64,000 nt of DNA from Octopus vulgaris (Eukaryota). Made by a program: the position numbers and the translations under genes. Shown here piece after piece: positions 1 through 64,000 of the stretch. The stretch covers positions 14,012,001-14,076,000 of the forward strand of contig OX597831.1 in NCBI GenBank assembly GCA_951406725.2, given 5' to 3'. The notes beneath the pieces are model-generated. The model was not told the DNA's origin. It saw only the letters and a program-made list of their open reading frames with translations, and did not search any database. The stretch's first letter is position 1. Every line of letters begins with the position of its first letter.

Positions 1-469
1 CTTACAAAGAAGTACTGGAATCTATTTGTTTAACCAAGTCCGTCAAGGTGATGCCCCAGCTTGGGCACAATCCGATGACTGAAAGATGTAAAAGACAAAA
101 TATAAGCTGGGATTTTGATAAAATCATAATATAATGTCTTCCCGAATCTACATCCAACTGTCTTGGAGAAGCAGTACCAGCTGTATAATGTATTGCCGAA
201 CGTAAAAAGAAACAGACCATAGCCGTCACTCGCGAGCGAGTTAAGGCCTGGTTGCACATATCATGATTTCGCCAATTGTTTTAGGTTCCTATGAATTTGC
301 CTGCAAACATAAACACCATTTCGGCCACCTCATCCTTGTTGCAGCAGAACAGCGAGGGTGTGACAGTTAAAAAGAAAAAGGGAGAAATAGAGAGAGACAG
401 AAGCAGACAGACAAAGAAGTGCCAGTACTTGGCTGGTACTCAGTTTTACCTGAGAAGGCTAAAGAAGAA

Positions 470-915
470 AGGTAAAGTTACCTTCTCGAGTAATGCCGAC
501 TTATAAGGATCGGTTTCAAGGATGTATGCAACAACACCAATAAATGAAACTGAACTCAATGAATGATGGACGATGGTGGATGGAAGAGAAAATGGCTGCC
601 ATAAGTCATACAGCGTTCGTGACTCATTCCAAACACTGCGCCATGCATACACACTCAACGCGCTAAACGTATACTCTATCCCCTTCTTCGTTACGCAAAA
701 CATACGGTATGTCTTCCGCACTACAACATGTACCCTGTGTAAAACAACCGCATATACACTACCCCGTATACCTCAGCGCAGGATTACTCGTTCTTCCTAT
801 CTGTGTGGAGCAGAGCAGCGTGAAATGAAGTAAACAAAACATATCGCTTGGTCCAGGAATCGAACCCACAATCTCGCATTCAGGAGTGCAACACCCTAAC
901 CACTAAGCCACGCAC
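470..915 (-). mobile_element. tRNA-headed SINE, family C (V/Meta-like central domain), degraded and interrupted
   Basis: Reverse complement of 850-915 reads as a tRNA-like head (GTGGCTTAGTGGTTAGGG...GGTTCGATTCC). The CGCAGGATTACTC segment and GGTAAAGTTACCTTCTC tail are shared with the copy at 1460-1730. Confidence 0.6.
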
Positions 916-944
916 CCCCACAAAACATATATTATTTTATTTTT

Positions 945-1142
945 TATTCTTTTCTTTGTTTCAGTCATTTGACTGCGACCATGCTGGAGCAGCGCCTTTA
1001 GTCGAACAAATCGAACCCAGCACTTATTCTTTGTAACCCTAGTACTTATTCTATCGGTCTCTTTTGTCGTTAAGTTTCGGGGACATAAATACACTAACAT
1101 CGGTTGTCAAGCGACGGTAGGGAGACAAACACACACACACAA

Positions 1143-1203
<61 letters not shown>

Positions 1204-1358
1204 CGACGGGCTTCTTTCAGTTTCCGTCTACCAAATCCTCGCACAAGGCTTTGGTCTGCCCGAGGCTATAGTAGAAGACACTAGTCCAAGGTGCCACGCA
1301 GTGGTGCTGAACCCGGAACCATGTGGTTGGTAAGCAGCTTCTTACCACACAGCCACGC
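945..1358 (-). mobile_element. CORE-type tRNA SINE (family A, OR-like) with internal (CA)n(TA)n
   Basis: Minus-strand head GTGGCTGTGTGGTAAG...GGGTTCAG, CORE-like ACCTTGG segment, internal microsatellite, tail GCTCCAGCATGGTCGCAGTCAAATGACTGAAAC. More than 10 homologous copies in the window. Confidence 0.85.
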
Positions 1359-1459
1359 TATATACACCACTCCACAAACTACACCCCATATACCATGACA
1401 TATACTATATTTTATACAGAAAAACATGTACTATATCCTGTACACCAGGTAAAAGTAAA

Positions 1460-1730
1460 AGTAAAGTTACCTTCTCCGGTCATGTCGACTCATAAGGACC
1501 GGTTTGCCGGTTTCCGTGGTGTATATACACATTTTCCGTGGTGTATATATTCCTCTCCTGGATGGGACGCTAGTCCGTCGCAGGATTACTCCTTTTTGCC
1601 AGTTGAGTGGACTGGAGCAAAGTGAAGTGTTTTTCTCAAGAACACATTGTGTCGCCCGGTCCAGGAATTTAACCCTTGACCTTATTGTGATTGTGAGTTG
1701 AATGGCTTGCACGCTCGACCATATGCCATT
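1460..1730 (-). mobile_element. SINE family C copy
   Basis: CCTGGATGGGACGCTAGTCCGTCGCAGG motif, GAGTGGACTGGAGCAA and a degenerate tRNA head; homologous to 470-915, 2140-2300, 28680-29260 and 48770-48900. Confidence 0.65.
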
Positions 1731-2389
1731 TCCTTATCAGACATTCTTGGATAAAGAGAAAAGACACAGAAAATAATATAATAGGATCCATTTTTAGGGA
1801 TGTTATTCATTAGAGGGTTACTAAATCAAGCGTAACCCGCGACTAATAAACAACAGCAACGACTATAAGTAACAGAGGTACGGCGACATTAACAACAACA
1901 GCAAGAACAATTGTATCACGTTTAAAATTATTGGTTCACAATGGACAATGAATATCTGGAAAAGGAAAAACAGGAGGGTCATGTATGGAATGCCTTAAGC
2001 CGTAGACATTTTTCTTTGTTTTCGAACATGAGAACAGTTAACAGCAACAACAACAGCAACTACATCACCAACACTTTCAATGTCAAAACGAGAGCCCCAC
2101 ATGTGCCACACTCCACGCGGTTTACCATCCATTAAAACTAAGTGCGCGCGTGGCCTAGTGGTAAAGGGGTTACACTGACGATCTCAAAATTGTGGTTTCG
2201 ATTTCTGGATCGGGCGATGCGTTGTACTTTCGTTCAAAATATCTTCACTTCCCGTTGCTCCAGTTCGCTCACCGACAGGTGTCCTGCTCAGGTACAGTGG
2301 AGGTGGTGGGGTGTTGTTGTTTGGCTCACTTGTACGCCATGAAAGCCGACTGAACGGATCTGTGACTCTTAGGACTCGAGACTGTAATG

Positions 2390-2960
2390 CTGACGATGAT
2401 GATGATGACGACGACGACGATGAAGAAGAAGACGATGAGGATGATGATGATGATGATGAGAAGGAACACCTCCTCCCCAACAACTGCAGCATCACCACTA
2501 TCACCAGCACAAACACTGCCGACTCATCAGCACAAAGGACAGCATCCGTTCCACTTCGGACAACACTTACCCCCAACGCCACCGACATCGATACCGAAAC
2601 ATGAACTGCACCCATAACATACAGAACGTTGCTTATCGCCAACATCAACAGCAACAACAACATTAACACGAGGACTGCCACACCAACATCAACAACACCA
2701 ACAGCAGCCATTAAAATGCCTCCACCACCGACTCCAACACCATTAACAGCATCATTAATGCATTAATATTAACTGTACCACCACCAACAACAACAACAAC
2801 ACTAACCTCAACACCAGCGACACTAATGCCACCTACATCAATACAAACAGTGTCAAGAAAACCACCACCAACAACAACAACAATAACAGTACAAGTGCCA
2901 CGAACGCTAGCAATAACAACAGCAACATCACCAAACCACCAACGCCAATAACATCAACAA
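2390..2960. repeat. Degenerate trinucleotide low-complexity tract (GAT/GAC/CAA/ACC)
   Basis: Triplet-periodic runs read directly. Confidence 0.8.
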
Positions 2961-3082
2961 TTTCAGGAAGCAGTTTGTATAAAGATGGTGGCATTGAAGT
3001 CGGTTTCTTTTCAGTAAATAAAAAAACTGCGCAGCGGGATATCGCTCGCATTCTCTGTTTATATATGTTAAGTGCATCTGTA

Positions 3083-4223
3083 CAGGGTGTGTCAGCTATT
3101 TGAGAAGAGAACTTTCATATAAGGGAAACAAATATATAATAAAAACCAATATATTTTTATATTATTTAATGCGTATTTTTTGCATAAAAAATTACAAAAG
3201 GACATTCGATAAAATGGCCATCGATTTCTGCCTCGCTACCGTTTCTGAAACGACTAAATGTGTTGATCTGGTTATCGTTGATTTTGTTGACTATAGCGTC
3301 ACTAAAAACAGTCATCAACGAGTCTTTGATATTGTGGTCATGCTTGTTGGTCTCCCTTTCCAAGACGCCCCAATCGTAGCAGTCCAGGAGTGTTAAATCG
3401 GCAGAGCTAGGAAGCCAAATATTAGGGGTTCCATGATCGTGAAAATATTCGCTCATCCACTCCTGAATCGTGCAGACTGTGACAGACGGAGCAAAGTCTT
3501 ACTGGGACATGTATGACCTCCTCCGAGCAACTCTCTCGAACCAGGGCTTGACAAGCTTGTCCATTTTCTTGATGCAGCAGCATTTACTCTATAAAACTTT
3601 GCATGGAAAAGAAAAGAAATATGACATAGCCATCATTGCTGACAACCCCCAAGACAATCACAGACAATGGAAACAGCTGTGTATAACAGAAGTGACATCA
3701 GGGTGGATGGCGCGCATCCGTTTGTCATTTCTCCAGCGCCTCGAAGTATTCAGTTTATTCAGTAGGTGCTTCGACCGGATCACATGATTCTCCGGAGGCT
3801 TATTCGGCATCAACTGTCTCTTCTCATACTACAAATTGTAGTTGAGGTCTCCATACATCACATGTCGAATCGCTGGTTCCGATACACGGAGATTATTAGT
3901 AACGGCCCTCATTGACTTATCGGAATTTCCGTTGATAAAACAGCGGGCACGATGGACCACTTCGTTGTTATGACAACGTATGAAGTCGATAATGTTTTAT
4001 TTCCTTTTTCTTTTCTTTCTTTTGAATATCGAAAAACACATTTCTATAGAGGCCAGGAGCTGTTTTTCTTATCTTAAATACGGATGATGTGGTAAGATTT
4101 AAGAAGGACGCGATCTCACGATTACTACGATTAGTGGCGAAGACGGCGACAACGGTTGGCTTCCTTTTAAGTTTGAGCTACTTTGGTTCTGTAGCTTTAT
4201 TCTCAAATAGATGATTCACCTTA
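3083..4223 (-). mobile_element. Degenerate maT-type Tc1/mariner element with both TIRs
   Basis: TA|CAGGGTGTGTCAGCTATTTGAGAA at 3081-3106 is mirrored imperfectly by TTCTCAAATAGATGATTCACCTTA at 4200-4223. Minus-strand peptide remnants: NREIASFLNL (HTH), KSMRAVTNNLRVSE, WLPSSADLTLLDCYDWGVLERETNK (degenerate WPPxSPDLNPLD). Confidence 0.8.
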
Positions 4224-4413
4224 TGTATGAGTGTGTGCTTGCATACAATATATATGTATATATATATATATATATATGTTTGCCTTTTAAGTGCTGTGGT
4301 TTTACTGGGATCTCCCTTTTAAGTAGAAAGAATAGCCAAAACTCTTTGACTGCTATTTCTAAATTCGCTGTGTGGTGAGGCAAATCGTTGCTAAACCCTT
4401 AATTACTTAGTAT

Positions 4414-4459
<46 letters not shown>

Positions 4460-4514
4460 GTATAAATACATACATAATACACCACATACATGTATATATA
4501 TATATACATAATAT

Positions 4515-4670
4515 ATACATTATTTACATTCGACGGATATTTGTCCTCATCTTGTATGTTGTTAACACAACGTCTTGGCTGATATACCTGCCAGCCTTCA
4601 TCAGGTGTCTTGGGGGAAATTTCGAACCTGGGTTCTCATTCCTGAGGTATTTTTCGATGTTATTGTTGTT
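4515..4670 (-). mobile_element. Headless copy of the tRNA-(AAT)n-hammerhead repeat; hammerhead core mutated
   Basis: Collinear with 17340-17505 and 34050-34210. Minus strand 4564-4609 reads GACAC CTGATGA A GGCTG..CAGCC AAGAC GTT GTGTT (GAAA changed to AAGA). Confidence 0.8.
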
Positions 4671-4845
4671 ATAAATCTCATATTCTCCTATCCTTCCTTA
4701 ATACCGGTTCCCGTTGCTATTCATATCTGCACTCGGTCTGCTCAGCAGGTTCTTCTCTCCTACCATATCTGCAGCATTTTTCAGTTTTCATATTTTCCAG
4801 TGGTGATCCTTGTCTATTATTTTAACTTCATCCCACAGGATAAAC

Positions 4846-4921
<76 letters not shown>

Positions 4922-5064
4922 ATGTATGTATGTATGTATGTATGTATGTATTATGTATGTAGCATAATAGTCGATCCCTAATTGCACTAACAATCATAGA
5001 ATAAATATTCTAGCCACAGTTAACTTTCGCCGGATATGGCTTCTTTTGAACTCATTGCCCCTTG

Positions 5065-5199
5065 AAATACATACACACATACATACATACATACATACAT
5101 ACATACATACATACATACATACATACATACATACATACAAACATACAAACATACATACATACATACATACATACATACATACAAACATACGTACATATA

Positions 5200-5233
<34 letters not shown>

Positions 5234-5239
5234 CATACA

Positions 5240-5271
<32 letters not shown>

Positions 5272-5522
5272 CATACATACATACATACATACATACATAC
5301 ACATACATACATACATACATACATACATACAAACATACATACATGCATACAAACATACATACATACATACATACATACATACATACATACATACATACTC
5401 GTAATCGAGTATGGGCATACACACATACACGCACAGGGATACACATCTACACACACACACACACACACTATACATACATACATACATAAATACATATACA
5501 TACATACATACATACATACATA
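5065..5522. repeat. (TACA)n microsatellite
   Basis: Direct reading. Confidence 0.95.
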
Positions 5523-6539
5523 GAAACTTGTTTTAAATTTACGTTTGTTTGTGCAAATATTACTTAATTATTGAAAGGGTTTCAAGACGCAACGAAAATA
5601 ATAGGAAGATTAAAATAAGGAATAAGTGGAAATTTTACCGGTGAGTGTGTTAAATTATAAGGCACAAAAAGAAAACGACTCTCCCCAGACTCAAACGAAT
5701 ATGCTTCAACACACGAACTCATATAAAGAATCTTGCAAAGCAAATCTAAAAACGAAATATAATATTGATTAAAATATACACAGAAATAAGGATTTTTTCT
5801 CTTATTCAAATGTTGAGTCTACAGCGGTGAATGTTATTAAAATACCTTTTTAAATGTTCCAAAATGGTAAATAGATATTTATTGTGTAAGAAAATTGAGA
5901 ATTAAGGAAAGATAACTCATGCGATCTAAATTGTCAAATTACTGCAGGAAAATATTATTTTTCGGTGTGGTAATAATTTAAAAAGTCTATTGCCTTTGTA
6001 ATAAGGTAAAAGTAATTGAAACATACCGAGTTTGATTATCTATAAATTTTTTAGCTTCAGAAATAGGTGAAAGAAGATTGGATGTGGTAATTACGAAATG
6101 TAAGAAATGTGACCGGACACACTCGAGCTGTGTGTTCAAGGGAAGCAACTCTGAACGCTTATCGGCAAAAGATTAAAATACTAGGTTTTAGAAAATGAAT
6201 GCTGTGGTTGATTCATTCGACTAAAAGTTCTTCAACGCAGTGCTCCAGCATGGCCGCAGTCTAATAACTGAAACAGGCAGAATATAAAAGATTACATTTC
6301 AATATGCAAGCGCATGCACGCACGCACTCACACACACACACACACCAGTCACTCACTCACTTGTACGCACACACGCATACACTGTACACACACACCCACA
6401 TACGTACATACACCCGCTTGTAGGCTCTCACTTTCTCTCTCTTTCTCTTTCTCTCTCTCTCTCACACATACACACACACACACAAACACACATACACACA
6501 CTAACGAACCATGTATCTTTCGATCCATCCGTTTACCTG

Positions 6540-6614
<75 letters not shown>

Positions 6615-6662
6615 GTGTGTGCGTGTATACATACATATATATATATATATATACATATGTAC

Positions 6663-6793
<131 letters not shown>

Positions 6794-6805
6794 TGTATGT
6801 ATGTA

Positions 6806-7130
6806 TATACGAAAATTTCGCTGGACATAATGCCGAATTCGGTCGACCTCATCAGGTGAAATAGTTTATTTGTTTGGATTTCCTATATGACTAGTGAAGA
6901 TTAGTATTAAGGCTAAGTGCGATGCCCAACAAGGTGCCTACTTTATTATCCATTTGTAATACAATATTTAAATTATAATTTCTTTTAGTTCTAATTAGAA
7001 TTTCTTCAAAGATTTCTTAATGCGTTCAGTCTCCGGACGGGTTAAACTTTTAGTTCCGAAAAGTGTATCGTCTCTATAAAGACCACCGGATGTGTTGGGA
7101 AAATATCACTTGATTTGCAGGAGGAGAAAT
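6806..7130. mobile_element. Degenerate Penelope-like remnant
   Basis: Minus-strand CTGATGAG...CCAGCGAAATTTTC (6806-6860) abuts a microsatellite. Plus-strand SPDGLNF* near 7028-7052 resembles a GIY-YIG domain C-terminus. Confidence 0.4.
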
Positions 7131-7213
7131 AAGCATACAAGGTCTTTTATTTGGGCTGAATAATTGCTCCCTTATAAACTAACCTGAACCACATGATTGG
7201 GAAGCACCCATGC

Positions 7214-7242
<29 letters not shown>

Positions 7243-7247
<5 letters not shown>

Positions 7248-7926
7248 TACAAATTGAGATAGAGGTTGTGAGTGTAACCCACTATGGGATAACATATATC
7301 CAATATACTGCCAGTAAAGCACCCAATAAAGTTAATACATAAATATTAAGAATTGCGATGCAATTAATTCATTTATTGTATTATATGGACGAAGGTAAAA
7401 TGTTTTACCACAAATTAATAATACAAAATAAAAAAATGGAGGAATACACTGTAATCAATAATCAACTACCAGATAATACCCATTCACGTAATTTATTAAC
7501 CAACTACATATGAACATCAAGATCAAACACAATAATACAGAACAAAACAGTGCACATTAATGAGTAATATGATACAATAAGTACAATACGTATAAATAAA
7601 TATAAATATAAACTATATCTTACAGCTGTTTCAGCCATGTAGATATGAGTATCTCATTACTCTCCTGGCTAATATGAGCATAATGAGATACTCATATCTA
7701 CATGGCTGAAACAGCTGTAAGATATAGTTTATATTTATATTTATTTATATTTATTTATACGTATTGTACTTATTGTATCATATTACTCATTGATGTGCAC
7801 TGTTTTGTTCTGTATTATTGTGTTTGATCTTGATGTTCATATGTAGTTGGTTAATAAATTACGTGAATGGGTATTATCTGGTAGTTGCTTATTGATTAAA
7901 GTGTATTCCTCCATTTTCTTATTTTG

Positions 7927-7932
<6 letters not shown>
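7243..7932. mobile_element. Fold-back repeat between two (TA)n tracts, probable Penelope-like pLTR remnant
   Basis: Arms 7418-7659 and 7681-7932 are near-perfect reverse complements with a 21-nt spacer. Each arm holds GAAACAGCTGTA, the 3' half of a hammerhead. Confidence 0.75.
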
Positions 7933-7990
<58 letters not shown>

Positions 7991-7992
<2 letters not shown>

Positions 7993-8282
7993 GGAGATGT
8001 ACTTGCATAGCAAGTGACTTGATCTGAGATCGTGTGCTGGAACGAAAACAATTGCAGCGTGGAAGGTGTTTATAAGCCATTTAAGAAACACACAAAAGCC
8101 GTTAGATTCACTTCAACATCTAAATTTAATTTGTCAAAATATTTTCGTCGCTTTGAGACCACGACCTGTTCATTGACAAAACTTGATGAGCTGAGAAAAC
8201 TTGATGACAAAAGAGATGCAGCACGAAGTTTTGTCAGTGAACAGGTCGCGATCTCAAAGCGACGAAAATATTTTGACAAATT
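7991..8282. mobile_element. Penelope-like remnant with inverted duplicated hammerhead variant
   Basis: Arms about 8127-8184 and 8226-8283 are inverted. Plus arm folds as TTTGTCA GTGAACA G GTCGC..GCGAC GAAA ATATTT TGACAAA. Abuts (TA)n. Confidence 0.7.
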
Positions 8283-8735
8283 ACGGGGACAGGCACGTGA
8301 GTTTGTATGCATTATGTGTAATGATTGCTTGTATATGTATGTATGTGTGCACGTAAGTATATATCATGTAAGTGTGTGTCCTGCACACGCATACAGAGAT
8401 TTGAATGGCTGATAATAAAGGCGGGATTCATTATCAACTGTTTCGGTTGAATGAGCGGGAAAAGCCTTCCAGTTTGTGAATCCCTTCAGAGAGATTTTTA
8501 CCCTGAAATACGAGTTGCTTTTGTCTGTCGTGACACAGAGATATTACCTTTGTTGCTGCACTCACAATCACACGCACGTGCGTATATATACATACATTAA
8601 TGATGTATAAATCGACAGATACATACATACATTGGAAAATATACGGATAGACAGATATTCTTACATAATCATATATCTATTTATCTCTCAAACTCTATAT
8701 AAACGCACACATATACACATGTACAACTAATAGCG

Positions 8736-8775
<40 letters not shown>

Positions 8776-8784
8776 TGTGACCTC

Positions 8785-9122
<338 letters not shown>

Positions 9123-9429
9123 GCATATAATTATATATATATTATACATAATACATATAATGTTTTATAAATACACACATGCGCACTCCTACATTTACAC
9201 ACGCACATACTATAAAGTGCCAATCAGACGCAGTATATACTTGTGATCGATGATAATGAATAATTTACAGACACATTGTAGAAATAAGAATGTGTGAATG
9301 ACAATATGACAATGTCAAGTATGGAAGCACGCTACTGCAGTAATTTCCATTGGTCCAGTTGTTGTTGTTGCTTTGAGGATATTGAATTCCGGCTCAAACC
9401 TGATTCAATAGCTCAATATTTGTTTTTCA

Positions 9430-10062
9430 TGTTTCATTCGTATCAGTTTTTGGATTGTGGCCACGCTGGAGGACCTTTTCGGAGATTTTTAATCGATAAA
9501 ATCGATCGCATTACTTGTTTTCAAGCCAGATTCTATCATTCTCTTTTCGCCGAACCGCTAGATTAAATAGACGTTAGCAGAACAACACCGCTCATCAAGC
9601 GCTAGTATGGGAAAAACTCAAAAACACACACGCACGCGCACGTATACACACACATGCACACACACATATACATAAGCACACAAATACACACACACATACA
9701 CACACACGCACACACTCAAAACACACGCACGCACATACACAACGCGTGTGCACATATGCAAAAACACATGCACACACACACAAACACACACACACAAGCA
9801 CACACAAGCACACACAAGCACACACACACACACAAGCACACACAAGCACACACAAGCACACACACACACACACACACAAACATACACACATATACGCGGC
9901 GGTCTTCTTCCATATTTCAATTTCTATGGACTAAATTTTTTCACAAGTCTTCACGGTCTTTAGTAGAAGACACCTATCCAGATTGCCTCGCAGTCAGACT
10001 GAAAATGGGGAACCACATGATTAGTAAGCAAGCTTCTTACAACACAGCCACGCCTGCGCCTG
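9430..10062 (-). mobile_element. SINE family A copy with expanded internal (CA)-rich tract
   Basis: Tail at 9430-9600, microsatellite 9620-9895, head at 9900-10062. Confidence 0.75.
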
Positions 10063-10464
10063 ACAAACATTTCACCGGAAATGATCTCTCGTTTTAGAGT
10101 TAAATAAAACCACAATCACGTAATACGCCATTTTGAATTAATACTTAAGCACTTCGGGCAGGATTTCCGAGAGTTCTGTTTCTTACTTTTAACTCAAACA
10201 TGGTTGATTATGATTTCGACCGAGCAGACGTGCAACGAATCGAATGAATTGTAGTTGAATCTTTGTAAATGGCGTTGGGTTTTGAGGTAGAATCATAGAG
10301 TGCTCAAGGTTACATTGTTTTACAAATATTTGGAGAGTCTACTATACGTTTAGGCATATGTGAAGTAAACTGGGACCGATTTAGGCATCGCTGCCTCGTG
10401 TGCGTGTGCGTTGTGTGTGTGCGTGTGTGATGTGTGTGTGTAACTATGTGTGTGTGTATGTGTG

Positions 10465-10534
<70 letters not shown>

Positions 10535-10536
<2 letters not shown>

Positions 10537-10744
10537 AAGTTAATCCAAACAAGAAAACACAAAAAAACACAACAACGCGAAGACGTGGAACAAATAAAGT
10601 ATTATTGGATGCTCAGGAAAAAAGGGAAGAAGGAGGGCTTAACGTTTCGAGCGGAGCTCTTCGTCGGAAACATAGGAGAAGGAAAGATCCAGAGAAGGGA
10701 AGACAAAGGATAAAACATCACCAACGGTACACACGAGGTCACAT
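10535..10744 (-). mobile_element. Second copy of the U4C hammerhead repeat (hammerhead 10637-10671)
   Basis: Reverse complement of 8785-9002. Core CCGACGA and stem II GAGC/GCTC identical; cleavage triplet GTT. Confidence 0.75.
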
Positions 10745-11659
10745 GGGTAAATTGTCGCCATTTTCCATTTTTAATTTCGCACATGCGCGTTGGTTGTTTT
10801 TGATTCTGTTGACTACACAGTATAGTAGAGTCGGTTGAGCATCGTCTGTCAGAAAAGCAGCACCATGACGCGATTCATTCGGACAGAAATTTGGAAAGGA
10901 CATTCTGTACGGCTTGGTATTCGCACTGCAAGCTCCAATTGTAGTGCACCTGAGCACTGTACACAATGTTTTTATTATTATTATTATATGAACATTTCAG
11001 AGTGATGGTTGTCAATCTGAGGACAGTGCAAAGGATTCTAAAAGAGTTGGATAAGTCTAACCGGGATTACGAAGGTGTTTCGAGTGATCACTAGTGATGG
11101 CGACGTTATGCCTCCGTTCATCTTCCCACACTGCTTCAGACTCAATGCGGAGGCCTACATCAAGTGCGTGGAGGAGGTAGTGCTGCCCTGGGTCAAAAGG
11201 GTGGCTGCTGGAAGACCTTATGTCGAGCAACAGGACTCTGCACCATTCCACACAAACAGGAGAGTGCAGCCATGGCTGTCAGACAATTTCTGCGACCACA
11301 TCACCCTTAACACCTGGCCACCTAAGTCTCCAGACTGCAACCCCCTTGATTAGTATGTGTGGGGTGTAGTTAAGTGAAAGATCAACAAAACTCCTTGTTA
11401 CTCCAAAAATGAACTGAAGGCAAGGATTATGGCAGCATTGACCAACTTAAACAAGAAGACCGTCCAGAAGAGTTGCAGGAGATTCCGTAGTCGTCTGGAG
11501 TCCGTGGTTGAAGCCAATGGCGAGGTTATTGAATAGATTTACTCTTTAGTATTTCAAGATATTTCAATGTAATTTTGGTAAATATATCTGTTAAAATGAG
11601 ATGTCAGTGTTATTTTCATTTTAGCGTAATTTAGACGACAGTTTATTCACCACACCCTG
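10745..11659 (+). mobile_element. Internally deleted DD37D maT transposon (transposase pseudogene)
   Basis: ATG at 10865 (MTRFIRTEIWK..), then NLRTVQRILKELDKS joined directly to VITSDGDVMPP. QQDSAP to SPDCNPLD has 37 residues between the two Asp. In-frame stops present. Right end CACACCCTG|TA. Confidence 0.85.
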
Positions 11660-11664
11660 TACAT

Positions 11665-11672
11665 GTATGTGT

Positions 11673-11719
<47 letters not shown>

Positions 11720-11742
11720 TGTGAGTGTCTGTGTGTGTGAGT

Positions 11743-11817
<75 letters not shown>

Positions 11818-11842
11818 TGTGTGTGTGTGTCTGTGTGTCTGT

Positions 11843-11899
<57 letters not shown>

Positions 11900-11910
11900 T
11901 GTGTGTGTGT
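11665..11910. repeat. (TG)n microsatellite
   Basis: Direct reading. Confidence 0.95.
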
Positions 11911-12059
11911 CAATGTATTAACAGGAAGGAAAATTTCTGTTTACAGGTCCCGAAATTATTGTTTAGAGCTGATGATTAAACTCTGACTGTTGTTGTCGTT
12001 GTGATGATAGTGATAGCAATGGCGGTAACCCCGTGTGGGAACGATTATGACAGCTCACC

Positions 12060-12252
12060 ACCAGGCAGTGGCTCTCATGGCTTTTCATCTTAACTGAATG
12101 GAACTGTTATCACGTACATTGTTTTGTCTTGGTATGAAAGATGGGCTACAGCAAATATTCTGCTCAATACCACAGATTTGCTTGTCAGTTGTTTGACCTT
12201 AACCAGTTTGTATCCGAGTGTCACTTCGAAGACATGCACTGCTCTCTCACTC

Positions 12253-12307
<55 letters not shown>

Positions 12308-12868
12308 GCCCTGATGTAGTATCAGGCAGTAGTTCTCATGGCTTTTCATCTTAACTGATTGGAAGTGTTATCATGTACATTGTTTTGTCTTGGGATAAAA
12401 GATGGGCTGCGGCAAATATTCTGCTCAATTCCACAGATTTGCTTGTCAGTTGTTGGACCTTAACCAGTTGAGCATGTCCCTTAGTGGCTGACGAAATGTG
12501 CATCTCTGATCGTGAGCAGAAGCAGTGGAGGAGCATCATAGCCATGTGTTGAGAGGAATTCTTTGGGTTAGGATAATTCACCCCTGGAAATATGGGTGTT
12601 TCATTCAACATCTTTAAACAACCTTTTTTCAAGGACCTTATGAACTGCATGGGGTACTCGAAGAAAATTCTAACTGAGCCCCACCAGCAAGGTCATGCGC
12701 TATTTATCATGATGTGAGATCACCGTGTCGCTCACATATGGTTGTGGTGCATGTGGTGCACGTGCCTGGTGCAGCCTTTTCAGACGGGTAGTTATGACGG
12801 GTATACTGGGCTTCGTAGAACTGTATCTCGGTGTCACTTTGACGGCAGGCACTGCACTCTCATTCAAG
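12060..12868 (+). mobile_element. Non-coding (AAT)n-associated repeat: deleted copy (12060-12253), (AAT)n, longer copy (12305-12868)
   Basis: 12060-12208 matches 12319-12470. Both copies end GTGTCACTT..GCACTGC(T/A)CTCTCA(C/T)TCAA. The same 3' end lies reversed inside (ATT)n at 17864-17940. Confidence 0.7.
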
Positions 12869-12879
12869 GATGATGATGA

Positions 12880-13082
12880 TTTGGGCACAAGGCCAGACAT
12901 TTCGTGGGGTGGGTGGGAATTGATTTTATCGACCTCATTGTTCAACTGGTACTTATTTTATCGACTCCGAAAGGATGAAAGGCAAAGTCGACCTCGGCAG
13001 GATTTGAACTCAGAGGCTAAACCCCGGAAGAAATACTGCCAAACATTTTGTCCGGCGTGTTAGCGATTCTGCCAGCTCACCC
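12880..13082 (-). mobile_element. Nin/Deu-domain tRNA SINE (family B)
   Basis: Reverse complement has GGTGAGCTGGCAGAATCG head, GAGTTCAAATCC B-box and GACTTTGCCTTTCATCCTTTCGGAGTCGATAAAATAAGTACCAG. Confidence 0.8.
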
Positions 13083-13319
13083 AATAGTATCACGTGCAAC
13101 AGCAAAAGCCACTACAACAACAACAACTGCGGCAAATACAACAGCGACCACATTGACCACAGCACTATAACTGCAACTGCAACAACAACAACAACAACAA
13201 CAACAAAAAATAACAAGAACGGCAACAACAATAGCAACAAGAGTACTAAGAATAAAAACAATAACAATCAAACTGCTACCACCACCACCACCACCACCAC
13301 AACAACAACAACAACAACA

Positions 13320-13369
<50 letters not shown>

Positions 13370-14586
13370 AGGGATTAACTGAGTCCATGTCTGTAATTAA
13401 CAACTTCTTATTGTATTCCACCCGTTATATTTACCCAGATGGTCAGGAAAGAAAGTGAGATTGTTTTCTTAATGTCTCCATTGTGTAATCGGTGAAGTTA
13501 TTTTTTTCTTTTACTTCCGTTTCCGGTTCACAAAACAAACAGTTAACGGCGAACATTAAGTTGTTTTTCTTTTAATTTTTGCTTTTACTTTTTTATTTTA
13601 TTTTTTTTTATGTATTACTCTTATCGGAATTAAAGGGAGTGATTGTTGTAAAAATAGATTCTCGACTGAATCAATTTTTTTTAGTTTTTTGTCTTTTCAC
13701 CTTGCAATATTAAAAGGAATTCATATGTGTGAGTGCTTTGCGTTCAGTCCCACAGCGCAGAATCTCGGGCAAGTGTCTTTTACAACAGCAGCCTGGCCGC
13801 CCAATGAATTCTGTATATTTTATATATTCGATATTTATTTTGTTTGTATATTTACATTCATATTCGCACCCACTACCTGTGTCGTGTTTGTCTTCGTTAC
13901 TTTCCTTAACATTCGGCCATTATTCCCAGCAGCTTTTCGCTGATGACGCCATCAAAAATGAACAATATCATTGTTAAAGGCGTGAAATTGTAACGGTGTT
14001 TTGGACAATAACTGACGAGGAAAGGCATGCCTATGTCTTGTGTGTGAATCTTTCGTTTCTTCCATTGTCCTTCATATATATATATCCCCTCTCTCTCTGT
14101 CCCTTCCTTCCCCTATTCTCGCTCTCTCTCTCTCCCTCTCTCTCATCCTCCTTTCCGTATATCTGCTTCCCACACCTTTTCGCCACCGGACGCCTAGCGT
14201 GCTGGTCAACTTTTTCTCCTCTCTTACTATTTCCCTTTCTATATCCATTGATGATTTCTTCCACGCGTTAATCCAACACTGTCGTGTTTTGGCCAAAAAG
14301 CTGTATTTTGCTGTCTTCCGCAATCATTTCAAATTACATTTGTTTACTTTCGTACGTCTCTCTAAAGGAGATTAATCAGCGACAGCTTTAGTCTTATATT
14401 TATAGACTACCATATTAGTATGGCGATAACTATTAATATCCAGTAACGCTGCCGTAATCTCCTTTAGAGAAACTTAGTAATTTTAATATTTCTATTATTT
14501 AAAACAAGTGGATGTATTCCACTGTAACTAGATAAATAAAATCTTCGAACAGACGGTCAGTAGCGACACCTGCGGGTCTGACTACG

Positions 14587-14627
14587 CTGCAATGATAAAG
14601 GGCAACAACCCTGAAACATGTCTGCAG
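14587..14627 (+). ncRNA. Minimal type I hammerhead fold with mutated core
   Basis: CTGCA ATGATAA AGGG CAACAA CCCT GAAAC AT GTC TGCAG: perfect stems I and II, palindromic ACATGT stem III; core ATGATAA instead of CTGATGA. Confidence 0.6.
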
Positions 14628-15020
14628 ATGTCTGACTAGCAAGGTGAAGCGGCTGACCTCCCCCGGTTCGAAGGTTTGTAATGGACGCAGGTTCGTGTGT
14701 CAAATAGCTAGCTAGAGGCGATGGTACATTGTAACGAAAATGCACATTGTAAATAAAAAAAGGCTTTTTATGAAAGGTAACGACAAATATATGCATTTAG
14801 ATGGATTGAGGTAGTAATAAAAGTCATAAAAGTCATTATTATGAGATGATTATAAAGATTATTATGAGATGGTTTCCGCAAAGCTATTCATTACTTTGTA
14901 TACCTATTATCTTAAGGAAATCAACTCCCACAAAATATTAGATATTGAACCAGTATTTCCATGGATGATACCATCCCTTCATGGGACTAACATACCTTCT
15001 AATCGAATATATATATATAT

Positions 15021-15071
<51 letters not shown>

Positions 15072-15219
15072 AAGCGAGAGTCAGGTAGACAGAAAATTGA
15101 GAAGACTAGCTGGAAAGTTAGCAACGGAATGGACTCCGCTAAAGACACTCAGTAATGTAAAATAGCGGTTAGAAAATTACGATTTTGAAATCTCACAACA
15201 TGAGATATTCAGCAATGGT

Positions 15220-15470
15220 GCTTTGTAATAAAGATTGTTTGCCAACATAACATGGCAGTCCTGGTTTAGGACGAATGTTGCTGTAATTTAGCCCCATCTG
15301 GCTATACGTCATGTTCTGTGTCCTTATATTCCTTTGTTTCCAAGATTCCTTTGTTCGAAAATATAAGGACACGAGTCGTGTCATATAGCCAGCTGGGGCT
15401 AAATTACAGCAACATTCGTCCTAAACCAAGTCTGCCATGTTATGTTGGCAAACAATCTTTACTATGAAGT
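15220..15470. mobile_element. Palindromic MITE-like repeat
   Basis: About 110-bp inverted arms (15220-15330 / 15360-15470). Related single arms at 58070-58237 and 58430-58520. Confidence 0.7.
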
Positions 15471-15732
15471 AGCGGTGTTTACCAGGACAATGCGTCCATC
15501 ATCCTAGAATAGATGCAATTCTTCTCTTATCTAATTATGCAACTATCAATGCTTTGGTCAGCCAAACAAAAGTTTCTTGATGTCAGATCGAACACGGAAC
15601 CACGTAATTGCGTGAGCAAACACTGGTACCCGTTGAGCATCAATTCTAAAATGAAAGTATCGTGTCGCAGAGTTCAAAGGATTTAATACATAAAAATACT
15701 TTCTACTCTCGGACTTAGAAGCCAGATTTTTT

Positions 15733-15814
<82 letters not shown>

Positions 15815-16021
15815 GATATTGTATTTATGAAGACGTCTATTTTCAGAACGCTATGGTGAAACAAATATTCTATTATGTAACATGAAGATAAGCTCGAATA
15901 GAATAGAGTACGGAATTCTCAGAAGCGAGAGATAGGCTGAAAAGAAAACACGAAGCCGGACACATTTAATTCCATGCATATAGTAGTAGTAATCGTAGTG
16001 ATGGTGGTGGTAGTGGTGGTA

Positions 16022-16074
<53 letters not shown>

Positions 16075-16173
16075 TCATATCGCATTGGTTGAACAAAAGT
16101 GTCTTTGGTTGTGTATATAGACGCATAAATGCATATAGATATATACATATGTATATATGTATGTATGTGTATG

Positions 16174-16207
<34 letters not shown>

Positions 16208-16235
16208 TTCATGTATATATTTGTGCGTGTGTATG

Positions 16236-16268
<33 letters not shown>

Positions 16269-16322
16269 ACATATATATACATATATATAAATGTAAATAT
16301 ATATATATATATACATACATAC

Positions 16323-16365
<43 letters not shown>

Positions 16366-16404
16366 CATATATATGAATGTATATATAGTATATAAATACA
16401 TATT

Positions 16405-16536
16405 ATTCTTTGTAAGCCTAGTACTTATTCTAACGGTGTTTTTTGCCGACCTGCTAAGTTACGGGGACGTAAACACACCAGCATCGGTTGTCATGCGATG
16501 TTGTGGAGGGGTACAAACACACACACATACACATAC

Positions 16537-16600
<64 letters not shown>

Positions 16601-16621
16601 GGATGCATACATATATATATA

Positions 16622-16673
<52 letters not shown>

Positions 16674-17001
16674 TTTTGACCTGTTACTTGTTTCAGACAT
16701 TAGACTGCGGCCACGCTGGGGCACCGCCTTTAGCTGAAAGGTTACGGGGATATAAACACACCAACACCTGTTATGAAGCGGCCGTGGGCGGCGGGGGGGG
16801 GGGGGGACAGACACGCAGATATACACATATACAGGTATTTATACACGACGGGCTTCTTACAGTTTCCGTCTACTAAATCCACTCAGAAGGCTTTGGTGGG
16901 CTCGAAGCTATTGTAGAAAATATATTTGCCCAAGGTGTTACGCAGTGGGATCGAACCCGGAACCATGTGGTTGGGAATCAACCTTCTTACCACACAGCCA
17001 T
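16405..17001 (-). mobile_element. SINE family A, compound copy with two 3' parts
   Basis: Body fragment 16405-16525, (GATA)n/(TA)n, then tail, body and head at 16680-17001. Confidence 0.7.
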
Positions 17002-17339
17002 AAATAGATATATTTTCGGAACTCATTTAGATTGCGCTATCTTTTCTTCATTTTATAATTAGAATTCGAAGCACCTCCTTCGCCATCCTTCACTCCCTTT
17101 CTCTCTTTATGTGTGTGCATTTGAGCATGTGAGCAAATGTGTGTGTGTGTGATGAGTGCTGCATGTGTGTATGCGCTGCGTGTGCATGTGTGATCTTTTC
17201 TCTGTGTGTTAGTGTGTGTGTGGGGGGGGTTATGTGTATGTGTGTGTGTGTGTGTCTGTGATCACTAGCACAAAAGTTGTATGGAAATGAAAGGGCAGAG
17301 GGAAGTACTGACCATAAAATTTAGAGATATTTATAGGAA

Positions 17340-17517
17340 CATCATTTACATTATTTACATTATTTACATTATTTACATTTGACGGATCTTCATCTTATTT
17401 CTTGTTAACACAACGTTTCAGCTGATATACCCTCCAGCCTTCATCAGATGTCTTGAGGAAATTTCAAATCTGAGTTCGCATTCTTAAGGTATTTTTCGAT
17501 GTTATTATCATTATCAA

Positions 17518-17550
<33 letters not shown>

Positions 17551-17555
17551 CATCA

Positions 17556-17640
<85 letters not shown>

Positions 17641-17648
17641 CATCATCA

Positions 17649-17685
<37 letters not shown>

Positions 17686-17694
17686 CATTATCAA

Positions 17695-17730
<36 letters not shown>

Positions 17731-17744
17731 CATCATCATCATCA

Positions 17745-17811
<67 letters not shown>

Positions 17812-18046
17812 CATTATTATTATCATTATTATTATTATTATTATCATTATTATTATTATTATTAAGTGTGAGAGCAGTGCATGCCATCAAAGTGACACTG
17901 GGGTAAAAATATACGAAGCCCAGTATACCCATCATGACTTATTATTATTATTATCATTATCATTATTATTATTCAGGTCACCGCCTGAAATCGATCTCGG
18001 AATCTTGGGGTTCGTAGCCCACGCTCTTAACCACATCTCTTAAATG
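17340..18046 (-). mobile_element. tRNA-(AAT)n-hammerhead element with candidate 10-bp TSD
   Basis: tRNA-like head 17974-18034, (ATT)n spacer, hammerhead 17407-17452, (AATGTAAAT)n tail. TTTATAGGAA flanks it at 17330-17339 and 18047-18056. Confidence 0.8.
17407..17452 (-). ncRNA. Type I hammerhead ribozyme, intact core
   Basis: GACAT CTGATGA A GGCTG GAGGGTATAT CAGCT GAAAC GTT GTGTT; palindromic ACGT stem III. Confidence 0.8.
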
Positions 18047-18327
18047 TTTATAGGAAATTGAAAACTTCATCAGCTGTTAAATCATTCCAGCGAGTAATAT
18101 GTGCAAGTGAGTGAATGAGTGAGTGTATGTGTATATATATTTATATATACATTCATATATATACACACATGCATACATGCATACATATACATATTTATAT
18201 ATATATATGCATGTAAATATATAAATATTAATATATATATATATATTTATGTATGTATGTACGTATGTGTACATATACATTAATGTATATATAAATATAC
18301 ATACATACAGATGTAGATACACATATC

Positions 18328-18740
18328 TGGCTGTGTTGTAAGAAGCTTCCTTCTCAACCATATGGTTCCGGGTTCAGTCCCATGCATGGTACCTTGTGCA
18401 AGTGTCTTCTACTATAACCTCGGGCTGACAAAACTTTGTGAGTGAATTTGGTAGGCGGAAACTAAAAGAAGCCTGTCGTATATATATATGTGTGTGTGTG
18501 CGTGTTTGTGTGTGTTTGTATGTGTGTATGTATATATTTGTATGTTTGTGTCGTTGTTCGTCCCTCTGCCATCGTTTGTCAACCGATGTTGGTGTGTCCC
18601 CGTAAATTAGCGGTTCGGCAAAAGAGTTCGATAGAATAAGTACTCGGCTCACAAAAATTAAGTCCTGGGGTTGAATTGCTCGACTAAAGGTGGTGCTCCA
18701 GGATGGCCGCAGTAAAATGACTGAAATAAGTAAAAGGAAA
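18328..18740 (+). mobile_element. SINE family A, full length
   Basis: Head TGGCTGTGTTGTAAG..GGGTTCAGTCC, internal (TA)/(TG) tract, tail GGTGGTGCTCCAGGATGGCCGCAG..TGACTGAAA. Confidence 0.85.
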
Positions 18741-19291
18741 AATGAAATATAAATACATAAATATACATACATAATTACATATATATGTGTGTGTGTATGT
18801 GTATATATATATATATACATGTGTGTATATGTATATATATATATATATACATGTATATATATATACATATATAAATACCTAAATACATACATAACATACA
18901 TACATACATACATACATACATACATACATACATACATACATACATACATTCATACATACATATATATACAAACGCAAAATTCTGGGTTACATCAGCATGT
19001 GCTAAACATTACAGTTTTCCATATGTAGGTCTTGAACCGTTTCTACGAATAGCAAAGCTTATTTCGTTGCCATCGAATACTCCTCAGCTTCGCAATTTAT
19101 GCCAATTTAACCCAGGAAGTGATATTAAATGAATTTAAAAATATCACTTTAACTTCCATCTCCTTCAACAACCAAAACAGCGAAAATATTCACATCATCA
19201 TCATCATTATCATCATCATCGTCGTCGTCGTCGTCATCATCATCATCATCATCGTCGTCCTCTTCATTATTATTTTTTTTCTTTTTATCAT

Positions 19292-19652
19292 AGGCGCAGG
19301 AGTGGCAGTGTGGTAAGTAGCTTGTCTACCAGCCACATGGTTCCGGGTTCAGTCTCACTGCGTGGCACCTTGGGCAAGTGTCTTCTACTATAGCCTCAGG
19401 CCAACCAAAGCCTTGTGAGTGGATTTGGTAGACGGAAACTGAAATATGCCCGTCGTATATATGTATATATATATATATATGCGTGTTTGTGTTTGTGTGT
19501 CTGTGTTTGTCTCCTAGCATTGCTTGACAACCAATGCTGGTGTGTTTATGTCCCCGTTACTTAGCGGTTCGGCAAAAGAGACCGATAGAATAAGTACTGG
19601 GCTTACAAAAGAATAAGTCCCGGGGTCGAGTTGCTCGATTAAAGGCGGTGCA
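19292..19652 (+). mobile_element. SINE family A, tail truncated
   Basis: GGCGCAGGAGTGGCAGTGTGGTAAG head and ACCTTGGGCAAGT CORE-like motif. Confidence 0.85.
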
Positions 19653-19699
19653 CACGCAGCGCATACACACATGCAGCACTCATCACACACACACACATT

Positions 19700-19875
19700 T
19701 GCTCCCTAATACTTTCCAGAAAATTTTGGCCTGACTATTCTGACCTTTGGTTATAGTTCTACTGGGCACTCTCTTCCAATTTCCTTCATATTCCTCTTAA
19801 TACCTTCTGATACTCTTCCCAGGGGCCCAACAATAAGTTGCACTCTCTTCACCTTCGACGTTTTTGAGACGAACT
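19700..19875 (-). mobile_element. Highly degraded R4/Dong-like C-terminal fragment
   Basis: Minus strand KVKRVQLIVGPLGRVSEGIK resembles the IPIIVGALG motif of the other copies. Confidence 0.45.
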
Positions 19876-19959
19876 TTGTGTAAAAAAAAATTATTTATTT
19901 TGTGTTTTGTGTTTTATTTACTTTGCTAGGTGGTCATTTTAGGATCGACAAGTCACGAC

Positions 19960-20317
19960 TAGTTAGTTAGTTAGTTAGTTAGTTAGTTTGTTAATTTGGC
20001 TCAAATGCAAATAGCAAGGCCATGTAGGGGGACATGGAGTTAAGTACAGGGTGGTGTTCATGTAAAGAGTTCAGGCCACTTGAGGTCCAGGGAGGCTTTG
20101 AACAAAGCGGTCGTCGGCATCTTCACCATCTCGTCTGGCAGCTTGTTCCACGGATCCGCAACCCGGACGGAGAAAGCTTCTCTCCTTCGATTGAGATGAA
20201 ATCGTCGCAGGTAGAGCTTTTCGGAATGACCCGAAAAGCTCTACCTGCGACGATTTCATCTCAATCGAAGGAGAGGAGCTTTCTCCGTCCGGGTTGCGGA
20301 TCCGTGGAACAAGCTGC
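19960..20317 (-). mobile_element. CR1-like LINE 3' end with (TAAC)n tail and inverted duplication
   Basis: Minus strand GHSEKLYLRRFHLNRRR..FSVRVADPWNKLP..FKASLD (CR1-type C-terminus). 87-bp arms at 20138-20224 and 20231-20317. Confidence 0.8.
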
Positions 20318-20702
20318 TGATGCGTGAGTACGCGAATGCGCGCACCGGGACCATTGTTGTTGTTGTTATCGTCATTATTCTTATTAAGGTAACGAGCTGG
20401 TGCCTAGCGGTATTTCGTCCCTCTTTTCGTTCTGAGGTCAAATGCAGCCGAAATCGACCTTGCTTTACATCGTTTCCGGATCGATAAAATAACAGCTGTT
20501 GAGCAGGGGAACCGATGTAGTCAACTGGACCCACTCCGTCAAATTGCAGACCCCGTCCTTAGAGAATAAAGGATTATTATTCCCGTTATTATTTAAGCTG
20601 CGAACTGGTCTACCTGTTAGCATGCCGGACCACATAAGTAGTGGCGTTTTTTCCGGTTCTTTACGTTTTGATCTCAAATAACACCGATGTGAGTGTGTGT
20701 AA

Positions 20703-20786
<84 letters not shown>

Positions 20787-20848
20787 ATGTGTGTGTGTGT
20801 GTGTGAAGTTTACTTTCAGTTTAAACGGTAAATTGGTTCCTTTAATCA

Positions 20849-20884
<36 letters not shown>

Positions 20885-21174
20885 CATATTTGTTTGTGTA
20901 TGTATAGTATGTGTGTGAGAGTGTCTTTCCGATTGTGTGTGCATGTGTGTGCAGCAGATTGTTAGTACGAGTATGCATTCGTGCTGACAATTTGATAAGA
21001 TAGTCAACAGATTCAATATCAAATTTCCTAATTATCCTACAGCAACTTTAATTATATTACTTACAGTAAATAATGTTGCCGAAGTCGTCATCATCATCAT
21101 CATCCTCATCATCATCATCAACATCATCATCATCATCATCGTCGTCGTCGTCGTCGTCATCGTCATCATCATCA

Positions 21175-21390
21175 AGGCCGCGAGTTGGCAGAATCGCTAG
21201 CACGCTGAGCAGAAATGCTAAGCGGCATTTCATACGTCTTTACGTTCTGAGTTCAAATTCCCCGAGGTTGACTTTGCCGTTCATCCTTTTCGGATCGATA
21301 AAATAAGTACCAGCTATAAACACTGGCGTCGATGTAATTGATTTCTCTTTCTCTAAAATTTGCTGGCCTTGTGCCAAAGTTTGGAACCAG
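21175..21390 (+). mobile_element. SINE family B
   Basis: Head, B-box and Nin-like domain. Similar copies at 20385-20560, 22398-22615, 41675-41880(-), 43580-43790, 45590-45740(-) and 59545-60140. Confidence 0.8.
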
Positions 21391-21659
21391 TGTGTCTTAA
21401 TTGGTTGCTATGGTGATAGGAATCAAGCGCACCGTTTGATATTTATGTAAAATGTGAAACCATTGACAATATGTACGACCTTTAAAGAGAGATCAATCGG
21501 TCGGATGCAAGCAGCATTTGTGGTATTTCTTCGGCAGATAACCACAAGCAGTGAGGACGATTGACCTCGGTTCTATCTTGGAATTGCAAAACCAGATAAG
21601 ACCGAGTTTGATCTAGTTTCTTTTGGGCCACTTACTGGTTGAAGTACACATAGAACAGG

Positions 21660-22240
21660 CGAGATAGAGAGGTGGGGTAGAAAGAAAGAAAGAGAGAGAG
21701 AGAGAATGAGAGAGAAAGAAATGAATAGGTGGATGGGTAGGGGCGGGAAGGAGAAGAACCTGAAGGGAGAATATGTTGGGGGGTGGAGCGTAAAGGATGG
21801 CGAGGAAGTTCAATAAATGGAGATGATAAGAAAGGGCATTTAGAGGAGAGATAGGGAAGTAGGACATAGTTGGAGGGGATAAGGATATAGAAAGAGGCAG
21901 GGCGAGAGAGAGAGGGGGGAGACGGCGAGAGAGGGGGAGAGGGAGAATGAAAGAAAAGTGTAAGACGGTGAAGAATATAAGGAAGAAATAGAAAACGGTG
22001 GAAGGTGAAAGTGGGAGGAAATTGGAAATGGAAGAAGAAGAAGAAGAAGAAGAAGAAGAAGAGGAGGAGGAGGAGGAGGAGGAGGAGGTAAAGAAGAAGA
22101 AGGAGGAGGAGGAGGAGGAGGAGGTAAAGAAGAAGAAGAAGATGATGATGAGAGACACAAATAGTGAAGAAAGATCCGAGTGGTCTGAAAAGCGAGATGA
22201 ATGAGGGAACGGAGTGGAGGGAGGTGTGGCAAAGAGAGCT
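21660..22240. repeat. Polypurine low-complexity tract with (GAA)n/(GAG)n
   Basis: Direct reading. Confidence 0.85.
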
Positions 22241-22632
22241 ATGACGTCATAGATTGGAGGCACGCAATCGCACTCATACAATTACATACGTACACTTATA
22301 CGAGATAAACGGAAAAAAGAGGTTCTCAACCCCTCTAGTAGGAATTACATATACTACTACTACTACTACTACTACTACTATCATTATTATTATCCTTAAG
22401 GCGGTGAGCTGGCAGAATCGGTAGCACGCCGGGCGAAGAGCCTAGAAATATTTCGTCTGTCGCTACATTCCGAGTTCATATTCCATCGAGGTCGAATTTG
22501 CCTTTCATCCTCACGGGGTCTATAAATTAAGTCCCAGTAAAACACTGGGGTCGATATGATCGACTAGTACCCTCCCACAAATTCCAAGCCTTTTGCTTAT
22601 AATAGAAAGGATTATTATTATTATTATTATTA

Positions 22633-22694
<62 letters not shown>

Positions 22695-22721
22695 ACAACA
22701 ACATCATACGAGGGAACAAGG

Positions 22722-22795
22722 AATGCCTTGGTGCAATGATAGAGCGTCTGGCATCAGTTCCGAGAAGATTCGGGTTCAAATCTCACAAGCAGCGT
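22722..22795 (+). pseudogene. Isolated tRNA-like sequence (SINE head or tRNA pseudogene)
   Basis: A-box-like TGGTGCAATGATAGAGCG and B-box GGGTTCAAATCTC; I could not close a clean cloverleaf. Confidence 0.4.
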
Positions 22796-22867
22796 TCAGT
22801 CGTTTTCCATCTTTATTAAACCAATAATCAACTCGAACCCTCGTCGTCGTAACCGACGGAGTGCCAC

Positions 22868-22929
<62 letters not shown>

Positions 22930-24052
22930 TGAATACATTTACAAATATATGTACTTGGTTATATATAGGCAATCTTATGGACACACATAGATAAATACAA
23001 ACATGCATATTCGTACGCGTACATACATGTATACATGTGAGTATGTATACTTATACCGATAAAATCCCAGCGTAATTCAAAGCTGTTATTCGTTCACTAA
23101 TTTACTACACGACAAGCGACCATGTCACAAAAGAAATTGTTAGCCGTTAGCTATCGACACAAACAGCATTCAGTAAACCCCATCATTCAATAACACAACA
23201 GTTCATATCGTTTGTTAGTTTTTAGTTCCATGTGGTTGTTGTTTGTTTTGTTTGTTTGTTCTTATAATTGTTACTATTGAATGCTACTAGCGTGTTATAA
23301 AGTTACAGGATGGCAACAGCAGGAAGCGAAACAATGAACAGATCAATATCCTCGAATAGTTAATTAACTGTATCTCTTTTAGTACTGTCTTTATTCTCAA
23401 GCAAATAATTAATATTTAAAAATATATAATATTATAATTGGAATTTTCATTAACAAAAATTGGGAAATGGTCTCCCTTGTGTTTGAAATGATCTCCTTCG
23501 CATTTTTTACCAGAATTGTTTCATCTCACCTCGAGTGATAATTATTTCAAATTTATATACTTATTCCATTAAATATGTTAACACTGATCTTACTATTCGC
23601 TTTTTATGCAGGCCATGCCCCTAGGTATATTTCACACCCCCTCTTTATTTCAGTTCTCCCCCTCCCCATATGCTACATAACAACTTTCAGTTTATTTGGC
23701 AATACTACTAAACAGTGTGCTTCGCTAAGGAGGTCGAATGAAACTAAAACATGTCCAGAGTTATCACTACACTGCTTTGATTAAACTTACTTCCCACTTT
23801 GTTACACACATTCATTATTATAATTAATTTTAATTAATTAAAATGCTGAGATTGTCTCCCTTTCCTGCCTTTGCTAGAATTTAAGATATTTATTATTTCT
23901 TCGCATTACAGATGTGATTTAATGTTGTCATTCATCAAATCATTCCACCGAGGTCGACTTTCCTTTCGTCCATTCGGGGTCGGTAAATTAAGTACCAGGG
24001 GTACTTAACCAAGACTTTCTCCTACCCCAAAATTTCAGGCTTTATGCCTACA

Positions 24053-24359
24053 ATCACGTGATCACGTGACCGACCAGGCTATCAGATGCTGCTACACATC
24101 GCTGGTCACAATGCGCTTCACATTGTTGTAGCCTTCAAATGACGCCACCCCACTGGCTAAGCGAGCAGGCCAACAGAAGAAAGAGTGAAAGTTGTGGCGA
24201 AAGAGTACAGCAGGGATCGCCACCACCTCCTGTCGGAGACCCGTGGAGCTTTAGGTGTTTTCGCTCAATAAACACTCACAACGCCCGGTCTGGGAATCGA
24301 AATCGCGATCCTACGACCGCGAGTCTGCTGCCCTAACCACTGGGTAATTGCACCTCCAC
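24053..24359 (-). mobile_element. tRNA SINE with (CACGTGAT)n tail, nested in a family B SINE, 9-bp TSD
   Basis: ATGCCTACA at 24044-24052 and 24360-24368. Head TGGAGGTGCAATTACCCAGTGGTTAGG..TTCGATTCCC on the minus strand. Confidence 0.85.
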
Positions 24360-24819
24360 ATGCCTACAGTAGAAAGGATTATTGATCAGATAGTCTTGGC
24401 TTTTCTATATCGGACAGGCTTTTCTTTCATTTTTACATGACAATTATTTTGCTGTGTCCTTGTAACCGATAAGAGGTTATCATCATTGAACGGTAATGGA
24501 GACGAACGCCGTAGAAAACCACTGGCCGTTGAAGATTACATCGTCCAAATATCAACAACAAAGGGACCACAACTCAGTTGGTGTCGTAGTCGTCTCGATT
24601 TGGCAAGGGTTCAAGATGCTCCCGGACAATTTCGAAGGCCCTGTTCCTAAAAAATGATCAGAGCAGGAAGCGGTCAGAACCATGGAAGAACCATAAACCA
24701 AATTAAGCGATGCATTCTCACTTCTATATCATAGGACAGCCCCTTATTTGTTTATTTCGGCACTAAATTCCTAATAAGACTCCAAAATTATTATTATTGT
24801 TGTTATTATTATTATTATT

Positions 24820-25297
24820 TTATGTTTGACATTTGCTTTGCATTTGTACAAGTTGGCTCCAAGTCTCATCCACAGACCTCAAGAGACAAGTTAGAAGTTC
24901 ATGTTGGTGTGGTGCCTAGGGTGCAATATATATTTGGTTTTGTACATAGTGTTGTTCTAGAGAATGTTTAAGAAAGCATAAAACAATTGTGTTTGTTTTA
25001 AAAATTGAGATTACATAGACTGTATTTTACGTAGGATATGGACAGTTCCCATGAGCACTATCTCTTAAATTTCTGCGATTTGGGGGTTTCCTGGTATCTG
25101 AGCTAGGTAGCAATCAGCCCCTTTTGCTATCATTCCTAAGGCACCTATGACAACAGGTATTGTTTTAGTCTTGAGGTTCCACATTTTGCTAATTTCTATT
25201 TCAAGATCTTTATATTTGCTCAGTTTTTGGTAGGTCCTGACAAATACGTTTATATCGATTGGAACAGTCATATCAATGAGAAGGTATGATTTTTGTT
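24820..25297 (-). mobile_element. R4/Dong-like non-LTR 3' fragment in (ATT)n
   Basis: KLSKYKDLEIEISKMWNLKTKTIPVVIGALG and GTVHILRK; ATT repeats on both sides. Confidence 0.85.
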
Positions 25298-25321
25298 CAT
25301 TATCATTATTATTATTATTAT

Positions 25322-25363
<42 letters not shown>

Positions 25364-25433
25364 CAGTAGCAGCAGCAGCAGCAGCAGCAGCAATGGTGAT
25401 GACAGTAGCTGTGGCAATTTCTGTAGAAGACGA

Positions 25434-25476
<43 letters not shown>

Positions 25477-26118
25477 GACCAAACAAAGAATATGGGAAGA
25501 AAGAGATCCAGATATCAGCTATTAGATTGTAAGACTGTTGTTTATGATGTTGTCGTAATTAGCTAAACAAGCTGAAGTAATCAAATCCGTTTCGGCCTCA
25601 GGTCGTGAAGCAACCGAGAAAGCCGCAGACGTAAATCTTGGCGTTAACCCTGATCTTGTGTTTTGTTACAAATACTACAAAACTAAGATCAGCCAATAAA
25701 CGTTTTATGATTCCACCATTAAAAGAGAAAAAAGCAAAGAAAATATTAGTTTACCTTTAAAACCTATTTGTTATATCAGTAACGGAGGGAGGAGGGCGTT
25801 TTCTTTCGTGGTGGTAGGAGGAGGGTTAATCTTATTGACAGAAACCAATATGGCCTCCTTATAAATGTCGTACTATGACGTGTGTGTGTGTGTGTGTGTG
25901 TGTATAACCGTATGCACACACAGACACGCACATATATGTAAAAATGTGTGTGTATGTGTATATGTGTGAGCGTGTAGGTTTGTGTGTGTGTGCGTGGGTG
26001 TGGGTGTGTTTGTGTGCACGGTTGATCATACGTCTGTATGCATGTACATATGTAATACATATATATGTGTGTGTATATATATATATACATGATGAATGTA
26101 TGTGTTTCATATATATAT

Positions 26119-26178
<60 letters not shown>

Positions 26179-26354
26179 GTATATATGTATATATATATAT
26201 GTACGTGTATATGTATATGTATATGTATATATATGCATATGTATGTAAGTATGTGTGTGTGGATGTATGTATGTAAATGAAAATGAGATGACAAAGAAAA
26301 GAATAAACGATTATCTATCTTATGAAATTCATTACCTTACACATCAAATATTCG

Positions 26355-26437
26355 AGGCTCTGATGAAGCTTTAACATGTTACTCAGGCACTCAGCTATGA
26401 GACCACTGCATCCCATAGCAGAAACAGCTGTAAGTTA
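26355..26437 (+). ncRNA. Type I hammerhead with long stem II
   Basis: GGCT CTGATGA A..GCTATGAGA..TCCCATAGC A GAAAC AGCT GTA AGTT; palindromic ACAGCTGT stem III. Confidence 0.6.
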
Positions 26438-26936
26438 GTGAGGTTCTTTAGACAATCGTTTCTTTCTTAGTCATCAATTTTCTTATTACGGCTCTCTAGT
26501 CGAGTAAGGCTTCGTTGTGAAGCATATATTGAGTTCTACACCAAGTTATTAGTCTCGCAGTGAACAATGCCTACGCGATATGTATGCATGTACGTATGTA
26601 TGTATGTATTTATGTATGTATGAGTATGTGTATGAGTATGTGTGTGCGTATATATATGTATATATGTATATATATATTATATATATGTGTATATATATAT
26701 GTGTATATATATGCATATATATATGTATATATGTATGTATGTATATATTTGTGAGTGTGTATGTATGCATATATATATTTATATGTATATGTATATGTAT
26801 ATATATATACATGCATATATACATACACATACACATACATACATGCATAGACAGATAGAGAGAGAGATACGTAGAGTCAGAGAGATATATTAATGCTTAC
26901 ACTCACACAAACGCCAACACATACACACGCATATAC

Positions 26937-26999
<63 letters not shown>

Positions 27000-27132
27000 T
27001 ATATAGGAAAGAGATAGAGATAGAGATAGATAGAAGATAGATAGATAGATATATAGGTAGGTAGGGGTAGATAGATAGATATAAACACACATACACACAC
27101 ACACACGCACAGGCATATATATATATATATAT

Positions 27133-27165
<33 letters not shown>

Positions 27166-27368
27166 CAGATATTGATACACGTGTACATCAGCGATTGATC
27201 TGGTGTGATAGGTAAAACGGGGGGGGGGGGAGAGACAGAGAGAAGGGATGTTTCTTTGCAGTGCAATTAGAAACATAGGACTTGGACGAGGCGATGGCAT
27301 AAGTCTAAGGAGATGAGTGGTGTGCACTGGAAGTATTCAGATAGATTTCATCACTGCACCAACCAGCA

Positions 27369-27410
<42 letters not shown>

Positions 27411-27813
27411 TGTGTGTGTGTGTGAATGTGTATGTGCGTATAGGTGTGTATACATATATAAATATATGTGTATGTGTGTATGTATATACATATATATATA
27501 CACACACATATATATATGTAGACTTATCTATCTATATATATACTTATATATGTATGTATATATATATATATGCATGTACACATAGTTATGTATATATAGA
27601 TAGAAACATACATATAATATATATATATATCTGTGTATCTGTATGCATATGTACATATACATGTATATCTCTACGTATTTATATATAAATGTGTAGTATT
27701 TGTATACATACATATATATATATATACATATGAGTGTATGTGTGTTTACATATAAATACATATTTAAATATATACACAGTATATATCTACATCCCATATA
27801 CATTCATACGTAG

Positions 27814-27881
<68 letters not shown>

Positions 27882-29579
27882 GCAGAAAAAGGGAGAGTGA
27901 GAGGAGAGAGTGTGGGAACGAGAGAGAGAGAGAGAGAGAGAGAGAGTGGTAGGAACCCACCAAGTGCTAAATCCATATAATGATAAAGTGTTATAAATCG
28001 TCTGCATAAAACATTTTCTATTACCATCAAATATATCGTATTCCAAAAATGTTCTGCCGATAAATTATCGTCTGTTTTACGATAAATTTATCGTCTGCTC
28101 CACGAGCCCTTTCAAGTATTCTTTCTCGGCCTCCATATTGAGTCGAGGAAACCATACATTTACAATAAAATATCACCACCTCCCTTTTATTACCACATAA
28201 ATATGTCATTTGATGAAATGCCATTCGCTTTCCTTACTTTTTAATTACTTATTTCTTTGTTCCGGTGTGTTTTTATTTGGTTGCCTTATAATTTCGTTTC
28301 TTCGTTTTAAAAAAGAATAGATGAAACAGGATCTTTGCTAAAGTAATTTTAAAGTGTTTTATTATCTAGATATATGGAAGAAGTCATTTGCTTACTTTTA
28401 CAGCGGTACTTGATCGATTATTCTCGAAGGTAATTGTTATAAACGGATCGTTTGGAACAAATTGCAAGGATATGCCTTTAAATATAATAAATACACAATG
28501 ATTGAGTAAAAAATTGGGTGATTGCTAATTTAAACATATGCCGTCTTGGAACTGATATTACAGTCACTTCTTTTAGTAATTTTGAGAAAATATGATATAC
28601 ATTAGCTCCAACAACAGCAGGAAAACCAAAGGAAACCCGTAGCTTACATTTAGATGTGTTATGAGCGCAAAGACTCATAAGGCGAGAATTTAACCTAGTT
28701 TTCGTGGCGTATATGTCTCTGAAATTACAACATTCTACTTTAATGGGATGCCGGTTCGATATTACTGGAACTCATTTCTGGAACTCCATAAGCTACAGCG
28801 GTGATGGTTCCAGGTGATTTGATCAACGGAACAACTTGCTCGTGGCTGAGCACTCCACAGACACGCATACCTTTAACGTAGTTCTTGGGGAAGATTCAGT
28901 GTGGCACAGAATGTGGCAAAGCTGGCCCCTTTGAAATACAGGTACAATTCATTTATGCCAGCTGACTGGACTGGAGGCACGTAAAGCAAAATGTCTTGCT
29001 TAAGGATGCAACGTGCCGCCAGGAATCGAACTCACGACCGTGAGCCAAAATACACCAACCACTAAGCCGCGCGACAACACTCAATGTCAGGCTGGCCCTT
29101 TAAAATGCAGGCACTTTTCGTTCGCAGCCGTGTGAAACGGGGCAATGCTAACTGGAATGTCTCTCTCACAAACCCAATGCACCGACCGGTCCGGGAAACG
29201 AAACTAGGATTTTACCATCGTGAGTGCAACACACTAACCATTGAGCCACGCGCTTTCAGTGCATGGTTGATAGACGTATTAAAAATAGGAAGGACATACC
29301 CTTCAAAGTTTCGCTAGTCGTTACTAAAAAGAAGGACACATTGGGCAGTGCAATCCTTGATATACATAAACAAGATGAAAAGATTGAACGTCACGGCTGG
29401 AACGTCTTTCATCAAATGTTTATTAAAACAAGGCTGACATGAATATGAAGAGCAACAATGGCAAATTCATGTTAGGGGAAGTCGTACGGCACTGGGAAAG
29501 ATTTACACAGTTGGAGTGTAATATATACATTCATGTGTGTATGTGCGTATGTGCATATGTGTGTGTGTCTACCTCTCTT

Positions 29580-29722
<143 letters not shown>

Positions 29723-29877
29723 TTTATTTATGACGGACGAATAAAATAGGAGTGCTCAATGTATGATGTAAAGGATGTGTTTTTCCTTTTTATTGAAGCT
29801 GGAAAGCAAAGTTTTTCTCGTGACTCGAGTTTCGTTTTGAGATTAGCCGACGGACAAACAGACAAACAAGCATTCTA

Positions 29878-30062
<185 letters not shown>

Positions 30063-30456
30063 CATACAGACAAACAGACAGATCTACCTCTGTGTATTAA
30101 TCTATCTATATATGTATGTGTATAGGTATGTAAAAAACGGCTGTTTCCGTTGAGTCTCATTCCGTCCATAATTAGTCATAGAAAGACAATGTTTAACACC
30201 AGTTACCATAGCAACTGTGCTGATTCCAAAACAGATGTAGATTGAATGGATCTAATCTATAATTGGTATGTCCACAATTCTTCAAATGGCATCTAAGGTT
30301 AATGGCTTTGTAGACACAGAGCTTCCTCAGTACCACTGCCGCCACCACCAACACCACTACCAACACCACCACAACCACCACTACCATCACCATCATCATT
30401 CACACTTTCAACACTCACATTGCTGCATGTTTTTTTATTATAAACTTCATCATAAA

Positions 30457-30529
<73 letters not shown>

Positions 30530-30824
30530 TTCATCTTCATCACCATTTCTAAGCTGTAGTCATTTTCATCATTATAACAACCATTCTCATCATCGTCGCG
30601 CTTTTTGTTGTAACGAGGTTCATCGTTGCACCAACAATGTCAGTGACAGGGTCGCAGTTTGGCGCCAATTTTCCCAATCGGTTTCACACCGGATATTAGA
30701 TAACCGGTCAATTAACTAACACAACAAGCACTTCAAATATGGGAGGTATGAAAAAATATGGCGCGCGAGATAGAGAGAGACATCGGAGGGGATAGAGAGG
30801 GAGATGCTTATACATGCGTATATA

Positions 30825-31050
30825 CAGTAATCACCCGCCATATCGCGGTTCACTGATCGCGGTTTATTATTTACGCTTACGTCAATTCCTCCGATGTGTT
30901 GTTTTGCATTTATAATAAAATAAATATATACAAATTATAAAAATAATTTTTAGAATATACAGTGCAACACTGCTTCTACTCCGCGGATTTTCACTTATCG
31001 TGGGGAGGAGGGGATAGAACGTAATACCCGCGATACCTGAGGGGTTACTG
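30825..31050. mobile_element. pogo/Tigger-type MITE
   Basis: TA|CAGTAATCACCCGCCATATCGCGG ... CCGCGATACCTGAGGGGTTACTG|TA. Confidence 0.8.
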
Positions 31051-31061
31051 TATATTCATGG

Positions 31062-31209
31062 ATCAAAGTAGTTTCATTCAAATTCCTTGGTACTCTGAGT
31101 TTCAAGCGTGACGCTAATCTTAGGCCATTTAATTCAAACTCAATGGACGAAGATTAGCGTCACACTTGAAACTCAGAGTACCAAGGTGTTTGAATCAAAC
31201 TGTTTTGAT
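31062..31209. repeat. 60-bp-arm fold-back containing a hammerhead-like 3' half
   Basis: Arms 31062-31121 / 31150-31209; GAAAC TCAGA GTA at 31168-31180. Confidence 0.7.
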
Positions 31210-31669
31210 ACACACATGTAACTTCCAATAAATGTGTTGAGTGCCCTTCTTTCGTTTGTCTACTCACTCCTATATATATATATAATCAAAATAAGTAACA
31301 GGATTTCAAGTAGTAATGCAGTACGACCGTTTCAAGCGACTCCATTTAATTGAACAATGCTATCGTTACATCAGTTTAAATTCAGCACTATCTTCAGCTG
31401 CACAAATATGGAACTTCAACAGACAAGATACATTATTATAATTTTTCTTAAATATTTCAACAGAGCAAGAGGATGGAAGAAATTCATGTTGTCGCTATTG
31501 TATGAAGGATAGCTAAGAGAAGAGACTACAATTTTTTAGAGTGGCATGGAATACAGTAGGGTCATAGGGTTGTAATTCATTTCCAATTTACGTATCTCTT
31601 TATCATCAACTAAAATCTGAGACTAGAAGACTGCGTATAAAATGCTTAAATAGTATTGACTATTAATTC

Positions 31670-32310
31670 TGCCACGAAGGGATTTCCAAGATATACCCCG
31701 ACACCATATCATCACAGATCCTCCTCCATGTTTAACAGTTGGAAGAAGGCAGTCTGGGCCAAATGCTTCTTTGGCTGTCTCCACACGTATACTCCGCCGA
31801 TGGTCGGAAATAAGGTAAAGAATGACTCGTCCGAGAAAATAACATTCTTCTATTGCTCTGGGGACAAATTCTGTGGGTTTTTACTCCACTCTAAACGCTT
31901 TGCAACGCTTGTTTTTCTTATTGTAGCCCTCCCGGGAAATCCGGCTTTGTACAGCTCCCGGTGAGCAGTTTTTGTGGAAACTGGGTTCTCGAGCTTGTCA
32001 TTAAGCTCTGTAGTAATTCTAGGAGCTGTACTTTTGTGATCCTTTCTAACACTTCGCGTAAGAGTCCGGAGTTTTGTTTCGACGAGGAGGTTTTTCCCTC
32101 TTTATCAAAGGCTGTCATTACTTTCGAGACAGTACTTCTTGATACACCAAACATTTCGGCTGTTTTCGTAACGCTAGCGCCTGCCATATGGGAACCAACA
32201 ATTTGACCTCTTTGAAAGTCCGACGGATCAGTCATTTTAATGAATTTTAATTACCTTTTTCTAATAATATCTGAAAAGAAACACCAATTTTAGCAAAATA
32301 TATTAAGCAA
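31670..32310 (-). mobile_element. Tc1-family transposase pseudogene, N-terminal half
   Basis: MTDPSDFQRGQIVG..FGVSRSTVSK (paired-like HTH), NVIFSDES and PTVKHGGGSVMIW; frameshifted and truncated. Confidence 0.85.
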
Positions 32311-33455
32311 CACTCCCGCTATTTCCCACTCGTTTATTTCCTCTGCACATTTCCCTTTGTCTCTGATTTTTTTCTAATCCTCCAATCCCGCAATCCTCTA
32401 CCAATCTCTGCTCCTCCCTCGTAACCGGTGTCCGACCAGCCGTGATCTTTATTTAAGCTTTCACTCCATACACGCCAGTTCAATTTGAATCGTTCTCAGT
32501 CGAAAGACGCCTGTTGTTATTTCTTGTTGTAATCGTAATTGTGTACCATGTTCTCTTTTCCTTTTGTTTGTATGTTTTTTCGTCTTTGTTGCCGTACACA
32601 TTCGCTAGCTTTCTTACAAAGGAGTCTAATGCTCTTAGCTTAGACTTTTTGGGGACAACCAGATCGAACCATCTCAAGTGTAACTGTCCGAAATGGTCGT
32701 GACTTCTGGTACTTCACTGATGAAAGAAAGCCAAGAATGACCCGTCTTTTTTTTGCCTGTCCTTCTAATTGTTGTTTCTCTTGTCCACCTTTGTTTCGTC
32801 TATCTGTCCGAACGATATAATGTCCTCTATTGCGTTTTTCTTCCATTCATATATATATATATATATATATATATCACTATGAAGTGTGGTACACAGACAG
32901 AGGGAGACACAGAGAGGAAAAGCAGATAAGAGTGGAAACGTGAGTTCTGTGGATGGAGATGTTACGGCATAATCTAGTTGTTCCGTTATGCTGTAACTGA
33001 TACAGTTGGGTAGGTTACTCTGAGCGTTATAAATCCGGGATATCTGTCATTGTCTTGCTGAGAGCAACGGTCCATATAATATGTTGGCAATCACCAAGCA
33101 CGTGCCAACAGCCTTGTTCCTGTTAGTCATTATCTTGCTTTAGCCATAACAGCTAATGCAATGATGGAGCGACCTCGTTCATATGAACGATATAGAAATA
33201 CACACATACCCACACGCGCACACGCGTACGAGTACAAGTATGCATACATGTAATTATATACATATATGTATGCGCGTGTGTGTGTGTGTGTGCACGCGTG
33301 TGCTTGCGTGTACATGTATACATATATGTATGCGCGTGTGTGTGTGTGTACATGTGTGTGCCTGCGTGTATATACATACGTATATATATATATATACATA
33401 TATATATTTATTTATATATATATGTACATATATACTTGGATACACACACACAACG

Positions 33456-33543
<88 letters not shown>

Positions 33544-33971
33544 TATACACGCACCTGTGTAAGAACTTACACAAAAGTATGTTGATGATGCTATGTTATG
33601 TAAGAGTGTGTGTGTACATATATATATATTTGGTGTGTATTCGTATGTGTGAATGTTTGTATGCAGAAAAAGAGAGAGAGAGAGAGGGGGGAGAGAAAGA
33701 CGTACATAGATACAGAAGCACGTAATTAAATTCCTTTACCGAGTTACTTTGTAAGCTTCTCGTTAATTATAAAACCTTGGCTAATAAACATATACAGCTG
33801 AATGGTGTCTGTCTGTTCGTCCGATTCTTAGGCTGTCTGCCTGGCTATCACTATGGTGATCTGTATCACATACATTTATACGTTCGTACAAATACGTATA
33901 TATACACACGCACGCACACATATATACATATGTACGCACATGCAGACGCATAAATGCACACTTGTAGGCGC

Positions 33972-35870
<1,899 letters not shown>

Positions 35871-36650
35871 AAATTAAATATAAGGATAAAATCTATATGA
35901 AAATTTATCAAGTAGTCAGCGTGAAAAACGAAATAAGGGAAAAATTTATCCAAAATGTATAATCAGTTTATTCCTTTTTAAATACATTGATTATATTAAG
36001 CGCATTACTACACGTAAATGCCTCTTTCCATAAGGAACTCTTGAAGTCGAAACTACCTTAGTAAATATACGGTATACCGACAGCTAGGGAATACAACTTG
36101 GAAGTCGTCTCTTGAAAACCGATTCAGCCGCAGATCATATGGTTTCATAGTTAGTGTGCATAATCCATTTTCTCATCGTCAGTGCAGGCGTAATCAGATT
36201 ATGGCTGCACTGACGAGACAGGAGTTATGTAACCATTATAGATTTCCGATATAACAGGTGTATAATTGTTAATGAGGACAACAACCGCTAAGGCAAACAA
36301 GAAACGTTCAGGCAAGATACGTTCGCGTTTATCTCTGGATATTTACACTCTTAAGGCTAAAACCAAACATGGATTTACTCAGGATTGCACCTAAGGACTT
36401 ATGGACTAACAACTACACAATCAGAAAGTTGAACTGTGAACTTCTATGCTTATTGTTTCTTCTGTTTCTTTATTTATTTATTCCTTTTCCCCTGTCCTCT
36501 ATGTCATCATTCCTTAATTTATACCCTTCACATTTTCCCTATTTGTTTCTGATGACAGAATATCCCATACTCTGGGATATCCCAGAAACAACTGTAAGAC
36601 TTTATATTTTTCCAATAATAATAACTTGAGACTTGAGACGTTTGTCTTGC
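35871..36650. mobile_element. Divergently oriented Penelope-like remnants with two hammerheads
   Basis: Minus hammerhead 36128-36187 and plus hammerhead 36545-36600. Segment 36345-36450 (IYTLKAKTKHGFTQD) has a second copy at 40660-40765 (HTINAITVRGLTQD). Confidence 0.6.
36545..36600 (+). ncRNA. Type I hammerhead
   Basis: GTTT CTGATGA C A GAATATCCCA TACTC TGGGATATCC CA GAAAC AACT GTA AGAC. Confidence 0.7.
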
Positions 36651-36671
36651 CTTAGCGTTTGTTACCCTTTT

Positions 36672-36777
<106 letters not shown>

Positions 36778-36818
36778 GTATATATATGTATATATATATA
36801 TATATATATATGTATATT

Positions 36819-36871
<53 letters not shown>

Positions 36872-37604
36872 TTATATATATATATATGTGTGTGTGTGTG
36901 TATGTATATAAGTAATAATTTGAAAAATCCGTTTATTGTATTCAGCTACCTGATGTCATCAACAGTATGGATATAAATGTCACGGTGTTTACTTCAGGAA
37001 TTCCTCCGTGTCCTTTGAGAATATAACAAATGAATGGAAGAGAAAATAGAATTCACGAGTTTTTTATTAATCACAACGACCGTTTCGACCCAGCGAGACG
37101 TTTCATACTTTAGTTTGTCTTATCATTTTATGACTTTATTTAGTAATATATATTTGTCAACGCAAATATAGTACCTGCTCATTGAATACTTATCTAATTC
37201 AGTCACAATGCATCAAGGACTACATTATCGAAGGGTACAGCTTGGGCGAGATTTGATTAGTATTTCTAGCTTACCGAACTAACACGTAAAGTCTCCTTCG
37301 CCCGGCACGTGGAACGTGTATATGTTTGAGTATGCGAGCGTGTACTTTTGTGAGAGATTTGCATCAATGTAAACATGAGCATGTTTATATAAGAGACACA
37401 TAGAGGATTCTAGAGCTAGTTAATATAGAGGGCATAGGGTTACGAAACAGAGATACTTAGGCACGCAACACTGAACAGGAAAAACTTTGACATCAATGAA
37501 ACCCCTGTTTTATACGCATGCACAGAAACACACACACACACACGTAGACATACACAAATGCATACATATATATATACATATATATGTGTGTCTGTGTATG
37601 TATA

Positions 37605-37660
<56 letters not shown>

Positions 37661-37666
37661 CATATA

Positions 37667-37784
<118 letters not shown>

Positions 37785-38094
37785 ATATTCGTACACACAC
37801 GATTTCATTCATTCATTTGTAGATGAATAGATACATAGAAAGTACACATGAGAGCAAAGATAAATATTTATCCAGCATCCACACAAAAAAAGGCATAGGT
37901 TTATGTATGTGTGTGTGTATGTGTGAATGCATACATGATTATATGTATCTATTTATGTAAATATATATACGCGTACATTGTATGGGTGCAAGTGTTTATA
38001 TGTGCGTGGCAGTACGAATGCATTTATGCGCCTTTGTATACGTGGGGATATATAAATCTCTCTCTTTGCGATTATTTATTTATACGCAGAAAGA

Positions 38095-38130
<36 letters not shown>

Positions 38131-38131
38131 C

Positions 38132-38215
<84 letters not shown>

Positions 38216-39037
38216 GTGCATACATACATACATTACATACATACATGCATGCATACATAGATTCTTTCATGTATCTGTGTACAGAAATGCATGCGTATAT
38301 ACGTATACATGTGTGTTGTGTATGTTTACAATACGCGTGTGTTATACACCACACACTTATGTACGTAGACAGTCACCTTTATATAGTGTATAGATATGTG
38401 TGTGTGTGTATGTGTGCATACATATACGCATAAATACATATATACATACATCATATATATATATATATATATATATAGTAATACTAAGCAATATAGTAAT
38501 ACTAAGCAATTAATACTTAAATTTTCCTCGAATGAGGCTTTTACATGCCGAAGACTACTTGGTGTAATTGATAATTAGTCCAAATTAATTAATGTCACCC
38601 TTCATTGTTACTTATATATATATATATATTTACATACATGAATAAATATTTATGCATAACACAATAATACATTAGAAACCTATGTTTAAAGTAGTTAAAT
38701 TAGCTTTTAAAATGACTTTTCAAAAATATCTTGAGAAGTAAATTGTAATAGCAAAACTTCAAAGTAAACAGTTACCAGCTACTATTAATGTTATATTATT
38801 TCAACTCAACAAATAATATTGGGGTTTATTCCGTGCATGTTTATTATGTCAATTATACAAACATTTGAAGCAAGTATGTATTTACACACACACACACACA
38901 CACACACATATAGTATGAGAGAAGGAAAGGCTATACGTGTCAATGGCATATGTGACCGATGGTTGTACAAGATGCTAGGTTACTGAAATGTATTATATAT
39001 ATATATAATAGTAAAACATATTTCCTTGTTCTAATTA

Positions 39038-39617
39038 ATGTAATTCGCCCATCAGGTGCATGAGAAAAATATCCTTAACTAACATGGCAGTGTGGATGAG
39101 GGTGGTGAGCTGGCAGAATCATTAGCACACCAGGGGAAATGCTTAGAGGTATTTCGTCTGATGTTACGATCTGAGTTCAAATTCCGCCAAGGTCGAGTTT
39201 CCTTTTCATCCTTTCGGGGTCGATTAAATAAGTACCAGTTATACACTGGGATCAATGTAATCAACTTAATTCCTTTGTCCTTGTTTGTCCCCTCTATGTT
39301 TAGCCCCCTGAGGGCAATAAAGAAATAAATCAATGTAATTCACCCATCAGGTGCATGAGAAAAATATCTATATCTAATATGGCTACGTGGATGAGGGCGG
39401 TGAGCTTGTAGAATCATTAGCACACCTGGTGAAATGCTTTTGTCTCGTACTACGTTCTGAGTTCAAATTCCGCCAAGGTTGACTTTGCATTTCACCCTCT
39501 CGGGGTCGATAATTTATGCACCAGTTATGCACTGGGGTTGATGTAATCGACTTAATCCCATTGTCTGTCCTTGTTTGTCCCCTCTATGTTTAGCCCCTTG
39601 TGGGCAATAAAGAAATA
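39038..39617 (+). repeat. Tandem duplication of flank plus family B SINE (about 295-bp unit)
   Basis: AATGTAATTC(G/A)CCCATCAGGTGCATGAGAAAAATATC precedes both SINE copies. Confidence 0.8.
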
Positions 39618-39718
39618 ACAAATGTTACATAGTGCAAAGCATTACTATATTATATATTATATTATTATTATTATATGCTGCAAAAAACATGGACATTGAT
39701 GGAAACTCTCACAAGCTA

Positions 39719-39959
39719 TTGGGTTGGGGCATAATTGTTGCGGCATTTTTTCAAGAAATTTTGTTCAACAGGGGCAGCAGCAGTATTTAACAAAAACATC
39801 TTTAAATGACATTCTGACCATCTGCCAAGCAAATGGGAAGCAGTAATTGAAGTAGATGGTGAATATGCTCCAGAATAATCATTTAAAGATGTATTTGTTA
39901 CATGTTCTTGTTGAGTGGAATTTGTTGAAAAAGGTCGCAATAATTATGCACCAACCCAA
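39719..39959 (+). mobile_element. Internally deleted mariner (MITE-like)
   Basis: TA|TTGGGTTGGGGCATAATT ... AATTATGCACCAACCCAA|TA; keeps transposase C-terminus HLPSKWEAVIEVDGEY. Confidence 0.85.
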
Positions 39960-40151
39960 TAGAAGCTTTTGAAATATGAACATAAAAGGTGGTGCTCCAG
40001 CATGACCACAGTTAAAATGACTGAAACAGGTAAAAGAATAAAAGAATAAAACATACACATATGTACATATATACATATACGTATATACGCATATATACAT
40101 ATATATATATATATGCACATACATATACACATATATACATAGACATATACG

Positions 40152-40183
<32 letters not shown>

Positions 40184-41174
40184 TGGATGTATATATGTAT
40201 ATATGTATGTATATATGTACGTAAGTATTTAAGTACGTATTTGTGTACGTAAGTACGTATGTATGTACGTCAGTACGTCTGTATATATGTATGTATGTAT
40301 GTATGTATGAAACTAAGTATGCATGTGTGTATGTATGTATGTGGTATGCATGTATTTATGTATGTGTGTGAATGTGTGTATGTATGTATGTGTATGTATG
40401 TATGAAACAACAAAGTCAAAAGAACACTGTCTGCGAAATCCATTTCTTTTCCTAGTTTCTACAAATGGCTCACATATAATCAACATTTACCGAAATCTTG
40501 TTTTCTTGATCTCCCTCCTCCGCTACCTCCACCACAACCACAACCACCACCACCACCTCTATTGCCTTCTTCATCCTGTGCATCCATTAACCTAGCTTTG
40601 TCCTTTCTCATCCAAGAATCATTACATCTGACACACGAGTAGCATCTTCAGCTTTTGACACACTATTAACGCTATAACTGTACGTGGACTTACACAGGAT
40701 TGCGCCTAAGGACTTACCGACTAACATTTACACTATTGGAAAATTGAACTGTGAACTTTTATGTCTCTCATCCAAGATACATTACGACTGACACAATAGG
40801 AGTATCTTCAGACATTATCAATCGTGTAAGGATCCAAAGAGAGGAGCCTCTATGTGATTACTCAGCTCGGTGCTAACATATTTAACGCAGTGAAACAAAA
40901 TATATAATTAAATAATAACTTAATACCTCCACCCTTAGTGAGGAGAAAGAAAGTCATCGACGTTCTTCCTCCAATGTTCTCGACTCTGAACTGTCTTTTT
41001 ATGTCCCCTCCATCTCCACTAATGGAAGGCCTTCCTCTCCCTATGGACATTAGTTTTGAATTGTCATCGATGCATTTATAACTTTACATTTTTCTCTAGG
41101 TAGAGGTATTCGCCTTGCGCAAACCCATTTTTGGCTCTAGGGAGTTGTGGTCCATATTAGTCTAGCCTCTGGGC

Positions 41175-41400
41175 CCGTGGTTCCTAAAGTGGGTGGTATT
41201 GAACCCCTAGGGGCGGTGGAAAGTTCCAAGGTGGCGTTGAAGAAAAGTGGAGCGAAAATGAGGTAGCGATTCATGTAAAAAGCGGTGCGATAATGGGGAA
41301 GTGATTCAGGTAAAAATTGGAGTGATAATGGGGTAGCGATTCACGTAATAACAACGAAATAATGGGTTGATTAGGTTACGTTTTATTTGTGAAATACAGT
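41175..41400 (+). mobile_element. hAT/Charlie-like terminal fragment
   Basis: CCGTGGTTCCTAAAGTGGG resembles the CAGTGGTTCCCAAA hAT end; no partner TIR found. Confidence 0.4.
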
Positions 41401-41884
41401 TGCTTTGAATTTGCTTCAGAAAGAGGTCTATGTTTCTGAGGGTTAGTTGGAGTGGGGGTAGTAAGAATGTGGCCTGGGTGTCAAGGGGGTGGCAGCCTGA
41501 AAATGGCAGCTCTAGACTGACTTGTGCAGTATAGGAATCCCTACAAGGAGGCTTGCACTTTTCTGGCATATCTCGCAGAGTCACTGGGGCAAACAAGCCA
41601 CCACAACACAACAAGGACAAGACCTTGTGCTAAATGTGTATATTATACGTAGGCATACTGTTGCTAAGAATTTTGTCTTCAAATTTTGACCCAAGACAAG
41701 CAATTTCAGAGAAAGGCCTAAGTCGATTACATCGACCCCTGTGCTTAAATGGTACTTATTTTATCGACCCCGAAAGGAAGAAAGGCAAAGTCGACTTCGG
41801 CGAAATTTGACCCGAGAACGTAAAGACGGATGAAATTCCGCTAAACATTTTTTCCGGCATGCTGACGAATTTGCCAGTTTCAGT

Positions 41885-42648
41885 CCCCATTTCTCAGTTG
41901 GACCAGGGTCTCCAGTTTGTTAACGTAAACCCTCTCATTCACGTATCCCCACAAGAATAAATCAGTGTGAAAAGGACTGCATTTACATTGGAGAGGGTTA
42001 TCCGTAGTATATGTGAGGTACCCATAAATATGATTTTTCAAAATTTACTTATTTTGGGGCTGGCAGGGATTGGATCTACATAGTTTTTTTCCTTTTGATA
42101 TCATTCCAAGTGCCCCAATAATAATAGGTAATGGTTTTGCTTTGAAATGCTGCATTCTTTTGATTTCAACTTCCAGATTGTTATAATTTGCTCAGCTTCT
42201 CAAGGGTCATGTTGTAATGTTTTTTTATCAGCTGGGGCTGCAAAATCAATCGAAGGACAAGTCTTTTCAAATTGATCTTTCACAATGAGACCTCGTCAAT
42301 TTTATTTGTATTTCTTGATAAGTCTGAACGCTGAAATTCCAAAGCCTTCCGGGCAACTCGTGGTGGTTTGTATTTCCACCAATTATCTTTGAGAGGAAGG
42401 TTGTATGTCCGGCATATTGTCCAGTACATGTACGGAGCTGTCCAGCCATTTCTTTGCAAAGTGCTTTGTTGGTACCGTCGGTTGCATCCAGAGGTCATGT
42501 GATCGATTGTCTCTGGATGCTCTCTGCGGTCAGAAAGACTGCTTTCACGTCCCCGGGACATTACTCAGGCAATTCTTAGCTGGAAGGAATTGATCCTTCG
42601 TAGCAATGATATACTCCTCAGTTTCTGGTCGGAGACCAGACCAGGTTA
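41885..42648 (-). mobile_element. Degraded R4/Dong-like 3' fragment
   Basis: GLRPETEEYIIA, ETIDHMTSGC, IIIGALG and GTSHILR across several frameshifts. Confidence 0.8.
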
Positions 42649-42681
42649 ACCACTCAAGAGAAAGCGTATAACCAACATCAT

Positions 42682-42713
<32 letters not shown>

Positions 42714-43222
42714 TTGGTTGTGACTGTGGTAATGGTAGTGGCAGCGGCGGCGGGGCAGCACCCGCGGAGGCGGCACCGGTGTAGGCGGCACCGGCGGAGG
42801 CGGCACCGGTGGTGGTGGTAGTGGTCGTAGTAGCAAAAGTATCTTTTCTTCTCTGTTTAATGAAATTACTATAGTTATGTTTGTATATATGTACGTATGT
42901 GTGATGTGTGTATAAAAGTATATGTGTGTGTGTGTGTGTGTGTGCCATACACAACAGAACCTGGTTGTCTTCGATAACTTTGCCACGAGTTATCCGACGC
43001 CTCTCCCACACCGAGATAATTGCTCCCTCGTATTATTTGGACAGCTGACCCACCTTCTCTCGGAGAACTGATTAAATAACTCAAGCAAACATGTCTCTTT
43101 GATTTATGGTTGCTACTCTGCTACAATACAACACACACACAATCACACACACACACACGCGCATATATACACACACACACACACGCACACACAAACTCAT
43201 ACACACCTGTGTGGTTGGCGTG

Positions 43223-43260
<38 letters not shown>

Positions 43261-43391
43261 TGCAACTATGTGTGTACAGGGAGCTCGAATAGCGGAAGAA
43301 TAGAACGTGAGATTGACAGATAAGTAACACTTGGTGCAGTGTTTACCGGAAGTCAATATACAATGTATTGTAAGCGAAGACGAACATTACA

Positions 43392-43432
<41 letters not shown>

Positions 43433-44325
43433 CGTGTGTGTGTGTGTGTGTGTGTCTATTGTAGTATGGCCGATTGGCTAGGATGTTTGCTTCGTAACCA
43501 CGTGGTCTCCGGATCGATCACAAGTTCTGCGTGACAACATAAAAAGTTGTTATTTACCATTTGCGTCGAACGAAGCGATCTGATAGAATCGTTATCAATC
43601 CGGACGAAATGCTTAGTGGCTGCTCGTCCGTCTTTAGTTTCTACAATCAAATGCCACCCAGGGTCAGAGTTAGCTTTTATCCTTTAGGACGAGATAAAAT
43701 TAGTACCAGTTGAATACAGGAGTCGCTGTAATTGACTAGGACCCCCTCCTTCAAAATTTCAGGCCTTGTGCCTATAGCAGAAAAGAGTTGCTATTGCCTC
43801 GGTTTAATCCGTATCACGTGAGTTCAAGTGGATAGATAGAAATTATTTAGAATCCCGCCAAATGAATTGTATCTTTAATTTAAAAGGTAAAGTCCTGCCA
43901 CAAACTGTGTCATGAAGAATCTGTGGAATACTCAACCGTTTACACATTAATTCAGGAGCAGTAGATTCAGTCGACCGAACAACTTAATCCTCGTCGTCGA
44001 ATGACGAAGATCCAATAACCATAATAATTATATGGCGACATATTGAACATTCTTACAGTGAATACATTTTTCGTGAAAAGCTGTTAAAAAGGTGGCGCAG
44101 TAAAGTGAAAAATTCAAAGGGGAGTGGATTATAATTATATCTCATGAAACATATATTATATACGTCAGGCCTCTATCAATTTTCGTCTACCAAATCCTCT
44201 TAGAAGGGTTTGGTCGGCCCGAGGCTATAGTTGAAGATATTTGCCCAAGGTGCCATGCAATGGGTTTGAACCCGAAACCCTATGGCAGGAAAGCAATATT
44301 CTTACCACACAGCCACGCTGCATTG

Positions 44326-44373
<48 letters not shown>

Positions 44374-45144
44374 TCTCTCCCCAACAGGACCGGATACACC
44401 AACACTGCCTATCAGAACGGAGAGGTAAAGCAGCGCTGCTGGATATGACGAACGGGTGCGGTTGCACTAACAGACAGGACGAAGGGCTACGCTGAATGGA
44501 AATGCATGAGAAACCCCGCTCTACATCTTTGAATTCTCGACTCCTGATGTTCGTAATTAGATGACTAAAGTATGGTAAAGCGAAAAAAAGAAGCTAACCA
44601 GGATGATTTAATTATCCAGTTAAGAAGAAGAAAAGAAAATCAATAACAGCCGTTGGCTAATGATCTTGTGATAATTAATTACATGTAGGACATTTCTCAC
44701 ATAGTTTCAGGTGACTGTCTACGTTGCTGACCCACTAGGACGGTGAACTCGGTGTTCATAGAGTTAATGTGAAGAGCTGTAACAAAAGTTAAAAGGAAGA
44801 ATATTATTTATATAATTAGGAAAAGAAAGAGATCAATATTATTCATTGATTAACAACATTTTAATAACTTAATTAAGCATCAATTAATTTCCTCTGTGAT
44901 ACTTGAAATGTATTAAGAACGTTTTATTTCACATAAATAGTTGCTTCAGTTCCGGTAAAAAATGACGAAGTGTATAAACCGCTTATGAAGGCCAATAAAC
45001 ATAAACGTTCAAAGGTGTCTCCTTTGCCTGCTTGGTTAAAGACAAATACGATGCTAGCTAAAAGTCACGAAGGGGTTTCAATTACTAATAACCCCTTTAT
45101 TTTTTGCTTTAAATTTACAGTATCATAACATCATATTTTAATTC

Positions 45145-45329
45145 TTTAATTCTTTTCCTTCTTTCAGTCATTTGACTGCGGCCATGCTAGAGCACGGCCT
45201 TTAGTCGAACAAATCTACCCCAGAACTTATACTTTGTAGACCTAGTACTTATTCTGTCGGTGTCTTTTAAGAAGACTAAACCCACCAACATCAGTTGCCA
45301 AGTGATGGTGGGGGGACAAAAACAAATAC

Positions 45330-45361
<32 letters not shown>

Positions 45362-45525
45362 CATTCGACGGGCTTCTTTCAGTTTCCGTCTACCAAATCC
45401 ACTCACAAGGCTTTGGGCGGCCCGGGGCTAAAGTAGAAGACACCTAAGATACTACGCAGTGGGACTGAATCTGGAAACCATGTGGTTGGTAAGCAAGCTT
45501 CTTGCCACACAGCCATGTTTCGCCT
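45145..45525 (-). mobile_element. SINE family A
   Basis: Collinear with 945-1358. Other copies at 44170-44320, 51905-52260(+), 53740-53950, 56210-56597 and 61540-61850(+). Confidence 0.85.
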
Positions 45526-45910
45526 ATATAGTATATATAAGTCCTAGTACTGCTGCATGGCCGCAGTCAAATGACTAAAACAAGTCAAAGAATAACTGCA
45601 CAAGGCCTGAAATTGGGGCGGGGGAGGATCTTGTCGATTATCTCGATCCCTATGCTTAACTGGCTCCTTTTTTTCATTGACTTCGAAAAGATGACCACAG
45701 TAGAATTTGAACCCAGAACATATAACTCGGAAGAAATTCTGCCAAGCAATCTGCTAAGCAATTTGGTTGGTTCCACAAACATAGAGGACATTGACCTTGC
45801 TTCGGTCTTAACTTGGTCAAAGAAATTATTTGACTTGAATTTTCGAGTAGAAGTGTTGCTGGTGTGGAACCACGGCCTTTTTATTGAGGAAATACATATA
45901 TAAATATATG

Positions 45911-45970
<60 letters not shown>

Positions 45971-46409
45971 TGACATTCCTGTATAAATATATAAGAAGTA
46001 TTTAACAGTTAGTCATACATTAACATATATAATATAAAACGGTTTATTTTAGTGTCATTCATAAATTAAAATAATCGCTGTTGAAAAACTCTGATTCATA
46101 CATTAACAGAAATATTTAAATGTCATCAGTCACTGATTAGCATAAAAATGCCATTGGTCGAATTACAGAAATACCCGGATATGTCCTGATTTAAAGCAGG
46201 CCCAGATTATCTTAACATTTCATCATTCTGAGATAGAAAAAAGGCCGATACAATAAATACTGGAATCGATATAATTCACTAAAACCCTGTGGCGCCCCAG
46301 GATGACTAAAGTCAAATGACAGAATGACTAAGAGAACTAAAGTCAAAATGTTCCTGGAAAACGAAGTTCAAATAGCATTCATATGTTTAGATATGTATAT
46401 GATTCATAT

Positions 46410-47222
46410 ATTTATTTATTTATTGCCCACAGGGGTGGTTACACATGGAGGGGACAAACAAGGACAGACAAAGGGATTGAGCCATTTACATTGATCCCAA
46501 TAAGTATCTGGTACTTATTTAATCGACCCCGAAAAATGAAGGGCAAAGTCGACCTCGGCGGAATTTGAACTCAGAACGTAACTGCAGACGAAATACTTAT
46601 TTCTTTATTGCCCACAAGGGGCTAAACATAGAGGGGACAAACAAGGACAGACAAACGGATTAAGTCGATTATATCGACCCCAGTGCGTAACTGGTACTTA
46701 ATTTATCGACCCCAAAAGGATGAAAGGCAAAGTCGACCTCGGTGGAATTTGAACTCAGAACGTAACGGCAGACGAAATACCGCTAAGCATTTCACCCGGG
46801 GTGCTAACGTTTCTGCCAACTCGCCACCTTTGGTATGACATATATCCTTTTCTACTCTAGGCACAAGGCCCGAAATTTAGTGGGGAGGGGCCAGTTGATT
46901 AGATCGAGCCCAGTACGCAACTGATACTTAATTTATCGACCTCGAAAGGATGAAAGGCAAAGTCGACTTCGGCGGAATTTAAACTCAGAACATAAAGACA
47001 GACGAAATACCTATTTCTTTACTAGCCACAAGGGATTAAACACAGAGGGGACAAACAAGGACAGACAAACGGATTAAGTTGATTACATCGACCCCAGTGC
47101 GTAACTGGTACTTAATTTATCGACCCCGAAAGGATGAAAGGCAAGTCGACCTCGGCAGAATTTGAACACAGAACATAGCGGCAGACGAAATACGGCTAAC
47201 GTTTCTGCCAGCCCGCCGCCTT
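46410..47222 (-). mobile_element. Array of four family B units (two headed dimers)
   Basis: GGCAAAGTCGAC..GAATTT..CAGAAC domain repeated four times; heads only at about 46830 and 47222. Confidence 0.85.
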
Positions 47223-47768
47223 ATATAATTCATATATTAACATAAAAAATGTCTAAATATCATTCATATATTGACATTAATATGTCACTCGTCTGTTTCT
47301 ATACATGCAGATGAGATTCGTATGTGAGTTAATATATGTAAGTACAGACGTAACGAGCAGTGATGTTTAGGCTAGACTCACAACGAACAGAACTAACGCG
47401 GCGGATTCAGTTTCAAGATCCAGGCACGGTCTTTCATTTCGTTTGCTTCAATCAACAATGTTTTTCAACGAGTTGACTGCTATCGCATAACTTCCCGTTA
47501 CACATACATACATACATACATACATACATACATACGTACGTACACTCATTCATCCATACATGCATGTATGTACATCTATCCCTTTCTCTCTCCCTCTCTC
47601 TATGTATGTACATCTCACCTTCTCTCAGTATATATACGTATATGTGTGTATATATATATATATACACACTGACACACACACACATATATATTTGTATGCA
47701 TGCATATGTGTATGTGTGTGTATGTATTTATATATATATATATAATATATATATATATTCATATATAT

Positions 47769-47831
<63 letters not shown>

Positions 47832-47841
47832 TACATATATG

Positions 47842-47897
<56 letters not shown>

Positions 47898-47901
<4 letters not shown>

Positions 47902-48252
47902 GGCACTCCGTCGGTTTCAACGACGAGGGTTCCAGCTGACCCGATCAACGGAACAGACTGCTCGTAAAATTAACGTGCAAGTGGCTGAGCACTCCGCAGA
48001 CACGTGTACCCTTAACATAGTTCCTAGGGAGATTCAGCGTGACACAGAATGTAACAAGGCTGGCCCTTTGAAAATACAGATACAACAAAAACAGGAAGAA
48101 AGAGTGAGAGAAAGTTGTTCACCACCCACCCCACTGCCGGAGCCTCGTGGAGCTTTAGGTCTTTTCGCTCAATAAACACTCACTGGGAATCGAAACTGCA
48201 ATCCTACGACCGCGAGTCCGCTGCCCTGACGACTGGGACATTGCGTCTCCAC
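47898..48252 (-). mobile_element. tRNA SINE sharing its head with 24053-24359 but with a different 3' tail
   Basis: TTTTCGCTCAATAAACACTCAC and head shared; the CGACGGAGTGCC tail end recurs at 22835-22868, and related 3' sequence at 28795-28945 and 43910-44010. Confidence 0.75.
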
Positions 48253-49076
48253 ACACAGTCTCACACGCACACACACACACACGCGCGCGCGCGCGCATAT
48301 GTACAAATAGGCAATAAATAGGCCGCGAATTGGTAGCCTGGGCCTTCCTAGCAGCATTATAGGTCCCTGGGTAAATCAGTACACTGAGGTCTCAAGTGCA
48401 TATTTATTGGCAGTAAGTCACAGCATACATCGTTTAAAATTAGTTTCTAGACACGTGAGGCCCCTGGGTAACTTCTCTGTATGCCCGTGCCTTAAGATGG
48501 CGCTGTTGGCCGAGTCGTTAGAGCATCGGGTAGAATGCTTTGCAGAATGTATCTGACTCTCTGCGATCTGGGTTCTAACCTTGCCGAGGTTAATGTTTTT
48601 ACGATAAAGGTAAAATTCTTGGGTGTTGGACTTGCGGAGCTGCAAGAATCTGAAGCAAGGATACCATACAGTAGAAAACGCCTACTGCCAGGCCGTAGAT
48701 CATTTGGTACCTGGCCGCAGGGAAAGAACCCCTTTTTTTTTTTAGCTTTCATTTCTGTAGAGACGAGTAGCTTAGTGGTTAGGGTGTTGCGTTCATGATC
48801 GTAAGATTGGTCTTTCGGTATATGGGTAGGGGTGATGTGCTTTGTTTTTGAGCAAAACACTTCGTTCCACGTTGATATAATTCAGTCAGCTAACAAAAAG
48901 GGGTAATATGGGGGAGCCGTGACGGTCCTGGTAAACAGGCAGTGAATGGTGGACCTGCTTAAATAAACAAGCAGAAGGGAATTTGCGGACTGATAGGTCA
49001 TGTGCCTACTCTGGAGTCGGACGTTACCTTTTGTTATCTTCTCTGTAGGGTGTTTTTGTATTTTATTTGCATTATA

Positions 49077-50366
49077 CGAGGGGCGTTCAATAAGTAATGC
49101 CCCTGACCCAATTGCAGTTGTTTGATCTAGCTGAAATTTTGCATGTGCAATTATTTATATCTCTATAGATTAAGTGGGAAATTACAGCTCTGAACTAATT
49201 GTGGTTTTTGATTTACAGGTGTTTGAACTGAGTCAGATGTGAAATGGAGCCTGTTGAGTGTCGAGCAGTGATCCCGTTTTTGTATTTGAAAGGACGCACA
49301 CCACGGGAGACTTTTGATGAAATGAAAGTAACTTATGGTGATGATGCCCCATCATATGACCTTGTAAAACGCTGGCATCGTGAATTCAAACATGGTCGGA
49401 ACTCTGTGGAAACAGCTCCCAGATCTGGTCGCCCCTTCTGCCATTGATGAGGCATCTGTCCGTCAAGTTGAGGCTGCCATTTTGGAAGATCGACGCATAA
49501 CTATTCGCCAAATAGCCCATGAAGTCAAGATTAGTACCGGGTCTGTGTAAACTATCATTCATGACCATTTGCATATACAAAAGGTGTCTGCCAGATGGAT
49601 TCCCAGGTTGCTCACACCTTTCCAGAAGCAAGAACGCGTCGAATGCTCGAGGATAAATTTGGAGATGTGCCAAGAAGATGAGTCAAAATTTTTCAAAAGA
49701 CTGATTACACAGGATGAAACCTGGGTCCATCACTATGATCCAGAGACCAAAGGCCAGTCAATGCAGTGGAAGCGCCGTGACTCACCTCCTCCAAAGAAGG
49801 CAAGGGTGCAGCCCTCCGCTGGCAAGGTCACGCTCACAGTCTTCTGGGACCAGGACGGAGTAGTGATGATAGATTTTCTGGCAAAGGGTACCAGAATTAC
49901 AGGAGCCTATTATGCTTCACTTTTGAGGAAATTAAGAGAAGCTATCAAAATCAAGAGGCGGGGCAAGATCAGCAAAGGCATCCTCCTCCTGCAGGACAAC
50001 GCTCCGGTCCACAACTCACGTGTTGCCAGATCAGAAGCACAGGCGTGCGGCTATGAACTCCTCCCCCATTCCCCAACTCTCCTGACCTTGCACTCTCTGA
50101 TTTTCACCTCTTCCCAGCCATGAAGTTGTTTTTGAAAGGAAAGCGTTTACCAGATGATGCAGCCTTGATTTCTGAAGTCACGTCGTGGTTGGAGGACCAA
50201 GCTGGGGTCTTCTACAAAAACGGTATCCAGAGCTGCCTCAAACGATGGGAGAAATGCGTAACTCTGGGTGGTTCCTATGTAGAAAAAGACTAATACCTGT
50301 GCCGAGTTTTGTTGCTCTACTACTATGGGAAGTGGGTTAGGGGCATTACTTATTGAACGCCCCTCG
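49077..50366 (+). mobile_element. Full-length DD34D mariner (irritans-like), 1290 bp
   Basis: 34-bp TIRs CGAGGGGCGTTCAATAAGTAATGCCCCT(G/A)ACCCA with one mismatch; TA on both sides. Confidence 0.96.
49244..50293 (+). pseudogene. mariner transposase pseudogene
   Basis: RSGRP, WIPRLLT, ITQDETWV, QDNAPVH and SPDLALSD (34 residues between the last two Asp after restoring one base). Frameshifts near 49437 and 50076; TAA near 49548. Confidence 0.93.
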
Positions 50367-50380
50367 TATATGTAATAATT

Positions 50381-50542
50381 TCATCTGTCTTCATGCTCTG
50401 AGTCCAAATGCCGCCGGGGTAGACTTTGCCTTTCATCCTTTCGGGGTCGATAGAATAAGTAACAGTTGATCACGGCAATCGATGTAATCCACTTAACGCT
50501 CCCCCTATATTTCTGGCCTTGTGCCAAAATTTGAAATCATCA
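50381..50542 (+). mobile_element. 5'-truncated family B SINE with TSD-like flanks
   Basis: TATATGTAATAATT at 50367-50380 and 50543-50556. Confidence 0.75.
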
Positions 50543-51136
50543 TATATGTAATAATTAGACTATATATGATCCGCTTTATTACGTTTTGTTATGCGCATGT
50601 TACGCCGGTTGCGTAAAACCGACCAGTAACACAAAAGAAAATGGGGTCCGCCGCCTTATAGAATTCTTCTGGTTCTTTGTCTTCTGGTGTTTAAGGGCGG
50701 TAGACTTTATCTGTTGCCTGACATCTCAGAGTAGCTTTAGAGGAGACCACAGTGTTGCAAGCATTCTAGAAATGCGGTCGTCCCTTTCACCACTCTAAGA
50801 AGTCCTTTAAAAAGATACAAGCGCTGCTTTCCAGGCCGACTATAAGATTAAAAACATAAATATTTGATACGCTATAAAGATTTAAAAGAATCAGTGAATG
50901 GAGATTAATTCTTGACTAAATAAACAATTTTTTTTTTTTGCTATGTCTGAAACTGAGAATTACCAAGTTATTTTTGGAAACTAGGTAAATATTACCTGCG
51001 TGAATCAGATTCTATCTTCTTCTTTCTCTTTCTCTTTCTCTTTCTCTCTTTTTTCCTTGCTTCTGGAATTATAATGCAAAAAAAATTAACTACTTGGTGC
51101 TGATGAAACTCTAAAACCTAAGGTAACTTAATAAAT

Positions 51137-51342
51137 CTTCTTCTTCTTCTTCTTCTTCTTATTATTATTATTATTATTATTATCATTATTATTATTATTA
51201 TTATCATTATTATTATTATTATTATTATTATCATTATTATTATTATTATTATCATTATTATTATTATTATTATTATTATCATTATTATTATTATTATTAT
51301 CATTATTATTATTATTATTATCATTATTATTATTATTATTAA

Positions 51343-51406
<64 letters not shown>
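51137..51406. repeat. (CTT)n(ATT)n microsatellite
   Basis: Direct reading. Confidence 0.95.
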
Positions 51407-51630
51407 TTCTTCTTTTGCAACGAAAGACGAATCCCGCTGAAGCTTTTTGTCAGAGAAAACGACGTCACATTTCAACAATTTTTCATTTAACGTTCACTGC
51501 TTTTGTTTGTTTGTTGGTTTGCTAATTCTTTGTTGTTTTTTTTTATCTGTTCTTGATTTCGTTTTCCGGAATCTGAACATGTACTCTACAACTGAAATGT
51601 ATACTACCTATAGAACATATGCGTGTGCGA

Positions 51631-51713
<83 letters not shown>

Positions 51714-51836
51714 CGTTTAATTTTACAAATAGAGAAAAGAGAACTCAATTCATAAAACATGCATTGCCACAGCATGGCTGCAGTCCAATGAGCAAAACAT
51801 GTAAACGATACATACATACAAACATATGTATACACA

Positions 51837-51875
<39 letters not shown>

Positions 51876-52065
51876 ACACACACACACACATATATATTTC
51901 AAATTATGGCTGTGTTGTAAGAAGCTTGATTCCCAACCACATTGTTCCGGGTTCAGTCCCGTTGCGCGGCAACTTGGGCAAATGTCTTCTCCTCTGACCT
52001 CGGGCTGACCAAATCCTTGTGATTACATTTGGTAGAGGGAAACTGAAAGAAGCCCGTTGTCCTTA

Positions 52066-52199
<134 letters not shown>

Positions 52200-53101
52200 T
52201 GTGTTTGTGTCTGTGCTTCGGCAAAAAAGAACCGATAAAATAAGTACTAAGCTTACACAGAAAATGCTAGACATGCTCTTATATACTTAAATGATAAACT
52301 TCTGGAAAGCTTTAGTATGTATGTATGTACGTACGTATGTATGTGCCTGTGCATATATATATGTATGCGTGTGCGTGTATTTGCAGATATATATTCATAT
52401 ATACATACATGCGTACTCACACACATACACACATTCAACCATGCATGAAATTCATCCATACAGATATACGCGCACACACACGCACATACACACATATAGA
52501 TATACGAACGTACAAAAACAAACAGATATATTAACAATAATATGGTAAGGTCGCCAGAAATCTTATGAAATACCGATTAATCTTAGCTGCAGTTTAACAT
52601 GTCGATAGAATACGTCTACGGAATCGGTTTATGATACTAGTTACTTAACATGAGATGAAAGAGATAACCATGGACAAGATTCTTATCTGAGAAAACCTGG
52701 AGAGAATTCCAACTGTTAAGTAAACATATGAACGCAGATATATGTGTCCTATTGAGAGACATACGGAAGCACGCGCAGTGTAGATTTGATCCCGTGAAAT
52801 ACCTATAGACTTGTGGGTGGGGGAGTGGGTTCAGGTTTAGATTACGTGTTCTTCAAAAAAACAGATCGTCTATTGTATGATCAGAGGTGAAATGTTTTTT
52901 CTGCTGACGTATTTGCATAACTTCACTGATGGGTATCAGTCATCTTGTTAACGTCAAATTAAAGGTGAGCTGGCAGACAAGGGCACACACGAACACAAGT
53001 GAACAAGGCCATTCACACACGCAGATGTATATGCGTGTATGCATCTCCATATAATGTATATATATATATATATATAATGTTAAAATAGGATCAAATCTTT
53101 A

Positions 53102-53137
<36 letters not shown>

Positions 53138-53262
53138 TTTAAAATAACATAAAATCTTTATATATACATATATTTAAAATCAATACATACATACATATAT
53201 GTATATATAAACACACACATATGTATGTATATATGCATGCGTATTTATGTATACATGCGTTT

Positions 53263-53307
<45 letters not shown>

Positions 53308-53640
53308 CGTATGTAAATAAATATTTTAAACACAGAACCTTCCATCTATGTCTTCCTGTTTATCAACAATAATGAGAAAAGGGCGAAAGTCTGAATGATA
53401 GAAGAAAGGTGTAGCAAAATGCCGAACCGAAATCTTGCTCCATGCCATTCCACATTCTTCATGATCTGGCAAGTTACTTCAAAATATTTTTAAAACACTG
53501 GTAACTATTGTTGGAAGTTGTATCCACGGTGTTTACATATATACAAACCTTTATATATACAATAACGTGCAAATTGACACGGCCAACTCACACCCACTCA
53601 CACATACATACATACATACATACATACATACATACATACA

Positions 53641-53672
<32 letters not shown>

Positions 53673-53984
53673 CATGCGTGTCTGTATGTGTCTGGGTGTG
53701 TGTCTGTGTATCTGTGTGCGTGTGGGTATTTTCTAATTGCTACTTGATTTAGTCATTAGACAGCGACCATACTTCGCTGCGGTCATGAAGGGTCTGCCCG
53801 AACAAATAGATCCCTAATTCTTTTGTAAGCCGGATACTCGTTCAACGGAGCACTCTTTTGCCAAACTGCTAGGTTATGGGGACTTAAACGAACCAACACC
53901 GGTTGTCAAGTGGTGGAAGAGGAAAACACAAACACCAACACACACAAATACACATTTGTATGTGATGTATTCAAAGCAACTACG

Positions 53985-54141
53985 CCCGTGTCGTTGACGA
54001 TTTCTTGTCCGACAAAGAGCTATGCTCGAAACGTCAAACTCTATCCTTCCACTTAGCGCCATGCTAATAATTCCCTGTGCAGTTTCCCACGTTCGTTTCT
54101 CCTTTAATTCGATTTTTATTCGCTTATCTAAATTGACTCGG

Positions 54142-54142
<1 letters not shown>
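53985..54142 (+). mobile_element. Degenerate relative of the U4C hammerhead repeat
   Basis: CCGACAAAGAGCTATGCTCGAAACGTCAAAC followed by sequence similar to 8900-9000, then (TA)n. Confidence 0.55.
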
Positions 54143-54224
<82 letters not shown>

Positions 54225-54307
54225 TGTTTGTATTCCACCTGCCTTCGTCTTTTGTTTATTTCTGTAAACCTGCCTTCGTCTTTTGTCTATTTTCATAAAG
54301 CTTCCCG

Positions 54308-54345
<38 letters not shown>

Positions 54346-54679
54346 GTGAATATCGATCGATGAGAATGAGTGCTCAACAACGCATTGGTCGATAAAGACT
54401 TTATTTGTGTATATAGGTTACCATTGATTTCATGCTAATAAAATTCGTAACAATCATTCCAACTGATGCATAGAGGAATTGGTGTTCGTCTCCATTTTGA
54501 ATTGAAACCTTGAAGAATTTTTGCAATTTTTTTTTTAACATGAAACAAATAGTAGCGCTTATACACATGCAAAGTATTATATATATATATATGCGTATCT
54601 ATATATATATATATATAAATATATATTATAGTGTAGGTATATATATATAAAATGTATATATATGTATATACATATACAG

Positions 54680-55216
54680 TGCTGCGGGTGAGCTACAGTG
54701 GAGAGGCTGAGAAAAATGCATCTTTACTCCTTGGAGCGAAGACGTGACAGATATTCAATAATCTACATATGGAAAACTCTAGAAGGACTGATACCTAATT
54801 TCGGCATTGAGTTTTATACAAATCCCAGAACTGACCGTCGTTATATTGTACTAAAGGTACCGTCCACTCCATCTAAATTTAGGACCAGGAACTGCAATAG
54901 TCTATGGTTCAAAGGCCCACAGCTCTTCAATATCTTGCTACAAAAAATCTGCATAAAATGGAAGCAGAGGTCTTCAATAAGGAACTCGACTTCCTGCTCT
55001 CCACAATACCGGACGAACCAACAGCCCAACATGTGGTGCAGACGAGGGCAGTGGAATCAAACTCGCTTAATCATCAAATGAGCCAACAGCTATGACAAAG
55101 GCCCATACAGGAGTGGTGATGTGAAACACCCGACACTGACGAAATCAGAAAGACCACGGTGGTGCTCCAGAATGACCGCAGCTGCATGGCTGAAACGACT
55201 GAAAAAGTAAAAGAGG
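54680..55216 (+). mobile_element. LINE 3' fragment (CR1/L2-group-like ORF2 C-terminus)
   Basis: ERLRKMHLYSLERRRDRY..KGPQLFNIL, frameshift, then FNKELDFLLSTIPDEP. Ends in a sequence like the family A SINE tail. Confidence 0.8.
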
Positions 55217-55227
55217 ATATTTATGTG

Positions 55228-55265
<38 letters not shown>

Positions 55266-55274
55266 TATATATAC

Positions 55275-55486
55275 TCTTTTACTCTTTTATTCTTTTTCTT
55301 GTTTCAGTCATTTTGACTGCGGCCATGCTGGAGCACCGCCTTTAGTTGAGCAAATTGACCCCGGGACTTATTCTTTTGTAAGCCCAGTACTTATTCTATT
55401 AGTCTCTTTTGCCGAACCGCTAAGTAACGGGGACGTAAACACACCAGCATCGGTTGTCAAGCAATGCTAGAGGACAAACACACACA

Positions 55487-55534
<48 letters not shown>

Positions 55535-55700
55535 TACGACGGGCTTCTTTCAGTTTCCGTCTACCAAATCCACTCACAAGGCTTTGGTCGGCCCGAGGCT
55601 ATAGTAGAAGACACTTTCCCAAGGTGCCATGCAGTGGGACTGAACCCGGAACCAAGTGGTTGGTAGACAAGCTACTTACCACACAGCCACTCCTGCGCCT
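55275..55700 (-). mobile_element. SINE family A, well preserved
   Basis: Complete head, internal (CA)(TA), tail. Confidence 0.9.
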
Positions 55701-55708
55701 ATATATAT

Positions 55709-55789
<81 letters not shown>

Positions 55790-56654
55790 CACAAGCATAT
55801 ATGCATACATACATATATATACAAGCATACACGTAGGCGCACCAGCGTACACGAAGTCGAGATGATACATACAAAGCTTTGTTCTGAGTTTCAGCAAATC
55901 AAAGAAAGAATACACTTGATGCCGTTATCTCCTATGAAAACATAACCCCCACCACCACCACCACCACCACCATCACCACCACCACCACCACCACCACCAC
56001 CACTACCATTACCACCACCTGTAACGTCTTTAAACGAAGCTATGAATAATTTTGATGACGTCATCTAACTGGACAACCGTATTTGTTATTATCACCTAGA
56101 AGAAGAGTTCTCTGGGAAAATGCATATTTGGCCCTCTGGAGAAGGGCTTATTGTGTAACTGGTAGCCCTTCCTTGTCTGTCCATATAAACGTATGAATGT
56201 ATGTATGTATTTTTTTACTTGTTGCAGTTATTTGACTGCGGCCATGCTGGAGCACCTCTTTAAAGAGTTTTAGTCGAAGACATCCACCTCAGGACTCGTT
56301 CTTTATAAGTCTAGTAGTTGTTCTATTGGTCTCTCTTGCTGAGCCGCTAAGTTACGAGGCCGTAAACATACCAACAGCGGTTGACAAGTGATGGTGGGGG
56401 ACAAACACAGACACGAAAATACACATCCATATATATATACGACGGGCTCCTTTCAGTTTCCGTCAACCAAATCCACTCACAAGGCTTTGGTCGGCTTAAG
56501 TAGAAGACACTTGCCCAAGGTGCCACGCAGTGAGACTGAACCCAGAACAATGTGGTTGGGTGGCAAGCTTCTTACCATACAGCCACGCCTGCGCCTGTGG
56601 GTTTGTGTGTGTATATGTGTATGTGTGTGTGTACCCCCTACATACACACACACA

Positions 56655-56741
<87 letters not shown>

Positions 56742-56804
56742 GGGGTCTAAAGTTTCGAAATTGCTATCAATAATATTCTTGCTTAAGAATTATATATGTA
56801 AGGG

Positions 56805-57085
56805 TAAAAAGGGCAAGGCGCATAAGGGACCCCTTCAGTTATGAATGTCCATGGGATTGCACCTAGAAAGTTCCCCACCGAGGCACAAGTATGGGCAATG
56901 TTGTTTGTGGAAGGTCAGCAGTCGCCCATACGTATCAGCCTACTCTCTCCACGCCACTGATGATATCCAAGGGAAAAGCAAAGGAGCCGATACAGCTTGG
57001 CACTAGTGACGTCACAACTCATTTCTACAGATGAGTGGAGTAATGTGAAATAAAGTGTCTTGCTCAAAAACACAACACAGACCGT
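56805..57085 (-). mobile_element. SINE family C variant, headless, third tail type
   Basis: AAGTGTCTTGCTCAAAAACACAAC central motif joined to a distinct 3' segment. Confidence 0.5.
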
Positions 57086-57174
57086 GTGTATGTGTCTGTG
57101 TGTCTGTCTGTGCATGCGTGCGTGTGTCTGTGTAGTGTTTGTAAATCCTTATTGCCTCCTTCTTCTTAATATAT

Positions 57175-58013
57175 TATTTTTTTTCCTTCCTTCTTCAAAT
57201 TTTCTTCCATTTCTCGCCGAGCGTTTTCCGTACACTTAGGGCAGAGAAGCTTATTGTATGCATTCCCAGATTACACATGCAAATTCACAGGTAAAATATG
57301 TATTTAAAAATTAATAAATAAATAAATTCATGAATGGTTGTTGTTTTCACAGCGATAGTGCTCTTCTCAGAACATGAGCCGTTCCAGTTAACACGATTTT
57401 TTGCACTTCTTGTAAGGATGGTAAGCCTGGTATCATTTTCAAATAGGTTTCAGTACCTTTTTTTATCATTCCTAGAGCTCCTACAATAACTTGGTACTGT
57501 AGACGCCTTGAGATGCCACATTTTTTCAATTTCTATTAGCAAGTCTTTATATTTACTGATCTTGTCAAATTCTTTCGCCGCTATATTGTGATCGCAAGGA
57601 ATACTCATGTCAATTAATAAACACATCCTTTTTGTCTGATCTTTTATAATAATATCCGGTCTATTAGCTTTTATAGTCCTGTCCGTCTGCACGGGGAAGT
57701 CCCATAGAATCGACATATTTCCTCCCTCAGTCACAGCTTCGAGATGATGTTTATACCATTTGTTGGTGGTTTTGATTTTATAATGCTGACATAGTTTAGT
57801 GTAAATACATGTCTTGCTTTATATTCTACAGATGCTAAAACTCTACACCCTGAGATTAGGTGGTCTATAGTTTCAATCTCATCGTTAAAGAATCGGCATT
57901 TTGGGTCAGCTCCATTTTACATCACATTGGCTTGGTAGTTCCGGGTTAATAATCTTTGGTGTTGAGCAGCTAATATGAAACCTTCACTCTCCGCTTTTAG
58001 CCCTGAGCTTCGT
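57175..58013 (-). mobile_element. R4/Dong-like 3' fragment next to (ATT)n
   Basis: RSSGLKAESEGFILAAQ, CRF..ETIDHLISGC, ANRPDIII..LIDMSIP and GTAHVLRRALSL*. Confidence 0.9.
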
Positions 58014-60165
58014 ATTACTATTATTATTATTATTATTATTATTATCATCATCATCATTATCATCATTTCTAAATCTCTCCATGAGAGATATTCTGTAACA
58101 GTTCTTTAAAGTAAAGACTATTTGCCAACATAATGTGGCTGTCATGGAAGGAACGTTCGTTGATGTTATTTAGCCCCAGGAAACATCGTTTCCAGCTCGC
58201 TATAGGACACAATATCGGTGTCCTTATATTTTCGAACAGGGAGGGCAGCACTCCCATCCAGCACAAAACAACATCTGTGGACTGGATTCTGGGTTATTGA
58301 TCTTCATCAACAGAGAGTAGCTGCTTGGCTAGGTGGCGTTGCTGAACTCACCGTTCGAAAATGTACAGTTTTCAAAGTGAAACACAGTTGCTGTTCTAAT
58401 AAAATAGAAATATTATTATTATTATTCTAAATCTCTCGATGAGTAACATTTCTTTAAAGTAAAGGCTATTTGCCAACATAATCTGGCTGTCCTGGAAAGG
58501 ACGAAATTACTGCTGTTTAGCTATCCTGGTTTAATCCCTTTGTCTGCCCTTGTTTGTTCCCTCTATGTTTAGCCCTCTGTGGGCAATAAAGAAATAAATA
58601 TTCTTTTGACCCATCGGTCTCAGTATTTTCAACTTTTACTGTAGGTAATTTCCTTTTTCTTATTTTGTTCTAGAATGTTCTGACTAACGTATCACGCCTC
58701 ATGGAAAGATAATACCTAGAAGACATCATCATCCACATTATTGCAGTTGGCAATAATGAGGATGATGTTTTCGGTTTTATTTTTGCTCAGCCTACATTTC
58801 TTATCTGTGAACACTTCTATCTTTTCTGCTGCAAGAACTCGGAGAATATCTCTTGTTCGTGAATGGCTTCGAAGCAGCCTTCAATGTCGGATTTCATACA
58901 CTTGTCGGAATTTTATGCGAAGCCTTTCGTATAGTTAATTCCCTTTATGCCTTGTTTCTTTCATGCCAAGCCCCAGGAACTGTCTTCTCAGGGAACAGGT
59001 CCAGTTTTTTTTTTTCTTCTTTTGATGACTAAAATTGACCAATGCTCCTTGGGGAGGTATCTGTATCAACTCTTATTTCATGCCTCTCCTGGCACTCGGG
59101 GCTGATTGGACTTATACGATTCCCATTCTGTCATTTCCGTTCTATTAGTCACTCCTTCTCTCACCCCCCCCTTGCTGTGACCAACCCCGGCATCGGCACC
59201 GCGCTACTCCATACACCCAATCCGTCTTTCCTTCCTATGACGTTGGTCTTCTGAAATTCCTTCCCAGCTCCTGTTTTGATTTGTAAAGGGGCGAGAGAAA
59301 TAATAACATCATCAGTCTCCAATTTCCTCGGTTTTAGAAGGGCCGAAAGTGTCATGGCCACAACACAATCCTCTAAACACAGTAAGTAAAAACAAGACAT
59401 TGCTATGTCCATTTCTAAACTGATCGTTCTATTTCAATAACTGAATTGTGACTACAAATAGCATCCATCTTGAATAAACCACCTCCGCTACCCTCGACAT
59501 CAATTGCTCCCATAACTACACAATTATATTCTTCTACTGGTATTGGTTTCCGATTTTGGCACTGGTCCAGCAATTTCAGTACTTATTTTATCGACTCCGA
59601 AAGGATGAAAGTCAAAGTCGATCTTGGCGGAATCTGAACTCAGAACGTGAAGATGGATGAAATACCGCCAAGCATTTTCCCCCGTCATGCTAACGTTTTT
59701 GCCAGCTCATCGCCTTTTACTCTATTGATATTAAAGTTTAAAAAACTTAAGGCGGTGAACTGGCAGAATCGTTAGCATGCCGGGTTAAATGCTTAGCGCT
59801 ATTTCGTCCGTCTTCACGTTTTGAGTTCTAATTGCGCTATGGTCGACTTTCGGGGTCGATGAAATAAGTACCAGTTGAGTACTGGGACCGATGTGATGGA
59901 TTTACCATCACAGCCCCCGAAATTGCTGGCCTTATGCCAAAATTTGAAATCGATATTAAAGCTCAAAATAAGGTGGCCGACAGGCAGACTCGTTACCACG
60001 CTGGAGGAAATTCTTAACGACATTTCTTCCGAATCTCTACGTTCTAAATTCTAGGGGGCCGATAAAATAGGTGGCTAGTTGCTAGTTTCGATACAGTCGA
60101 TTTGCCCCTCCTCTCAAAATTGGTTTTGAAGCTAAATTAGAAAGAACATTTATTAAAGTAAAAAA

Positions 60166-60205
60166 TTGCACTGATGAAGTCAGTATGATTGAAACGCGTA
60201 TGTGA
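60166..60205 (+). ncRNA. 40-nt minimal type I hammerhead, canonical core
   Basis: TTGCA CTGATGA AGTCA GTA TGATT GAAAC GC GTA TGTGA; stems I and II pair fully with G-U allowed; palindromic ACGCGT stem III. Confidence 0.75.
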
Positions 60206-60981
60206 CTGGAATATTATTGATTAAGCACAAAATGGATTAACCGGTCTGTATTAGTTTGCTTTTTAGATTTAATTCGAAATTATATAAAGTAAAATAAATT
60301 GCTAGTATTAAAACGAGTTTGCTTCAGTTTATGATATGAAAAAAGAAAATGGTGAACCCGGATACAGAGAAGATAGATTACTTGGGTGGGGCTGCAGGGA
60401 ATCATATTTTTTATTTCATCTGAAGTTCATTCCTTCGCACGTTCTAGGAATTACGTACATTAAAATAAACAAAAGGGTGTGTGTAATAGACGGAACCGGA
60501 ACTCCACGAATAAGGCATGAGGACTGCTAAGATAAAAATCTATTATGCATGTATGCATGCACGCGCGCACACACACATTTATTTACACACACATACATAT
60601 TTATACATATATATATTTATAAATGTTTATCTATATATATGCCTTAAATAAAAATGTGTGTGTGTGTGCATGTAAGGTGTATATGTAATTATATATGCAA
60701 CCATTTATTAAGGTTTATGATCTTATAGTTGACTCGGAGTTCAGTTTTTATGTCACTTATGATGACTCCACCAATTTCCATTTTATTAATTCTGATCGTA
60801 CTTAAATAGAACAAAAAATATATATAATAAAAACATAATACTGCTAAACAAAAAACCTGTTTTTTCTAAAACGTTATTAACTCTTTATTTCAAGAAACTA
60901 TTGTTTATGAAGCTGTATATGGAATCTAGCTGGTATCGATTCTTGTTAGACGGAAGGAAAAGAAATTTGCTGGTGTGTTAA

Positions 60982-61223
60982 CCCATTCATGCCGATCATC
61001 TGTTTAAACTGACAATTTATAAGGGTGTAAAACAAAATACTTGATACAAATTGTGATTTGTGTATGATCTGCATTAAAGAATGAAACATGTTCTTAACGC
61101 GCGTGCACTCTGTATCAAACGGATTTCAATGACATTTTTTAGGGTTTTTATTTAGCTCAAGATAATAGCATCTGTGGATTTTCAGGCAATTTCATTCACT
61201 AGAAAAATTTCGGCACGAATGGG
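60982..61223. mobile_element. piggyBac-type MITE
   Basis: TTAA|CCCATTCATGCCGA ... TCGGCACGAATGGG|TTAA. Confidence 0.88.
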
Positions 61224-61303
61224 TTAAATATTCTACAGAGTAAGGCAGTATTTGCAATGAAATAACCAGCATCCAGCACAGAAAGGAATGGTCTAACGTT
61301 TAA

Positions 61304-61500
61304 CTCTTTAAACTGTCCGCATCCAACCTAAACATTCTACTTGTTTTATGTTCGCATTGGCCAGATCTGGCCTCATGCACCTGTCCGACACTGCCATTCT
61401 AAAAATGAACAGTCATATCGTTGAATTGCCGAAGCTACAAGATAATGCGTAATTAATCCACGATATGACATTTGAATGGATTATCTGAATTGCTAAACGG
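61304..61500. mobile_element. Possible degenerate piggyBac-type MITE
   Basis: TTAACTCTTTA at left, TGCTAAACGGTT at right; both ends imperfect. Confidence 0.4.
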
Positions 61501-62046
61501 TTGGATTAATTTCAAAACTAAGTTCACTGAATTTCATTACCGCTGTGTGGTAAGAAGTTTGCTTCCCAACCATATGGTTCCGGGTTCAGTCTCACTGCGT
61601 TGCACCTTTGGCGGGTGTCTTCTGCGTTGATGGCATTCTGCTTTGAACAGACCAAAACCCTGCGAATAGATGTGGTAGACGGAAACTGAAAGAAGTCGTG
61701 TGTGTGTATTTGTGTGTGTGTGTGTGTCACCACCGCTTGACAGCCAGTATTATTGTGTCGATCTCCTCGAAGCCTAGCGGTTCGATTAAACTTCTTCAAG
61801 GCGGTGCCCCAGCATGGCCGCAGTCTAAATATTGACTCAAGTAAAAGAAAATAAAGGCGGCGTGACTACATTAGAAGCATGCCCTATTTCAGGGGCACAT
61901 GTTCAGGAGAAATTTTTTCAGCGTGTAATAAAGGCTTAGCTTTGCATATAGGACCTAGACAAGAGTGTTAGACATTTTCTTTTTAAAGACATGCGTCTTA
62001 CACGCCATCAAATTCATTATATATTAGTGTTTGGGTAAGATATTAA

Positions 62047-62635
62047 CCCTTCGTGGAACGTTGGGGTTGTAAATATGCAAAGGCCATTGGGGCCCCGGGG
62101 GACCCTCTGTTATTTTTGCGCATTTCCGCACTATCCATAAAGTAATATATGTTTAATCTTGTATGTACGTATGTGTGAGTGCACTTTATAGGTATATATT
62201 TGTAATTATTAGCGTTTAATGGAGGGGAATTAAAATATAATTTATGGACTGAAAAAATCTTTATTGAAAGAAATTAATTTTTTTATAGTTTTATAAGGTA
62301 TACATATAGCACTAAATATAAAATATAACAAAATTATTCGTACCAGTACAAATACGAAGAAAATTGACTTATAGTTCATCAGAATATCTGAAAAAAAGAA
62401 CAGAAAAAATAATTTCACAGAAGGGCAATGGGTCCAGTTGGACCCCAAAGACCCTATTTTATGCTGTAACATCCAGATGGCTGGAAATGTTTAACTCGAA
62501 ATTTTGTATGTGCGTACATAAACTATTGACAATAAAAGTCATGGGATATAAAATCATTTAGAGAAAAAAATTTAAAAGTTGCGTGAGTTTTAAAATTTGC
62601 TGAGATCCCAAGGGACCCCGCCGGCACACGAAGGG
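62047..62635. mobile_element. piggyBac-type MITE
   Basis: TTAA|CCCTTCGTG ... CACGAAGGG|TTAA, with repeated internal GGG(T/C)CC..GGACCC motifs. Confidence 0.88.
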
Positions 62636-63082
62636 TTAATAAATAATCGAAAAAACCCCCCAAAATAAGCTTCTTTTAAAACAAAAATGTGCCAACTTAC
62701 GAGGGAATAACTGGATTAGTTAAGGTAAATATTTTCTTAATAGGTAAGTCATTTGAATTTGATGAAATAATAAATCGAATCTTAATGTTTATTGACTTAC
62801 GAAGTATATTACTTTATTGCATTCTTTTAACGATAGAACTCGGAGCAGATAAAGCTACAAATAATAGCAGGATATTGGATTAAGGATCCCTTGGATAGAA
62901 AAAGAGTTCAAGACTGCCTGTGGGACTCGAACCACATCTGTAATCACGACAGACGTTGTAACCATTATACCAAAGCAACACCTTGAAATTAACTGGTTCC
63001 TTTTTAGAAGCGTTCTTCTTACCATTAGACATTTTACTTTATAAGAACATAGAGAGATACGAAGGAAATTATGCTTTTTCTT

Positions 63083-63458
63083 CAAGGCGGCGAGATGGTG
63101 GAAACGTTAGCTCGCCGGGTGAAATGCTTAGCGACATTTCGGTTGTCTTTACGTTCTGAGTTCAAATTCCGCCGAGGTCGACTTTGCCTTTCATTCTTTC
63201 GAGTTCGATTAAATAAGTACCAGTTACGCACTGGGGACGATGTAATCGACTTAATCCGTTTGTCTTTCCTTGTTTGTCCCCTCTGTATTTAGCCCTTTGT
63301 GGGTAGTAAAGAAATAGGTATTTCGCCTGTTTTTACGTTTGCATTTCATCCTTTCGGGATCGATAAATTAAGTACTTGTTGCTTACTGGGTTCGATCTAA
63401 TCGAGTGGCCCATCCACTCCAAAAATTTCGAACCTTGTGCCTAGAGTAGAAAAGATTA
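63083..63458 (+). mobile_element. Dimeric family B SINE
   Basis: Head + Nin-like domain + tail 1, then a second Nin-like domain + tail 2; same layout as 46845-47222. Confidence 0.85.
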
Positions 63459-64000
63459 TTGTTGTTTTTATTTTATTTTCTTATCCAAAGGTATTTTAAC
63501 AGAGTATTCTACACGTTATTATTTATAGAATTATCTACTTCTAAATCCAATGTAAACAAAAAATATCCTCACACATTTGTCCAGTGCAATTTATACTTTA
63601 ATTTGCGTAACAAATTATCAAATTATTTAGAACTCCATGCGTATTTCTGTTCATGTTTAGTAATTGTATCTTTTGTTTTGAAATCTGGATTTGATTATTA
63701 CTCAGGGTATATGTAAAAAAAAAAACGAACAAAACGTACGTTTCATTAACACAGGGTTATTGTAAATTGCACAATGTAAAATGCATGGTCAGGACTTATT
63801 GTTAAGTCGTCAGAGACGTGTAAACTTTATTCGTAACATTTCTGCATTGAAAACGTGGAAAGATGAATACAACTGTACCTGATTGCATAGGGGAAAACGC
63901 TTAATATTGGTGTTAGATGGAGAAAATTATCATACAGCAGAAAGAGAGGGAGGCAGAGAGAAGATTAGATGATAGGAGGAAGCTAGTTAATATAGATGCC

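Follow-up and report, generated by a model that had tools for sequence, protein, structure and literature searches.

Poseidon, a Penelope-like element (PLE) of Anolis carolinensis, has an ORF that starts within a hammerhead and encodes a reverse transcriptase (RT) followed by a C-terminal GIY-YIG domain, and it is arranged in partial-tandem pLTRs (PMC11167929). Its RT starts at two internal positions, of which the first lies at 111-118 nt of the ORF, and a 30- to 40-bp tail separates the two; both strands of the target are cut at ATT, a dimer is predicted, RNA up to +172 is needed, and reads ending at the hammerhead cut were looked for without success (PMC11167929). The octopus element described here shares this ORF, the partial-tandem pLTR, the hammerhead over the ORF start, the two 3' ends 30-40 nt apart and the AT-rich targets. 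However, the parts of that report consulted describe no tRNA-derived segment with A and B boxes in the anole pLTR (PMC11167929), while most octopus copies stop exactly at such a segment. The minimal hammerheads of metazoan PLEs also resemble the octopus ones, with a bulged base before stem II, G10.1-C11.1, a palindromic or absent stem III, and many solo motifs and opposite-strand motifs 100-700 bp apart; their activity is low except as dimers (PMC4209133). There, in contrast to the octopus, solo motifs are treated as truncated PLEs, and neither a tRNA head nor a defined 5' end is reported in the portions available of that work (PMC4209133).

Other systems share single parts of the arrangement. 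Schistosoma Sm-alpha and Sj-alpha have, like the octopus unit, a Pol III-type promoter and then a hammerhead, but they are described as non-coding SINE-like tandem repeats (PMC6765202), whereas in the octopus these parts form the pLTR of an element that is both coding and autonomous and whose copies are dispersed. Non-LTR retrozymes resemble the short octopus copies in being non-coding, in deriving from PLE pLTRs and in bearing type I hammerheads; unlike them they form tandem arrays of at least two hammerhead units, and the accessible text mentions no tRNA head and no sampled cephalopod (bioRxiv 10.64898/2026.07.22.740005). Cassandra, Helenus and Ajax carry a small-RNA-derived sequence inside their terminal repeat, as here, but they are non-autonomous LTR elements and the octopus element is an autonomous PLE (PMC10886601).

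The unit analysed here joins three things usually treated apart, namely, tRNA-headed SINEs, hammerhead retrozymes and Penelope pLTRs. The octopus repeats OK, OR1 and OR2, reportedly presented by Ohshima and Okada in 1994 as tRNA-derived SINEs with heads said to be of Arg origin, are similar in having such heads, a likeness drawn from their description. One of these names may already cover the short unit, without its tie to Penelope, and the family may already stand in Repbase, Dfam or the O. vulgaris repeat library (PMC13282606). In the literature consulted, mostly titles and abstracts, we found neither a tRNA-derived promoter in a PLE pLTR nor the octopus element itself described.

The window, a stretch of 64,000 nucleotides of the Octopus vulgaris genome, holds three copies of the unit (Table 1). 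For copy 1, an earlier note made from the sequence letters had proposed a tRNA-headed, hammerhead-bearing SINE or retrozyme. Its minus-strand head, its flanking 10-bp direct repeat (with only two occurrences in the window) and its repeated 9-nt tail (17339-17379) were all confirmed. The long (AAT)n is also present, split by the end of an unrelated element. The type I hammerhead motif is where it had been placed, with CUGAUGA, a stem II of 5-6 bp, GAAAC-GUU and a stem I of 5 bp, but G10.1-U11.1 replaces the G10.1-C11.1 of the family, so this hammerhead is not fully intact. Of the Arg-like reading of the head from an ACG loop, the affinity stands, since Arg(TCG) and Arg(TCT) come closest to the head majority in a set of 27 distinct genomic tRNA sequences; the loop does not, ACG being private to copy 1 (one of 52 heads, with 19 unreadable) and ACT the family state (27 of 52). 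Copy 1 lacks the first 14 nt of the head, which starts at family position +15, and for that reason most of the A box is absent there; its body differs from the family majority at 11 of 129 bases. A second B-box-like motif claimed for the body scored below -5 bits against a tRNA profile in both body copies tested, and was discarded. ARAGORN found no tRNA in the window, and Rfam gave no tRNA or hammerhead match in two local stretches tested; microsatellites dominate among the matches listed from the whole-window Rfam scan.

Table 1. Features of the three copies of the unit in the window (positions counted from the first letter of the window)
Copy	Feature	Positions	Strand	Remark
1	TSD, upstream copy, 10 bp	18047..18056	.	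direct repeat
1	Inverted 12-nt piece of the element's 3' tail	18034..18045	+	separates TSD from head
1	tRNA-derived head, family positions +15..+75	17974..18034	-	A box mostly lost, B box mutated
1	(AAT)n linker, first part	17939..17973	-	
1	Nested 3' end (74 bp) of unrelated ~550-bp AAT-targeting element	17865..17938	-	foreign to the unit
1	(AAT)n linker, expanded	17504..17864	-	
1	"Body", first codons of the Penelope ORF	17380..17503	-	ATG 17481-17479; early stop in copy 1
1	Minimal type I hammerhead	17407..17452	-	palindromic stem III; predicted cut between 17412 and 17411
1	9-nt repeat, in frame with the ORF	17340..17379	-	"short" 3' end of the family
1	TSD, downstream copy	17330..17339	.	
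2	Body with mutated hammerhead	34023..34209	-	"long" 3' end with ~30-nt tail
2	Nested 5'-truncated LINE end, presumably Dong/R4-like, in the AAT tract	34357..35466	-	foreign to the unit; zf-RVT E 4.9e-6
2	Complete tRNA-derived head	35552..35629	-	starts at -4
2	Inverted arm, hammerhead part plus short 3' end	35627..35712	+	
3	Body with mutated hammerhead	4517..4661	-	
3	Penelope endonuclease C-terminal end	4669..4841	-	head lost by private deletion, joined to body

The same order of parts, noted at 34026-35625, does recur (34023-35712), with a 1.1-kb LINE end nested in it and an inverted arm, the LINE end being one that we take to belong to the Dong/R4 clade. The copy noted at 4515-4670 is headless as stated, but it continues into the end of a Penelope endonuclease. 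We also considered an ancestral headless subfamily and rejected it: the headless ORF-body junction has a single match in the genome, window copy 3, for an exact pattern that diverged copies could escape.

The genome (2.80 Gb in 227 contigs) was searched with the body, the head and the ORF end as seeds, retaining about the best 40 of 2847, 664 and 2299 candidates, respectively. The body lay downstream of the head in 30/30 head-seeded loci, including that of the window (from the best ~40 of 664), and in 27/30 head-motif loci taken in positional order. The samples of the analysis are small, two sets coming from the start of one contig and one being ranked by likeness to the window copy. The linkage of head and hammerhead body, which the earlier note had wished to see checked across the genome, is thus borne out, and it rules out their chance co-insertion in AAT tracts.

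Head, (AAT)n and hammerhead together make up the pLTR of an autonomous Penelope/Poseidon-type element whose ORF has RT and GIY-YIG domains. The monomer runs from the head through (AAT)n to an ORF start overlapping the hammerhead, an RT and GIY-YIG frame of ~835 codons, a spacer of ~25 nt and the next head. Of 29 ORF-seeded loci outside the window (best ~40 of 2299), 28 continue past the ORF end into the head, and 27 carry on through it into the body. Head, AAT, body and ORF start are uninterrupted in the tandem copies L196, L201, L204 and L208, the last starting exactly at +1, and the partial tandem itself (ORF end, repeat, ORF start) was seen in L196, L201, L204, L256 and L258. The majority of 49 aligned segments is a single open frame of 791 codons, or ~835 from the body ATG, with YVDD and GIY-YIG-type motifs. 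Two extended ORF-seeded loci yielded RT and GIY-YIG-type sequence (RVT_1, E 1.4e-10); Pfam gave no GIY-YIG match on the pieces of the element, and PF01541 is carried by at least four relatives. Of the 7999 scored, 2923 were relatives at E<=1e-20, and the closest protein relatives have 55-68% identity. Alignment with the protein of one relative, 55% identical, extends over the hammerhead, the 9-nt repeat and the start of the ORF (40% over 116 aa, E 2e-26), indicating that "body" and "tail" are coding sequence; the start codon at the body ATG is putative, because most other long relatives begin downstream of the hammerhead.

Every feature of EN+ Penelope-like elements that we tested was found, that is, an ORF with RT and then GIY-YIG, a pLTR tandem, a minimal type I hammerhead, and a tail with inverted arms, and by domain order and likeness to the described layout of Poseidon the element can be assigned to the Penelope/Poseidon type (PMC11167929). 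The hammerhead of the family was identified by motif and fold; Rfam models miss it.

Exact motifs for the hammerhead, the head and the 26-mer immediately upstream matched 5046, 3743 and 645 times genome-wide, and their reversed controls 0 times each. Corrected by the rates at which these motifs match ORF-seeded copies (8/29, 9/29 and 6/29, respectively), the estimates are ~18,000, ~12,000 and ~3,100 arms, so that the estimated count falls ~4-fold at the head start across the genome. Copies differ by 4-6% from the majority sequence, and the family may therefore now be inactive; the strict hammerhead core is kept in 10 of 60 copies. Three ORF-linked copies on C1 (L171, L172 and L173) match in their head-junction sequence and are probably a segmental duplication, and a short tandem array of an ORF fragment lies on C4 (G000:C4:149766996-149767447).

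The arms in 134 loci comprise 120 short ends, 92 long and 21 other. The two 3' ends lie ~30 nt apart, at about +118 to +129 and at +154 from the ATG, and 64 of 78 outward inverted pairs hold one long and one short end. These features closely match the RT starts, tail and double-strand cut described for anole Poseidon (PMC11167929). TSD-like repeats surround most of the 29 copies inspected, 7-14 bp long where clear, several being short or doubtful.

The 5' ends were placed in 78 insertions chosen without regard to the ORF, 23 of which had been picked because they hold +3 to +25; the window copy, four second arms, five loci shared between sets and two copies that match a third were left out. Fourteen are headless, 12 end inside the head, 47 at -13 to +8 and five beyond -20; in other words, 47 of the 52 insertions that reach the head start (+8) stop at -13 to +8. 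The upstream edge of this pile-up is near -7/-8, with seven ends at +1, whereas the 5' ends of ORF-seeded copies (best ~40 of 2299) scatter over 1.5 kb. A 10-nt palindrome occupies -6 to +4 of the head start. An inverted arm accompanies 34 of these 47 head-start ends, so the palindrome may exaggerate the pile-up, but 13 were flagged as non-inverted (at least two of them wrongly, as they show a short fold-back), so it is not only fold-back. Template jumps in L191, L193 and L194 land at or near the head start.

In four loci (L191, L193, L198 and L214), ORF nt ~232, after GTT, meets either the head start or the hammerhead cut site, and three of these joints carry one or two extra A. They suggest RT template jumps that are rare genome-wide. 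A second cleavage site at this position (4/30 loci) was dropped as a general feature since only 1/44 genome-wide exact matches showed it.

What is unusual is that a coding element should carry a tRNA-derived head in its pLTR. In the head majority the A and B boxes are both intact and the tRNA stems have decayed; it does not fold as a cloverleaf, and ARAGORN finds none even at a relaxed score. The head reaches 21.8 and 15.0 bits against a profile of 12 genomic tRNAs, where shuffled sequences attain at most 4.5 and 2.8. The pile-up of 5' ends at the head start is most simply explained by an RNA that begins at a fixed point on a tRNA-type promoter, and from these sequence patterns we consider it probable that the head acts as a Pol III promoter setting the RNA 5' end, with RT run-off leaving the short SINE-like copies. 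Pol III would start near -6, in a pLTR followed by ORF sequence. The RT/endonuclease of the element would then cut both target strands and prime at the two internal sites given above, each arm being the cDNA primed at one of them; the cDNAs would run off at the RNA start, where two would often be joined with the aid of the palindrome. RNA reading through a tandem junction would give the longer, ORF-bearing copies, and solo short copies, which stop at the inferred RT start site, would for that reason be mostly dead ends and poor templates. Self-cleavage by the hammerhead is predicted, plausibly, only as a dimer or with the help of protein, and the AAT tract would later draw microsatellite-targeting elements. 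The Pol III idea of the earlier note survives in this altered form, partly supported by the intact majority boxes and the clustered 5' ends. The arms would amount to a high-copy natural record of Penelope replication, in which each arm marks one of two RT start sites and the RNA start is fixed, lending the in vitro model from the anole support from a very distantly related animal.

TTTT is absent from the majority ORF, where synonymous shuffles contain 2.7 on average (P(0)=0.033), and 30 copies (45 kb) contain 21 scattered, private T4, against 52-59 expected, and no T5. T4 are slightly above expectation in 21 relative families (181 vs 160), two of which have none over 460-473 codons, and other LINE ORFs of the same genome are T4-poor as well (1-3 per 1.0-1.4 kb). 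A search of the same genome for further Penelope families, meant as a control for T4, led back to this family in all 10 places retrieved. The scarcity of terminators is compatible with full-length transcription by Pol III, without proving it.

When the regions upstream of the hammerhead in 78 relative loci (86 regions in all) were scored against the tRNA profile, the highest value, 7.8 bits in both repeat copies (shuffle maximum 2.9), came from L262, a tandem PLE of 38% identity with two T4 and no T5 per 2791-nt unit. At 1480-1730 and 4270-4522 of L262, a tRNA-like stretch with A/B-like boxes and short AAT repeats lies upstream of the hammerhead. The signal spans just the 3' half of the profile and comes from one contig, so the similar head-AAT-hammerhead layout that this distant relative appears to have is only a lead. 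A bolder version of the Pol III reading is possible but doubtful: the whole ~2.7-kb terminator-free unit would be transcribed by Pol III, the uncapped RNA would serve as both message and template, internal priming would yield the thousands of SINE-like copies, and a head would have been captured independently in at least one distant lineage (L262). If true, Pol III synthesis of the full coding RNA would be an unusual way of expressing a retrotransposon protein.

Three RNA-seq runs and one contig set of organism B contain the element. In the ~6% of each run that was covered, depth is equal on both strands and tracks copy number, 78-79% of the reads enter unlike sequence, and there is no pile-up of molecule starts or ends at the head start or the hammerhead cut; among the RNA-seq joints listed, none is the circular-RNA joint expected from hammerhead cleavage. 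The organism B RNA-seq shows passive read-through, and libraries of such kind probably lose short Pol III RNAs, but the runs lend no support to the use of Pol III.

Protein-coding RNA normally requires a cap, which favours an ordinary Penelope driven by Pol II, with the tRNA-like piece as a passive relic and the ends reflecting a Pol II start or RT fold-back at the -6 to +4 palindrome. No discrete RNA was seen in the three organism B runs, and most head-start ends do have an inverted arm, several of them centred on the palindrome; in addition, Penelope of D. virilis is described with a LINE-like, TATA-less internal promoter in the corresponding region (PMC2377424). We nevertheless hold this explanation unlikely, as the A and B boxes have stayed intact despite the decay of the stems, about 11-13 copies without an inverted arm also end at the head start, the three template jumps land at or near it, and the distant L262 has a tRNA-like stretch in the same place.

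Still less probable is an independent tRNA-headed SINE or retrozyme, with short solo copies as masters that Pol III transcribes and the Penelope protein moves in trans. Short copies do outnumber ORF-linked ones by ~3:1, they carry promoter boxes and TSDs and begin at the 5' edge of a tRNA-derived head with A and B boxes, as SINEs do, and Sm-alpha and the non-LTR retrozymes are precedents. However, no base is diagnostic of short against ORF-linked copies: across 135 body positions in 26 vs 41 copies, the lowest Fisher p is 0.07. The two groups have also diverged to a similar degree (0.059 vs 0.047); sharing one majority, the short copies look like the offspring of autonomous masters and not of non-coding masters of their own, and the same head is held by nearly all ORF-linked loci (28/29, best ~40 of 2299). 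The solo copies moreover end at the inferred RT starts, while the anole protein needs RNA further into the ORF (PMC11167929). Nor are there the head-to-tail hammerhead arrays of retrozymes, since copies are dispersed or in inverted pairs and direct pairs of the short unit are isolated (L187). The unit thus falls short of a SINE and of a retrozyme on a defining point each, though the short copies resemble SINEs. The earlier note had itself named the pLTR of an autonomous Penelope element as the outcome that would speak against its independent SINE or retrozyme, and with that outcome and no diagnostic base the proposal is unsupported. Cleavage of a long transcript by RNase P at the tRNA-like 5' edge would suit the clustering of 5' ends close to where a mature tRNA would begin (seven at +1), but it is hardly credible for a majority head that forms no cloverleaf, is negative in ARAGORN even at a relaxed score, and has many 5' ends 2-8 nt upstream of +1.

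Under the preferred reading, in which the head is a Pol III promoter within the pLTR, Sm-alpha-like elements could arise by a testable route, as run-off copies that an autonomous element makes of the region holding its promoter. Some repeats annotated as "SINE" in the octopus genome are probably Penelope ends.

Other elements sit in the AAT tract, in copy 2 a LINE end of Dong/R4-like type and in copy 1 the ~550-bp element. Dong-R4 prefers TAA repeats. In O. vulgaris it is listed with the families whose activity is most recent (PMC13282606). Further fragments of Dong/R4-like LINEs, more diverged, lie at 25122-25217 and 57458-58011 (minus strand). The ~550-bp element is non-coding and was seen in AAT tracts at 12320-12870 (plus strand), 12100-12252 and 17865-17938 (minus strand), as well as in L039; the 74-bp piece nested in copy 1 recurs at 12207-12251 and 12791-12862. 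This element is possibly a non-autonomous partner of Dong/R4, and a U-snRNA origin of its head was rejected, with no match in Rfam. Elsewhere in the window, a second, unrelated minimal hammerhead-like core (CUGAUGA...GAAAC) at 60161-60212 on the plus strand is possibly the end of another PLE, and a near-perfect inverted repeat of ~55 bp with moderate GC spans 20170-20285, where the Rfam microRNA match is sub-threshold only.
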